Shown here in pieces: positions 1-52,708 of a stretch of 52,708 nucleotides of DNA. Origin of the DNA: a virus (taxonomy: Duplodnaviria; Caudoviricetes). The stretch covers positions 1 through 52,708 of IMG/VR virus record IMGVR_UViG_3300012685_000003. One strand, 5' to 3'. Every line of letters starts with the position of its first letter. The first letter of the stretch is position 1. The notes under the pieces are model-generated. The model did not search any database, was not told the DNA's origin, and saw nothing but the letters and a program-made list of their open reading frames with translations. The translations under genes and the position numbers were made by a program.

Positions 1-123
1 ACGATTAGTTTCGAGCCTTACGATTGGTCAGTAACTAGTTAACAACTAGCTAACGCGCGCGAATGTGGCGCTAGAGCCTCGCAAGGCTCCGTTAGCCATT
101 CGGTTGGGACAACGGAAAACGCT
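1..123. repeat. Terminal direct repeat, left copy (identical to 52586-52708); indicates a circular or complete assembly
   Basis: acgattagtttcgag...aacggaaaacgct is identical at both ends. Confidence 0.95.
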
Positions 124-148
124 AGAGCTGTAAGGGTTTTTAGAGGGT

Positions 149-163
149 GTGTCCAATTGACAC
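149..163. promoter_or_regulatory. GTGTC-N5-GACAC palindromic operator-like site
   Basis: gtgtc-caatt-gacac immediately upstream of the -35 at 168; the same motif recurs at 852, 873, 1510, 1546 and 11411. Confidence 0.6.
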
Positions 164-167
164 AGGC

Positions 168-196
168 TTGCTATTCATTAGAGCAAGTGTTATATT
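168..196 (+). promoter_or_regulatory. sigma70-type early promoter
   Basis: TTGCTA-17 nt-TATATT, upstream of the ORF starting at 256. Confidence 0.7.
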
Positions 197-255
197 TGGG
201 AAGATGGGGCGACATTCCGTCGCTAGCTCTTTCACAATCGTTTAGGGAGTGTGTT

Positions 256-660
256 ATGCGTTATCTTCGCTTCACGAAGCCAGTAGTTGGTAAGGTTGAG
301 GAACTTGGCGAGTTGTCCACGGAAGCCGAATATCCACAGTTTGATAGCGTAGCGGAGCTAATCGCTAGCGCGGGAGATGAGCCTAAATTCTTGGCTTATG
401 CTAACTCACGTATTCGTGCTAGCGTTAAGCAAGCAGTAACTAACGCTATCAATTCCGGCGACAAGGCACTCGGTAAGGATAAGATTCTCGCTGATGCTCG
501 CGCGGCGGGTCATGACTGGACTATCGCATCTGCACGTCAGCGCGGTCAAGGCGTTACCGCTAAGGCTCAGGTATTCGACGACATTATGGCGCGCGTTAGG
601 CGCGGCGAACAGGTTAGTCAAGAGGAACTCGCTACACTTGCTAGCCAGTTTGGAGCCTAG
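256..660 (+). CDS. Hypothetical early protein, 134 aa (start revised from 157 to ATG 256)
   Basis: AGGGAG RBS before ATG 256, own promoter, downstream hairpin, strong codon bias. Confidence 0.8.
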   Translation: MRYLRFTKPVVGKVEELGELSTEAEYPQFDSVAELIASAGDEPKFLAYANSRIRASVKQAVTNAINSGDKALGKDKILADARAAGHDWTIASARQRGQGVTAKAQVFDDIMARVRRGEQVSQEELATLASQFGA

Positions 661-712
661 TAGAACACTAGCTAAGGTAGCTAGTTGGTAGTGTAGTGTG
701 AAGCACATAGAT

Positions 713-750
713 AGCCCCTAGTGCTAGTATAGGCTAGGGGCATTTATGTT
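713..750 (+). terminator. Probable intrinsic terminator
   Basis: gcccctag...ctaggggc stem followed by atttatgtt. Confidence 0.5.
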
Positions 751-769
751 ACTAACGAGTTAACGATTA

Positions 770-1115
770 GTCATTCCAATTATTCCCAATTCTTCCAACC
801 AACTCAATTAATCCAACCAATTGGTTGGAGGGGGGGGCCTCCCCCCGTCCCGTGTCCGGTGGGACACAAGGTGTGTCATAAGGACACGAAAATGCAAGAA
901 CTAGCAGCGTTCCATGAGTAAACGCATAACGTGTCCAGTGGGCTTAAGACATTAAAAAAAAATATATATAATAACTATACACCTAGCTTTGACGCTGTAA
1001 TAATCCTGTCATGGAACCTTCGGGAAAGACCCGAAAAGGGTCAAAAAGGGAAAGGGAGGGAGGAGGGGGGGGTGTCCAACCAATTGGTTGGTGGAGTTGG
1101 TTGGCGTTGGAAAAT
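770..1115. other. Non-coding repeat-rich region, candidate replication origin
   Basis: Two CCAACCAATTGGTTGG palindromes with G/C tracts in inverted arrangement, flanking an AT-only core at ~951-980. Confidence 0.45.
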
Positions 1116-1146
1116 CTATTTGTTTACTCATTAAGAGAGGGGTAAC

Positions 1147-1377
1147 ATGAAATACGGCGAGCCACTACCTAACTATAGCAGGATATATCCTGACAGAGCA
1201 AGATACTACCAATGGCAATCAAAGAAACACATTATTAAGGATGGCGTCGTTGAACTAACAGAGTCATGTAGCCCAAAACTAGGTTGTCCCTATTATTCAC
1301 ACAACCCTGGTCGATTTCATGGAGTCTATTGGGCATGGGACAGAAGTTTAGGTGCTTGGGTGCATTATGCACGCTAA
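1147..1377 (+). CDS. Hypothetical protein
   Basis: ORF with GAGGGG RBS. Confidence 0.65.
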   Translation: MKYGEPLPNYSRIYPDRARYYQWQSKKHIIKDGVVELTESCSPKLGCPYYSHNPGRFHGVYWAWDRSLGAWVHYAR

Positions 1378-1504
1378 TATACAAATATCTGGAAATGACT
1401 TAAGGCTAATGTATTATTATCTTACACATCCAGAAGAAATCGCTAATAGTTTAGTAGAACTTCCTAATCTACTCGACAGAATTGAAAGGAAGCTAAACGA
1501 GTAA
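1367..1504 (+). CDS. Small hypothetical protein, 45 aa (MHANIQISGND...), not in ORF track
   Basis: Read manually; overlaps the end of the previous ORF. Confidence 0.5.
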   Translation: MHANIQISGNDLRLMYYYLTHPEEIANSLVELPNLLDRIERKLNE

Positions 1505-1577
1505 TAACCGTGTCGAAAGGACACATATTATAACTCATTAGTAATGTGTCCAAATGGACACTGACAAAATGACACAC

Positions 1578-1606
1578 TTGACTTCCAATTGGGAAAGTGG
1601 TATATT
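1578..1606 (+). promoter_or_regulatory. Strong sigma70-type promoter with extended -10
   Basis: TTGACT-17 nt-TATATT with TG at -15/-14, preceded by two GTGTC-Nn-GACAC sites. Confidence 0.8.
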
Positions 1607-1709
1607 AGCAGGTTCACATTCTGTCCAACAATTGGAGGGAGCTATGCGGTAAACTACTAACTTTTAATGTAGTAGTTTAATTGTGTAGTCAATTGTGTAG
1701 CGAACAAGG

Positions 1710-1794
1710 TGCCTAGGCTATTCTAGATAGCTGAGCCAGTAGGCTAACCAATGCTTTTGCCTCACTGGTCATAGGTGCAAATCCTATCTAGGCA
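1710..1794 (+). ncRNA. tRNA-like RNA 1, no canonical anticodon arm
   Basis: Acceptor tgcctag/ctaggca; D-like hairpin gctat/atagc; long arm ccagt-aggc/gcct-c-actgg; T-arm atagg-tgcaaat-cctat. Confidence 0.6.
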
Positions 1795-1797
1795 ATT

Positions 1798-1875
1798 AGG
1801 TTAGCTAGAGTGATAGGGTAGGCTGCGCGTTATGAGAATGGCTATAACGTTAGATGCCAAACCGCTAGCTAACCT
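1798..1875 (+). ncRNA. Structured RNA or long hairpin
   Basis: 11-bp closing stem aggttagctag/ctagctaacct, inner cgttat/ataacg stem, T-rich tail. Confidence 0.45.
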
Positions 1876-1903
1876 TTCATTTTTCAATGGAGGTTAACGC
1901 AAA

Positions 1904-2113
1904 ATGACAATTTGGCGCAGAACATGCCAAGAATGTGGACACAAGCAATACGATAATGACCCTACAGGAATGAATGCAACTAGCTTCGGACGATTTCAAG
2001 ATAGAAAATGCAAAAAGTGTAAGAGTGAAGCACTAGACTATGGAACAGAGGAGATAACAGATAAACAGAAAGATGAAAACGCTAGATTAGAGTTAGAGGA
2101 GCTAGAACAATGA
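1904..2113 (+). CDS. Zn-ribbon protein
   Basis: CQEC...CKKC motifs; GGAGG RBS. Confidence 0.75.
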   Translation: MTIWRRTCQECGHKQYDNDPTGMNATSFGRFQDRKCKKCKSEALDYGTEEITDKQKDENARLELEELEQ

Positions 2114-2712
2114 ACGAAGTTACTTACAAGATGATTGATGATGTAACTCAACGTATAGCTTATAAATTGGGTAAGGAATACGGGCTAATTGACAGAGATT
2201 TCGTTATCAAGTTCTGGCCCGTTAGAAAATTCGACTACGTTATCAAGTCTGGCGGAGTTATTCGAGTGTATTTCACTCACACTCCAAAGTTTGTAGAATA
2301 TGAGACAATGTTAAGGCGCTGCTTACAACAAGTAGCCCTTATCAAGAAAAATAAGAAAACAGGAATCATCGTTTATGGTTCAGATAAGTTAATGAACGAT
2401 GAATTGCACAAGTTAGCACCAGAATGGGAACAGTTACCAGTTCTATTACCATTTGACCAGTTGAGATTTACAACAGAATATAAAGTTAGCATGACTCATC
2501 GTAAAACTGGTCTCACTGTTGTGAAAGAGGGACACATTGGGAAGAACGGTAAAACTATCCCAAGGTTAATGATAGACGCAAGATTAGAGCTAAGTGACCT
2601 AGTAAGTGCATTAGAGAAGGCTAGAGCTGAGGTAGAAAAAGATAAAGTGTTAGAATTAGATAGTGAGAGATTGAAATTAGCCAACTATGGTGACAGTGAG
2701 AGTGAACACTAA
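2110..2712 (+). CDS. Hypothetical protein
   Basis: 200-aa ORF, ATGA-coupled to the previous gene. Confidence 0.75.
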   Translation: MNEVTYKMIDDVTQRIAYKLGKEYGLIDRDFVIKFWPVRKFDYVIKSGGVIRVYFTHTPKFVEYETMLRRCLQQVALIKKNKKTGIIVYGSDKLMNDELHKLAPEWEQLPVLLPFDQLRFTTEYKVSMTHRKTGLTVVKEGHIGKNGKTIPRLMIDARLELSDLVSALEKARAEVEKDKVLELDSERLKLANYGDSESEH

Positions 2713-2742
2713 ACGCGAGAAAGGAATTAGTGGTTAGTTAGT

Positions 2743-2952
2743 ATGTTGAACATTAACGATAGTGTTTATGCTTTTGCTAGTAGGGAAAGTAGCGACGTTT
2801 ACGACGGGCGTCCGTGTTCTGTTCCTGTAGATAGAGGATACGTAACTCGCTTGCACGATGATTACATAGAAATGTTTAGTTTAATTAACAAGCGTAAAGA
2901 ATGGTACAAGAGAGATAGAGTAGTAAGTGCTAAGAAGTTAAATACAGTTTAA
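2743..2952 (+). CDS. Hypothetical protein
   Basis: 69-aa ORF in operon orientation. Confidence 0.6.
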   Translation: MLNINDSVYAFASRESSDVYDGRPCSVPVDRGYVTRLHDDYIEMFSLINKRKEWYKRDRVVSAKKLNTV

Positions 2953-2994
2953 GTCAGGTTCTCACTTAGTTCCTGTGAAGTAAAAAGTGAGTGA

Positions 2995-3088
2995 TTAGCT
3001 AGCCTCGTACGAGGCAATTGGACCTAACCGGCTACCCACTCTACGTGGCCCGTTGTTAGGGTGTAAGGTTCGAGTCCTTACTAGCTAA
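2995..3088 (+). ncRNA. tRNA-like RNA 2
   Basis: Acceptor ttagcta/tagctaa; hairpin gcctc-gtac-gaggc; long arm cctaac..ggctac/gtggcc..gttagg; T-arm gtaagg-TTCGAGT-ccttac. Confidence 0.7.
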
Positions 3089-3089
3089 C

Positions 3090-3166
3090 TATAGCGTCGC
3101 TGGCACGGTTGCCTACTTGTCTTATTAGACTAAGTAGCTTAATGGGTTCGAGTCCCTGACGCTATA
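3090..3166 (+). ncRNA. tRNA-like RNA 3, tandem with RNA 2
   Basis: Acceptor tatagcgtc/gacgctata; hairpin ggca/tgcc; arm ctactt-gtct-tatt-agac-t-aagtag; T-arm ggg-TTCGAGT-ccc. Confidence 0.65.
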
Positions 3167-3209
3167 ATCGTTTTATTGTAAAGTAACCTTAACATTATCG
3201 TAAGGGGAT

Positions 3210-5351
3210 ATGTCACAAGATGAGATAGAGAAGATACGAGCGAGAGAGGAGTTTATAACTCGCGAGCTAGCACAGTTAAAGTTAAATAGAGAAGCGTTAG
3301 AGTTAAAGTTAAAGAGTGAATTAAATGTAGTGATAACCGCAAACTCAGTTTCAGAGGGTGCGGTTATTTTGGCTATTAGTGATGTTAGAGATGACATTCT
3401 GGATATTCTAAGGAAAACGCCCGGCAGATTTTTCCGTTACCAGAACAATTTACCCGTTAATGAGATTCCTTTAGAGAGCTGGAAGAACTTTCATAGTGAG
3501 CTAATAAAGCTCCCAAAAATCGACTTCGCATTTAAAGATGGAACTAAAGAGAAGATAGATAGCGTGCTAAACGCTCCACGTTGGACCATTGCTATATCAG
3601 AAAACAAAAAATGGTTAGATGTAAAGCTAGGATATAAAGTTAGTCCTAATCCGTTAAGCTATAACACAGTAGGAACAACTTTTCACAATGCTAGCCAAAC
3701 CTACCGTGTTCAACTCACGGAAGGTGTTAAGTTATGGCGGGCATTAGAGAAAGAAGAACAAGTAATTTGGAGTGACGAAGCTAAGGATATGATACTATCT
3801 GATATTGAACGTAGAGAGAGGTTAGATAGTATCGCACTCAAGACAGATTCACCTAGTTATGGTAGTTTGATTAACTTTAAAGATGAAAAGGTTAAGTTAA
3901 GAGGATTCCAAGAAGTTGGCGTAGAATTCGCTGAAGCAGCTAACGACAGCTTGATACTAGCTGACCAAATGGGACTAGGTAAAACTATTCAGAAGATAGC
4001 TAGTTTCATGTTACTAGATGCAAAGTTAAATGGTAACGCTCGAATGGCCGTAATTTGTCCAGCTAGCGTCAAGATTAACTGGATGAGAGAAATAGAAAGG
4101 TTAACTGGAATAGTGCCCGGCGTATTCTCAGGGAGTGAGCCAGGAGTACGTGATTTAGAGAGATTAGTAGTTAGTAAGTCAGACAAGATTTGCATATTTA
4201 ACTATGACATACTAGCAAGAGTTAAGGATACATTCAAGAGTGTTAAGGATGAACACGGTAATGAGTTTAGACAAGATGTTGTCAAGCGTTATCTATGGGT
4301 GGATTTGATTAACGCAAGTAACTTCGATACAATTGCAGTTGACGAAGCACACTATATAAAGAATACCGATAGTCAGCGTTCGGTAGCAGTAAGAATGTTA
4401 AAGTGTCCTAGGATAACATTTATGACGGGCACTCCCGTATTGAACAGACCCGGTGAACTCTGGCCAATGCTTACGATGTTAGCGCCAGATTTGTTTCCAA
4501 GTGAGGAGAGATTCCTAAGTAGATATACCTTTAACAACAAAGAAGCTAGAAACGTGGAAGAACTAAGGGGATTAGTTAAGCCTTATCTATTGCGCCGTAG
4601 GAAGAAAGATGTAATGAAAGATTTACCGGCTATTGAGCGTATTACAGACTACCATGAAATGAGTCCCAAAGCTTGGAAGTTATACGAGAAGATATTACAA
4701 GGTGTCTATATAGCGTTAGACGCATGGAATCCGGGTCAAGCTGGCGCCGAACAACGTGTGCCTAACATCTTAGCTCAAATAATGAGATTGAAGCAAGTTT
4801 GCGCAATTGATAAACTTGATAGAGTAGCTGAACTCGCTACAGAGTTATACGACACACATGAGAACGGAGGAGCTAGTAAGGTAATAGTGTTCTCTCAATT
4901 CAAGCCAATTGCACATGGTATTCACAAGAGACTAGGTAATGAGAGTGTTGTATTAACTGGTGATGTTAGCGGTGAAGGTGAGAGGCAGAAAATTGTAGAT
5001 GAATTTCAAAATAACCCAAATGTTCATTTCCTTTGTGGAACATGGCAAGTAATGGGGGAGGGCCGTAATTTAACAGCAGCGGGCTACGTGATATTTAGTG
5101 ACCTATTCTGGACCCCAGCTAACCACCAACAGTGTGAGGAGAGATGCTACGGTAGAGTTGGAGATATGCATGGTGCTACATCATATTATGTAGTGGTAAA
5201 GGATACGATTGAAGATTGGATTCAAGACATACTAGCGCGTAAGTTGAGAGTAATTGAACAAGTTGTAGAGGGATATGATAGTGATAGAACAGTTAGTATC
5301 GCAAGCGAATTGTTAAGTAAGATGAAAAATGAAATGAGAAAGGGAAGATAA
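3210..5351 (+). CDS. SNF2/SWI2-family SF2 helicase/translocase
   Basis: LADQMGLGKT (motif I), DEAH, TGTP, LRRRKKDV, QCEERCYGR. Confidence 0.92.
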   Translation: MSQDEIEKIRAREEFITRELAQLKLNREALELKLKSELNVVITANSVSEGAVILAISDVRDDILDILRKTPGRFFRYQNNLPVNEIPLESWKNFHSELIKLPKIDFAFKDGTKEKIDSVLNAPRWTIAISENKKWLDVKLGYKVSPNPLSYNTVGTTFHNASQTYRVQLTEGVKLWRALEKEEQVIWSDEAKDMILSDIERRERLDSIALKTDSPSYGSLINFKDEKVKLRGFQEVGVEFAEAANDSLILADQMGLGKTIQKIASFMLLDAKLNGNARMAVICPASVKINWMREIERLTGIVPGVFSGSEPGVRDLERLVVSKSDKICIFNYDILARVKDTFKSVKDEHGNEFRQDVVKRYLWVDLINASNFDTIAVDEAHYIKNTDSQRSVAVRMLKCPRITFMTGTPVLNRPGELWPMLTMLAPDLFPSEERFLSRYTFNNKEARNVEELRGLVKPYLLRRRKKDVMKDLPAIERITDYHEMSPKAWKLYEKILQGVYIALDAWNPGQAGAEQRVPNILAQIMRLKQVCAIDKLDRVAELATELYDTHENGGASKVIVFSQFKPIAHGIHKRLGNESVVLTGDVSGEGERQKIVDEFQNNPNVHFLCGTWQVMGEGRNLTAAGYVIFSDLFWTPANHQQCEERCYGRVGDMHGATSYYVVVKDTIEDWIQDILARKLRVIEQVVEGYDSDRTVSIASELLSKMKNEMRKGR

Positions 5352-5512
5352 TGCCAGAACAAAAAGATTTATCAACACCTAGTGACTGGTCCGACGAAGA
5401 ATTAGTTAGAAAGATGCGAAGAATTAGAGATGATTTCTTTATGAGAGGTGAGGATGAAGATAAGGTAATGGTAGAAGCAATGGATAGAATTATTGCTAGG
5501 AGTAAACAGTGA
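5351..5512 (+). CDS. Small hypothetical protein (MPEQKDLSTP...), not in ORF track
   Basis: TAATG coupling with the helicase; fills the gap. Confidence 0.6.
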   Translation: MPEQKDLSTPSDWSDEELVRKMRRIRDDFFMRGEDEDKVMVEAMDRIIARSKQ

Positions 5513-5796
5513 CAAGTAACAACACTCAAGCTGTATTAGGATTAGCTAAGTTAGAGTCCAAACTTGGTGAATACGCCACAGTTAAGATAGCACGCAAAAC
5601 TGGATTAATATTCCTAGCATGGCAACATGGCTTCTGGTCACAATGGCACATTGCATTAAGAAACGATCTATCTAAGTTAAAGTGTAAAGATGTGCCCGGT
5701 AAGAAAGACCTCGTACAAACCAGTGATAGAGTTAAATTCGCAGATATTTGTAACAATTGTTTAATGAACTTGGGAAGGGAATTGGTTAGCAAGTGA
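5509..5796 (+). CDS. Hypothetical protein
   Basis: 95-aa ORF, GTGA-coupled, CxxC near C-terminus. Confidence 0.6.
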   Translation: MTSNNTQAVLGLAKLESKLGEYATVKIARKTGLIFLAWQHGFWSQWHIALRNDLSKLKCKDVPGKKDLVQTSDRVKFADICNNCLMNLGRELVSK

Positions 5797-5798
5797 AA

Positions 5799-5972
5799 AT
5801 GACTAACAAAAAAGAATACCTAGGTGATGGTGTCTATGCTGAAAATGATGATTATCACATTATCCTTAGCACAGATCGTGAAGGGCGAACAGAGAGAATT
5901 TATTTAGATGATTATGTTTATGAGGCGCTTATTGCATTTGTTAATAGAGAGAAAGGAAATATAAAAAGATGA
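5799..5972 (+). CDS. Small phage protein (MTNKKEYLGDGVYA...), not in ORF track
   Basis: 57-aa ORF read manually; YLGDGVY motif recalled from phage hypothetical proteins. Confidence 0.65.
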   Translation: MTNKKEYLGDGVYAENDDYHIILSTDREGRTERIYLDDYVYEALIAFVNREKGNIKR

Positions 5973-6238
5973 ACAACGACCACACACCGAAAGCTAAAGA
6001 ACCTTGGGAGTTAGGTACTAAGATAAGTGGAGTAGATTTTGCATTCCAACCAACTCCACCCAATATCTTAACTAGAGATAAACGACGTGAAAAGAGAAAG
6101 TTAACTAAGCTAGAAACAATGAGGAAAAGAGGATTGTTACAAGAATGAAAAATATTTATTACGCTATTAAAGGATTTTGGATTCAGTTCAGAAATAGTTT
6201 TAAATACTTATTCAAAGAGTGGATAGAAGTAGGAAAAC

Positions 6239-6448
6239 GTGGTTACGATGATAGATAAAATGGCCTCATCTCATCGTCGCATGTTGTTAAAACAAGCTGC
6301 AAGCGGTGAACGTGAGCTAGCAAGCGATGTAATAGCGAGAATAGCACTTGACGAGATTGCTGAGTTAGACGATCAAATTACAATACTGAAAACTGAACAA
6401 GCCGCTTCACTCAAGTTGTATAGATCAACAACTACAATGAAAGGTTAA
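6239..6448 (+). CDS. Hypothetical protein
   Basis: ORF track; helical, coiled-coil-like. Confidence 0.55.
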   Translation: MVTMIDKMASSHRRMLLKQAASGERELASDVIARIALDEIAELDDQITILKTEQAASLKLYRSTTTMKG

Positions 6449-6460
6449 GGTGTTAACAAG

Positions 6461-6790
6461 ATGCCTCGTCAAGATGTAACGAAACTCCTATCTAGCACCA
6501 TAAAAGAATTCGCAACATTTAAGGATGAAGATGTTAGAGATGGTCTACTCAATGTGCTAGAAGCATTAGATACAGATTTAGAAGCTATTGAGTATGGACA
6601 AAGTGACGAAGTTAATGATAAGATGGCGTTGTTATTTGCAGCTAATGGAGATGCTAGAGAGAATGAAGATATTGAAGAACAGCCCGCCGTAGCTAAGAAG
6701 AACGTTAAAGAGGAAGATGAAGATGAGGAACCAGAGTTAGATGATGAGGAAGATGAGGATGAACCAGAAGATAAGGATGAAGAAGAATAA
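6461..6790 (+). CDS. Highly acidic protein
   Basis: C-terminal EEDEDEEPELDDEEDEDEPEDKDEEE. Confidence 0.75.
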   Translation: MPRQDVTKLLSSTIKEFATFKDEDVRDGLLNVLEALDTDLEAIEYGQSDEVNDKMALLFAANGDARENEDIEEQPAVAKKNVKEEDEDEEPELDDEEDEDEPEDKDEEE

Positions 6791-6808
6791 TATCTAAGCA
6801 GTAAGGTA

Positions 6809-6897
6809 GCCCGTCGTTTAATTGGCAAGACTTACACAACGCTGGAGAGCCTTTAAATCCGATTGTGTGAATCTAAGGTTCGAACCCTTAGCGGGCA
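6809..6897 (+). ncRNA. tRNA-like RNA 4: canonical-looking D- and T-arms, expanded anticodon arm
   Basis: gcccg/cgggc-a acceptor; GTTT-AATTGGCA-AGAC D-arm; ttacacaa/ttgtgtga stem enclosing 23 nt; ctaagg-TTCGAAC-ccttag T-arm. Confidence 0.7.
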
Positions 6898-6900
6898 ATT

Positions 6901-7059
6901 ATGATAACACCGATAGATATTGAACTACCAAATGGTGAAACAGTTCGTATTGAGCAATTACAAGGAATGGATGAAAATACACTTGCCATTCATTCGTATG
7001 CAAATATTACAATAACTCCACACGCATTCAATTTTATCTCAATAAAGGTTGAAAGATAA
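6901..7059 (+). CDS. Small hypothetical protein (MITPIDIELPNG...), not in ORF track
   Basis: Read manually; TAATG-coupled to the next gene. Confidence 0.55.
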   Translation: MITPIDIELPNGETVRIEQLQGMDENTLAIHSYANITITPHAFNFISIKVER

Positions 7060-7463
7060 TGGCCCTAATTAATCAAGACGAACCAGAAGTATTAAAAAGT
7101 TCCACCGTAAAAGCGTCAACTCCTGATGGTTCCATGTTCTTTACTATTATAGAGAATAATGGTAAACCAGTTGGAGTCGATATTCTTATAGGGAAGGGTG
7201 GTTCTTCTGTCCAAGCATGGGCACAATCACTCTCGCGTGTAATCACGCTTGCCCTCCGTAACGGAGTAGATATTTCTACGGTTGCAGAGGAAATATCAAA
7301 CATAACTAGTGATAGATTAGCATTCAATGGTGATCGTGCAGTTCGATCAGTACCAGACGCAATTGCACAATCAATCTTAATCTATCTAGCTAGTAAAATT
7401 CCTACTATTGACAGAAGGCGACGTAGAAAAGGACCAACCGTGTTCGGGGAGGAAGTTGGTTAA
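7059..7463 (+). CDS. Stand-alone TSCPD-like domain (C-terminal domain of class II ribonucleotide reductase)
   Basis: TPDGSMFFTI..GKP....IGKGGS...LSRVITLALRNGV...SVPDAIA matches the NrdJ C-terminal domain pattern. Confidence 0.75.
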   Translation: MALINQDEPEVLKSSTVKASTPDGSMFFTIIENNGKPVGVDILIGKGGSSVQAWAQSLSRVITLALRNGVDISTVAEEISNITSDRLAFNGDRAVRSVPDAIAQSILIYLASKIPTIDRRRRRKGPTVFGEEVG

Positions 7464-7645
7464 TGTGGACATATGAGTTATTAAATAGATCAGGTAACGT
7501 ATTATTTGTTATCTATCACGACAACGAAACAATTGGTTCTTTACAATTTCCCGAAGATAACAAGGAGTATATAGAGTTATGGAAACTAGCGATAGATCAG
7601 ATGAACCGCCCGCCAGAGAAATTAGACCCGAACCAGAGAAGTTGA
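7463..7645 (+). CDS. Hypothetical protein
   Basis: TAATG-coupled ORF. Confidence 0.55.
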   Translation: MWTYELLNRSGNVLFVIYHDNETIGSLQFPEDNKEYIELWKLAIDQMNRPPEKLDPNQRS

Positions 7646-7911
7646 ATGATGCCGATTTACAAGCTCATGTAAGAGAGATAGATAGCAAGTGTAAGAATCC
7701 AGAACTAAGAACACTAGAAGTGTATGAATATCTCAAGAAAAGTAACTTCACAACTTGGGACATTTGTTGCTTCTGTGTAAACTGGCTCGGTACTATGTCC
7801 ATTGTATGGCCTTGGTTACTTGAACCAACAAAAGTTCTCAGCGGGCTAGTTTATAGGGCACACTATTTCTTCAATGATAAAATTTTAGGCGAAGAAAGTA
7901 AATTGTCATAA
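7579..7911 (+). CDS. Hypothetical protein (true start may be downstream)
   Basis: ORF track. Confidence 0.55.
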   Translation: METSDRSDEPPAREIRPEPEKLNDADLQAHVREIDSKCKNPELRTLEVYEYLKKSNFTTWDICCFCVNWLGTMSIVWPWLLEPTKVLSGLVYRAHYFFNDKILGEESKLS

Positions 7912-8390
7912 TGGGAGACTTCCACAAGTGGCAACAACAAGTAAGAGAGTGGGAACGCGATGAAAGCAAGAAACGTGAAGGTTGGTGGAATGTTCATTCT
8001 AGTGGTAGCACTGGTAGGACTTACAATCTTACAAACGTTAAGATTAGAGTCTGCGCTAAATGCGGAACAAGAGATGGAAGAATACATAGACACCACAAGG
8101 GTCACGAATACTTGTGGGCAAGACTATTACCATCCAGATATGCCGCTCGTTACATTACTTTTAACAAAGATGATGTAGTATTCCTATGTGACAAGAATAA
8201 ATGTCACTTGAAAATTCACAAGTTATACGGCCCAAGGTTAAAAGAACTATGGCCACTACTAGAGAAACAAAACGGTGGAATTACATTTGAACAAGCTGAG
8301 AGGTTTAGATTAAAACTTGTGAGATGTTGTAATAACTGGCTAAAGAGAAAGAAGAATGTTAAGAGAGTATACAGGAGGAAAGCTAGTTGA
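7911..8390 (+). CDS. HNH-like Zn-binding nuclease
   Basis: CAKCG...IHRHH...LCDKNKCHLKIH. Confidence 0.55.
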   Translation: MGDFHKWQQQVREWERDESKKREGWWNVHSSGSTGRTYNLTNVKIRVCAKCGTRDGRIHRHHKGHEYLWARLLPSRYAARYITFNKDDVVFLCDKNKCHLKIHKLYGPRLKELWPLLEKQNGGITFEQAERFRLKLVRCCNNWLKRKKNVKRVYRRKAS

Positions 8391-8920
8391 GTTACGCCCG
8401 CTCTAAAAGAGCAGTAATTAAAGTAGAGATGATATTAAAACAATTACTTGAGGCTAAGGACGATCTTATATTTCAATCACTTGAACCTCAGAAGCTGGCT
8501 TATCATATCCACGAAGGAATGAGATCAGTAGCATTCTATCCAGAGTATTCACTTTACACAGAGTTGAGAGATAAGTTTGTTATTAGAGTCCGTTCGAATA
8601 AAGTTGTAGCGGAGCTTCGTAATAAGACAATAGTAGCATTAGCAACAGTGAGTGAACAACTAGGTAAAATGACAATAGTTGATGTAGATAATGTAATGAG
8701 TGTAATTGGAGCTTGTGTTAAGCATAAGGCAGGAGAGATGTATTTTCCAGCAGCTCAATTTAACGATACAATGCTAAGTGAGCTATATCAATGGAGTGAA
8801 CCTGCTGGATACTTTATCATTAATCATGGTGTTATGGGTATAACGTTAACCAGAGTTCATCCAGGAGAGATAAATTTCGTACCTAAAGTAAAAGAGAATG
8901 GTAATGTCCAAAACAGTTGA
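8387..8920 (+). CDS. Hypothetical protein
   Basis: 177-aa ORF with GGAGG RBS. Confidence 0.7.
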   Translation: MSYARSKRAVIKVEMILKQLLEAKDDLIFQSLEPQKLAYHIHEGMRSVAFYPEYSLYTELRDKFVIRVRSNKVVAELRNKTIVALATVSEQLGKMTIVDVDNVMSVIGACVKHKAGEMYFPAAQFNDTMLSELYQWSEPAGYFIINHGVMGITLTRVHPGEINFVPKVKENGNVQNS

Positions 8921-9107
8921 CAGACACGTCTCAATAGACGCAGATGATGCCAACTGGTTTAATGAGACATATCCCAAAGGTACATTTGGATGGTTGTTCT
9001 CTATGTTATTAAAAGAGTTTAGGAGAGCACATACAATGACTCCACAAGATTATGGTGCAATTGGAGCTAGAGAGTTAAAGAAAAAACTAGAGGAGAATGG
9101 AACATGA
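8898..9107 (+). CDS. Small protein, possibly ribbon-helix-helix DNA-binding
   Basis: N-terminal strand (RHVSID) followed by two helices; inference only. Confidence 0.4.
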   Translation: MVMSKTVDRHVSIDADDANWFNETYPKGTFGWLFSMLLKEFRRAHTMTPQDYGAIGARELKKKLEENGT

Positions 9108-9313
9108 TTAATTCTAATATACACGTAACTAATGCTACTGTATATGATTATAAAGAGTCATTGAAAATTGCAGCTAATGATTATCAATTTGCTGCTCTAA
9201 TTATGGCAGCAATGAGGAAAGCTGACAGTTGGAACCTAGCTAAGTTGAAAGTTGAGTGGCCAGAAATCTGGGAAAAACTACAAGAATTATATAACACACC
9301 TGGGATACTATGA
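9104..9313 (+). CDS. Conserved-type phage hypothetical protein
   Basis: FAALIMAAMRKADSWNLAKLK..WPEIW..L..LYN.PG pattern. Confidence 0.7.
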   Translation: MINSNIHVTNATVYDYKESLKIAANDYQFAALIMAAMRKADSWNLAKLKVEWPEIWEKLQELYNTPGIL

Positions 9314-9449
9314 TAACAGTCAAAGAACTCATCAATCGACTACAAAAATTCGATCAAGAAGCCATGTGTTATGCTTATGAGGGAGAGGCAACAGGCATTG
9401 TAATAGTTGACGAAGAAGGACATTCAATTGATTTTATTGAGGCAAAAGA

Positions 9450-9761
9450 ATGACCTTTACACTTAACTCCATCGAACGAGTAGAAATAGAAGAAGCATTC
9501 TCCAAAATGTTATGGTTAGATAAAGCTATCATAGAGTTGAAATATATTATCTCGCAAGAGCCAGATGTTAATATGAAGAAGATGTTAGAGATAGCTCAAG
9601 CTAGACTCCACAGAGAAATGAATGATGGATGGCTTCATCTTTGTAGAGTTGTTAAGAAGTATACGGAGCCTCCTTATGTAGAAATAAAGAATGTAAATGT
9701 TAATACAAGTGATGTTCCAACTATTGATCTATACACAGCTCAATATGAAAGTGGTAAATAA
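9450..9761 (+). CDS. Hypothetical protein
   Basis: ORF track, coupled to neighbours. Confidence 0.6.
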   Translation: MTFTLNSIERVEIEEAFSKMLWLDKAIIELKYIISQEPDVNMKKMLEIAQARLHREMNDGWLHLCRVVKKYTEPPYVEIKNVNVNTSDVPTIDLYTAQYESGK

Positions 9762-10676
9762 GTGGAAATAATCCAAGCACCCATTAAAAAGTTCATGACT
9801 AAATATGAGCGTTATGAGCCTCGCATACGTGACCATACAGCCCTAATAACAGCTAAAACTTGTTTAAGAAAATATTTCCTGAGTATAGTGTTAGGGTTCC
9901 GCCCGAAGAAAACTAAACAATACTTTGCGTTCGGTGCAGCTTATCATCATTTCAGGGAGATATTACAAAAGAGTAATGGTGATGTTCAAGTTGCACTAGG
10001 AAGTGTAATCAAGTATTGGGCTAAGAATGGAACTGAACCACAGCCCGGTACCCAGTACGACTTCTTAACTGGTGGTAGACTACTAGCAAGTTGTAATGTT
10101 GCCTACCAACACATAAAAAAGATCGAATTAACTGGCCAAATTCAAATACTCCAAGCGGAACAAGTGTTCCAGGTAATGTTATCTGATGGAAAAACAGCAA
10201 TCGGTGGTCGTGCAGATCAAATTGTTAGATGGAATGGTAAGTTGTGGGGAGTTGATTTCAAAACTTCGTCAAAGATGGGACAATTCTACGAGCGTACACT
10301 CGAACCAAATAATCAGTTTACTCTCTACACTCTTGCAGAATCAAAACTTCATGGTGAGCGTGTTCTTGGACAACGAGTTGAGGTATTGTATAACACTAAA
10401 AAAGAAGGACCAAAGATAGTTACGTTAATGACTCAACGTACAGAAGATCAATTGCTACGTTGGGAACAAGAAACAATTTGGTTTGAGAATAATATATTAA
10501 GTAAATGTAGGGATGAAGATATGTATCCAATGGAAGAATCACAATGTCCATTTTGTCCATTCCACAGTGTATGTAAGCAACCTACCGAAGGTGCAATGAT
10601 GGCTCAGTTGGAAACTCATTTCACACAGGTTCCTTGGGATTATTCACAACCAAGTGGAGAGGAGGTTAGTGAATGA
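9762..10676 (+). CDS. PD-(D/E)XK Cas4/RecB-like exonuclease
   Basis: C(LRKY)...GAAYH...E...GRAD...DFKT...CPFCPFHSVC. Confidence 0.88.
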   Translation: MEIIQAPIKKFMTKYERYEPRIRDHTALITAKTCLRKYFLSIVLGFRPKKTKQYFAFGAAYHHFREILQKSNGDVQVALGSVIKYWAKNGTEPQPGTQYDFLTGGRLLASCNVAYQHIKKIELTGQIQILQAEQVFQVMLSDGKTAIGGRADQIVRWNGKLWGVDFKTSSKMGQFYERTLEPNNQFTLYTLAESKLHGERVLGQRVEVLYNTKKEGPKIVTLMTQRTEDQLLRWEQETIWFENNILSKCRDEDMYPMEESQCPFCPFHSVCKQPTEGAMMAQLETHFTQVPWDYSQPSGEEVSE

Positions 10677-11011
10677 GCTTTAGATTACGTCCCATTAGCG
10701 ATAAAATTGTAATAGAACAATTTAGCGCAGAAGATGTTTCAAAAGGTGGTATTATTATTCCTGACACGAATAAGGATAAACCACTTGTAGGAAAAGTGTT
10801 AGCAGTTGGTCCTGGTAGATACTCAGAAGTATTAACAGAAGGCGATAATTTTATACCAATGGTAGTTAAAGAAGGTGAGATAGTATTCTTTGGCAGATTC
10901 GCAGGTGTTCATATTGAGTTAGATGGTAAAGAATATTTAGTAGTCCGTCAGGACGACGTGTTAGTAATCGACGATAACTATGGAGGAAAAAGTGGACTCA
11001 AAGCCAAATGA
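10673..11011 (+). CDS. groES: Co-chaperonin GroES (Cpn10)
   Basis: LRPISDKIVI...SKGGIIIPDT.KDKP..GKVLAVGPG...VKEGE.VFFGRFAG..IELDGKEYLVVRQDDVL. Confidence 0.95.
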   Translation: MSFRLRPISDKIVIEQFSAEDVSKGGIIIPDTNKDKPLVGKVLAVGPGRYSEVLTEGDNFIPMVVKEGEIVFFGRFAGVHIELDGKEYLVVRQDDVLVIDDNYGGKSGLKAK

Positions 11012-11411
11012 TGATTTAATACATAACAAGGAGAAAGTTAGTACATCTATTGATCCCGCTGCTCTTAAAGCCGATCCTAGACCAATTGTAGAAGTCCCTA
11101 AAGGTCACGAACAACCTAAGTGTCAACTTCAAATAATGTGTGAACATGGTGTTGGCTTTCAGACACGTACTCCACTATCAGCAGATCAAATTATAGCTGA
11201 GATTGAAACAAATGGTGGAGTTGGTAGAATTGGTTTTGCTCTCATTCCAACACAACCAAAACCAGATCAAGTTGCTGAGTTGTTAAGAGTTAATAGACAG
11301 AAAATTATAGGTTATTTGATTACGGTACTTGGAGAAGGTGGTAACTCACGTGTTCCACTAATTCACTCACCTAGTGATGAAGCAGTTATGAAGTTAGGAA
11401 CTAAGAGGTAG
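10980..11411 (+). CDS. Hypothetical protein
   Basis: 143-aa ORF in operon. Confidence 0.65.
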   Translation: MEEKVDSKPNDDLIHNKEKVSTSIDPAALKADPRPIVEVPKGHEQPKCQLQIMCEHGVGFQTRTPLSADQIIAEIETNGGVGRIGFALIPTQPKPDQVAELLRVNRQKIIGYLITVLGEGGNSRVPLIHSPSDEAVMKLGTKR

Positions 11412-11418
11412 TGTCAAA

Positions 11419-12324
11419 GTGACACACGTTGTAACTCCCGTTAGCAACTTACCAGCACCTGCTCCATTTAATCGTTTAGCTGAGTTAAAGTCAGGTGAAA
11501 GTATAATTGGTATGATTTATGGTGGTGCAGGTAATGGTAAGACGTGGTTCCTAGGAACTGGTGGAGATAGAAACTTAATTATCGACACTGGTGATACAGG
11601 AATGGAAACACTTAAGAGTAAGTTATTCAAAGAGAAAGTTGGATTTAACCCAATTATAGTTAGTGTTGGTGAGAAGCTAGACGCCCGTGGTAACGTAGAT
11701 ATATCTACTGCGTTTGATGCTGTATGTGACATTATTGATTGGGCCATAGCTAACAAGCGTTCTGAGTTTGATATCATATCTATCAATGATGTGACTCAGT
11801 TACGTCAGTTTGCTATGAACAAGGGACTAGAAGCTAATGCTAAGTTAGGTAAGTCCCAAAGTAAGAAACGCTCAATAGAAGTAGACGCAGTAGATTATGC
11901 TGTTCAGGATTATGGAATGGAAATGAGTTTGATTGACAAGTTTGTAGCAGGTACTAAATCTCTATGTATCAAACATAATATCCATTTTATAATGGCAGCA
12001 CATGAACGTATTACGTTCAAACAACCTCGTGACGCACAAGGTAGAATTATCATTGGGGATCAACCTGTTATTGTAGATGTTCGTCCAGGGTTTAGAGGAA
12101 GAACATTCCCCGATGACATATCAATGTATTTTGATTTGATATGGCATTGTGAAGCGGTTGGAAGTGGTGACGTAATAACTTATCGTGCTCGTACTTCAGG
12201 AGGGGAGGATATTACCGCACGTACTAACTTCGGGGGTCTCTTTCCAACTATTATAAAGAATCCCCACTTATTACAGACAATCGAATTAATTCAAAACTCA
12301 CGTAAACATCCAGATAAGAAGTAA
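11419..12324 (+). CDS. Sak4-like/AAA_24 P-loop ATPase (recombinase)
   Basis: YGGAGNGKT Walker A, IMAAHE; lies between the exonuclease and the SSB candidate. Confidence 0.8.
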   Translation: MTHVVTPVSNLPAPAPFNRLAELKSGESIIGMIYGGAGNGKTWFLGTGGDRNLIIDTGDTGMETLKSKLFKEKVGFNPIIVSVGEKLDARGNVDISTAFDAVCDIIDWAIANKRSEFDIISINDVTQLRQFAMNKGLEANAKLGKSQSKKRSIEVDAVDYAVQDYGMEMSLIDKFVAGTKSLCIKHNIHFIMAAHERITFKQPRDAQGRIIIGDQPVIVDVRPGFRGRTFPDDISMYFDLIWHCEAVGSGDVITYRARTSGGEDITARTNFGGLFPTIIKNPHLLQTIELIQNSRKHPDKK

Positions 12325-12349
12325 TTCGATAACTCAAAAGGAGCCTAAA

Positions 12350-12820
12350 GTGCCTAGGTATGACGCGGACCCGACTTCCCTGACAGCAGTTATCGCGGTA
12401 CTGGACAAGGGAGAATATGAGTTGTTAATTGGAGAACCAAAGGGATTCGAGAAAGCAAAGAAGAACGCTGCACCTGGTGATCCTCTTACTGCTGGTGTCC
12501 GTTATCCACAGACTGTTGCAGAAGGCCCTGAAAAGGGAGCACGCACGTTTTACACTTGTTACATTCACACTCCTGACGCATTAGCTTTCGCCAAACAATA
12601 CGTAATGACAGCGCTTGGTTTTCATCTAACTAAAGAGGACGAGAAAAGGTTTAACGATCAATACCGTGGTAGCGATTGGAGTGTTGATCCTGAGTCTGGT
12701 GGTGTTGGTGACGTTTGGCGTGAAGTTACTGGTAAGCGTGTTATTGCAGTTGTTGATACCACACTTGCTGACGATGGAGTTACCTTGCAACAGAAATGGA
12801 TTAAGTTTCGTCCCGTATAG
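12350..12820 (+). CDS. Putative ssDNA-binding protein (DUF669-like)
   Basis: Position after Sak4; LDKGEYELLI N-terminal pattern; beta-rich. Confidence 0.55.
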   Translation: MPRYDADPTSLTAVIAVLDKGEYELLIGEPKGFEKAKKNAAPGDPLTAGVRYPQTVAEGPEKGARTFYTCYIHTPDALAFAKQYVMTALGFHLTKEDEKRFNDQYRGSDWSVDPESGGVGDVWREVTGKRVIAVVDTTLADDGVTLQQKWIKFRPV

Positions 12821-12876
12821 TAAACTACACTCAGAGTTCTTACATTACTATTCTGAGGAAATAGATTATTAGCAAT

Positions 12877-12968
12877 GTGGCCTAGTGTGACATTCTAGCT
12901 TCCCTCTTGAATCGAGTTGAATGCTAGATGTTATGGAGGTTCCGGTGAACATAACTTCACTAGGTCAC
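12877..12968 (+). ncRNA. Structured intergenic RNA
   Basis: Closing stem gtggcctagtg/cactaggtcac; inner tctagc/gctaga stem. Confidence 0.45.
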
Positions 12969-13104
12969 TTTAAATTTAACTAAGAGGAATTATGAAATAC
13001 CGAATCATTAAAACGTTAATTATCTTGATGGTTATAGCGGGCTTCCTCATAGAAGCTAAACTATTCCTAGTTGTATGTAACTGGATGGGAACAGAGAGTG
13101 GTAG

Positions 13105-13290
13105 TTGCTAATGACTGATAAAACATTTTTCAATTGGATTTACAAATATGCGGAAGCTGTTATGGAACTAAGTTGGGTAGGTAGTATTGGCAACGCAAGT
13201 ATGGAAGTAGAAGTAAAAGCGCATTGGCTTAAACAAAAGAGAAATGCACTCAAGCACATTAAACAAGCTCTCGATGATTTGGTGAGTTAA
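13105..13290 (+). CDS. Hypothetical protein
   Basis: ORF track. Confidence 0.55.
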   Translation: MLMTDKTFFNWIYKYAEAVMELSWVGSIGNASMEVEVKAHWLKQKRNALKHIKQALDDLVS

Positions 13291-13292
13291 CT

Positions 13293-13532
13293 ATGCGCCG
13301 TAGACTTAAATGGATTCAAATTGCTCATAACGATTATCGTCTTATGCAAACTGCTCGTGGAGTTAAGATCAAACGTGATCTTCCTACAGGTACAACAGTG
13401 TATTTAGGGTCTCGCGGTAGCATTAAACCAATGCCAAAACCTTTCGGAGTAGTAGCAACAAAAGAAATAGCTGCTGCTCTTAACAAGAGTATGTATAAAA
13501 AATACGGACCTAGTTGGAGGGAGCGATGCTAA
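13293..13532 (+). CDS. Basic hypothetical protein
   Basis: ORF track. Confidence 0.6.
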   Translation: MRRRLKWIQIAHNDYRLMQTARGVKIKRDLPTGTTVYLGSRGSIKPMPKPFGVVATKEIAAALNKSMYKKYGPSWRERC

Positions 13533-13865
13533 ATGACTAAAGACCAAGTATCACAGTTAATGGGATTAATGTATGATGAAGAAAGTGAAACAAGAGAAGC
13601 CGGCCAGAAAGAATACGCACATGGTGATGATAATGCTTTTAGTAATTTCGAACGATTAGCCGCTCAACTTAAAGTTGATCGTAAGTTAATATTATGGGTT
13701 TACTTACAGAAACATTTAGATGGTATTTTAGCTTACATAAATGGCCACGTAAGCCAACGTGAACCAGTACAAGGTAGGATTAAAGATGTACGTGTATATC
13801 TCACACTACTACGTGGTATGATAGATGAAGAAGAGAATAAGGTAGGTTATGTACTACGCACCTGA
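13533..13865 (+). CDS. All-alpha protein resembling DUF1599/Nmad1 (nucleotide-modification-associated, MazG-like superfamily)
   Basis: KEYA..D.AFSNFE...KHLD.I...EP..GRIKD..VYL pattern. Confidence 0.55.
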   Translation: MTKDQVSQLMGLMYDEESETREAGQKEYAHGDDNAFSNFERLAAQLKVDRKLILWVYLQKHLDGILAYINGHVSQREPVQGRIKDVRVYLTLLRGMIDEEENKVGYVLRT

Positions 13866-14121
13866 ACATCCCATTGATGATCCTTACTTTGGTAAAGATA
13901 GTTATGATGGTGTTGATATTCGCAAAGCTAGAATTTATCATCCTGATGAATTACCATTCTGGCTAGCAATTGGTCCAATTTGCTGGCGGGCTACTTATCG
14001 TAAAGGTTATAGATACTTTCCTAAAATGGTAATAGATGTGCAACCGGGACCGATTTTTCCAGGGAAACTATCTTATCTTAAAGAAGCAACAGGTGAATTC
14101 ACCGAATATCCAAGTGAATAA
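13849..14121 (+). CDS. Hypothetical protein
   Basis: ORF track. Confidence 0.55.
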   Translation: MYYAPEHPIDDPYFGKDSYDGVDIRKARIYHPDELPFWLAIGPICWRATYRKGYRYFPKMVIDVQPGPIFPGKLSYLKEATGEFTEYPSE

Positions 14122-14125
14122 AATA

Positions 14126-14207
14126 GCCCTCATGGTGAAACTGGCAAACACATGGCGCTTAAGACGCCACGGCGAAAGCCTTGGAGGTTCGAGTCCTCTT
14201 GAGGGCA
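14126..14207 (+). tRNA. tRNA-Leu(UAA)
   Basis: gccctca/tgagggc+A acceptor; tggcg-cTTAAga-cgcca anticodon arm (anticodon TAA); long variable arm ggc-gaaa-gcc; ggagg-TTCGAGT-cctct; CCA not encoded. Confidence 0.93.
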
Positions 14208-14208
14208 T

Positions 14209-14544
14209 ATGAGTAAATCGACAACTTGGATTCATCCTTCTGGAAGTAAACTTACTATCACTTACGCGGAGCCACAAATGCCAAGAGAAAAGAGATTAAA
14301 GAGTAAGCCCTCTATAAAAGTTAACAAGACTTATGCTGATCCGAAGATAGTAGAAGATTTAAGAGTTCCAGCACCAATGTCACCACCTCCAGTTAACACA
14401 TTCGGAGTTGAGCCAACTAACTATCACGCCCGTCGTATAGTTTCACTTGGAGCAGCCAGGTTAATTGAAGCAGCAGAGGAATATGAAACATTAGCAAGAT
14501 TATTAAGGAATACTGCTAACACTTTAAATAGAGTTCATGAGTAA
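14209..14544 (+). CDS. Hypothetical protein
   Basis: ORF track; start uncertain. Confidence 0.55.
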   Translation: MSKSTTWIHPSGSKLTITYAEPQMPREKRLKSKPSIKVNKTYADPKIVEDLRVPAPMSPPPVNTFGVEPTNYHARRIVSLGAARLIEAAEEYETLARLLRNTANTLNRVHE

Positions 14545-15051
14545 ATGTTAAGATTACCTCCCAAGAAAATAGCAGTAACTCAAGAAATACTAAATAGATT
14601 TTGGGCTAAAGTCAACAAAACAGAGACTTGTTGGTTATGGACTGGCTCTAAAGGCAGAAATTCGTCTGGTCTTTATTATGGCTACTTTAGATTATTCGGT
14701 TACGTCGAAAGAGCCCATAGAGTTTCGTTTTTTATAACTTATGGCGATTTTGACTTTACACTTTGTATTTTACATAGGTGTGATACCACATTATGTGTAA
14801 GACCAGAGCATCTATTTTTAGGTACAGAGAAGGATAATTCAGACGATATGATAAGTAAAGGTCGCAGAGGATATAGAAGTTTGGAACTAACATCAACGCA
14901 GATTGATGAAATAATAACTAGACATAACAATGGTGAGCCAATAAGAGAATTAGCTTTCAAACTAAAACTTGGTTATGGTACGGTTTGGTCGATAGCTCAT
15001 GGTAAATGGAATCCAAAAAGAAAGACTAAATTGATTGGTGAACAACTATGA
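14545..15051 (+). CDS. HNH homing endonuclease (HNH_3 type) with C-terminal HTH
   Basis: RFWAKV..CWLWTG..YGYF..RAHR..LHRCD..CVRPEHL..GT..DN..DM..KGR. Confidence 0.92.
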   Translation: MLRLPPKKIAVTQEILNRFWAKVNKTETCWLWTGSKGRNSSGLYYGYFRLFGYVERAHRVSFFITYGDFDFTLCILHRCDTTLCVRPEHLFLGTEKDNSDDMISKGRRGYRSLELTSTQIDEIITRHNNGEPIRELAFKLKLGYGTVWSIAHGKWNPKRKTKLIGEQL

Positions 15052-15521
15052 TAAGGTTGCCTCCTAGAAAGGTCGCTTGCACGCCACTTTTCGACACACT
15101 TAAATATGGTTCATTACATATTCCAGAAACAGCTAGAGAAAGAGTCGATCAAGGAATTATCAAATATCAAGGTGTAAATTGTAAATGGACAGGAATAGGA
15201 GACCATGTTACCTTCTCAGGATACACTGGAACTTTATTGTCCCTTGAGGGAGAAGGATTACTTATCGTATTACCTGAAGAATTTGTTGTCGGAGTTATCG
15301 AATATGACTCAACTGATGTTGCGAGAATTGAAATCCCCGGATTGTTTTTTAAAGGAACAGATGGAGAAACATTTAGTGCTACATATGAAATGGCCGTTAA
15401 TCTATTGGCTAAAGGAATAGAAGATAGCACAGTATGGAGTAAGTTAACTGGTGATAAGCATAGGAAGTGGAAAATCCACGAACAGAGACCAAAGGTTAGC
15501 GATTATGATAGGTTACGATAG
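15048..15521 (+). CDS. Divergent GroES-like protein with ~70-aa C-terminal extension
   Basis: GSLHIPETARERVDQGII..G....IGDHVTFSGYTGT.LSLEGE.LLIVLPEEFVVGVIE aligns by eye to the Cpn10 consensus. Confidence 0.75.
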   Translation: MIRLPPRKVACTPLFDTLKYGSLHIPETARERVDQGIIKYQGVNCKWTGIGDHVTFSGYTGTLLSLEGEGLLIVLPEEFVVGVIEYDSTDVARIEIPGLFFKGTDGETFSATYEMAVNLLAKGIEDSTVWSKLTGDKHRKWKIHEQRPKVSDYDRLR

Positions 15522-17284
15522 TGACGACAAATATCTCTACTAAATTTGTACCTTCCGAGGGTGACCCATCTCGTAATATATGGTTTATTGGAGAAGCCCC
15601 CGGAGCAGATGAGGAGACAGGAACATTAAATCATCCTGCTCCTGGTCCATTTATAGGTGAAAGTGGGTCAGTAATATTTACACCATGTTTATTACGTAAC
15701 GGTCTCCCACGACCTGACAGTGTATTCGTTACTAATCTATCTCATCATAGACCTAAAGATAACAAGTTTGAATATCTAATTGGAAGTAAAGAGTTAGCAG
15801 ATGGTATCAATGAAATTAAAGAGTTAATTATTAAAAACAAGCCCGTTGTAATCTGTACGTTAGGTAATTGGCCAATGTATTTCATTACAGGTAAGAAAGG
15901 TAAGAAGCCAGGTTCAGGTATATTAAATTGGCGTGGTTCCATATTACAACATGAAAGTGGTATAAAGGTAATTCCAACAATCCACCCCGCAGCAGTCTAC
16001 CGTGATCGTAAACTCTATCCAATCTTTGACCAGGACATTAAACGTGTTGTATTCGATTCGTCGTTTAGGGACCTTAAGTTACCAGAACGTAAATTCACAA
16101 TCGCCCCTGTGGGTGATGAACTTGAGCATTACACTCAGGTTCTCCTCAAAAGTGATAAGCTGGCAGTTGACATTGAGACCTTTGGCCCAAATATTGGTTG
16201 TGTTGGTTTTAGTAATGATCCTTCTATGGGCGTTTGTATTGTAAATGATAACACTCCTCAATTTAGGGATAGTGTAGATAGATTACTATTGAGTGATATT
16301 CCTAAGATACTACACTTTGGTGTGTTCGATAAAGCCATTCTTAAGTTACATGGCTTCAGTGTTAATAACTATTGGTGGGACAACCAAGTAGCTCAATGTG
16401 TGATGTGGCCAGAGTTACCGCGAGCTCATAAATATTTAGTGAGTACGTATACCCGCGAGCCATATTACAAGAATGAAGCAAAAGAAGGTGGCGGAGATAA
16501 AAAGAGTTGGGGGAAACGTACAGACAGAACTAAACTATGGATATATAATTGTAAGGATGATGCTACAGAGTATGAAGTTCAAGAGTGCCAAGAAAAAGAA
16601 ATGAATGAAGGTCCACCTAACTGGAAGAAATTTTTCAATTTCTCTATGGAAATGTTAGAAGTAGCTGAGCACATATCAGAGTCAGGTATGTTGGTGGATC
16701 AAGATAGGAGAGGGTTATTGGAGCTTGCAGTAACATATAAATATGCTAAGAATCAAGACTTATTAGAAAGATTAACTCACGTTGGTTTCAATGATAACTC
16801 TCATCCACAAGTTCATAAGATGTTATATGAAACTCTTAAACTTCCAGTCCACAAAACTCGTCAGAGTAAAGTTACTGCCGATGAAGATGCATTAATAGCT
16901 CTGATTGCGCTTTGTAAAGAGAAAATTGGAACTATCAGACGAGAGAAAGAACTAGCTGAATGGCAAACTAAATTTCTAATTGTCAAGATGATAATGTTAA
17001 TTAGAGGTCATAGAAAGCTATTATCTAGCTATTTGAGAGCTAAGATAAGTGCTGACGGGCGAATTAGGAGCACGTATAAAGTGCCCGCCACTGAAACTGG
17101 AAGATGGAGCGCAGAAAAGTATGTAGATGGTACAGGTGTTAATGGCCAAACATTCCCTAGAGACTATGTGGAGCTACCACCAGAGAGTGAGCTAAAGGAG
17201 TTTCGGGCTATAACACTTGATATTGCTAACGAAAGTGAAAGTGATAAAGAGGAAGAAGATGATGAGCAAGAGGAAGTAGCATAA
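15521..17284 (+). CDS. DNA polymerase family A, N-terminal part: UDG-like domain, 3'-5' exonuclease and thumb
   Basis: GEAPG, FIGESG, TIHPAA (family-4 UDG); VDIET, FD, YNCKD (Exo I-III); TETGRWS..NGQTFPR; acidic tail. Confidence 0.9.
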   Translation: MTTNISTKFVPSEGDPSRNIWFIGEAPGADEETGTLNHPAPGPFIGESGSVIFTPCLLRNGLPRPDSVFVTNLSHHRPKDNKFEYLIGSKELADGINEIKELIIKNKPVVICTLGNWPMYFITGKKGKKPGSGILNWRGSILQHESGIKVIPTIHPAAVYRDRKLYPIFDQDIKRVVFDSSFRDLKLPERKFTIAPVGDELEHYTQVLLKSDKLAVDIETFGPNIGCVGFSNDPSMGVCIVNDNTPQFRDSVDRLLLSDIPKILHFGVFDKAILKLHGFSVNNYWWDNQVAQCVMWPELPRAHKYLVSTYTREPYYKNEAKEGGGDKKSWGKRTDRTKLWIYNCKDDATEYEVQECQEKEMNEGPPNWKKFFNFSMEMLEVAEHISESGMLVDQDRRGLLELAVTYKYAKNQDLLERLTHVGFNDNSHPQVHKMLYETLKLPVHKTRQSKVTADEDALIALIALCKEKIGTIRREKELAEWQTKFLIVKMIMLIRGHRKLLSSYLRAKISADGRIRSTYKVPATETGRWSAEKYVDGTGVNGQTFPRDYVELPPESELKEFRAITLDIANESESDKEEEDDEQEEVA

Positions 17285-17302
17285 CTTAAACAAGGATAAT
17301 AT

Positions 17303-18091
17303 ATGTACGATTATGTTCTTTATCATGATAATTGTTATGATGGATTTGGTTCAGCCCTAGTTGCCTGGTTAAAATTAGGTGATAACGCTAAGTATATTCC
17401 AGTCAATTATGGACAATATCCTCCAGACTTACCAAAAGGAAGCAAGGTTTTAATTTGTGATTTCTCATATCCACGTGAACAGCTACTTAATTTTGCATTA
17501 GACCACGAGGTTCAAGTATTAGATCATCATAAGACAGCACAAGCAGCACTAGAAGGAATTCCATACGCAACGTTTGACATGAATCACTCTGGAGCATACT
17601 TAACGTGGAAACATTTTTATCCAGAGTCTGATGTTCCTGAATTTATTTTATATTTAGAAGATCGTGATTTATGGACATTTAGACTTCCAGGTAGTCGTGG
17701 TGTGTCTCAAGCTTTGCGGGCTTATCCGTTTGATTTTAATGTATGGAATTCGTTGATGTATGATGTAGAACAGTTACGCCAAGAAGGTCCAGTTATAGAA
17801 CGCTTTACACAGCAAATGGTTAACTTGATGTGTGATAACTCTTTTGAGAAAGTTATAGGTGGACACTTAGTTCCAGTAGCAAATGCAACAGTTTTCTTTT
17901 CAGAAGTAGGTGAAGAACTATGTATTCGTAATCCAAATGCTCCATTTGCTGCTTACTATTTAGATAGAAAAGATGGTAAACGTCAGTGGGGATTACGCTC
18001 AAGAGGAGGATTTGATTGCTCAGAAGTTGCTAAGAAACTAGGTGGTGGAGGCCATCCAGGTGCAGCAGGATTCGTTGAAGAATTAAAATGA
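17303..18091 (+). CDS. DHH/DHHA1 phosphoesterase (NrnB/nanoRNase-like)
   Basis: YHDNCYDG, CDFS, LDHH, HSGA, EDRDLW, GLRS, GGGGHPGAAGF. Confidence 0.9.
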   Translation: MYDYVLYHDNCYDGFGSALVAWLKLGDNAKYIPVNYGQYPPDLPKGSKVLICDFSYPREQLLNFALDHEVQVLDHHKTAQAALEGIPYATFDMNHSGAYLTWKHFYPESDVPEFILYLEDRDLWTFRLPGSRGVSQALRAYPFDFNVWNSLMYDVEQLRQEGPVIERFTQQMVNLMCDNSFEKVIGGHLVPVANATVFFSEVGEELCIRNPNAPFAAYYLDRKDGKRQWGLRSRGGFDCSEVAKKLGGGGHPGAAGFVEELK

Positions 18092-18185
18092 AACTTCGGA
18101 TGAAAGTAAGCACAATGTTACTAATTTGTGCTATCATCATAACCGAGATTTATAACGAAATGTTCATTAAACTTGTGAGACACTT

Positions 18186-18992
18186 GTGGCAATTGATCAA
18201 TTAAAGATTAGAAGTATGATAGTAGCTCCAAAAGGTAAATTACTCATTAGTATTGATCTAGCTCAAGCCGAAGCCTGGGTGGTAGCGTTCTTAGCCAATG
18301 AACCCACTATGAAGAACTCTTTGTTACATGGAGATATTCACAGAGACACAGCAGCATACTTAGACAACTGTAAACCCGAAGATGTTACGCCCACTGGCAG
18401 ATATACAGGTAAGAGATGTAATCACGCCCTAAATTATAGAATGAGTTATCTCCGCCTAGTTCAAGTTGTCAATAAGGAGTCAGATAAACCACCATATGTT
18501 GTACTGTCATATCCACAAGGTAAGAGATTGTTTGAGCGATGGCATCAACTATATAATCTAAAGAACTGGTGGAGTCAAATTGAATACGAACTTGGACAAA
18601 ACGCACGTACATTAACTACGCCATATGGTCGAATTAGAACTTTCTTTGCTGGTTGGGGAAGTGAGCTTTTCAAAGAAGCAACTGCTTATGTCCCACAATC
18701 AACTGTTGCAGACCATCTTAATGGTGCAGTCCAACCTGAACTCGGAATTGAAGGAGGACTACTTGGCGTCTATCGTACTTTTGTTCGAGAACGTCAAGTC
18801 ATCAGAATCATTAATCAATCGCATGATAGTTTTATTTGTGAGTTGGATAAGCAACTTGTTGATGAGATAGCACCACAATTAGTAAATTTAATAAAGCGCC
18901 CGTTAATAGTGAATGGTGAACAATTTACTATCCCCGTTGATTGTGAGATAGGCGAGAGATGGGGACAACTTGATAAATTGAAAGTGAGTTAA
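18186..18992 (+). CDS. DNA polymerase family A, C-terminal part (palm and fingers)
   Basis: Motif A IDLAQAEA, DIH, motif B RYTGKRCNHALNY, TPYGRIR, QSTVAD, motif C HDS. Confidence 0.92.
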   Translation: MAIDQLKIRSMIVAPKGKLLISIDLAQAEAWVVAFLANEPTMKNSLLHGDIHRDTAAYLDNCKPEDVTPTGRYTGKRCNHALNYRMSYLRLVQVVNKESDKPPYVVLSYPQGKRLFERWHQLYNLKNWWSQIEYELGQNARTLTTPYGRIRTFFAGWGSELFKEATAYVPQSTVADHLNGAVQPELGIEGGLLGVYRTFVRERQVIRIINQSHDSFICELDKQLVDEIAPQLVNLIKRPLIVNGEQFTIPVDCEIGERWGQLDKLKVS

Positions 18993-18995
18993 AGA

Positions 18996-19277
18996 ATGAG
19001 CCTCAAAACTTGGCTTCGTGATTGGTTAGATATAACTAATCTAGATGAAGATACTGATGCAGGTCTAAGAAGGCTAGAGAATAATATGATTGAACTTAAT
19101 GGAAAACTCAACACATTAGATGCTCACATGAGAAAGATAGATGAACTCCTAAAAATGCCAATTGACTTCCGCTTGGCTCAAGCTGCTAACTCACTCAAAT
19201 TGCTAGCTGATTTTATTAATGAGATTCAACAAGATCAAATAAGCTTGGAGCAAAAGTATGCACATAAGAATCTTTAG
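18996..19277 (+). CDS. Coiled-coil hypothetical protein
   Basis: ORF track. Confidence 0.6.
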   Translation: MSLKTWLRDWLDITNLDEDTDAGLRRLENNMIELNGKLNTLDAHMRKIDELLKMPIDFRLAQAANSLKLLADFINEIQQDQISLEQKYAHKNL

Positions 19278-19716
19278 AAACATACCAACTCCATCATATA
19301 TGTATAATAGAATTAATACAGCGCATAACACACCATTAAAAATTGAGTTAGGTAAGCATTGGGAAATATTTGTTACCAGAGAAATGACAGAATCAATATA
19401 TGATATTACAGACCAAATACCAGCAAAAATTAAATTCAGTCCAAATATATTTATAAATAAACTTTTTCTTAAGAAGATAATGGAAGCAGAAATAATTCCA
19501 TTTTGGTATGGTTATGCTTATTACCATTTTGATTCCGATGTATCGGTCTATATGCCCGTTCCACTTAACTTCGCAGCAGCAGGGCTTAGGTGGTTAAGGT
19601 ATAAGTGGTTTGGATTCAAACAAATCCCGAGAGGACTTAACTCTACTCAAGAAGCCTACGGTCGTGGTTATAAAGCAGGTTATGAAGAAGGATTTAACGA
19701 AGCCTCTAGTAAATAA
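19258..19716 (+). CDS. Hypothetical protein
   Basis: ORF track; C-terminal AYGRGYKAGYEEGF GxxxG repeat. Confidence 0.6.
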   Translation: MHIRIFRNIPTPSYMYNRINTAHNTPLKIELGKHWEIFVTREMTESIYDITDQIPAKIKFSPNIFINKLFLKKIMEAEIIPFWYGYAYYHFDSDVSVYMPVPLNFAAAGLRWLRYKWFGFKQIPRGLNSTQEAYGRGYKAGYEEGFNEASSK

Positions 19717-19733
19717 TTAACAAAGGATAATTC

Positions 19734-20054
19734 ATGAGCAAGTTTCGCAAGAAGCCTGTTATTATTGAAGCATTTCAGTTTAATGGAACGATCTCCAGCG
19801 CCGATGCCATCATTGCATGGGCGGGAATGGAACCGCGCCCCAATGAGCAGAATCTCGACTACTCGGTCACTGACAACGAGGGAACATTTCGAGATAGAAT
19901 CGAGCGTCCTCATCAGTTTGGTCCTCTGCTGATTCATTCACTTGAAGGCGACATGACTGCACAAAAAGGCGATTGGATTATTAAAGGAGTTAAGGGCGAG
20001 TTCTATCCTTGCAAGCCAGACATTTTTGAAGCTACATACGAACCAGTAGATTAA
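19734..20054 (+). CDS. Widespread phage hypothetical protein
   Basis: KFRKKPVIIEA...GDWIIKGVKGEFYPCKPDIFEATYE. Confidence 0.85.
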   Translation: MSKFRKKPVIIEAFQFNGTISSADAIIAWAGMEPRPNEQNLDYSVTDNEGTFRDRIERPHQFGPLLIHSLEGDMTAQKGDWIIKGVKGEFYPCKPDIFEATYEPVD

Positions 20055-21232
20055 TGACAGAACGTGCTTGTGAGAATTGGTTAGAATCATACAAAGATTG
20101 GATTTATCCACGTAGTGAAGCCCCCGAAACATACATATTATGGTCGGGGGTTTTCGCGCTGTCGTCAGTATTAAAGCGAAAGGTTTGGATTCCTAAGAAT
20201 AAATTGTTAGGAAGCTGGGAATGTTATCCACATATGTATGTGTGGTTCGTAGGACCACCAGCTACTCGTAAAACCAGCACAATGGATTTCGCTGATAACT
20301 TACTTTCGCAGATTCCAAGTGTAACAGAAGCAGCGGACTCAATGACTCAGCAAGTATTAGCCAAACGTATTAGTGATACGGGTGATTGCTCAATATCAAT
20401 ACGCTCAGGTGAATTAGGAACATTTATTAATCCAAGTGGTTCTGTAATGATTGACTTTCTTTGCTCATTATGGGATGGTAAACGTAAGTTTAATACGGAC
20501 ACACTCTCACGTGGAGTTGAGTTTGCTCAGTCTCCATGTGCTAATATGATAGCAGCAACAACGCCCGTTTGGATTGCTAACAATCTTAGCGAGCTTATGG
20601 TGGGTGGTGGGCTAACATCTCGTGCGATTATTATCTATGAAGAAGAAATGAGGCGGCGTCAACTATTTTACGAATCCCTTGATTATGAATACTTGGAGAA
20701 ACAACATAGAAGTTTAGTATCAGACTTACTACACATATCTAACCTAGCGGGCGAATTCTCCTTTACGGATGAAGCGAAGGATTTTGCGGAGGAGTGGTAT
20801 AGGAATTTAAAGATGCCAGATGATTATAGATTAACTGGATACTTTGGTAGGAAGCACGTTCATATGTTTAAGTTAGCTATGTTATTAAGGATAGCTTATT
20901 CAGATAGTTTATTAATAACAATAGCTGATTTAAAGTTAGCGTTGAAAATGTTAGGTATAGTTGAGAAGAAATTAGCTATGGCTTATCACAGTGTAGGTAA
21001 GAATCCATATACGATGGAGATGGATACATTGTTGGAGTTTGTAATGAAACGCAAAAGAGTATCGAGAATTGAATTAATATCTACATTTTATCCAATAGCA
21101 GCTCCAAGTGTGATATTAGAATTATTGGGAGCACTGATGACAATGGGTAAAATTGCTATTGATCCAACTAATGGAGATTATATATTTACGGAGAAGAAGA
21201 AAGTTATTATTCCTCCTACTACTGTTGGATAG
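20054..21232 (+). CDS. DUF3987/YfjI-like P-loop ATPase, putative replicative helicase
   Basis: SEAP..Y..W; VGPPATRKTS Walker A; ELGTF; LWDG; GGLTSR. Confidence 0.75.
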   Translation: MTERACENWLESYKDWIYPRSEAPETYILWSGVFALSSVLKRKVWIPKNKLLGSWECYPHMYVWFVGPPATRKTSTMDFADNLLSQIPSVTEAADSMTQQVLAKRISDTGDCSISIRSGELGTFINPSGSVMIDFLCSLWDGKRKFNTDTLSRGVEFAQSPCANMIAATTPVWIANNLSELMVGGGLTSRAIIIYEEEMRRRQLFYESLDYEYLEKQHRSLVSDLLHISNLAGEFSFTDEAKDFAEEWYRNLKMPDDYRLTGYFGRKHVHMFKLAMLLRIAYSDSLLITIADLKLALKMLGIVEKKLAMAYHSVGKNPYTMEMDTLLEFVMKRKRVSRIELISTFYPIAAPSVILELLGALMTMGKIAIDPTNGDYIFTEKKKVIIPPTTVG

Positions 21233-24200
21233 TCGTATTGTAGTTATACTGATGTAATCCTAACCTCTCCAAGTAATCATCAATCCAACTCTTATGTTTA
21301 ATAGTTGGTATCCCTATCGCACGTCCCGCTACTTGTGGTATAGTATACCTGCCCCAAGGGTCCTTAGCTTCCTGAATAGCTTGCATCCAATCACCTGCTG
21401 CATAAGTGCCCGGCGCAAACATACTACGTGGATCAACAGTCATTGGGTTAAAGTCCCAATTGAACCTTTTCTCACCAAATTCAGTAGTTACCTTTAAGAA
21501 TGGTACTAACTTATATAACCTATCTTGAGCTAACTTTTGTTCTATTCCATTCCCATTTAGCGCCGTAAGCGTCGTTTGTAGTAATTGATACTGAGGAGAA
21601 CCACTCCAGAAATAAGAGTGAGCTACTGTAGACCCAAGTAAATCTAATCCTATTGACCTGCCCGCTAACCATATAGCTCCTTGTGCCATTGCAAACCTAG
21701 CCATGTAATTAACACGGTGTCTCAGAGAACCTCGTGTAACCATATTATTAACTAATTCAGTAGCGTGTAATGGCCACGTACCAAACATAGTTAAGAAACG
21801 GCCCTGTGGAGAATTCCAACCACGTGGAGCGTTAGCGCGTTGATAATCAAAAATCGTTTCTTTAGCAGCTCTTTTTGCAATCAAGCTAGCCGCTTCGCTC
21901 ATCTTGCCAGCATATACTAATTGGTCGAACTCTAATCTAAATGAAGGAGCAAAACTATCTAGTGCTAAGTTGTCATAAGCCATAATCTTAGCTTTGACAG
22001 GATCAGGACCAAATTTACCGCTTGCCAGTTTACCTAAATTGTCTAAAGCTAACTTCTCCATCCCCAGGTATACAGCACTATAAGTGTGCTCGTAAATAGT
22101 AGGTAATAGAGTAACAGCATGACCTACCTTAGCGAACGCTTCATAAGCCCTCCAAGCACTTCCACCATGTTTCACCAGTAAGCTAGTAGCTGCTTCCTCT
22201 GGCGTAACCAATGACATATAATCAAGTCCAGATAACACTCCTGTGTTCTTTAACCCCTCAATTGCGCCGGGCTTCTCCGCAAGTTTTAATCCTTCATGCA
22301 TAGCATCAAACCCAAATCTAACTCCTGCGAATAACTCAAATTGACCTAAGTGTCTTAATCCAAGATAAGGTCTGAATGCTATCAATGCAGAACTCATAAC
22401 ACCCATTATAGTATTGGTAATACTCTCAACTATAGTGGGCGATAATATATTCCTACCTAAATGTTCATTTAGTTGAGTAATACCAGCTCTAATTTGAGAG
22501 TGAGCAGGAGAAGGAAATCCTCTTATGTCAGATAGATACCTCTTAACACGCTCGGTCATACTACTAACAATCCACTTGCCAGTTTGATTCTTAGCTAGCG
22601 TTCCTAACTCTATATCATAATCTTTAAGTGCCTGAGTATAAACAGGAACGAAATCTCTAGCTTTAAACATTGTGTCAATATATCTTAAAGCGGCTGTATA
22701 TGGGTTAAGATCAATTGCGCTCATTTCCCCTGTACGTGTGAACTCGTTAATAAACGTATGCATCATTGACCCACCAAGTCCCTTTTGGAACAATATACTA
22801 GCTTCTGGACTCGGTAAATCACGTCCAATCTGTGATCTAATATGAGCCATGTATCCAGATATTTCACGATACGGAGGTAATCCCGCTATTTTGAATAGTT
22901 TATCATACATGGCTTCAAATCTTTTAGCTATTAATATCTCCTTCGGAGACATATTAGATAGCTTAGCAAATTCAGTTTGTGTTGGAGAATCCCACATTAG
23001 TGCATCAGCTAGCCGAGCTATTTCAGCAATTGGAACAACATTAATATCACGTTTAGCTAGACCAGAGAAGATGCCCGCTGCAATTACTCCATTCTGATCC
23101 ATTTTCATTGCACTTATCAATTTAGAAATTTCTAAGTTAATCTCATCTTGTGGTCGTCCCTTTAAATCATCCTTAATAGCATCAACCTTACGTGCAAACT
23201 CTGTAGCTCTAGACGTGTCTGTTCGCAAGTCAGCTAACCCTCTAGCTATATCTACAGCTTCATTCCTACCCTTGCTTAACATCTCCGCTATTTGTTCTCC
23301 TGCTGACATTGCTTCGTTATATCTAAATATATTAAGGAATTGTTCCTTCTTCAATCCCTTTAACATTTTACCAATTGGATCAAGATGCTCGTGAGCAAAC
23401 GCCGAAGTATTAGCATCAGACAAACCTTTAGCCTTTTCTACTCTACGTTGAATGCTAGCAAACTTAGTTCCATGTAAAGTATCAACACTTTCAAAGCTAG
23501 CCTCACGACCAGTAGCGTGATCTAACCAAGCTCTGCCAACGTTTATCAAGTGTCCAAAGAATCCACGATCGAAAGCTGACTTATCAGTGTGATCGAACTC
23601 AGCTTGTAATCCGTCGTTAGGTCCATAAGTAGTAGGAGGTTTAGCTCCACTCGGTGGCATTGCTGCGCCAGCTACTTGATCGGGGATGTTAGTATCCACA
23701 CTTAATTTAGGAGTTACTTGTTGCCCACTTTGATTAATAAACTCTCTAGCTGATTCAGTTGTTCTAAACCTTAGCGGTTTGGGAACAATTTCACCAGCTT
23801 TATTTAACGATATATCACCATTAGGCTCCCAACGAACTGTATAACCATTCGTAGCAGCTTCCATAGCTAATGGTAATTGATCCATTGCATATACAACTTC
23901 TAACGAGCTAACATCTTTCCCTTGCTCAACCTCCATCCTACCTTTTATTCTGTTAAAATTATCTAACTCGTCAGCGGGCATATAAACTTCACGTAACTCC
24001 TTAGCCCACCGTGATCCAATGAAATTTTTAAATCCTTCAATATCAACTCTTTGGATTCCACGTAAGTCTGCAAAGTGTGCTACTTGCAAATCAAACGATT
24101 GTAATAGCGAAAATTTCTCTGCTACATTAGCATAATTTTCGACCTGTTGCTGAACCTCTGGAGTTACTAAGTCCTCTAATTTATGTTCCTGAACATCTCT

Positions 24201-26906
24201 CATGAACTCAGCTAATATTTCTTCTTTAGTAAAATATCTCTTAGCAAGATATATGGAGTTACCTAATGGACCTCTAGTCAAGTTAGACATATCTGGAAAC
24301 TGTAAATTACCAGAAATTGAAGATTCCCAAATGTGTGGCATTGACATAATTGACTGATGAAACGCTTTGAAATCTGTATAAATATCGTTAAGAGTAGCTC
24401 GCTTCAACTCAGTCTGATAAAGCTGAAACATCTCCTTTAAGGGAGTAACTGGATACCTGTGAGATAACTCCTCAGTAATAGCTTCCTTTAATATGGCATC
24501 ATGACCGCCATAAATATCTCTGCCTTCTTTGATAGCGTTGTCAATGAATTGGACATATTTAGCTGTTTCAGGATTAACTAAATCAAGGTTATTATCTCTT
24601 GCAGCTTGCAATATTCTCTCAGCCATTGGTCTATTAAACTCAATAACTCTATCACCAAAAGCATGAGCTACTTCATGCGATAATATACTTTCATATGGAC
24701 GTGTTCCACTTGATATACTTTTAAGAGCCTCAGCAGACCTCATTATAATTTGGTTCAAATCAGGTAAATACGCTCCCAAAACTGGTAACCCACCCTTATA
24801 TGGATCACCACCTATTCCTTTATAATATTCATCAAATAAATCATTGGTACGGAAAGTTGTTACTTTGGCTGGTTGATGAACTTCACCAGCAAACTCTCTC
24901 CAGTGACTAGGAGGTTGGTCTAAATGATTCTTTAATTCACGTAAATTATTTAAAGCAAACTCAAATTGCCATCTACCAAAGTTAGAAGCAGCATCACGAG
25001 CTAATTGTTGTGCTGCATTAAATACTGGTAAGTTTTCATGGGCTTCTGCATAGTCAGTGCTTAATCCACGTAATATAGTTTCAGTTGATGCTTCTGGAGC
25101 GAAGTTAGGATTCCTACCGATGTTAGCTGGCTCATTATAAAACTTGCGGTTACTATCTATTTGATCTGTTACTTCCCTCATAAATCCATATTTATGTTCT
25201 AATGTTCTGATAGCAATTTCAACTTTATCTAGAGTTTCAGAGTAACTCCATTCAAATATTCCTTTCTTACCAAACCCTTGTGACATTCTATTAATAATAT
25301 CACCAATCTTCTCAGCAGCAAATCCATATAGCTGAGAGATTTGAGCTTTCTGAATAGCTAACATAGCTTCTTCAGGAGCACCACGTTGAGCTTCTACTAA
25401 CACATCAAACGGGTCCCTAGGTTTATGGCCCACTGTAACTTCAGTTTTAACTATACCACTACGTGTGTAGGGAGGTCTACGTAGGTCACCATTACCAACT
25501 TCTAAACTTTCTCCTGAGTTCAAATCCTTAACATTTACAAATAGGCCACCAGACTTAGGAGTAATACCTTCATAACTAACTGGCCTCCCCTTATACATAG
25601 CTTCTTGTCCAAAGAACCAACCTTCCCTTTCAAACTGTTTACGGTAATCTGGCTCAATAGCTAATGGACTATCTTTACCATACATAGCCACATCATATCC
25701 ATTGCCATCTAACCTTCTGTGCGTAATTATATTATCACTACTAATTCCACTTCTCTTTAATTGATCCATTACTAGCGGTACTCTCTGGACTCCTGGAATT
25801 ATCGTTATATCTTCTGGACGTAAATTGCGATGAACGTTAGCTAGTGTTGATACAATGGCACCACGTTCCTCGCCTATTAATCTATTCTTGATTCCAGCTA
25901 ATTCAGGATTTTCAACTCCGCTCATTCTATTAATAGAGTATTGCCAAGTATCCAACGCACTAACTTGGTTAGCAGTCTCTCTTACAGCGGAATTAATTTC
26001 AGCATTAGATTGACCAATAACATTTCTACGTAGAGTACGAGTAATGTTATTAGCAATAGCAGCTTCTGTTGGATGTAATGATTTTTCAGCGATCCCATAG
26101 TATTCAGCAATTCTAGTAGTAGCTTCTCTAGCCCCACCCCAAACCATTAGCGCCTGAAATCCAGCACTACTTATAGCCTTGCCAAACTCCTGAATTTTGG
26201 TTGACGCATTACCTGAACCAGTTAATGTGGCGGGCGCATCAAGTATTCTAGATGCTGCACCATATATCATACTACCAACAGCATAAGGTGGAATAGCTAC
26301 CATTGCTATATCAGTATTAGTTAACTCTCTACCTTGAGCACGAGCAATAACAGCTTGATGAATTAATCTAGCTAAGTTCTCTTTGGAACCATAAGTGGAT
26401 TGAGGAGTAACTCCAAAAGATACTTCGCCCTCTGGACCTTGATAGATAGGAGCTTGATTTAGCTCGTCCCAGTTGGCATAATCAGAACGTAATTTTTCGA
26501 CAGATTGTAATGGTGCTGCGTTATCAGCAAATTTACCAAAGAAAGATATAGCACCATGACCAACCTCAGCTCCTCCTCTACCAAAACTAGTAAAAACATC
26601 TCTAACACTTCTAGGAAGAACACTAAAAAGTGGATGTGCGTCAAGCATCTTTTGATCTAACCGCTCAGCCTCAGCATCTTGTGGACTAACTCCATGACGT
26701 TGAATAGCTAATATACGTTCAACATCAGCTTGACTTGCTCCCCTTGATAATAGATCCTTAACATCATTATCAGTTAAAACGGGAATATCACGCTGACCCA
26801 CCACCGAGACAGGAGAAGCAAATGGATTACCAGGTAAGTTGCTATTAAGCGGTTGTGTTCCTGGCTTTTGAGCAAATGGATTATTTGGTAAATTCGGCCC
26901 CGTCAT
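21219..26906 (-). CDS. Large internal virion/ejection protein (1895 aa) with zincin-like motif
   Basis: Last gene of a podovirus-type late arm; SHEVAH...EAITE. Confidence 0.7.
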   Translation of the reverse strand: MTGPNLPNNPFAQKPGTQPLNSNLPGNPFASPVSVVGQRDIPVLTDNDVKDLLSRGASQADVERILAIQRHGVSPQDAEAERLDQKMLDAHPLFSVLPRSVRDVFTSFGRGGAEVGHGAISFFGKFADNAAPLQSVEKLRSDYANWDELNQAPIYQGPEGEVSFGVTPQSTYGSKENLARLIHQAVIARAQGRELTNTDIAMVAIPPYAVGSMIYGAASRILDAPATLTGSGNASTKIQEFGKAISSAGFQALMVWGGAREATTRIAEYYGIAEKSLHPTEAAIANNITRTLRRNVIGQSNAEINSAVRETANQVSALDTWQYSINRMSGVENPELAGIKNRLIGEERGAIVSTLANVHRNLRPEDITIIPGVQRVPLVMDQLKRSGISSDNIITHRRLDGNGYDVAMYGKDSPLAIEPDYRKQFEREGWFFGQEAMYKGRPVSYEGITPKSGGLFVNVKDLNSGESLEVGNGDLRRPPYTRSGIVKTEVTVGHKPRDPFDVLVEAQRGAPEEAMLAIQKAQISQLYGFAAEKIGDIINRMSQGFGKKGIFEWSYSETLDKVEIAIRTLEHKYGFMREVTDQIDSNRKFYNEPANIGRNPNFAPEASTETILRGLSTDYAEAHENLPVFNAAQQLARDAASNFGRWQFEFALNNLRELKNHLDQPPSHWREFAGEVHQPAKVTTFRTNDLFDEYYKGIGGDPYKGGLPVLGAYLPDLNQIIMRSAEALKSISSGTRPYESILSHEVAHAFGDRVIEFNRPMAERILQAARDNNLDLVNPETAKYVQFIDNAIKEGRDIYGGHDAILKEAITEELSHRYPVTPLKEMFQLYQTELKRATLNDIYTDFKAFHQSIMSMPHIWESSISGNLQFPDMSNLTRGPLGNSIYLAKRYFTKEEILAEFMRDVQEHKLEDLVTPEVQQQVENYANVAEKFSLLQSFDLQVAHFADLRGIQRVDIEGFKNFIGSRWAKELREVYMPADELDNFNRIKGRMEVEQGKDVSSLEVVYAMDQLPLAMEAATNGYTVRWEPNGDISLNKAGEIVPKPLRFRTTESAREFINQSGQQVTPKLSVDTNIPDQVAGAAMPPSGAKPPTTYGPNDGLQAEFDHTDKSAFDRGFFGHLINVGRAWLDHATGREASFESVDTLHGTKFASIQRRVEKAKGLSDANTSAFAHEHLDPIGKMLKGLKKEQFLNIFRYNEAMSAGEQIAEMLSKGRNEAVDIARGLADLRTDTSRATEFARKVDAIKDDLKGRPQDEINLEISKLISAMKMDQNGVIAAGIFSGLAKRDINVVPIAEIARLADALMWDSPTQTEFAKLSNMSPKEILIAKRFEAMYDKLFKIAGLPPYREISGYMAHIRSQIGRDLPSPEASILFQKGLGGSMMHTFINEFTRTGEMSAIDLNPYTAALRYIDTMFKARDFVPVYTQALKDYDIELGTLAKNQTGKWIVSSMTERVKRYLSDIRGFPSPAHSQIRAGITQLNEHLGRNILSPTIVESITNTIMGVMSSALIAFRPYLGLRHLGQFELFAGVRFGFDAMHEGLKLAEKPGAIEGLKNTGVLSGLDYMSLVTPEEAATSLLVKHGGSAWRAYEAFAKVGHAVTLLPTIYEHTYSAVYLGMEKLALDNLGKLASGKFGPDPVKAKIMAYDNLALDSFAPSFRLEFDQLVYAGKMSEAASLIAKRAAKETIFDYQRANAPRGWNSPQGRFLTMFGTWPLHATELVNNMVTRGSLRHRVNYMARFAMAQGAIWLAGRSIGLDLLGSTVAHSYFWSGSPQYQLLQTTLTALNGNGIEQKLAQDRLYKLVPFLKVTTEFGEKRFNWDFNPMTVDPRSMFAPGTYAAGDWMQAIQEAKDPWGRYTIPQVAGRAIGIPTIKHKSWIDDYLERLGLHQYNYNTTIQQ

Positions 26907-28327
26907 GGTAAGTTAAACCTAGCTTTAACACGGTTAGTAATAACACTGTCAGGAACACTAGCTGGACTCATTAACCTGAGCTGATTCCACAAACCAGTAG
27001 CAGTTGTAGTATCAGTGTTAATTTTACTTGTATCTGGTGCAGTATGTGTAACTGTTGCAGGTGGCTTAGGTGTTGGAGCAGCAGCACCAGGTCTAGCGGG
27101 TTGATTAACTTGTATGTTACTTCCACTAAACGTCTTATCAGCTTGTTGCATAGCTTGTTGCAATTGTTCTGGAGGAACTTCAACTTGTTTGTGATAACGT
27201 AATCTAAATCTTAATTTAGTCTTTGTATCAGAGCCATCTGCTGATTGCCCCCAAAAGGCTTCAATCGGTACGCCCTCTCTAGTGAGTTCAATATTAAGAC
27301 CAGCAAGATCACTAGGACGACGACTCTCATCATCAGGCATGATATGCTTACCAGCATTACCATTGATTGCATCTAATAGCTTATCACGTTGGACAATGCT
27401 CTGTGTATAGAAAGCACGTTCAGCATTAGCTCCATTGCTCTCTCTATAATTTTGCATTCTTAATAAAGTTGCATCATCTGAGTTCTTTGGTCCAGTTGAT
27501 CTAATCTCCTGTATCTTCTGTTGAGCTTTAGGATCATACAACAAATATCTCCATAACTCTGGTGATCCCATACCACCACTCTTATTAACCCAATAGTTAG
27601 ATTCATGTTCAGCGATTGCATCTAACTGATCTTGATGACGCAATCTCATAAACATGAGTCTATCATCAATCGTCATCCTAAAGTGTTCGTCTCTCAGCAA
27701 ATCATACTGTTCTGCTGCTGCTCTTTGATAGTAATTAGTAGGATGCCCCGCTGCTGCATTCTCTGCATCCTTTTGTTGTAGATCATCTAAATAACCTTGT
27801 GCCGCAGGAGCTAAAGTTGCTTTCAATCTATCAGCAGCTTCACTTCCTGCACTTAACCCACTAATAGCTCTCTGTGCACCAGCTCTTGCTAATGAAGTTG
27901 GAACAGTACCTGGAGGTTGACCAGCCATCTCTGGAACTAATGGTGCAGTTTCTAACTGAACAGCAGCAGTAGTTGGTGATTCTCCAAGTAAGAATCCTCG
28001 TCCTGCTGATACATTTTGTTCTGGAGTTAACCCACGAGAAGCTCTAATCGCTAATCTAGTTCTAATGGCCTCAGGAGATGGATCATTAACAAGTATGCTA
28101 TCTAACAAATCTCTAGGAATATATTTAGTAATCTCTGGAGGTAACCCACCATTTATATGTGCATAATCGGTTAAATGCTGAGCTAAGTCAGGATTAGTGG
28201 TAACAGCTTCACTAAATCTTTTCTTAAACTCTCGCTCAGGATCAGCAGCGTGTCTAATACCTTGAGCTAATGTTCCTAACGCTTGACCTAATCCAGGTCC
28301 CCAATCTGGCAACACAGTAACACCCAT
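26903..28327 (-). CDS. Putative ejection protein (start revised to MGVTVLPD)
   Basis: Synteny; G/A/Q-rich N-terminus GLGQALGTLAQG. Confidence 0.6.
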   Translation of the reverse strand: MGVTVLPDWGPGLGQALGTLAQGIRHAADPEREFKKRFSEAVTTNPDLAQHLTDYAHINGGLPPEITKYIPRDLLDSILVNDPSPEAIRTRLAIRASRGLTPEQNVSAGRGFLLGESPTTAAVQLETAPLVPEMAGQPPGTVPTSLARAGAQRAISGLSAGSEAADRLKATLAPAAQGYLDDLQQKDAENAAAGHPTNYYQRAAAEQYDLLRDEHFRMTIDDRLMFMRLRHQDQLDAIAEHESNYWVNKSGGMGSPELWRYLLYDPKAQQKIQEIRSTGPKNSDDATLLRMQNYRESNGANAERAFYTQSIVQRDKLLDAINGNAGKHIMPDDESRRPSDLAGLNIELTREGVPIEAFWGQSADGSDTKTKLRFRLRYHKQVEVPPEQLQQAMQQADKTFSGSNIQVNQPARPGAAAPTPKPPATVTHTAPDTSKINTDTTTATGLWNQLRLMSPASVPDSVITNRVKARFNLP

Positions 28328-28334
28328 TTTTATC

Positions 28335-28847
28335 TCACTTTCCACTAAGGGCCATACCAGCCCCACTAGCAAGAGCTTCAAATCCACTTAACCAAGGATT
28401 CGTGCTAACAACTGATTCCGCTTGTGGAATACCCTTACCACTTAAGCCGGCAATTAATTGTAACAATGGCTGTAACGCGCTGAGTTGTAACCCACCAATT
28501 GCAGTAGCAGCTTCTGGTCCTTGTTTAGCTCGTAACTGAGCTTCGGCATAAGCAGCCGGAGTACCAAATGCCATACCACCACTTGCTCCAAACCTAGCTC
28601 TTAAGTCACCAATATCAGCTTCTTGCTTACTCTGGATTAATTGATTAAGTGACCCACCAACCTTACCAGCTCCACCAGCTAGTATATCGTTTAATACTCC
28701 ACTTAATCCCGCTGTCTGTCCAGTAGGATTGCCAGAACTAGCAGTTCCAAATGAGCCAGTATTTAGCGCTTTATCTAGCCAATCAGTAAAATCCTTAGCT
28801 AGTCCAGTCGCAGGACCGCCACCTACATTACTTACTGGTGGAGCCAT
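28335..28847 (-). CDS. Putative small ejection/pilot protein
   Basis: Gly/Ala-rich with hydrophobic C-terminus; follows the GNAT gene. Confidence 0.6.
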   Translation of the reverse strand: MAPPVSNVGGGPATGLAKDFTDWLDKALNTGSFGTASSGNPTGQTAGLSGVLNDILAGGAGKVGGSLNQLIQSKQEADIGDLRARFGASGGMAFGTPAAYAEAQLRAKQGPEAATAIGGLQLSALQPLLQLIAGLSGKGIPQAESVVSTNPWLSGFEALASGAGMALSGK

Positions 28848-29428
28848 TTCTCGGCTTCCTCTCTTAAGAGGCCATACATATTTACATCAAACCATTTTTG
28901 GTCGAAGCGTCTAGCGAGTCTCCTACGGCCCTCTTTAACAAATCCAATTTCCTCAGCGAATAACATTGCTGAAGGTTTAAAGAACAATGGAGCCTCAGCA
29001 CTTAGTCTGTGAAAGTTATATGTAGTCATTACATGAGCTAACATAGCTCGTATTAAATTAACTCTACCATGCTGTCTGCCATCAAAAAACACATAATGAG
29101 CCTTAGCGTCAATAGTTGGTTCAATATCTGTTAGATATAGTATTCCTACAAAATTATCTACTACCCAAAATAGCCCTCTAGACTCAATACCATTCACACC
29201 TTCTCTAAGAAATACCTGCATAAACTTATGAAAATCACCGCGAATCTCCTCATTAAATATCGTAGCAAATCTATGTGACTTACATCTTTCCCAGAACGTA
29301 CGCAAGTTACGTGGTGTTAAATACATGGGATAAACGTGTCTTATAATTTTACGTTCTGGTTCGTCACACTCAATAGATAGAATGGGAGCCTCTTGCTCAA
29401 TAGGCTTAACTTGTACCGAGACTGTCAT
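28832..29428 (-). CDS. GNAT (RimJ/RimL-like) acetyltransferase-fold protein
   Basis: HGRVNLIRAML..V...NFHRL...EEIGFVKEGRRR...WFDVNMYGLLREE. Confidence 0.8.
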   Translation of the reverse strand: MTVSVQVKPIEQEAPILSIECDEPERKIIRHVYPMYLTPRNLRTFWERCKSHRFATIFNEEIRGDFHKFMQVFLREGVNGIESRGLFWVVDNFVGILYLTDIEPTIDAKAHYVFFDGRQHGRVNLIRAMLAHVMTTYNFHRLSAEAPLFFKPSAMLFAEEIGFVKEGRRRLARRFDQKWFDVNMYGLLREEAEKWLHQ

Positions 29429-31029
29429 TCTATCTCCTTAGCTGTACCAGAAGGACTCACATGAATACTATATTCAACTAAGTCAAATAATCCACTTGTA
29501 GATGTAATTCTCCAACGTAATCTATCAGCTTTTACAACTCTAACGTGTTCGATTGACTTATTATCAGCAGCACCAAATGATCTAACCTTTGATACTTTCC
29601 AAGTGGCACCTTTATCTTTAGAATAACTAAGTGTTAACTGGCCCGCTTTACGTGATTGATACTTTATCTTGATACGTGAGAAATATACATCAATGCCAGC
29701 TTGGTGAAAATCTTTACTTTGAATATCAGTAGTGTAACTAACTCCTACATCTGTATCGGCAGATTTATCTTCTGCATAAACTTCACCGTTAGTGTATCCA
29801 TAATATCTATTGGGCTTGCTTGTGGTAGTAATACCCCAAGTATCAAATGTACCAATTGCTTGATCGAATGTACCAACTAATTCATCAAAACTTGTAAAGG
29901 AAGCAAATGGACTATCAATGTCCCCTATACATGAGAGTAGGTCTATCTCATCATAAACCCATGCTTTAGTACGAAAACTATATATCCAAACTCTGATTAT
30001 TGTTGTTCCAGCAATTGGGATACAAATAGAATATTCACGCTCAAGAGTATCATAACCACTAAATATCTTAAGTGGATCATCTACTGCTGCAATAATATCT
30101 TTAAATACTCCACTACCTATTTCATCTGGATAAGCTCCTACTTGCCACGCATATACTTGACCAGTACGAAAATCAAAAAAGGTTAATCCACCAGGAGTTC
30201 TTTGAATACTTCTAGGGCTGTCTGATCCTATTCCAACCTGAGTGTTAGAAAAATTAAATGGAGCACTACCAGATGGTTGCTTAGTTGCTACCCATAGAGA
30301 CTTCTCTCTAGCTAGGATTAAATAAGAAGGCCCGCCAAATATTCCTGTAATAAAATCAGCGTAGTCGCTTGGACTCTCTATAATAGGTGATTGTCCAGTT
30401 GTAACATCTGGTGGAGCATCATTAGGCCATTTAGTTGTATCAGCATCAGCACACCAAACAACAGTAACAGGACCATCTGGTTCTGTTCCTTCTACTCTAT
30501 ATGCTCCTACTATTCTATTAAAAAATCCAGTGATAAATTTAACTTTAGGAGAATTAGGACCAGCTTCCTTATAAGTTACAGCAGCGGTATCTAAACGCTG
30601 GATTTTATCAACACCATTAGCATAAAATAACTTGTTCTGGACGACACAAGTCGAGAAATAATCGTTATCTGTTCCTGTTAATGCACCATTAGTTCCTGCT
30701 GTAAATGCTGTCCACGTACCAGAACGTTTATGTATAGAACTCTTAGTAAATCTTAAAAATGTGATAGCTCCACTATTCTCTTTTAGAACATATATCCCTA
30801 AAACTTTATTAGAGTTGGGTTTAGTTGGAGCTTCATTTATTACACCAAAACGCCTATTTGTTTTATCTAATCTAATACGAGTGTTCAATGCATTTGTTAA
30901 TGCACCATTAGGAATATCAACACTATCTATAGATGTAATCATCCCACCATTTAGCCTAGCTTCTGCTAAGAGCTGCTCAGGAGCTGATTTATAATTAGGT
31001 GCAGCAAGAGATAATCTCTTAGTGTTCAT
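29425..31029 (-). CDS. Tail nozzle/hub (tail tubular B, P22 gp10-like)
   Basis: 534 aa, beta-propeller-like; LSYSKDKGATW motif; synteny. Confidence 0.7.
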   Translation of the reverse strand: MNTKRLSLAAPNYKSAPEQLLAEARLNGGMITSIDSVDIPNGALTNALNTRIRLDKTNRRFGVINEAPTKPNSNKVLGIYVLKENSGAITFLRFTKSSIHKRSGTWTAFTAGTNGALTGTDNDYFSTCVVQNKLFYANGVDKIQRLDTAAVTYKEAGPNSPKVKFITGFFNRIVGAYRVEGTEPDGPVTVVWCADADTTKWPNDAPPDVTTGQSPIIESPSDYADFITGIFGGPSYLILAREKSLWVATKQPSGSAPFNFSNTQVGIGSDSPRSIQRTPGGLTFFDFRTGQVYAWQVGAYPDEIGSGVFKDIIAAVDDPLKIFSGYDTLEREYSICIPIAGTTIIRVWIYSFRTKAWVYDEIDLLSCIGDIDSPFASFTSFDELVGTFDQAIGTFDTWGITTTSKPNRYYGYTNGEVYAEDKSADTDVGVSYTTDIQSKDFHQAGIDVYFSRIKIKYQSRKAGQLTLSYSKDKGATWKVSKVRSFGAADNKSIEHVRVVKADRLRWRITSTSGLFDLVEYSIHVSPSGTAKEIE

Positions 31030-31031
31030 AA

Positions 31032-31616
31032 TTATAAAGTGTTACGGCAATCTGGTGTGTTATAAGTAACACGAACACCATGAAATGTTGCTAGACTTCT
31101 TACAAATGCTTCCAGCGCATATAACTTTGTAGCATCAATAACTTCTGTTAGTGCAACTGAGTTAAATAGTCCTGACTGACCAGTAGTTACTGTAACAGTA
31201 TCTAAAGTAGTAACTGTCAAGGTTGTGTCAAATACCTTACGCTGCAGTTTTAATGTTGACGAACCACTAGCAGCACCATTATTAATAAGATAACTAAACT
31301 GTGTAACAGTAACTCCCATCGGTAAAATTAATCCATAGTACATTGTTGTATCAGCGCCAACAGTTAAATGTAATGGTCCACTGGGAACAGGAATAAACAA
31401 ACTAGCAGGTATAATCAAAGTTTTACCTGTAACATTACCAAGAATAGCTGGTCTAGCAACAATTGGATCAGTTGGTGCGGCCGTGTCCCAACCAGTTACC
31501 AGCGTTGTCATGCGTTCTTCTGTATCTTGACGTAAATTCCTAAGCTCATCGTCAGCGGTATTAGCTGCTTGACTACCAGGTGGATTATTCTTGGTCCAAG
31601 GTCTTGTGTAAGCCAT
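31032..31616 (-). CDS. Putative tail structural protein
   Basis: N-terminal P.GS.AA..ADDELRNL..D..ER attachment-like segment; beta-rich C-terminus. Confidence 0.5.
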   Translation of the reverse strand: MAYTRPWTKNNPPGSQAANTADDELRNLRQDTEERMTTLVTGWDTAAPTDPIVARPAILGNVTGKTLIIPASLFIPVPSGPLHLTVGADTTMYYGLILPMGVTVTQFSYLINNGAASGSSTLKLQRKVFDTTLTVTTLDTVTVTTGQSGLFNSVALTEVIDATKLYALEAFVRSLATFHGVRVTYNTPDCRNTL

Positions 31617-31624
31617 TTAGTCCT

Positions 31625-31942
31625 CTATTTAGGATCAAACTCAATGTGAATATGATCTATTTCTATAATTACTTGGTACGGTCGATTAATGAGAACACTA
31701 CCATTAAGTTTTAACTTAAGAGCTTTAGCTAACTCGGTGACTAGCTCAGGGTCTATGTCACGTGTACGAATATCTATAGCTAATCCCTTAGGATGTAATG
31801 AACCATCCATGTGCGTTGAGTCATTAGCACTAGTAATAACAGCTTCATGAGTATCCATTTCCTCATGAACTTGATCTATTAATGGTAATATTCTAGCAAT
31901 TTCAGGTTGTACATTTAGTACAACATTATCTTTGAATATCAT
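31625..31942 (-). CDS. Peptidase M15-like Zn peptidase, putative endolysin
   Basis: ITSAND..H..GSLH..GLAIDIR...HIHIE. Confidence 0.8.
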   Translation of the reverse strand: MIFKDNVVLNVQPEIARILPLIDQVHEEMDTHEAVITSANDSTHMDGSLHPKGLAIDIRTRDIDPELVTELAKALKLKLNGSVLINRPYQVIIEIDHIHIEFDPK

Positions 31943-32331
31943 GTTATAGAATCCTCAACCCACACCTTGTTAGCACCAATAGTGTAACGAGTGAAGCGAT
32001 AAGTTTTAAGAGTAGCAAGTAGCTTATTTGCCGCCGTGTTAGTTGCAATTTTGGTAATATCATGTACGATTGTAGTGAAGCCATCTCCTAATATTGATAT
32101 TTCTTGACCATCGAAGCCATCATCAAAATAGGTAACATTGTTAGCTCCAACATTGCCCGCTGTAAATTTCGTTAAATTTATCACACTAGGCGTAGCATCA
32201 GCAGCCCTAAATACTCCTACAAACTCCCTATCAGCAACTAACTTAGTTGTAGGAGCTTGTTGAACAATCTCTACTCGTCTTATCTCTGGTAAATTTCCAC
32301 TACCACTTTGATTATTCATTGCAACCATCAC
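31939..32331 (-). CDS. Putative virion structural protein
   Basis: Beta-rich ORF in the late arm. Confidence 0.5.
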   Translation of the reverse strand: MMVAMNNQSGSGNLPEIRRVEIVQQAPTTKLVADREFVGVFRAADATPSVINLTKFTAGNVGANNVTYFDDGFDGQEISILGDGFTTIVHDITKIATNTAANKLLATLKTYRFTRYTIGANKVWVEDSIT

Positions 32332-33049
32332 ATCCTAATTCAGTAGCATTTTCTTTTGTCATTGTTGCGTCGCTTACTCCATCTAATGTGAATACTGCTA
32401 CAACTGGTGATTGTAAGGTTAATGTTTCTGTATCAGGTGAATCAAAACAAAATGCTTGCTCGGATTCCCAATTAAATATGTAAGTAGTTGTTATTAAACC
32501 AGCAGATTCATAGTTACAATCAATTGAGCCAATCAATACTGAGCTAGACTCCCACTGACCATCCGAGCTAGATAATAAACCAACTATAGCTTCCCAATTT
32601 CCAACAATAGTTACACTTAGTGAGGTGATAGCTTCATAATTGCCCTGGTCTAATTTAGCTATACCTTGAAGTAACTCTTGTCTTACTATTACACTTGTTG
32701 TAGTTGAAACTAATGCTTCGTAATTATCTACATCTGTTTGTTGTATGCCAGTCAGACCTTCCCAATTATCTATAGCAACAACCGACAATCCGCCTTGTGC
32801 TTCGTAAGGTTCTATATCATTCTTAGCTATACCTTGTAATAACTCATCTTGAACAATCTGAGAAGCTGTAGTATTAACTAGCCCATACTGTAAATTGAGA
32901 TATGTAGAGCCACGTGATTCTGCAATACCAACTGGCATTGCTCTAAATGACTGAACATTTACACCTTCTGTTGGCCACTGTCTACTAGGAGTTTGTGTAA
33001 CTCCTGCTCGTTGCCATCTTGGTGAAGATACCGCATAGCTATATGGCAT
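32312..33049 (-). CDS. 14-aa repeat virion protein, short paralogue
   Basis: DNWE/NYE and ELLQG repeats. Confidence 0.65.
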   Translation of the reverse strand: MPYSYAVSSPRWQRAGVTQTPSRQWPTEGVNVQSFRAMPVGIAESRGSTYLNLQYGLVNTTASQIVQDELLQGIAKNDIEPYEAQGGLSVVAIDNWEGLTGIQQTDVDNYEALVSTTTSVIVRQELLQGIAKLDQGNYEAITSLSVTIVGNWEAIVGLLSSSDGQWESSSVLIGSIDCNYESAGLITTTYIFNWESEQAFCFDSPDTETLTLQSPVVAVFTLDGVSDATMTKENATELGCDGCNE

Positions 33050-34587
33050 CAGTTACACGGCTTTGTTACGATAGTTTTAACAGGGGTATCCTTGGTAACT
33101 TGGATACCTACTGAACTCTCATTTGTTACAACTTCTGGTGTCGGGCTGTCATTAACCTTAGTTGTTGGACTAACTAACTCAATAACATAATTGGTTGATA
33201 AAGCTAATTGAGTTGTAACTTGGTCACTAACAGCACTCTCTTTAGTTAGAACTATAACAGCAGGACTATCAATTAATTCTATCTCGTTAACTGGTAACTG
33301 GAAACAAATTGGTTTACATGATTCCCAATTCTCTATGTCCTGACTCTGTAGCCCAACTAATGATTCCCAATTAATTATACTTGTTGTAGTTAATTGTCCT
33401 GTAGCTTCCCAATTACTATCTGATACAACTATTACACCCTGTTGAGATTCCCAATTTATAACTATTGTTAGTGTTACGCCCTGCAAGCCTTCCCAATTAT
33501 CTACGTCTAATGTAACTATTCCCTTAAGTAATTCATCTCTAATTACTATATTCTGAGTTAGAAGTGCAATAGCTTCATAGAAATCAATACTGGCTTGAGT
33601 TAGTCCTTGTTGGCTATCCCAATTTTCAATATCTGACTTAGTTAGTCCCTGTAAAGCTTCCCAATTGTCTACGTCACTAGCTTGAATTCCTTGTAATAAC
33701 TCATCTCTAATTACTTGACTCTTAATAAGTGTTGTTAAAGCTTCCCATATTGTAATACTAACCTGAGCTAATCCTAGTAATGCTTCCCAATTGTCTTGAT
33801 CTGTTACAGTGAGTCCTTGTAAGCTCTCCCAATTATCTATATCATTTGCGCGTATACCTTGTAATAACTCGTCACGCACAACCTGAGATATAACGAGTGT
33901 TATTAGCGATTCCCATATACTTAAACTAGTTTGAGTTAATCCTTGTAACGCCTCCCAATTATCAACATCTGTTACGGATAATCCTTGTAAAGCTTCCCAA
34001 TTATCACTGTCAAGTGCTCTTATTCCCTGTATCAACTCATCAAGTATAACTTGTGTTTTCGCGAGTATAGTAAGCGCTTCCCAAATTGATACACTTGTTA
34101 CTGTTAGTCCTAATTGAGCTTCCCAATTGTCTACATCAGTTTGAGATGCTACTCCAAGTGCTTCGTAATTATCTACATCAAGAGTTCTAATACCTTGCAA
34201 GAGTTCATCAAATATAACTTGTATTTTAGCAATATTACCTTTTATAGCTTCCCAAATTTCTATATCACTAACTGTAAGTAAGCTAAGTGACTCATAATTT
34301 TCTACATCTGTAACTGTTAAAACACCAGCAGCTTCCCAATTTTCGTCAGTTTGTTTAGCTACACCTTGTAATAGCTCGTCTCTATGAACTTGAGTAGTTG
34401 TAGTGAACGATACATCAAATTGTGATATACGCTGAGAACGAGTCCAATATCTATCACTTATGTTAACTAATGGTGTGTAATATAAGTTCTGAGTTGTTCC
34501 ATCGCCTAAGTTAGGAGTTAGATAACTCTGTTGAGTTGAGTATGGTTTTGCCCAATTGGGACTAACCTGTGAATAAAGAGCTGGCAC
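33049..34587 (-). CDS. 14-aa repeat virion protein, long paralogue, putative fibre
   Basis: More than 20 copies of the DVDNWEALQGLTxT-type unit. Confidence 0.7.
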   Translation of the reverse strand: MPALYSQVSPNWAKPYSTQQSYLTPNLGDGTTQNLYYTPLVNISDRYWTRSQRISQFDVSFTTTTQVHRDELLQGVAKQTDENWEAAGVLTVTDVENYESLSLLTVSDIEIWEAIKGNIAKIQVIFDELLQGIRTLDVDNYEALGVASQTDVDNWEAQLGLTVTSVSIWEALTILAKTQVILDELIQGIRALDSDNWEALQGLSVTDVDNWEALQGLTQTSLSIWESLITLVISQVVRDELLQGIRANDIDNWESLQGLTVTDQDNWEALLGLAQVSITIWEALTTLIKSQVIRDELLQGIQASDVDNWEALQGLTKSDIENWDSQQGLTQASIDFYEAIALLTQNIVIRDELLKGIVTLDVDNWEGLQGVTLTIVINWESQQGVIVVSDSNWEATGQLTTTSIINWESLVGLQSQDIENWESCKPICFQLPVNEIELIDSPAVIVLTKESAVSDQVTTQLALSTNYVIELVSPTTKVNDSPTPEVVTNESSVGIQVTKDTPVKTIVTKPCN

Positions 34588-35019
34588 TTATTCATCTACG
34601 ACAACGTGATTATCCACGGCAGCGGAGTTAGTTGTTATATTCCAGAATACAATTGAGTTAGATACGGCGATACAAAGTCCTCTTGGAAATGCCCAGATAA
34701 CTCCTGTACCAATTGTAGCGGGCAATGAAATTCTACGGAAGAAATCAACAGGAACAGTAGGTCCAGTTCCCCAAGCTAATGCAGTAGTTACCGTACCTGC
34801 TGGTAATGCTGGGTCCTCAGCTAATACAGTAACTGGAGAAGTTGGGGTAATCCCAATAGCAGCAGGACGCCCGATACCATAAACAGATGCAGTAGCAGCA
34901 GCTAAGAATATTCCAGTCTCCAGAATATATGCTCTATCTGATGCAGCCGTGCGTACTTCTTCATTAGCTGCGCCAGTTGTAGTTACTGTCGAGCGTCGAG
35001 CTAGAGAGTAAATAGCCAT
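34588..35019 (-). CDS. Putative virion structural protein
   Basis: T/A/V-rich, beta-sandwich-like. Confidence 0.55.
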   Translation of the reverse strand: MAIYSLARRSTVTTTGAANEEVRTAASDRAYILETGIFLAAATASVYGIGRPAAIGITPTSPVTVLAEDPALPAGTVTTALAWGTGPTVPVDFFRRISLPATIGTGVIWAFPRGLCIAVSNSIVFWNITTNSAAVDNHVVVDE

Positions 35020-35283
35020 TTATGGCCGTCCTTTATACTGATCTGGAACATCAGTAGCAGCACCACAAGTTGGACAAAGTATGATGCGTTGGCACTCGTC
35101 AAACGTAGCTATAAATTTGTGTTTATCAGCATCACCAGTTATACCTGGACATTGAAGTTGAATACTAACGTGGCGCTTAACTGGCACTTTGTAAGCAACT
35201 TGCTCTGATAACGGACGAGTTGCATCATCTTGTGGTAGCGGAATTACTACAACTGGTAATTGAGGATCGGTAGGTAGCGTCAT
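35020..35283 (-). CDS. Small Cys-containing protein
   Basis: CPG...H...CPTCG. Confidence 0.6.
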   Translation of the reverse strand: MTLPTDPQLPVVVIPLPQDDATRPLSEQVAYKVPVKRHVSIQLQCPGITGDADKHKFIATFDECQRIILCPTCGAATDVPDQYKGRP

Positions 35284-35501
35284 TTTCTTAGCCCATTTAA
35301 GAAGATAGGAACACTTGGAGCTACTAAATGTTCATACATTACGAAAGTTCCAGTTCCATCGCAATCAGTGCAAACTAACCAATCACCATTATGAATACTA
35401 ACCTTTTCTCTATTAGAAATAGCTTCTCTAGCTCGCTCATTAAGTGGCAAATATCCAGTTCCTAAGCAAGTAACACAAGGTGTCTCTTTACGCTCACTCA
35501 T
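35280..35501 (-). CDS. DnaJ-type CxxCxGxG zinc-finger small protein
   Basis: CVTCLGTG...CTDCDGTG. Confidence 0.7.
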   Translation of the reverse strand: MSERKETPCVTCLGTGYLPLNERAREAISNREKVSIHNGDWLVCTDCDGTGTFVMYEHLVAPSVPIFLNGLRK

Positions 35502-36265
35502 ATACTTGCCACCGTAATTTGAGAAGTAAATTGGCTATTAGCAGTAGTAACTGGTCCAGCTCCTGCCGTAGCTGTTTGCTGCCACCAAACACCTTGAACA
35601 TCACTAGTAGCCAAATCAGAACCAACTTGGTCAATATTATCATCTACGAACGTTATGCCACCAGGAACAGCTAATCTATTAGCTATGGTAACGGTATCAT
35701 TCTTAGAGGTATGAATACCTTGTTGAATAATTGCTGCTGGATCAGCCGACAGTCGGTAAGTTGGTCCAAGTGCTGTAAGTGCATCAGCGTTGAGCCAGAA
35801 TGTCTTATCGTAGCGAGTTGTCGTAACTACTGCGTCTGAGTATGCATTTGGGAAGACTCTTGACCATCTACGGCTTGTTGCTGTTATCGGGTTTAGGCTG
35901 ATATAGACAGTGAATGGTGTGGCATCTTTTGCTATAGTAATTGGATCGCCGTCAGTAGCAGCACTAAATGACACACTCAAAATACGTTCGGGCGCATTAA
36001 GACCATTTAATGAAATCGGAGATGGACCAACAGCTTTTGTGTCAGTATCTATCTTACCTGTATTCTGGCTTCGTGCTTTAACTGTTACGTTCACTCCTGT
36101 ATCTAGTCCTGTTCCTCCACTAACACGCACAGAAAAACCACCTGGATCACCTTGCCAAGCAACTAGTGGCGAAGCTGAATCTATAGCTCCACCTACCGTA
36201 GAAGTATCATTCTGCGGAACATTAACTGTGTTCCATGCAGTAAGATTAGCAGCAGAGATTGACAC
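35498..36265 (-). CDS. Virion protein, paralogue of 37037-37774
   Basis: Shared YDKxFWxNA, RLSADP, TIANRLxxPGGITFVDDNIDQ. Confidence 0.7.
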   Translation of the reverse strand: MSISAANLTAWNTVNVPQNDTSTVGGAIDSASPLVAWQGDPGGFSVRVSGGTGLDTGVNVTVKARSQNTGKIDTDTKAVGPSPISLNGLNAPERILSVSFSAATDGDPITIAKDATPFTVYISLNPITATSRRWSRVFPNAYSDAVVTTTRYDKTFWLNADALTALGPTYRLSADPAAIIQQGIHTSKNDTVTIANRLAVPGGITFVDDNIDQVGSDLATSDVQGVWWQQTATAGAGPVTTANSQFTSQITVASI

Positions 36266-36645
36266 TAATCACTCAAATTGAAATAAGGTGAACGAAAGCT
36301 AATTTTCATTCCACACTTTGGACAAGGTACACTCTTATCTGGTCCACCAATAGCTGTTAAATCAGAATGATCTTCTCCATTAAATGGATATTTAACGATA
36401 ATATCGTTAAAGTTATATCCACAACCTTCACGCAAGATGCTATCCATAAATTGTAGCGCATAACCTTTATCTTCACCACCAACATAGCCAACTACATCTC
36501 TCATCTTAGCGTACTCTTTTTCAGCTCCTTCTTTCTTAGGACCTTTACAAGTACGCTGAACTGATCTAACTACTGCCATTGCTTCTTCTAACGTTACTTT
36601 CTCTCCCTTATCTACACGTTGACCAATCAATTCAATCTCGTTCAT
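36265..36645 (-). CDS. Hypothetical Cys-containing protein
   Basis: TCKGP...GCGY...CPKCG. Confidence 0.65.
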   Translation of the reverse strand: MNEIELIGQRVDKGEKVTLEEAMAVVRSVQRTCKGPKKEGAEKEYAKMRDVVGYVGGEDKGYALQFMDSILREGCGYNFNDIIVKYPFNGEDHSDLTAIGGPDKSVPCPKCGMKISFRSPYFNLSD

Positions 36646-37037
36646 CTTTTTCTCCTATCATCAAGTCGTAATTCAATCCTGTTCATTCTATCAGTTAGAC
36701 GAAGTTCAGATTCACCTATTAATGCTGCTACATCAGAACTTATTTTATGCCACGGTCTAGCAGCAAATTCTGCTCTGAGTTGATCTATAGCTTCACCATG
36801 AATCTTTGTTCTCTCAGAAATACGACCTTCAAACTCAGAGAGACGATTATTTAAATCACCTATTTCAGCTACAAGATAGCTATTACCTTGACTAGAACCA
36901 CCATTTTTCTTAGCATCCTTCTTTTCTATTACTTTTAGAGCACCCCAAGTAATCACACCAACAAATCCAGCTAACGAAAACAAAAGTTGTGCAATAGCAC
37001 CAATATCACCTGATGGAGGTCCGCCTGGAATCTGCAT
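36642..37037 (-). CDS. Single-TM coiled-coil membrane protein, holin-like candidate
   Basis: IGAIAQLLFSLAGFVGVITWGAL followed by KK and a coiled coil. Confidence 0.5.
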   Translation of the reverse strand: MQIPGGPPSGDIGAIAQLLFSLAGFVGVITWGALKVIEKKDAKKNGGSSQGNSYLVAEIGDLNNRLSEFEGRISERTKIHGEAIDQLRAEFAARPWHKISSDVAALIGESELRLTDRMNRIELRLDDRRKR

Positions 37038-37774
37038 TATACAGTTGCACCACTTAACTGTGTGGTTAATGTTGTACGATGTGCAGGATCACTGGCCGGT
37101 AAGTTTTCTTCGATCCATAATCCAATATCCGTTAATGCTTCTAAAGTTGTACCAGGAACATCTTGATCTATATTATCATCAACAAATGTTATCCCGCCTG
37201 GAGCTGTTAATCTATTAGCTATCGTCGTACTATCACCTTTTGATGTATGAACTCCTACACGTATACGTGCATCAGGGTCTGCTGATAAACGAGTTTTAGC
37301 TACAGTAAGTGTTAGCGTAGCATGAGCATTGCGCCAAAAGACTTTATCATATCTAATTAGAATTCCACTAGAAGAAGCCGATCGTTTGAATAATGCAGAA
37401 GTTCCCTTTTCAGAAGCTGGAATAACATAGATAGTAGCACCACTAGGTTGACGTCTAAATGTAACAGTTCCAACTGCGTCAGCAACCATCGCCATATCAA
37501 GTATTCGTTCAAATACTTGCGTTCCCGTTTTGATCGTAGTACCTGTTAACGTTAGTGTTTCAGCTACTGTAGCTCCTGTTGAAGAACGACCATTAGCAGT
37601 AGCGTTACCAGTATCGCTAGCACTGGTTGACACATATTCAGTATCGTCATTGGCTGCTAATTGTGTAAATGCTGGTCTAATATCAATATCTCGACCACCG
37701 CCACCAGTAGTTGTATCATCCGTTGGTCGGTTGGCAGCGTTGTAACAAACTAAATCTGTTGCTACAATTGACAT
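37037..37774 (-). CDS. Virion protein, paralogue of 35498-36265
   Basis: Shared motifs listed for the paralogue. Confidence 0.7.
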   Translation of the reverse strand: MSIVATDLVCYNAANRPTDDTTTGGGGRDIDIRPAFTQLAANDDTEYVSTSASDTGNATANGRSSTGATVAETLTLTGTTIKTGTQVFERILDMAMVADAVGTVTFRRQPSGATIYVIPASEKGTSALFKRSASSSGILIRYDKVFWRNAHATLTLTVAKTRLSADPDARIRVGVHTSKGDSTTIANRLTAPGGITFVDDNIDQDVPGTTLEALTDIGLWIEENLPASDPAHRTTLTTQLSGATV

Positions 37775-37897
37775 AGATCAACCTACTTTCTTCTGATTCT
37801 TACCGATGATCCAACCGATGAATATACCGAATGAAAAGGTAATGAGATATGAAATAAAACTTAAGCTGTCCATTTATATAGCCCTTGTTAGGGTTCA

Positions 37898-39268
37898 CTA
37901 TGGCCTATGCCAGATAACAATGTTATCCCACCATTGGCTTTGAGCTTGTGGCGCACCGCCGTTGAGCACACTTGGAAATTGAATTGGTGAGCCAAAATCA
38001 TTAGTCCGTGTCCAAGTCTGGTGATACGAAGCACTAGCGAGATCAGCTCCATTATAGTCAATTACTAATATTCCATCTATCCATAACTGTATTATACCAT
38101 CACCTACATCAATTCCACTCTCTTTTACATAATGCATAGTGAAGCGATGTAACAAACCATCTGCAATCGCATTAGGATCTTTAATACCTAAAGCCAAATG
38201 TTGTTTGATAATCTGACTAAACCCTGGCTTTACAGAACCAGTTTGCATATCAATAGTAACATTCCAGCCCAACGATCCTAATGCTCCATAGATCGGTGGA
38301 TTAGCTGATTCTACATTCGCCAATAGTGAAATCCGACCACCAGTAACATTGTTACCATCACGGAAGATGATAAGTTCTTTTGAGGCGTTCCCTCTAGAAC
38401 AGCCGCCCGCGGACCACCAGAACTTATAACCTGGTTGAAAAGCAGCTTCGAAGCTTACAAACCATTCTCGTCCAGTCCATGATCCTCCAACAATTGGACG
38501 TTCTAATAATATATCAGCGTCATACGCACCTAAACAACCGTCATAGTTATAATGGAACTCAACGACCTTACGTCCTGTAAATTGAGTTGTATTTAGTATG
38601 ATAGTCCCATGTGACTGTTTATTTACATAAGCCGCAAGTAAACTCGCGGTATCAACGTAACTCTCAAACGAGTCTATGTAGGCAATTATATCACCAGGTA
38701 ACACTTTTGGTTCACTACTCAATACTGGTGGTGGTCCCAACATAGTAGTCGTAGCACTTACTACATTTGACAGCCCACCAAACATAGCAGAGACATTAAG
38801 GACACCGCGATATGATACTAGCTGGAATTGATAACTAGTAACAGGCACTAATCCGGTAACAACAATTGTTCTCTTTGCGCCGATAGTAGTTCCAACTAGT
38901 GAAGGAATAGCAGTTCCAGTTGACCACGATAACGTTCCAGCAGCGTAGCGTATCTCATAACTAGCAGGCTTACCAGAACCATCATCTACTTCAGTAAACG
39001 CTAGAGTTATCGTATTAGGAGTTACACTAGCGACTGTAAGATCATTAACCGTTAAAGGAGCTGTAACTACTATGGGAGGAGGAGGAGGTGGTGGCGGAAG
39101 AACTACTATAGGCATTTCCAACTTTAAGATACGAGCAGTAAGATCATCAACCCGTTTAGTAATGGCATCACTGAACGTATCAAACTCCATCTTATCTGGG
39201 ACAGTAACGAACGGGCTTTGCGTCGGAACTGTAGCACTCATGTTGTTATAGTTCTCCGTCGAGGCCAA
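37898..39268 (-). CDS. Fn3 plus ConA-like/polysaccharide-lyase-fold protein, putative adhesin or receptor-binding protein
   Basis: Poly-Pro linker; Fn3 (ITLAF..YEIRY..VTGLVPVTSYQFQL..SNVVSATT); DGIIQLWIDG...WWDNIVIW. Confidence 0.7.
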   Translation of the reverse strand: MASTENYNNMSATVPTQSPFVTVPDKMEFDTFSDAITKRVDDLTARILKLEMPIVVLPPPPPPPPIVVTAPLTVNDLTVASVTPNTITLAFTEVDDGSGKPASYEIRYAAGTLSWSTGTAIPSLVGTTIGAKRTIVVTGLVPVTSYQFQLVSYRGVLNVSAMFGGLSNVVSATTTMLGPPPVLSSEPKVLPGDIIAYIDSFESYVDTASLLAAYVNKQSHGTIILNTTQFTGRKVVEFHYNYDGCLGAYDADILLERPIVGGSWTGREWFVSFEAAFQPGYKFWWSAGGCSRGNASKELIIFRDGNNVTGGRISLLANVESANPPIYGALGSLGWNVTIDMQTGSVKPGFSQIIKQHLALGIKDPNAIADGLLHRFTMHYVKESGIDVGDGIIQLWIDGILVIDYNGADLASASYHQTWTRTNDFGSPIQFPSVLNGGAPQAQSQWWDNIVIWHRP

Positions 39269-39929
39269 TTACCTCTAAACCAGCACGGTGGCTATCTTCC
39301 TGTTCTTTAACGTCAGTTGTTGATAAGCCATCTATTAATGAACCTTGAAATGAACGAGTTATTCTAGCTCCATCATAATCTCTATTAACACCTACTTGTG
39401 CCCGCCACACTCCACCAAGCATAATCACTTCATGCCACTCATGCGGAACAGGAGGAGTAGTGTTATTATTATCTAAATCAGCTAATGTTGCTCTATATTT
39501 AATTGTCAAGGTATAAGTATTGTCAGGGGTTCTCCACACTCTTATACCATTACTCTCTCTAAAGTATAATTCAGGCTTACTTTGAGAATCAACTCTATTT
39601 TCATATTTCTGGCTGAATACATCTCTATCTATTCTATCTAGCGGCTTGTGAGAGAAATCTGTTAAATCTTCAATATCAATATTTTTAATTGCGTCGAACA
39701 GTGTAGGAATTTGATAAAAATTGGTTCCTTGAACAGTTGGAAACGATCCAATTACCTCTTGTTCACGGAAACCAAACTTAGCACATATTTCCCAAAACGA
39801 TCTATTAAGGAAAGTATCTGCACCAGTTTTATCATTAGTATCTTGGTCAGGAATTTCATCTTGAGAATCACCAATCATTCCTAAGTGTTCGCGCAATTGA
39901 CGACGCAAACCTGCAATATCAATAGGCAC
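39246..39929 (-). CDS. Head-tail adaptor (tail tubular A-like)
   Basis: TVQGTNFYQIP..GIRVWRTPDNTYTLTIKY..P.EWHEVIMLG; synteny. Confidence 0.7.
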   Translation of the reverse strand: MPIDIAGLRRQLREHLGMIGDSQDEIPDQDTNDKTGADTFLNRSFWEICAKFGFREQEVIGSFPTVQGTNFYQIPTLFDAIKNIDIEDLTDFSHKPLDRIDRDVFSQKYENRVDSQSKPELYFRESNGIRVWRTPDNTYTLTIKYRATLADLDNNNTTPPVPHEWHEVIMLGGVWRAQVGVNRDYDGARITRSFQGSLIDGLSTTDVKEQEDSHRAGLEVIGLDGEL

Positions 39930-40210
39930 TATTTACACTCCGCGTATATGTCTAATGAGTCCTCTGAACCAACTTTATTAATGACAACTTGAACACGGCA
40001 GCGACCATAAACAACTATTGGAACTCCATTAATAGGATGAGAAACTGGTACATTAGTATCCGCTCCCGTGCACTCGATAAGGATTTGCGAGTCCTTATGA
40101 TTGCTACTAATGTACCAGTTTCCCTCTCCTAACGGAACCAGCGGGCCTTTTCCACCTACTAAGTTCCGTGCTCTTGCACCGATCAATAACGGTAACCGAA
40201 CCATTTTCAA
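39929..40210 (-). CDS. Hypothetical virion protein
   Basis: GGAG RBS; late arm. Confidence 0.55.
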   Translation of the reverse strand: MKMVRLPLLIGARARNLVGGKGPLVPLGEGNWYISSNHKDSQILIECTGADTNVPVSHPINGVPIVVYGRCRVQVVINKVGSEDSLDIYAECK

Positions 40211-40226
40211 TAATCTCCTTAGCTAT

Positions 40227-40766
40227 TTAGTAACTTACCAACACCCTAGCTTTATCACCGTTGGCTGCTGTTGCATCAACCATCGTAGCAACAACACCCA
40301 TTGCATCGGTTACGGCGGCTGTTGCACTAGCTACTAACCTTCCAGCGGTTGTAGCAGAGAAAGTAACTTGTGTTCCTGCTGCAATAGCACTATCACCAAT
40401 ACCGATGCAAATACCACGATAACAAACTAGGACAATATCATTAGCATTACCAGCAACTTCACCTACATCAAGTGGAGTTTGTAGAGCCTCTAAAATGTAA
40501 TCTGCAATAGCCCTAGGAACTCCACCAACTACAATTCCTGCTCTTTTTAACCTATCGCCAGCGGTAGTGGACTTATTAACTGTGAACGCTGCTGACCAGA
40601 ATACAGCATCCCCAATAAGTAGAGTAGCCGCTGCTTTGGCTACTAAGCAAAGTCCACCGTTAGCATAAGCACCACCATCTAATCCATCATCATCATTCGT
40701 TAAGATAAATGGAAAGACAGTAGGTTTCTTACCACTTACTGCGACAGGGCCAGGTACCCACACCAT
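40227..40766 (-). CDS. Capsid decoration/cement-like protein
   Basis: Directly after the MCP; G/A/V-rich DUF2190-like pattern. Confidence 0.55.
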   Translation of the reverse strand: MVWVPGPVAVSGKKPTVFPFILTNDDDGLDGGAYANGGLCLVAKAAATLLIGDAVFWSAAFTVNKSTTAGDRLKRAGIVVGGVPRAIADYILEALQTPLDVGEVAGNANDIVLVCYRGICIGIGDSAIAAGTQVTFSATTAGRLVASATAAVTDAMGVVATMVDATAANGDKARVLVSY

Positions 40767-40786
40767 AAATTAGGCTCCTTTCGCAG

Positions 40787-41698
40787 TTATGTGGGAAATG
40801 CGCCAGCGTGGCCATGAAAATCCACTACGAAAACGAGAAAGCGCGTTGTGCATTTATATAAAGCTACGTCCGTATTGAAATCGAAACTATCATCGAACTC
40901 AACAGGACGGCGCACAACGTACTGAGCATCGTTCATAGTGCTGTCAATCAACCCGTACGATTCAGTTAAACTCTTGAAATATGAACGTACGTGTTTAATT
41001 CCAGGTAAACGCTTCTTAACTGCGTTATCCTGGTTTTCTGCTGTAAACGGTTCCTTATCGGAACCGAAAATTTGGAGAGCCTTGCTCCACTTTTGCGGAC
41101 TGTACCAAACAGTATCCGGGTTAGTGGGAGCAGGATCACCATTCCAATCCTTACTTAACTGGTGCAGATCGAGTAACGCGGTAACGCCCGTCACACTTAA
41201 TCCAATATCCTGTGAAGGACGTGTAGCCATCGTTACACCAACGTTACTTCCAAACAACGTGTGAGCTGTATTAAATAACGATAAGCCATCAATACATTTA
41301 AATGTTGCTCCTGCGGCTCCATCATCAAGTAACGCAGCACCACGATATTCAGAAGTCATACGTGCAGCGTGAGCTAACCACTTAGCTGCTTGATTAGCTT
41401 TCTTATACTTATCATCTTCAACAGTACGACGTGTAATCATGAACCCAAGCGCAAACTCCTTATCTACTCCAACAACCTTCGGACCTAACTTGGGGTCTTC
41501 GTAACGAATTGGCTCACCATCACCACGTTCAAGCAATAATCTCATACCCGTGATAATGGTAGCTTCAATCTCGGGGCCATCCATAGTACCCACTTTTAAA
41601 TAACCTGGATACTGTGGCTCCATATCTTTCCACTCATCGCGGAAATCCTTACGCAAACCAGCGCGATAGAGTTGGTTAAATGATCCTTGGGTTTTCAT
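40787..41698 (-). CDS. Major capsid protein (HK97 fold, Mu gpT-like family)
   Basis: 303 aa; AAGGAG RBS; EGEPI.YE-like, FALGF.ITR..VEDDKY, DGLSLF.TAH, FDFNTD...YK...R. Confidence 0.85.
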   Translation of the reverse strand: MKTQGSFNQLYRAGLRKDFRDEWKDMEPQYPGYLKVGTMDGPEIEATIITGMRLLLERGDGEPIRYEDPKLGPKVVGVDKEFALGFMITRRTVEDDKYKKANQAAKWLAHAARMTSEYRGAALLDDGAAGATFKCIDGLSLFNTAHTLFGSNVGVTMATRPSQDIGLSVTGVTALLDLHQLSKDWNGDPAPTNPDTVWYSPQKWSKALQIFGSDKEPFTAENQDNAVKKRLPGIKHVRSYFKSLTESYGLIDSTMNDAQYVVRRPVEFDDSFDFNTDVALYKCTTRFLVFVVDFHGHAGAFPT

Positions 41699-41715
41699 CC
41701 AAACTCCTTTCGCGC

Positions 41716-42222
41716 TTAGGCGGTTAAGACAAGGACAGCTTCAAGGAACTTCCAGAACACGATCTTGTTGTCAATATCAATATCTTCGATAATGACAGCA
41801 ACAGTTGTAACGTCAGCTTGATTAACTCCCCACTCACCAGCAGCAGTTCTAATTAAACCATACTTCTTGTGCATATCTGCTTGAACTGGTGTAACAGGGT
41901 CAGTACCACCGTTAATCATTCTGCTTGAGAATACTGTTAATCTATCAGCCATTGCTACGCTGACTTCTTGTACCTGACCAGTTCTAGCTACAACTAATGA
42001 ATCAAAGTTTAAGCTAGCACCCGGTTTCGAGCCTGCATCTTCAAGTGCAACGCCGATAATTGTTACAGCGGCAGATGCACCTTCGATAACTCGGCCCGTT
42101 GCAGCATCTGGAATCAGTACGGCACCGTTTTTAAATGTCTGTCCAGTAGTAAAGAACTTACTCCCTACAACTGGAACGCCGTTGCCACCTGGAGCCGATG
42201 CTGGCGTAATAATGCGGCCCAT
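41716..42222 (-). CDS. Putative capsid cement/minor capsid protein
   Basis: Immediately upstream of the MCP; beta-rich. Confidence 0.55.
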   Translation of the reverse strand: MGRIITPASAPGGNGVPVVGSKFFTTGQTFKNGAVLIPDAATGRVIEGASAAVTIIGVALEDAGSKPGASLNFDSLVVARTGQVQEVSVAMADRLTVFSSRMINGGTDPVTPVQADMHKKYGLIRTAAGEWGVNQADVTTVAVIIEDIDIDNKIVFWKFLEAVLVLTA

Positions 42223-42246
42223 TCAGTTCTCCAGTTAATGAGGAAA

Positions 42247-42810
42247 TTACGTGTTTGTTACTTGCTCACCTGTACCTTGTAAGGCCGCAACAAGTTCGTC
42301 CTTACGTGCTGTCTTAAACGTGCTTTCCTCAATAATAGGAACGTCAGCTTGTTCTGCTTGAGCCTTAAATTCTTTTTCTTCTTTCACTCCATCAATATCA
42401 AAACCAAGCGATTTCTTTTGAGCTGCTGTACCATGCATTCTAATATATTGCTCATAACGAACTTCATCAATAATCTCTTTATCTTCTTTTAAACATACCA
42501 TGTAAATAGTATCACCTACAATAGACATATCAGTACCATCAGAATGGAGAGCGCGCTTAGGTGCATACTCTTTATCAATCCAGAAACCAAGAGCACGTTT
42601 ACGTTCAATAGCTAAAGAATCACGCTCAACCCATTCACCATGCAAGTGAGGAGGTAAATTCTCAACGGTTGTACGATCAGCAACAATACCTCGCTCTAAG
42701 ATACGAACTGCTCTAGCTTTACGATCTTCCCTACTCATTGATTTACGGACTTCTTCTTCTGTTAATGTAGCTATTCCAGTACCAGTATTTACTTCGCGTT
42801 CCTCAGACAT
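42247..42810 (-). CDS. Head-module hypothetical protein
   Basis: Between scaffold and capsid genes. Confidence 0.65.
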   Translation of the reverse strand: MSEEREVNTGTGIATLTEEEVRKSMSREDRKARAVRILERGIVADRTTVENLPPHLHGEWVERDSLAIERKRALGFWIDKEYAPKRALHSDGTDMSIVGDTIYMVCLKEDKEIIDEVRYEQYIRMHGTAAQKKSLGFDIDGVKEEKEFKAQAEQADVPIIEESTFKTARKDELVAALQGTGEQVTNT

Positions 42811-43620
42811 TTACTTTTCCTCCTTCTTAGAACGCTCTGCTTCTGATTTCCAACCAACTACATCAGCAGGAGCAACTTCATCAGTTAATTCAATATATTC
42901 ACGCTTAGTTAACTTATTCTCAAGTCTTAAACGTTCCTCTGTTTCAGATAACTCACGCAGAGGAGTTTCCTTATTATCGCCCGATGGACTCGGAGCAGAA
43001 CTTGGGCGAAGATGCGGAGGAATATCGGTTCTCACTTTACCATCCTTGTTTGTGTCAGAGGGCTTTTCGCTCTTATTTTTATCTCCGTCTTCTTCTTTCT
43101 TTTCTTCTTTCTTATCATAACCCTCTGGCTTTGGTACAAGACCTAATTCAATACCTCCACGAAGCCCCAAGACTGAACCTAAGTACGCATCACGAGTTTT
43201 ATCATTCTTTTCCATTAATTTATCGAGTTGAGACTCGACACCTGGTTTAGCTAAGAAGTCTTTAAACCTAGGATCATTCTTAAACTCACCCTTAATTCTA
43301 TCATAATCAGTACCAGCCTTGAATTCATCTCTAAACTCAATCAAAGGCTGGACAGTTTTCTGAATTAACTTCTCTAACTCCTGTGCTGGATTATTCCAAA
43401 AGAGCTTATTCTTTTCATCAAGAGTTGGTGCTCCAGCTTTATCAGCAGCAGCTTTTTGTTCCTCTAACTTGCGATCTGTTTCACGCTGACGTGTATCAAT
43501 CTCACGAAGTTTCTCTATAATAGCTTGATTTTGTAAGCTACTAGTTACCTTAGTTCCACTATCTTCTTCTTTCTTCTCAGTAACCCCAATCTCGTCTTTC
43601 TTCTCCGTTTCCGTGTCCAT
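42811..43620 (-). CDS. Capsid scaffolding protein
   Basis: Highly charged coiled coil, Pro/Ser linker and C-terminal LSETE...LTKREY helix pair. Confidence 0.7.
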   Translation of the reverse strand: MDTETEKKDEIGVTEKKEEDSGTKVTSSLQNQAIIEKLREIDTRQRETDRKLEEQKAAADKAGAPTLDEKNKLFWNNPAQELEKLIQKTVQPLIEFRDEFKAGTDYDRIKGEFKNDPRFKDFLAKPGVESQLDKLMEKNDKTRDAYLGSVLGLRGGIELGLVPKPEGYDKKEEKKEEDGDKNKSEKPSDTNKDGKVRTDIPPHLRPSSAPSPSGDNKETPLRELSETEERLRLENKLTKREYIELTDEVAPADVVGWKSEAERSKKEEK

Positions 43621-43927
43621 TTCCTGCTCCCGATAAAGTGGTTAATTCATCAATAGGTGCTTCTTGTTTAATCTCACTACCAAGTTTAGTTACATTATAT
43701 AAACATTCAACTATTTCTCGTGTTAATGAGATAGCATTAGCATAACCCCTACGTTGAAAAGCATCGTTACTATCTTTGAACAACTGGAGCTGCTTGAGAG
43801 CCTCCGTTTCCAAACATCTGTGCAATTTTAGTAAGTACGTCCATCCTTGGCTCTTGGCCATTTCCCGGAGATAAATTATTTCCTCCGGCTGGAGGTACTG
43901 CTCCAGTTGGATTAGGCTGATTGGCAC
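43577..43927 (-). CDS. Small post-portal protein
   Basis: L..EE...LREM..SQGW..L pattern typical of the gene following podovirus portals. Confidence 0.6.
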   Translation of the reverse strand: MPISLIQLEQYLQPEEIIYLREMAKSQGWTYLLKLHRCLETEALKQLQLFKDSNDAFQRRGYANAISLTREIVECLYNVTKLGSEIKQEAPIDELTTLSGAGNGHGNGEERRDWGY

Positions 43928-45686
43928 CTTGCATCATCCTTTCTATTTCTTCGACAATAATGCGCTCTTTGTTTTTAACATCGAATGTATCCAATATTTG
44001 ACGCATAGCTTCGGTGGCTGCAATCATTCCCTTTTGTAATACAATTTGTTGTAATTGAGGCTGACCTTGAGTTAACAATAACAGTGCTTGGTAATACTGT
44101 GTAATCAATTGTGAAATCTGCATCCAGTTCTGTCTATCTAAAATTCTGTTACTTTGCTGACCTGCTGCAACTACATCAAAAATTAAACTTTGTCTGATTA
44201 AACTAACGGGCATTGTGAGTATATTCTTAAGTAACTCACCACCATCAGCATAATCAAAGTAAGCAATGTTCTTAGGACCAAATTGAACAATATTACAGAA
44301 TATATCTAATATTACATCATTCAAGAACATCTTGACATTCTTCATTATGAAATCAAACTTCTTATTTCCTTCTTGAATTCTAGCTAAATCGCTGGTAGCT
44401 GTTCCAGGTGTACCAACTGCTGGCATTCCTAGTGTGGCTTCATTAACACCTGTACGTTGCTGAGAGTATACTAATGTTCCACTTTCATTAGCAAAGGCTG
44501 AGTTATATACTTCTGATAACTTAAATGGCTCAACGTGAGTCATATCATCTAAGAACCACATCTTACCAGGGAATATTGGTTCTTTGGGGCCATAACCAGA
44601 CATTCTATGAATTTTCAACATTCCCATATTCGCTAATGTTCCAGCATCTAATCTCTGACGGTGCATTGTGGTGATAGCACGCTGGAATGCTTCATTCTGT
44701 TTACATATGCCAATACCTCTCCAGCGACCCTCTAAGTTCATATAAACACCAGTACGATATTCTCTATGCAAATCATCGTACCAGTTATATCTAACGGACA
44801 ACAGTGTATTGCTATCTAAGTGATAATGAACGATAATTTCTTCTAACTCATTATCCTCATCTATATCGAATGAGAGCTGAATCTCTTGCCAGTAAACTTT
44901 ATGAGGTAAATGGCTCCTTCTCTTTTCCAACTCCTCTTGTTTTAACTCATAAGAACGAGCCGTGCCAGCCGTACTACCTTGCGAAAACTGAGTACCTAAA
45001 GAGTAAGGGAGTAATTTCTCGTAACTCCCCTTACGGAATAACCCTGCATCTTCTAAGAGTTTAACTCTATATGGATGCTCACCATGAACTTCACCAGCCC
45101 AAGGGTCTAATTGAGTATCTTTAAACGAATGTGGAAATAAGAAGTTAGCTTGAGGAACATAATCTAGAGTTGCACCGTCCTTAATTAAAACAGGGAACTC
45201 TTGGTTACCACTCTCACTCTTTCTAACTCCCTTCTTAACTATTTTTTCATATCCACTTTTTAGGATGCCAGTTCCGAACTTCTCCAGTTCCATAATGGCA
45301 TCATTAACTGGCTTGAAAATCTTAATATTATTATGAAGTTCATATTCGAGCCAATTTTCTAGTGGCTTCTCAGCTTGGTCAAATTCAACTCCACCATGAG
45401 ATTTTACAGAAAGAAATGGCTTACTAGCCCATAGCGTTGTCATTGTTCTAGCATGAATAGTCTCAAACGCTATAGCTGTTAATGGAATGATAATATTAGC
45501 TGCACCAGTAAATGGGAACGTCTTCCTGTCGGAGACTGGCTTTGCCCAATAGTCATTCTGCCACATCTTGAGTTCATCAATCATCTGAGGACGCTCAAAG
45601 TCATGTCTCATTAGTTCTTCTGAGAGATATGACTTCAATTTTAACTCTACTTCATCTGATAATATTAACTCTTTAGGATAAGTCAC
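43770..45686 (-). CDS. Portal protein
   Basis: 638 aa; PF.GAANI.IPL, G.GI, PGKMW, RTGVNE..LG, TAT; Q-rich C-terminal barrel. Confidence 0.88.
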   Translation of the reverse strand: MTYPKELILSDEVELKLKSYLSEELMRHDFERPQMIDELKMWQNDYWAKPVSDRKTFPFTGAANIIIPLTAIAFETIHARTMTTLWASKPFLSVKSHGGVEFDQAEKPLENWLEYELHNNIKIFKPVNDAIMELEKFGTGILKSGYEKIVKKGVRKSESGNQEFPVLIKDGATLDYVPQANFLFPHSFKDTQLDPWAGEVHGEHPYRVKLLEDAGLFRKGSYEKLLPYSLGTQFSQGSTAGTARSYELKQEELEKRRSHLPHKVYWQEIQLSFDIDEDNELEEIIVHYHLDSNTLLSVRYNWYDDLHREYRTGVYMNLEGRWRGIGICKQNEAFQRAITTMHRQRLDAGTLANMGMLKIHRMSGYGPKEPIFPGKMWFLDDMTHVEPFKLSEVYNSAFANESGTLVYSQQRTGVNEATLGMPAVGTPGTATSDLARIQEGNKKFDFIMKNVKMFLNDVILDIFCNIVQFGPKNIAYFDYADGGELLKNILTMPVSLIRQSLIFDVVAAGQQSNRILDRQNWMQISQLITQYYQALLLLTQGQPQLQQIVLQKGMIAATEAMRQILDTFDVKNKERIIVEEIERMMQGANQPNPTGAVPPAGGNNLSPGNGQEPRMDVLTKIAQMFGNGGSQAAPVVQR

Positions 45687-45688
45687 TG

Positions 45689-46198
45689 TTAACGCTTAAC
45701 CAAGTTAGAGATTGAGCATAGGCCGTATCCAAGTGTACCGTAAAATAACTTTGTGAGAGTGCTAGTGTGATTAACAGGATAAATACCAAATGTCATATGT
45801 GGAGTAGGTATAGAATCAATAAGAAGGTTATTTAAAGGCCCTGGAGTATAAATCGTACTAGTTGCTCCATTACCAGAGCGTAAACTAAATGTACGCACAT
45901 TGGCACTGTCCCTATTAATAACTCTGAACGATACAACGGGCCACAAGTTAGGTCTATTATCGGTAACATTTATAACAACCGTATCATGAATAGTTTGATG
46001 AACGACTAAATTAAATGTATCAGTTGTAAAGTGATTAACTCTAACTGTATCATGCCAAGTTGTTTTAATAGTATCATATTTAGTTATAATAGTGGGAATA
46101 TTGCGACCAATTTCAACTTTTCTTGGAAAAAATACTCGTCCTAAAATAACGCCAGCTATCAATATTAGGATAATTAGTAAATTAGATGATAATTTCAC
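45689..46198 (-). CDS. Membrane-anchored protein, spanin-like candidate
   Basis: N-terminal TM LLIILILIAGVILG; repeated (H/Y)DT(I/V) units. Confidence 0.45.
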   Translation of the reverse strand: MKLSSNLLIILILIAGVILGRVFFPRKVEIGRNIPTIITKYDTIKTTWHDTVRVNHFTTDTFNLVVHQTIHDTVVINVTDNRPNLWPVVSFRVINRDSANVRTFSLRSGNGATSTIYTPGPLNNLLIDSIPTPHMTFGIYPVNHTSTLTKLFYGTLGYGLCSISNLVKR

Positions 46199-46524
46199 TG
46201 TTTTTTCCTAACTGTGTCAAGAATACCACCAAGAATACCAGTAATTACCTTAAGTGGCGTAATAACGAGTTGAGAAGACCAAATTGTTGCTCCTAAAACC
46301 ACTAAAAATGTCCCTCCACCAAGCAACCAAAGTGATAATTTAGCTAAATCCTTACTTTCATAGATTAATTTTACTTGCAGAGCTATCAATCCTACACCTA
46401 ATAACACAAAAATTGTCCCAATTAGCGTTCTAACTATCATTTTTGATAGTTTTTCCTTAGGAACTGCTTGTAAATGCTCTAAAGTGCTTAATCTTGCTGC
46501 TGTATTTTCAATTATTGGGTTCAA
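46195..46524 (-). CDS. Two-TM membrane protein, holin candidate
   Basis: Two hydrophobic helices and a basic C-terminus. Confidence 0.5.
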   Translation of the reverse strand: MNPIIENTAARLSTLEHLQAVPKEKLSKMIVRTLIGTIFVLLGVGLIALQVKLIYESKDLAKLSLWLLGGGTFLVVLGATIWSSQLVITPLKVITGILGGILDTVRKKQ

Positions 46525-46709
46525 ACTAGCTCCTGTTTACGTGAGTTTAACATAAATCCGTAGTATTTCATCATTGCGCGAGCCATTTCTGGAGTAAGCT
46601 TATGTTCAAGTTGACATTTAGCTGAGCAGAAAAATATATTGAGATACATTCTCTTACCACAAGCTAAGCAAGTGCGATAATTTAATAACTTAGTTGTCAT
46701 ATTAAACAT
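46521..46709 (-). CDS. Small Zn-ribbon protein
   Basis: CLACG...FCSAKC. Confidence 0.55.
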   Translation of the reverse strand: MFNMTTKLLNYRTCLACGKRMYLNIFFCSAKCQLEHKLTPEMARAMMKYYGFMLNSRKQELV

Positions 46710-48334
46710 TAAGCAGAATACCCTGTCATAACATCTCTATCAAGTAAAATTTCTTCTTCAATTTTATGATATTTTTCCATTTGTTCTCTAGAAGTACCAT
46801 GACGCCAATAATCTGGACCATAAGCTAGTGCGTCTAACAAGTGGTAATCATCAGTAGCGCCAAAGTTATCAAATTCTTCTATTAGTTCATGCTGACCTTC
46901 ATTGAAATAAATCTGGCCCGCTGAAAACCACTGTGAAAGAGCCCTTACCCTACCCAACTTAGACTTATCTAAAGTTGTAGAAATCTTCTTTGGTTCGGCT
47001 TCAATAATATTGAATCGTAAGTTTCGGAGTCTCATCTCAGCTTCAAACCAAACTTTATATAGAGCTGAGAATATAACTTTCTCTATTACTACTGCCCTTG
47101 GCCACCATCTTTGAACAAGTTTAAATATTTCACCTGCTTGTTCTTCTACTTTAATTGGCTTCTTTATGGTATCTAGAACGAAAATTCTACCTTTAGTGTC
47201 ACAACCAATAACAATGATTCCTCTTGGTCCTGTAGTGGCGGGATCAACAAGAATCAATATATCTAAATCTCTTACATTTACACTAGTTGGAGCTAAAGTT
47301 GTGTCACCAGTGAAAACATTAATTTTATCTCTAGAAGCCCAATAGTAAAAGCGTTTCCACGATGGGTTGAACTCTGATAGTCCTTCACGGGGATCATTAA
47401 CGTACTGAGCTTGCCAGACCTTCAAGTTTTTACGTAGGATTTCTACAGCACGATCATTGAATTCCTCTGAAAATATATATTTCAACACTCCATTTGAATC
47501 TTTCTCTTGAATTCTCCTAATATACTTAATCATCCTATCACCATATTGCTTGATGGCATGACCATATACATCATCTAGCGAATATCGCGTTCCTAATAGA
47601 TCAATGTGGTCCAGCGTAAGACGAACTAAGAACGCTTGAATGTTATCAAACCATTGAATTAGTGTAGCACGCTCAACAGCACTATCTCTAGCTTTGTCAC
47701 CAAATATATCATCTAGTTTAATTAAGTTATAATGGCGTCCTTGTGAGTGACCTCCAACGCCAATTGTATCAAAAGTTGGTTCACCCCAATGTTCAGTTCT
47801 TGGTAACTCTAATTCAGTTTTGTTCATTCTCTGAACACGAGGATTTGGTACTAACTCTGGAAACAGCCCCATTAACCTTGGGTTATTGGTAAAATGACGA
47901 GTTGTTTCGTATAAGAATCTTGTGGCTCCTTCGTGCGATTCATGCCCAAATAAAATACGACAATTTGATCCAATACACCTAGGCCAAGCAGCATCGGGAT
48001 TAGGAAGAACACACTGAATACTATCTGTAATAGTAACTGTAGTAGTTTTAAAGTGTCCGCGAGGCATTAATACCATTCTATACTGTTCACTCTGAGTTCT
48101 ACCTAACCAAGCACATACATTACCATGTAAATCTGGAGACATTCTAGTATAACCTAATATTCCATATCCTAGAAAGAATCCATCAGTAACACATCTATTC
48201 TTAAGATAGTTTATTTCATCACTAGCTAATTTCTCATATTTCTTCTCTGAAGCTTTACGAGCTGCATTGATACTAGTTTGATCTATTAACTTAGCCCAAT
48301 CTTCATCAGAGCGTTCTGGTAAGCTATTTCCCAT
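46709..48334 (-). CDS. terL: Terminase large subunit (start revised to MGNSLPERS)
   Basis: MPRGHFKTT Walker A, GRHYNLIKLDD Walker B, LGTRY, VDPA, IEK, LLDALAY. Confidence 0.92.
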   Translation of the reverse strand: MGNSLPERSDEDWAKLIDQTSINAARKASEKKYEKLASDEINYLKNRCVTDGFFLGYGILGYTRMSPDLHGNVCAWLGRTQSEQYRMVLMPRGHFKTTTVTITDSIQCVLPNPDAAWPRCIGSNCRILFGHESHEGATRFLYETTRHFTNNPRLMGLFPELVPNPRVQRMNKTELELPRTEHWGEPTFDTIGVGGHSQGRHYNLIKLDDIFGDKARDSAVERATLIQWFDNIQAFLVRLTLDHIDLLGTRYSLDDVYGHAIKQYGDRMIKYIRRIQEKDSNGVLKYIFSEEFNDRAVEILRKNLKVWQAQYVNDPREGLSEFNPSWKRFYYWASRDKINVFTGDTTLAPTSVNVRDLDILILVDPATTGPRGIIVIGCDTKGRIFVLDTIKKPIKVEEQAGEIFKLVQRWWPRAVVIEKVIFSALYKVWFEAEMRLRNLRFNIIEAEPKKISTTLDKSKLGRVRALSQWFSAGQIYFNEGQHELIEEFDNFGATDDYHLLDALAYGPDYWRHGTSREQMEKYHKIEEEILLDRDVMTGYSA

Positions 48335-48959
48335 TTTTACTCGTGTTAGCAGGAAGTAACTTGCCCGTCGTAATAATTTCATCTGTTACGTTTAATAACT
48401 TTGCCTTGTCCGCCATTCTCATTCCTTCAATAATTCCTCTTGCTAGCTCAGGAGCTAAGAACACAGCATTCTTAGCATTAATTCCACCAACACCTTGATC
48501 TGACTTGAGAACTCCAGTTCCCTTTAAAATAGCAACTGAACGATCAAACATAGCAAATGGTTGGCCTGCTGCTAAATCATCATTATCAATAACAGCAGCC
48601 ATTCTTGAAAGAGCTTTATCTTGGAGATGAGCTATTCTTTCCTCAGTTTTTAACTCTATACTTTTACGTAGGTTATCATGTAATTGACGCCTGAGTAACT
48701 TAGCTTGAGGAGTATTTAATACAGCACTTACGTGTTGTTTAGTGTAATGATACTTCTCAGCTATGTCTACATTTGACGCACCTAGAACGCTACGTAGAAC
48801 CCACTCGTCGAAAAGAGATTCCCACTTCTTAGGAACCCACTTCTTAGAGTTACTAACAGCAGGTGCTCTTACACGCTCTAATTCATTTCCCTTATGATCG
48901 GTAACAGGAGCAAACTCAAGTTTTAGGTTCGGAGCTGCCATTGTCCTCTCCACTGTCAA
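48324..48959 (-). CDS. Putative terminase small subunit (HTH)
   Basis: GASNVDIAEKYHYTKQHVSAVLN HTH, directly upstream of terL. Confidence 0.6.
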   Translation of the reverse strand: MTVERTMAAPNLKLEFAPVTDHKGNELERVRAPAVSNSKKWVPKKWESLFDEWVLRSVLGASNVDIAEKYHYTKQHVSAVLNTPQAKLLRRQLHDNLRKSIELKTEERIAHLQDKALSRMAAVIDNDDLAAGQPFAMFDRSVAILKGTGVLKSDQGVGGINAKNAVFLAPELARGIIEGMRMADKAKLLNVTDEIITTGKLLPANTSKNGK

Positions 48960-49155
48960 CTATTGGAATACCGTCAGTTAAGATTTCATTTAATGAGTTA
49001 TTAACTTTATTAAGAAACCAAACTTGTAGTGCTGTATCTTGAGAGAAACCTTGTTTAAGAAAAACAGGTAATACTTGTTCCTTGAAATCACCTAAGTATT
49101 CCATCCAACCTTCTTCAACAACTTCTGGAAAATATAACTCACGTTCACGGGGCAT
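48916..49155 (-). CDS. Hypothetical protein
   Basis: AGGAGG RBS. Confidence 0.65.
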   Translation of the reverse strand: MPRERELYFPEVVEEGWMEYLGDFKEQVLPVFLKQGFSQDTALQVWFLNKVNNSLNEILTDGIPIVDSGEDNGSSEPKT

Positions 49156-49166
49156 CTTACCTCCTA

Positions 49167-49325
49167 CTATTGCTTAACTCCCTTTGAATAAATAACTCCT
49201 AAGAACCTCTTCTGTTTAGGAGTCAGTGGTTTACCATGAGCAGTACCATCTCTAAGCATCTCACCGGCTTTAGTGGGCGTTATCTTACTACTTTCACTTG
49301 GTAATTTCTTCTTTTTGGATGCCAT
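49167..49325 (-). CDS. Small basic protein, 52 aa (MASKKKKLPS...EMLRDGTAHGKPLTPKQKRFLG), not in ORF track
   Basis: Read manually; AGGGA RBS. Confidence 0.7.
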   Translation of the reverse strand: MASKKKKLPSESSKITPTKAGEMLRDGTAHGKPLTPKQKRFLGVIYSKGVKQ

Positions 49326-49345
49326 AAGTAGTCCCTAGTGACTAG

Positions 49346-49681
49346 TTACGCTTTAGGAAAGAACTGACCAGGACCACGAACCTTAGTCAGTAAGTTATCT
49401 ACAACTGAACTTGGATTGGTAAACATTTCAACAAACTTTGCTATCTTATCCTTAAAACCATCTTGATAGTCTGTTGGACTATCTACTGGACGATCAGGCC
49501 AATGAATTATCAAAGCTAACTCAACATTGTTATTATGAGCTTTGAAATCCTTAACAAACTCTCTAACACGACAGTCAGGACAGTTTAAGTTACTACAACC
49601 GAAAACTTCTTTGCCTTCACCTAATTGTCGTTCACAACCATGACCACCAACTGCATCAATGATAATTCTAAACCTACCCAT
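49346..49681 (-). CDS. Hypothetical Cys/His protein
   Basis: GGHGC...GC..NCPDC; GAGGAG RBS. Confidence 0.7.
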   Translation of the reverse strand: MGRFRIIIDAVGGHGCERQLGEGKEVFGCSNLNCPDCRVREFVKDFKAHNNNVELALIIHWPDRPVDSPTDYQDGFKDKIAKFVEMFTNPSSVVDNLLTKVRGPGQFFPKA

Positions 49682-49735
49682 AGTAATACTCCTCTCTACT
49701 AGGTTCTACTTGGTTATACTAGGGACTACTTATAG

Positions 49736-49921
49736 CTATGATAAAGGCCCAAATGGAGGTCTATCATGTCCAACATTTAAACTTACATAGTGTTCCACAA
49801 ACAATCCAATTGATAGAATTATAATTCCTAATACATTACCTCTATTAGCATAATATAACCAACCAACCATTGTAACAACCTCAATAGCTGTAAACAGAAA
49901 TGTTCCAAATAGTCGGTTCAT
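49736..49921 (-). CDS. Small two-TM membrane protein
   Basis: Two hydrophobic segments. Confidence 0.6.
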   Translation of the reverse strand: MNRLFGTFLFTAIEVVTMVGWLYYANRGNVLGIIILSIGLFVEHYVSLNVGHDRPPFGPLS

Positions 49922-50035
49922 TATTTTGGCACCTTCAATTTGTAAGGTTTAAGTAATCTTTTCATATCAACAGAAACTTTTTTCTCATTATAAGTTTTCT
50001 TAGGAGGAGCTATTCTTTTAACAATATGTTTCATA

Positions 50036-50374
50036 TTATGGTAATAGTTCTTCGACAGGATGTACCTCGTACCAGCGATGCTCAGGATCGTAACGTGAAA
50101 TTCCACGAACGGTAATCGTATCTCCGCTTTTAGGATGGCGGCAAGGTAACTTAGGAATACACTCAGCAATTATAAATCTATTAAGAGTATCTGGATATAT
50201 TGATAGTAACTTAATATGAGTATCGCCATCAGTCTCAGCTACCGTATAAGCAACAATTCCTCTTACCTCTACGTGAGTATGATGAAACGACCCGCTAGAT
50301 AAAACCACTACACTAACGGGCCAATAGTATCTAGCTAGTAACAATGTTACAAATATTACGTATAACGTTCTCAC
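50036..50374 (-). CDS. Secreted or membrane-anchored OB-fold-like protein
   Basis: N-terminal hydrophobic segment; VEVRG.V...E.DGD.HI.L...GD.ITVRG...D..H.WYEVHPV. Confidence 0.6.
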   Translation of the reverse strand: MRTLYVIFVTLLLARYYWPVSVVVLSSGSFHHTHVEVRGIVAYTVAETDGDTHIKLLSIYPDTLNRFIIAECIPKLPCRHPKSGDTITVRGISRYDPEHRWYEVHPVEELLP

Positions 50375-50608
50375 TTAACCTTTAACTTTCTTAAGATTGG
50401 GATTAGCTTTCTTAGCTGCTGGACTTGCTTTACGAGCAGCATTAGCTACAATCGCTCCTGCTACTGCTGGAGAATAACCTTCTCCTTCTACTTTACTCTC
50501 TACAGCTTTAAAACCTGGGTGCCCGCCAGCAGCTTTTGAGTGAGTACCGTAAACAGTATGATGAGCTTCTGCTGTTTTACCTTTGATTGATTCATGTTTG
50601 AAAGCCAT
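50375..50608 (-). CDS. Small basic phage protein
   Basis: HPGFKAV...AGAIVA.AARKASPAAKKANPNLKKVKG. Confidence 0.75.
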   Translation of the reverse strand: MAFKHESIKGKTAEAHHTVYGTHSKAAGGHPGFKAVESKVEGEGYSPAVAGAIVANAARKASPAAKKANPNLKKVKG

Positions 50609-50925
50609 TATGGTTTCTTCTTTCCATATCTACGTACAGCTTCTTGCTGTTGTCTTTCTAGTGCGCTATTCGCAACATCAGCTTTTTGTTGTGCAACTCG
50701 ACGAGCGGCTCTATTAGTTGAAGAATAACTTGATATTACATCTGCTGGGTTAAGAGTATTCATACCTGTAGCATCAGCCACATCAAACTTCTCTGTATTA
50801 GCCTCACTAGCTTGCTGCTGACGTTTAGCTAAACCAGGAGTAACAAATGGTTTTATTGGCTCTTGTGTAGGCTCTCCTGTAGGAGCACCCTTAATAGAAT
50901 GTTTAGCCCAAAACGCTTTGCTCAT
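50608..50925 (-). CDS. Low-complexity late protein
   Basis: Coupled ORF; N-terminus MSKAFWAKHSIKG. Confidence 0.7.
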   Translation of the reverse strand: MSKAFWAKHSIKGAPTGEPTQEPIKPFVTPGLAKRQQQASEANTEKFDVADATGMNTLNPADVISSYSSTNRAARRVAQQKADVANSALERQQQEAVRRYGKKKP

Positions 50926-51245
50926 GGCTTTCTCCTAGCTACCCTAGTAGCGTCAGGTGGAGTTACAGCAGTATCGGCTAAATTAAAATTGGTAGGATCA
51001 GTTGGTTGAGGATTATCAAATTCACTTTGAGTTGGTCTGATAGCAGGAAGCCCACTAGCTTCTCTAATGTTACGAAGCAACTTAGCTTCATTGGACATAT
51101 GAGTAGCTAGCTCTGGCTGACTCATTTTACTAACATCCACTCTACCTTCTCTGAGCGTTCTGATTAATGCGGAGGGCGTTTTCTTTCCACTATTACTAGT
51201 TGGAACTTGCTTAATAGAATGAGCTTTCCAAAATTTATCTGTCAT
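50922..51245 (-). CDS. Low-complexity late protein (start revised to MTDKFWKAHSIK)
   Basis: AGGGA RBS before ATG 51245; homologous N-terminus to its neighbour. Confidence 0.7.
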   Translation of the reverse strand: MTDKFWKAHSIKQVPTSNSGKKTPSALIRTLREGRVDVSKMSQPELATHMSNEAKLLRNIREASGLPAIRPTQSEFDNPQPTDPTNFNLADTAVTPPDATRVARRKP

Positions 51246-51268
51246 TTTTATTATCCCTATTACCAAAA

Positions 51269-51643
51269 TTAATTTCCATATTGTTTGCTTAATCTTACTG
51301 TCCTGGCAGCACTAACAGCTACAAGAGCTTTAATCCTAATTCCAGTAGAAGCTGCTAATCCCCAAGGTAATAGATAACTTTTTGTGGCATTATTAGGAAT
51401 AACGAAATCAGCTAGTGCAGCACCATTTAATATTTGAAATGTTCTGAATACAGCAGTTGCTGCTAATGGATCAGCGTCACTAGTAGTCTCTAATGTGAAA
51501 GTAGTAGCGTCAGCCATATCAATATTCTCTGCTATGATATTTTCAGCGTCCTCATATCCACCAGCAGCAGCAATTACATTACTTACACTCTGTCCATTTG
51601 GGACTACTAAATCTCCTATTTTAGCTACCGCTGTCACGCCCAT
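51269..51643 (-). CDS. First late gene, putative virion structural protein
   Basis: AAGGGGA RBS; beta-rich. Confidence 0.65.
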   Translation of the reverse strand: MGVTAVAKIGDLVVPNGQSVSNVIAAAGGYEDAENIIAENIDMADATTFTLETTSDADPLAATAVFRTFQILNGAALADFVIPNNATKSYLLPWGLAASTGIRIKALVAVSAARTVRLSKQYGN

Positions 51644-51718
51644 TGTAATATCCCCTTATCATTATACTCTTAAGTGGACGGAACACACCCGTCCTGACAG
51701 ATTTCTTACTCTGCCCTG

Positions 51719-51747
51719 AATATACCACTATCGCGTTAACCTGTCAA
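51719..51747 (-). promoter_or_regulatory. Promoter for the morphogenesis arm
   Basis: Minus strand TTGACA-ggttaacgcgatagtgg(17)-TATATT. Confidence 0.8.
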
Positions 51748-52179
51748 CTATTCCCACATTCCAATTGTCCAATTGGAATTCCAACTCGTCCAACTAGCAG
51801 TTCCCGCTGACGACACATTATTCATATCTACAAGTTAGCTCATTCACAAGTTAGCTCACTCATGAGTAATCCCTTTACTAAATAGTGTCTAAATTTATTA
51901 GAGATTTTGTTACAGGTAGATGAGAAAAGTCGCCCCGCGGTTTTTCGGGGTACCGGGGTTAGCTCCATAGTAATGGCAGTGTCATTACACTGTAACAGCG
52001 CGAGCCGTGGGGCGCCAGTGTCTAGACAGTGACTCACTGTAACGACAGTGATAAGTTAAGCGACAGTGATTAGACACTATCACAACGGGCGTGGAGCAGC
52101 CCGCCACGTAGGAAAAGACTGACAAACAATTACCGAAGGATAGATAACAACACTGTAATGTGATTGTTACATTAGCTAG

Positions 52180-52208
52180 TTGACTTGAGCTAGCGGGCTA
52201 GTTAGATT
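52180..52208 (+). promoter_or_regulatory. Divergent early promoter
   Basis: TTGACT-17 nt-TAGATT. Confidence 0.65.
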
Positions 52209-52260
52209 TCCCTTTAGCTCGAAGTAGGCTCTTTGACAGGTAACTCACTAAGGAGGCAAT

Positions 52261-52323
52261 ATGCGTAACGGGTGGAAGATCGTAACGCGGAACGGGCGTA
52301 AGGTGATTGTGTGGACACTATAG
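52261..52323 (+). CDS. 20-aa peptide MRNGWKIVTRNGRKVIVWTL
   Basis: Perfect AAGGAGG RBS, first ORF after the promoter. Confidence 0.55.
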   Translation: MRNGWKIVTRNGRKVIVWTL

Positions 52324-52355
52324 CCCGTAGGGTGTTACTCGACAGGCTAGAGGAA

Positions 52356-52481
52356 ATGTCTAGCGCAATCAACGTAGCTAGAGCCTGTATCGAAGAAGAC
52401 AGGGAATACGTTCTAGTTGGTAGCTGTATGGCGTTTGTTGCTGATCGAGCGCAACAGATTGCTACACGAGTTGTAAAATGA
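52356..52481 (+). CDS. 41-aa early peptide (MSSAINVARAC...)
   Basis: GAGGA RBS. Confidence 0.5.
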   Translation: MSSAINVARACIEEDREYVLVGSCMAFVADRAQQIATRVVK

Positions 52482-52627
52482 CAACTCACCCAGCCTACGG
52501 GCTAACCCACGCTTACCTAGTTAATGGACAAGCCTATGATACACTCGCTAAGGCTCTAAGAGCCTGTGCTGAGTTTGGAGCCTTAACGATTAGTTTCGAG
52601 CCTTACGATTGGTCAGTAACTAGTTAA
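52478..52627 (+). CDS. 49-aa early peptide (MTTHPAYGLTH...), runs into the terminal repeat
   Basis: ATGA-coupled to the previous ORF. Confidence 0.5.
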   Translation: MTTHPAYGLTHAYLVNGQAYDTLAKALRACAEFGALTISFEPYDWSVTS

Positions 52628-52708
52628 CAACTAGCTAACGCGCGCGAATGTGGCGCTAGAGCCTCGCAAGGCTCCGTTAGCCATTCGGTTGGGACAACGG
52701 AAAACGCT
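52586..52708. repeat. Terminal direct repeat, right copy
   Basis: Identical to 1-123. Confidence 0.95.

Follow-up and report, generated by a model that had tools for sequence, protein, structure and literature searches.

Among the closest described systems are phage polA genes whose two fragments flank a small unrelated ORF, an arrangement conserved over a lineage according to the available portions of two reports (PMC10580990; bioRxiv 10.1101/325100). [quoted passage not shown] In phage PhiKZ the DNAP N and DNAP C proteins form a stable 1:1 complex, as described in the accessible part of PMC13648687. Here we describe a family A DNA polymerase encoded by two genes, with a DHH phosphoesterase gene lying between them.

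Genome location and organization of the locus

The window, meaning the whole stretch of DNA analysed, is a complete phage genome of 52.7 kb with terminal repeats; the phage is of soil origin. A sequence-only reading of this DNA had described an N-terminal polymerase gene, a DHH gene, a short hydrophobic ORF and a C-terminal polymerase gene, and all four are present where it placed them (Table 1). The two halves are in different frames, 901 nt apart, with two in-frame stops beyond the N half. That reading had also raised the concern of misassembly, but a 52.6-kb contig from another assembler, with a depth of ~18x, gives the identical arrangement with 0 differences; the contig probably represents the source sample and counts as an independent assembly rather than as an independent sample. 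The stretch was found in no RNA run.

Table 1. Features of the split polymerase locus, in window coordinates
Feature	Coordinates	Strand	Comment
Polymerase N-half gene	15521..17284	+	587 aa, GTG start; UDG-like, 3'-5' exonuclease, thumb, N-terminal part of PolA core, acidic tail
UDG family 4-like domain, residues 11-163	15551..16009	+	PF03167
3'-5' exonuclease domain, residues 199-339	16115..16537	+	PF01612; D217, E219, D270, Y342, D346 invariant
QTFPR motif, residues 543-547	17147..17161	+	last conserved element ahead of break
Acidic C-terminal tail, 40 aa	17162..17281	+	17 D/E, 3 K/R; EEVA at end
DHH cassette, 818 nt	17283..18100	+	apparent indel relative to close relative
DHH/DHHA1 phosphoesterase gene, predicted NrnA/TM1595-like	17303..18091	+	262 aa; catalytic motifs intact
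Hydrophobic ORF, 38 aa	18088..18204	+	overlaps DHH stop and C-half start
Polymerase C-half gene, palm and fingers, motifs A, B, C	18186..18992	+	268 aa, GTG start; PF00476

The hydrophobic ORF overlaps the DHH stop at its start (ATGA) and the C-half start by 19 nt at its end, has no family match in profile searches and resembles none of the 32 ORFs from the gaps of related loci; it is possibly no more than a bridge for translational coupling. The four genes form one tightly packed operon, in which they are probably translationally coupled.

Domains and fit of the two halves

The N half matches PF03167 with 43.1 bits (Pfam cut-off 24.3), and its match to TIGR00758 (60 bits) is under the NCBIfam cut-off; E25, G28, H155 and P156 of the GEAPG and HPA motifs are invariant in 31 sequences. 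The PF01612 match is weak (E 0.003, under the Pfam cut-off), the exonuclease residues listed in Table 1 are invariant in alignment A1, and PF01612 is listed for most N-half homologs in the precomputed Pfam column. T544, P546 and R547 of the QTFPR motif, which we take to be the counterpart of the Pol I NLQNIP, are likewise invariant in alignment A1. In the C half, D24, E29, R72, K76, N79, H80, Y84, H213 and D214 are invariant among 17 C halves.

The halves complement each other in their coverage of the profiles. The Pfam DNA_pol_A profile (PF00476, 381 positions) is covered by the N half at 22-124 and by the C half at 139-380 (71.7 bits), and phrog_17 at 549-989 and 995-1234 respectively. The C half begins 7 residues ahead of IRSMIVAP, and in the NCBIfam Pol I models the N half ends at 632/633 and the C half starts at 649/650; with ~16 model positions uncovered, the statement that essentially nothing is missing between the halves is about right. 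A relative, P0096, carries both halves in one gene, with a linker of 14 residues running from QTFPR straight into IKIRSMIVAP, and because of this direct junction the two halves can be equated with one chain. An AlphaFold2 model of P0096 (mean pLDDT 83.7, pTM 0.52) has low confidence in the thumb region, renders residues 506-548 (QTFPR 530-534, linker 535-548) as coil with pLDDT <50, and has a confident catalytic domain from about residue 550.

Conservation and phylogeny of the break

Of the 120 best database homologs, which extend down to 39% identity, 116 have an N-half length of 529-608 aa. All 17 both-half loci at >=36% identity in IMG/VR and JGI are cut at the same point, as is the MAG-binned locus L244, so that a survey of relatives recovers the break in 18/18 clade-A loci and the DHH gene in none of them. 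Relatives at greater distance encode one chain, with 102 such loci recorded (98, 2 and 2 from three surveys). The split forms of this type, clade A, make up one well-supported branch (99*, 57 rows) of a FastTree tree with midpoint root, in which 39 of the 56 'split' rows are database proteins called split from length alone, without genomic context; P0096 is the lone fused member nested within it. The change is read as fused to split because family A polymerases in general are single-chain. Across the wider family a cut within ~15 residues of motif A has three or more separate origins.

The shared break, the invariant catalytic residues and the lack of an intron or intein match at the locus together support a natural two-gene family A polymerase, as the sequence-only reading had proposed, and argue that it is neither an artefact nor a spliced gene.

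Acidic tail and junction

Tails longer than 15 aa with a net charge of <= -6 are present in 92 of 115 split homologs, and such an acidic linker is found in 0/72 fused relatives; at the break site the linker of single-chain relatives has 0 to 16 residues. Tail sequences vary and their acidic composition is kept, whereas split forms of clade B lack this composition, a pattern that points to selection on charge. The long acidic tail is thus, judged by these comparisons, a derived feature of the clade-A split. It is 15 aa or shorter in 20/115 homologs and is therefore not essential for the split enzyme. The putative role as a docking or DNA-mimic segment, suggested earlier, is plausible.

The halves abut or overlap in 6/18 clade-A loci, and the remaining gaps hold ORFs unrelated to each other, DUF4031 and RyR-domain proteins among them, with gap sequences that have no relation among themselves; an endonuclease occurs in 0/18. 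By this pattern the junction is a variable cargo slot. The earlier expectation of an intron, intein or homing endonuclease as the usual interruption is too narrow for this family, where the gaps contain many unrelated small genes.

The DHH phosphoesterase gene

The DHH gene was correctly described as intact with its own RBS: AAGGA lies 8 nt ahead of the ATG, and 30 DHH homologs share D13, D53, D74-H75-H76, D120/D122 and GGGH (248-251) without exception. It matches phrog_4771 at 3.7e-76; in Pfam DHHA1 is over the cut-off and DHH under it, and there is no NCBIfam match. Homologs in JGI carry the name 'oligoribonuclease NrnB/cAMP/cGMP phosphodiesterase (DHH superfamily)'. Among solved structures the nearest are 9r7o, TmPDE/TM1595, SH1221, NrnA, Rv2837c and GdpP, and by sequence the enzyme is NrnA/TM1595-like, of the nanoRNA/dinucleotide type, and not RecJ-like. 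The nanoRNases and dinucleotide phosphodiesterases that it resembles act on substrates of 2-5 nt in the parts of the literature available.

The gene is not a general companion of the polymerase. It is present in 0/27 other split junctions and in 0/4 complete clade-A genomes, the latter by a search validated with a positive control. Viral loci that carry the DHH family number 80, of which 6 have a PolA within 5 kb, 74 lack one within that distance, and none has the DHH gene between polymerase pieces. DHH homologs reach 69% identity at best, N halves 85%. In run X2, from another soil study, a 151-nt contig joins 17282 to 18101 through 11 other letters, with flanks differing at 7/83 and 2/57 positions and the sequence from 18101 onward retained; the form lacking the cassette is known from this one contig, at a depth of 2.2. 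Taken with the DHH search, it suggests that the nearest relatives (81-85% identity) lack the gene. The cassette resembles the rest of the genome in composition and sits exactly between the N-half stop and a pre-existing spacer, with no reading frame broken. The DHH gene looks like a recently inserted passenger rather than a part of the polymerase. P0099 and P0205, both on 5,783-nt contigs, are a possible second case of a DHH gene near a split polymerase.

Interpretation of the split

We favour, with a probability of about 0.8 for the reading as a whole, a replicative family A DNA polymerase built from two polypeptides, whose break would trace to a single event in the ancestor of a large group of ~50-kb uncultured phages and would have persisted since. 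On subunit N the UDG-like domain and the proofreading exonuclease would be joined by the thumb and by a disordered acidic tail, while subunit C would hold the entire catalytic palm and fingers, the break falling in the loop between QTFPR and the strand leading into motif A. The halves are predicted to reassemble non-covalently along a domain interface that is internal to single-chain relatives. The long tail would have been acquired by subunit N after the break, and may act as a tether, for the catalytic subunit or for some other protein of the replisome, or shield the DNA-binding surface. The junction would then have become a slot with turnover of unrelated small genes, which in this genome took up the cassette with its intact DHH/DHHA1 gene as an accessory. 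The DHH enzyme probably acts alone on short oligonucleotides or dinucleotides, in nucleotide salvage or in clearing signalling or priming nanoRNAs.

The most serious competitor, unlikely but not negligible, is that split and tail are non-adaptive: a homing endonuclease, or a simple nonsense or frameshift mutation, would have broken a gene whose products still assembled, the tail being a solubilising or drifting remnant. The repeated origin of the cut close to motif A, the re-fusion in P0096, the short tails of some homologs and the unconserved tail sequence all agree with this, as does locus L070, which has an HNH endonuclease ORF in its gap and a fused sister, L139; the clade-A gaps, however, are free of endonucleases, and the acidity is widely kept among homologs and absent from fused linkers and clade-B splits. 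Far less credible is an artefactual locus or a dead gene, whether a chimeric assembly or a polymerase broken by a recent insertion and being lost. The genome is metagenome-derived, the cassette is apparently a recent insertion, and the C part of relative L019 is scattered over several frames, but the same break recurs in 18 independent related loci and >100 database proteins, catalytic residues stay invariant in both halves at 40-58% identity, a second assembler agrees, the genome is complete, and the cassette disrupts no frame.

We give equally little weight to a rejoining of the halves by RNA splicing (an intron with the DHH ORF), split-intein trans-splicing or recoding. Phage polymerase genes often contain introns and inteins, relative P0076 has an intein with LAGLIDADG domains in its exonuclease domain, L068 has a weak Hint_2 match near motif A, and in L092 and L005 the halves share a frame, with nothing but one TGA, or a TGA and one further codon, to part them. 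Here, by contrast, Rfam gives 0 matches at E up to 1 over 15000-19500, Pfam finds no Hint/intein domain in the acidic 40-residue tail or the C-half start, the halves are out of frame with two stops between, and the relatives' gaps are mutually unrelated, unlike a conserved ribozyme. The earlier suggestion that the DHH enzyme is a third subunit or dedicated partner in this lineage, replacing a missing 5'-3' exonuclease in the removal of primer remnants or short oligonucleotides, fares slightly better and is still very improbable. It could draw on the position between the halves in one operon, on the DHH genes that L070, L165, L223 and L168 carry ~2 kb from a UDG-exo-PolA gene, which may indicate a loose functional tie with replication, and on the conceptual precedent of PhiKZ, where nuclease-bearing Rhc joins a split polymerase in the accessible part of PMC13648687. 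The remark on a missing 5'-3' exonuclease is correct for the FEN type, which is absent from the genome, but positions 9762-10676 encode an exonuclease of the PD-(D/E)XK type. The suggestion also runs against the absence of the DHH gene from all 27 other split junctions and all four complete clade-A genomes, the scarcity of PolA near viral DHH genes, the apparent indel between close relatives, and a likeness to nanoRNases and dinucleotide phosphodiesterases rather than to RecJ or FEN.

Comparison with known systems

Single-chain phage UDG-exo-PolA proteins (phrog_17) have the same domain order and motifs, and the two halves jointly cover their profile; they are only 22-27% identical and come from a single gene, in contrast to the two genes and the derived acidic tail of the present phage. 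Single-chain examples occur in Desulfofustis phage LS06-2018-MD01, Microcystis phage Mel-JY34 and Manatee Spring phage genomes. The DHH enzyme has its DHH, DxD and GGGH motifs in common with NrnA, TM1595/TmPDE, SH1221 and Rv2837c, its best solved-structure matches, but the similarity is weak and largely within DHHA1, and at 262 aa it is shorter than NrnA-type stand-alone enzymes (320-340 aa).

The split polymerases of PMC10580990 and bioRxiv 10.1101/325100 are T7-like or Zobellviridae-like by description; the words 'uracil' and 'DHH' do not occur in the available portions of these texts, and those polymerases are absent from the phage-database matches of either half. PhiKZ, in the accessible part of PMC13648687, combines a two-gene polymerase complex with the RNase H-clamp subunit Rhc as third partner, but its polymerase is of family B, and the candidate third protein here is not conserved with the polymerase. 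T4-like genes-in-pieces are essential replication genes that consist of two cistrons parted at a functionally critical region by an untranslated spacer or a free-standing endonuclease, with products that reassemble, according to the available part of PMC2988022. Among relatives of the present polymerase L070 is the endonuclease version of this arrangement; the clade-A polymerases differ from the T4-like cases in belonging to family A, in gaps that show turnover of unrelated cargo and no endonuclease, and in the acidic tail of the upstream product. By its sequence, the split family A polymerase joins the known genes-in-pieces kind.

A family A DNA polymerase encoded by two genes

The UDG-exo-PolA of this phage is a natural two-gene polymerase. 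The proposal had come from the sequence-only reading and is borne out by the presence of the same break in 18 related loci, with the catalytic residues kept. The family A core does not lie on a single polypeptide: the N half, with UDG family 4-like and 3'-5' exonuclease domains and the first part of the core, runs into two in-frame stops, and the C half with the remaining core follows in a different frame, 901 nt away. The two halves are complementary across three profile systems. They cover positions 22-124 and 139-380 of the Pfam DNA_pol_A profile and 549-989 and 995-1234 of phrog_17 (E-values of 6.9e-33 and 8.2e-32), and in the NCBIfam Pol I models the N half ends at 632/633 and the C half starts at 649/650. 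Against PF00476 the C half passes the cut-off of 34.3 bits with 71.7 bits; the N half alone scores 29.7 bits, below it.

In the C half, residues D24, E29, R72, K76, N79, H80, Y84, H213 and D214 are invariant among 17 C halves of 44-58% identity, and these cover motifs A (Asp), B (R..K...Y) and C (HD). Among 31 N-half sequences the exonuclease residues D217, E219, D270, Y342 and D346 are invariant, presumably the acidic residues of Exo I, II and III, and the PF01612 match is below cut-off (17.8 vs 23.6 bits). The UDG-like domain scores 43.1 bits against PF03167 (cut-off 24.3) and 60 bits against TIGR00758, far under its cut-off of 125.3, and positions E25, G28, H155 and P156 of its GEAPG-type and HPA-type motifs are invariant in the same 31 N halves. 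Judged by this conservation, both halves appear to stay functional.

Two features of the C half vary or stand out among the relatives. H80, a His in all 17 C halves, sits where E. coli Pol I has Phe762, by which environmental PolA genes are classed. Ahead of motif B, in the fingers region, most C halves of clade A, the relatives split at the same place as the window's polymerase (including loci L006-L009, L088, L089, L092, L097 and L100), have a Cys/His-rich insertion (C.H.W ... C..C), which may form a zinc-binding module. It is missing from the window and from L005, L084, L098 and L099, and L018, L090 and L093 have a shorter insert without cysteines.

The genome is complete (52,708 bp, estimated completeness 100%) and bounded by direct terminal repeats, and it has a replication arm on the + strand and a structural arm on the - strand. 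The structural arm encodes highly divergent versions of the large terminase subunit, the portal and the major head protein, and several of its large ORFs, including the one that opens it, have no PHROG match at E <=1e-5. The replication arm encodes a SNF2 helicase, a TSCPD-domain protein, a PD-(D/E)XK exonuclease, an AAA_24-like ATPase, an HNH endonuclease, the split-polymerase genes and a DUF3987 primase/helicase. The genes of the split are tightly packed. The N-half stop, TAA, is followed by 18 nt containing AAGGA and then by the ATG of the DHH gene, the DHH gene and the 38-aa ORF overlap at stop and start, and the 38-aa ORF runs 19 nt into the C half, which begins with GTG. Only two terminator-like sites are seen, both within coding sequence and none between the split-polymerase genes, and promoter-like sites are at chance level (25 vs 23.9 expected). 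PADLOC gives no match for the DHH protein, the 38-aa ORF or the ORF immediately upstream of the N half. A distance of 470 nt separates the free-standing HNH endonuclease gene from the N half downstream of it.

Coordinates of features in the window and, where a locus name is prefixed, in related loci
Feature	Coordinates	Strand	Length	Remarks
TSCPD-domain protein	7059-7463	+		stand-alone; PF12637; replication arm
HNH endonuclease	14545-15051	+		free-standing; PF13392; phrog_1872, 7.2e-23
ORF	15048-15521			between HNH gene and polymerase N half
Polymerase N half	15521-17284	+	587 aa	
Cassette	17283-18100		818 nt	
DHH/DHHA1 phosphoesterase	17303-18091	+		phrog_4771, 3.7e-76
38-aa ORF	18088-18204	+	38 aa	
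Polymerase C half	18186-18992	+	268 aa	
H80 codon of C half	18423-18425	+		
106-aa protein	19734-20054	+	106 aa	phrog_419/phrog_1810; weak match to nucleotide pyrophosphohydrolase PHROG; replication arm
ORF	21219-26906	-	1,895 aa	opens structural arm
Stop between halves	L092:6367-6372			same frame, single TGA
Stop between halves	L005:8735-8743			same frame, TGA and one codon
Polymerase C part	L019:6938-9172			two further overlapping frames
Insertion near motif A	L063:8608-9596			single-chain, in-frame
Insertion near motif A	L068:2030-3276			single-chain, in-frame; weak Hint_2 match

The arrangement is not an assembly artefact. The four ORFs described in the sequence-only reading (N half, DHH, 38-aa ORF and C half) are confirmed at the same coordinates, and a 52.6-kb contig from a second assembler, which probably shares its source sample with the window, reproduces the split-polymerase stretch with 0 differences at ~18x depth. 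No RNA dataset is listed as containing this stretch. Interruption by a group I or group II intron is rejected, with no ribozyme structure detected in the intervening sequence (no Rfam match at E up to 1 on either strand of 15000-19500). An intein or split intein is rejected likewise: Pfam finds no Hint or intein domain in either half, the break is bordered by a tail of 40 mostly acidic residues, and the C half begins 7 residues before the conserved strand.

In two relatives the halves share a frame and are parted by a TGA alone (L092) or a TGA and one codon (L005), so that readthrough would yield a fused protein with an acidic linker. The C part of locus L019 is itself broken, which could reflect frameshifts, assembly errors or decay.

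The break is shared by a clade of relatives

A search of 5.8 billion proteins at E <=0.001 gives 377 relatives of the N half, and 116 of the best 120 have the N-half form (529-608 aa), at identities down to 39%. The four exceptions in length are two truncated proteins, P0076 (929 aa), with an intein and LAGLIDADG insert within the exonuclease domain, and P0096 (829 aa), a fused polymerase. In IMG/VR, the N-half sequence used alone as query recovers no relatives; an alignment of 31 N halves finds them. Of 160 loci from IMG/VR and JGI metagenomes, 19 duplicates were dropped; by BLAST, 98 of the remaining 141 are fused and 24 are split, and 19 lack a C part. Sixteen of these 19 end within 557 nt of the N match, two are fused according to a more sensitive profile, and one is L019. 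Six MAG-binned GTDB loci add two fused, three split and one cut by a contig end, and the gene is contiguous in a total of 102 fused loci. These six, L244-L249, are phage-sized contigs (44-48 kb) binned in MAGs labelled as archaea (including Nitrososphaerales and Woesearchaeota), Parabacteroides and Geminicoccaceae; the binning is probably noise and not evidence of host.

All 17 loci with both halves at >=36% identity, together with L244, are split between QTFPR and the IRSMIVAP strand. In a midpoint-rooted FastTree of 160 N parts, from which two fused loci and one partial split locus with short or interrupted matches were omitted, the clade-A split forms fall in one branch (support 99, 57 rows) surrounded by fused relatives; 39 of the 56 split rows in this branch are database proteins called split by length alone. 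The clade-A break is old and conserved.

The fused P0096 is nested deep inside the split branch and therefore looks like a secondary re-fusion, with 14 residues linking QTFPR to IKIRSMIVAP. In its AlphaFold2 model (mean pLDDT 83.7, pTM 0.52) residues 506-548 are coil with pLDDT <50, and a confident catalytic domain begins at about residue 550, the start point of the window's C half. Because the thumb region is of poor quality in this model, all that the structure adds is that the break lies in a flexible connection.

An acidic tail at the end of the N half

The N half ends in QTFPR followed by 40 tail residues, of which 17 are acidic and 3 basic. Tails were surveyed in 115 of the 120 best N-half homologs (four lack the motif, and the fused P0096 was set aside), and 92 of the 115 have a tail longer than 15 aa with a net charge of -6 or below. 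Over all 115 the median tail length is 37 aa, and 20 tails are of 15 aa or less. At the same place in fused relatives for which both profile ends are reached, the linker is of 0-16 residues (median 0) and is acidic in none of 72, and the split forms of clade B, which are cut slightly further on, have no acidic tail. The tails cannot be aligned, yet their charge is kept, and small hydrophobic ends are frequent (AA in 17, VA in 6). We infer from these patterns that the tail is disordered and under selection.

Acidic C-terminal tails of T7 gp2.5, T7 gp4, T4 gp32 and bacterial SSB dock on partner proteins. By analogy, we prefer a tethering or DNA-mimic role for the N-half tail, along the lines of the docking or DNA-mimic segment proposed from the sequence at the outset. 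A more elaborate scheme is improbable in our estimation: an SSB-like or T7 gp4-like tail would have evolved after the break as the glue or switch of a two-subunit PolA, either binding a basic surface on the catalytic subunit or on the DUF3987 primase-helicase or filling the DNA cleft until assembly, and the junction would be a slot for expressing accessory proteins in step with the polymerase, here a nanoRNase acting on primer remnants at the fork.

Further breaks near motif A

A second type of cut is present in nine loci at 27-30% identity (L022, L061, L062/L143/L145, L070, L082, L247 and L249, the last two assigned by the start of the C-part profile match). It lies ~10-15 residues beyond the clade-A break, between the IRxxF(V/I) strand and the motif A strand and right next to the latter. 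On the tree, which includes the first seven of these loci, the second cut has at least two origins, one in L070, whose sister L139 is fused (support 100), and one in the L022/L082/L062 group. The gap of L070 contains a 109-aa HNH endonuclease ORF (phrog_826, 8.1e-13), and L063, L068 and L161 are single-chain with in-frame insertions of 1-1.2 kb near motif A, so that the neighbourhood of motif A emerges as a repeated target of mobile elements in the UDG-exo-PolA family.

Gene content of the junction and the DHH enzyme

The clade-A junction varies in content from lineage to lineage. The halves abut or overlap in six of 18 clade-A loci (L005, L090, L092, L093, L098 and L244), and the other junctions have one to three small ORFs. 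These are unrelated across lineages and are common only to near-identical relatives (L004/L084; L062/L143/L145), and the 38-aa ORF of the window resembles no relative's gap ORF. Family matches among gap ORFs are to a DUF4031 protein, a RyR-domain protein, a peptidase_M15-like protein and HNH. A homing-endonuclease origin of the clade-A break was considered and is not borne out: no endonuclease occurs among the ORFs scanned in clade-A gaps, the window's own gap (DHH and 38-aa ORF) likewise has no such match in Pfam or PHROG, and in six of the 18 loci the halves abut or overlap. A simple stop-and-restart mutation is an equally good explanation of the break.

The DHH protein is intact by its conserved positions, with all DHH-family catalytic positions invariant in 30 homologs, including D74-H75-H76 and G248-G249-G250-H251. 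In Pfam, DHHA1 passes its cut-off of 25.9 with 28.5 bits and DHH is below its cut-off of 28.1 with 22 bits; NCBIfam gives no match. The nearest solved structures are stand-alone DHH/DHHA1 enzymes (9r7o, TmPDE/TM1595, SH1221, NrnA, Rv2837c and GdpP), and the protein is not RecJ-like. According to published accounts, enzymes of the NrnA/TM1595 type degrade 2-5-nt RNAs and linear dinucleotides; a nanoRNA or dinucleotide substrate is therefore suggested for DHH by its nearest solved relatives only. A literature search for a published role of phage DHH enzymes returned nothing relevant. The family is widespread in phages of many sizes, with 135 phage-collection records and at least 524 confirmed IMG/VR stretches. 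In four loci (L070, L165, L223 and L168) the DHH gene lies ~2 kb from a UDG-exo-PolA gene, which indicates that DHH is sometimes part of replication modules.

The suggestion that DHH is a third partner of the polymerase finds no support; the gene looks like a passenger in a junction that serves as a cargo slot. It is in none of the 27 other split junctions, and none of four complete clade-A genomes has a homolog, with the same query recovering the window's own copy. In six of 80 DHH-family viral loci examined, a family A polymerase gene lies within 5 kb, and in none of the 80 is DHH placed between polymerase pieces. In the large database N halves reach 85% identity, while the best DHH homolog reaches 69%. 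An N half, P0099, and a DHH protein, P0205, possibly share one 5,783-nt contig, the sole such coincidence between the two match lists. A complex prediction of DHH with the halves (N residues 190-587 and the C half, with alignments) scores 0.00 in a run without controls, which speaks neither for binding nor against it. Our best guess is a role in nucleotide salvage or in the removal of nanoRNAs or dinucleotide signals; a role at the replication fork is conceivable, but nothing supports it.

A contig from sequencing run X2, of a different soil study (151 nt, depth 2.2), joins window position 17282 to 18101 with 11 letters in place of the 818 nt of the cassette, its flanks showing 7 mismatches to the window in 83 positions and 2 in 57. 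The stop of its N half comes after the same residue as in the window, and the sequence picks up inside the small ORF, which suggests that a short spacer already followed the N-half stop when the cassette was inserted between the two. On this one low-depth contig, the cassette seems to be an insertion. Its composition is like that of the genome (GC 0.374 vs 0.394; 3-mer correlation 0.717 vs a mean of 0.713 for 789-nt windows) and gives no mark of foreignness, and a 5-nt repeat near both borders is judged to be chance.

Comparison with known split polymerases

In published reports, 'split DNA polymerases' are described in a lineage of cyanophages and in a Synechococcus island (bioRxiv 10.1101/325100), the products of the split gene 43A/43B of Aeromonas phage 25 co-purify and polymerise, nrdA of phage Aeh1 is split by mobE (both PMC2988022), and the family B polymerase of PhiKZ consists of N and C in a stable complex, with a third subunit that bears a nuclease (PMC13648687). 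The accessible portions of these texts contain no UDG-exo-PolA clade, derived acidic tail or re-fusion, and no repeated breaks within ~15 residues or turnover of junction cargo.

The window's split polymerase is the same kind of thing as the known split phage polymerases. It is like genes-in-pieces of the Aeh1 nrdA/mobE type, created by a free-standing homing endonuclease, in that the gene is contiguous in the fused loci and both pieces have invariant catalytic residues, but differs in that no homing endonuclease gene is present in the gap, such a gene being found only in the independently split L070. From the PhiKZ polymerase with its third subunit Rhc it differs in that the candidate third protein, DHH, is not conserved with the split polymerase; a gene between two enzyme halves need not belong to the enzyme. 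The known split phage polymerases are mostly single cases, and this large, diverse and uncultured phage clade provides a natural series: one ancient break, two or more others that arose independently a few residues off (one with an HNH endonuclease in place), one probable re-fusion, a derived acidic tail, and a junction that swaps unrelated cargo genes. Such a series marks where a family A polymerase tolerates cutting, which is useful for split-polymerase engineering, and gives an opportunity to test how gene fission is followed by stabilisation of the new interface between subunits.
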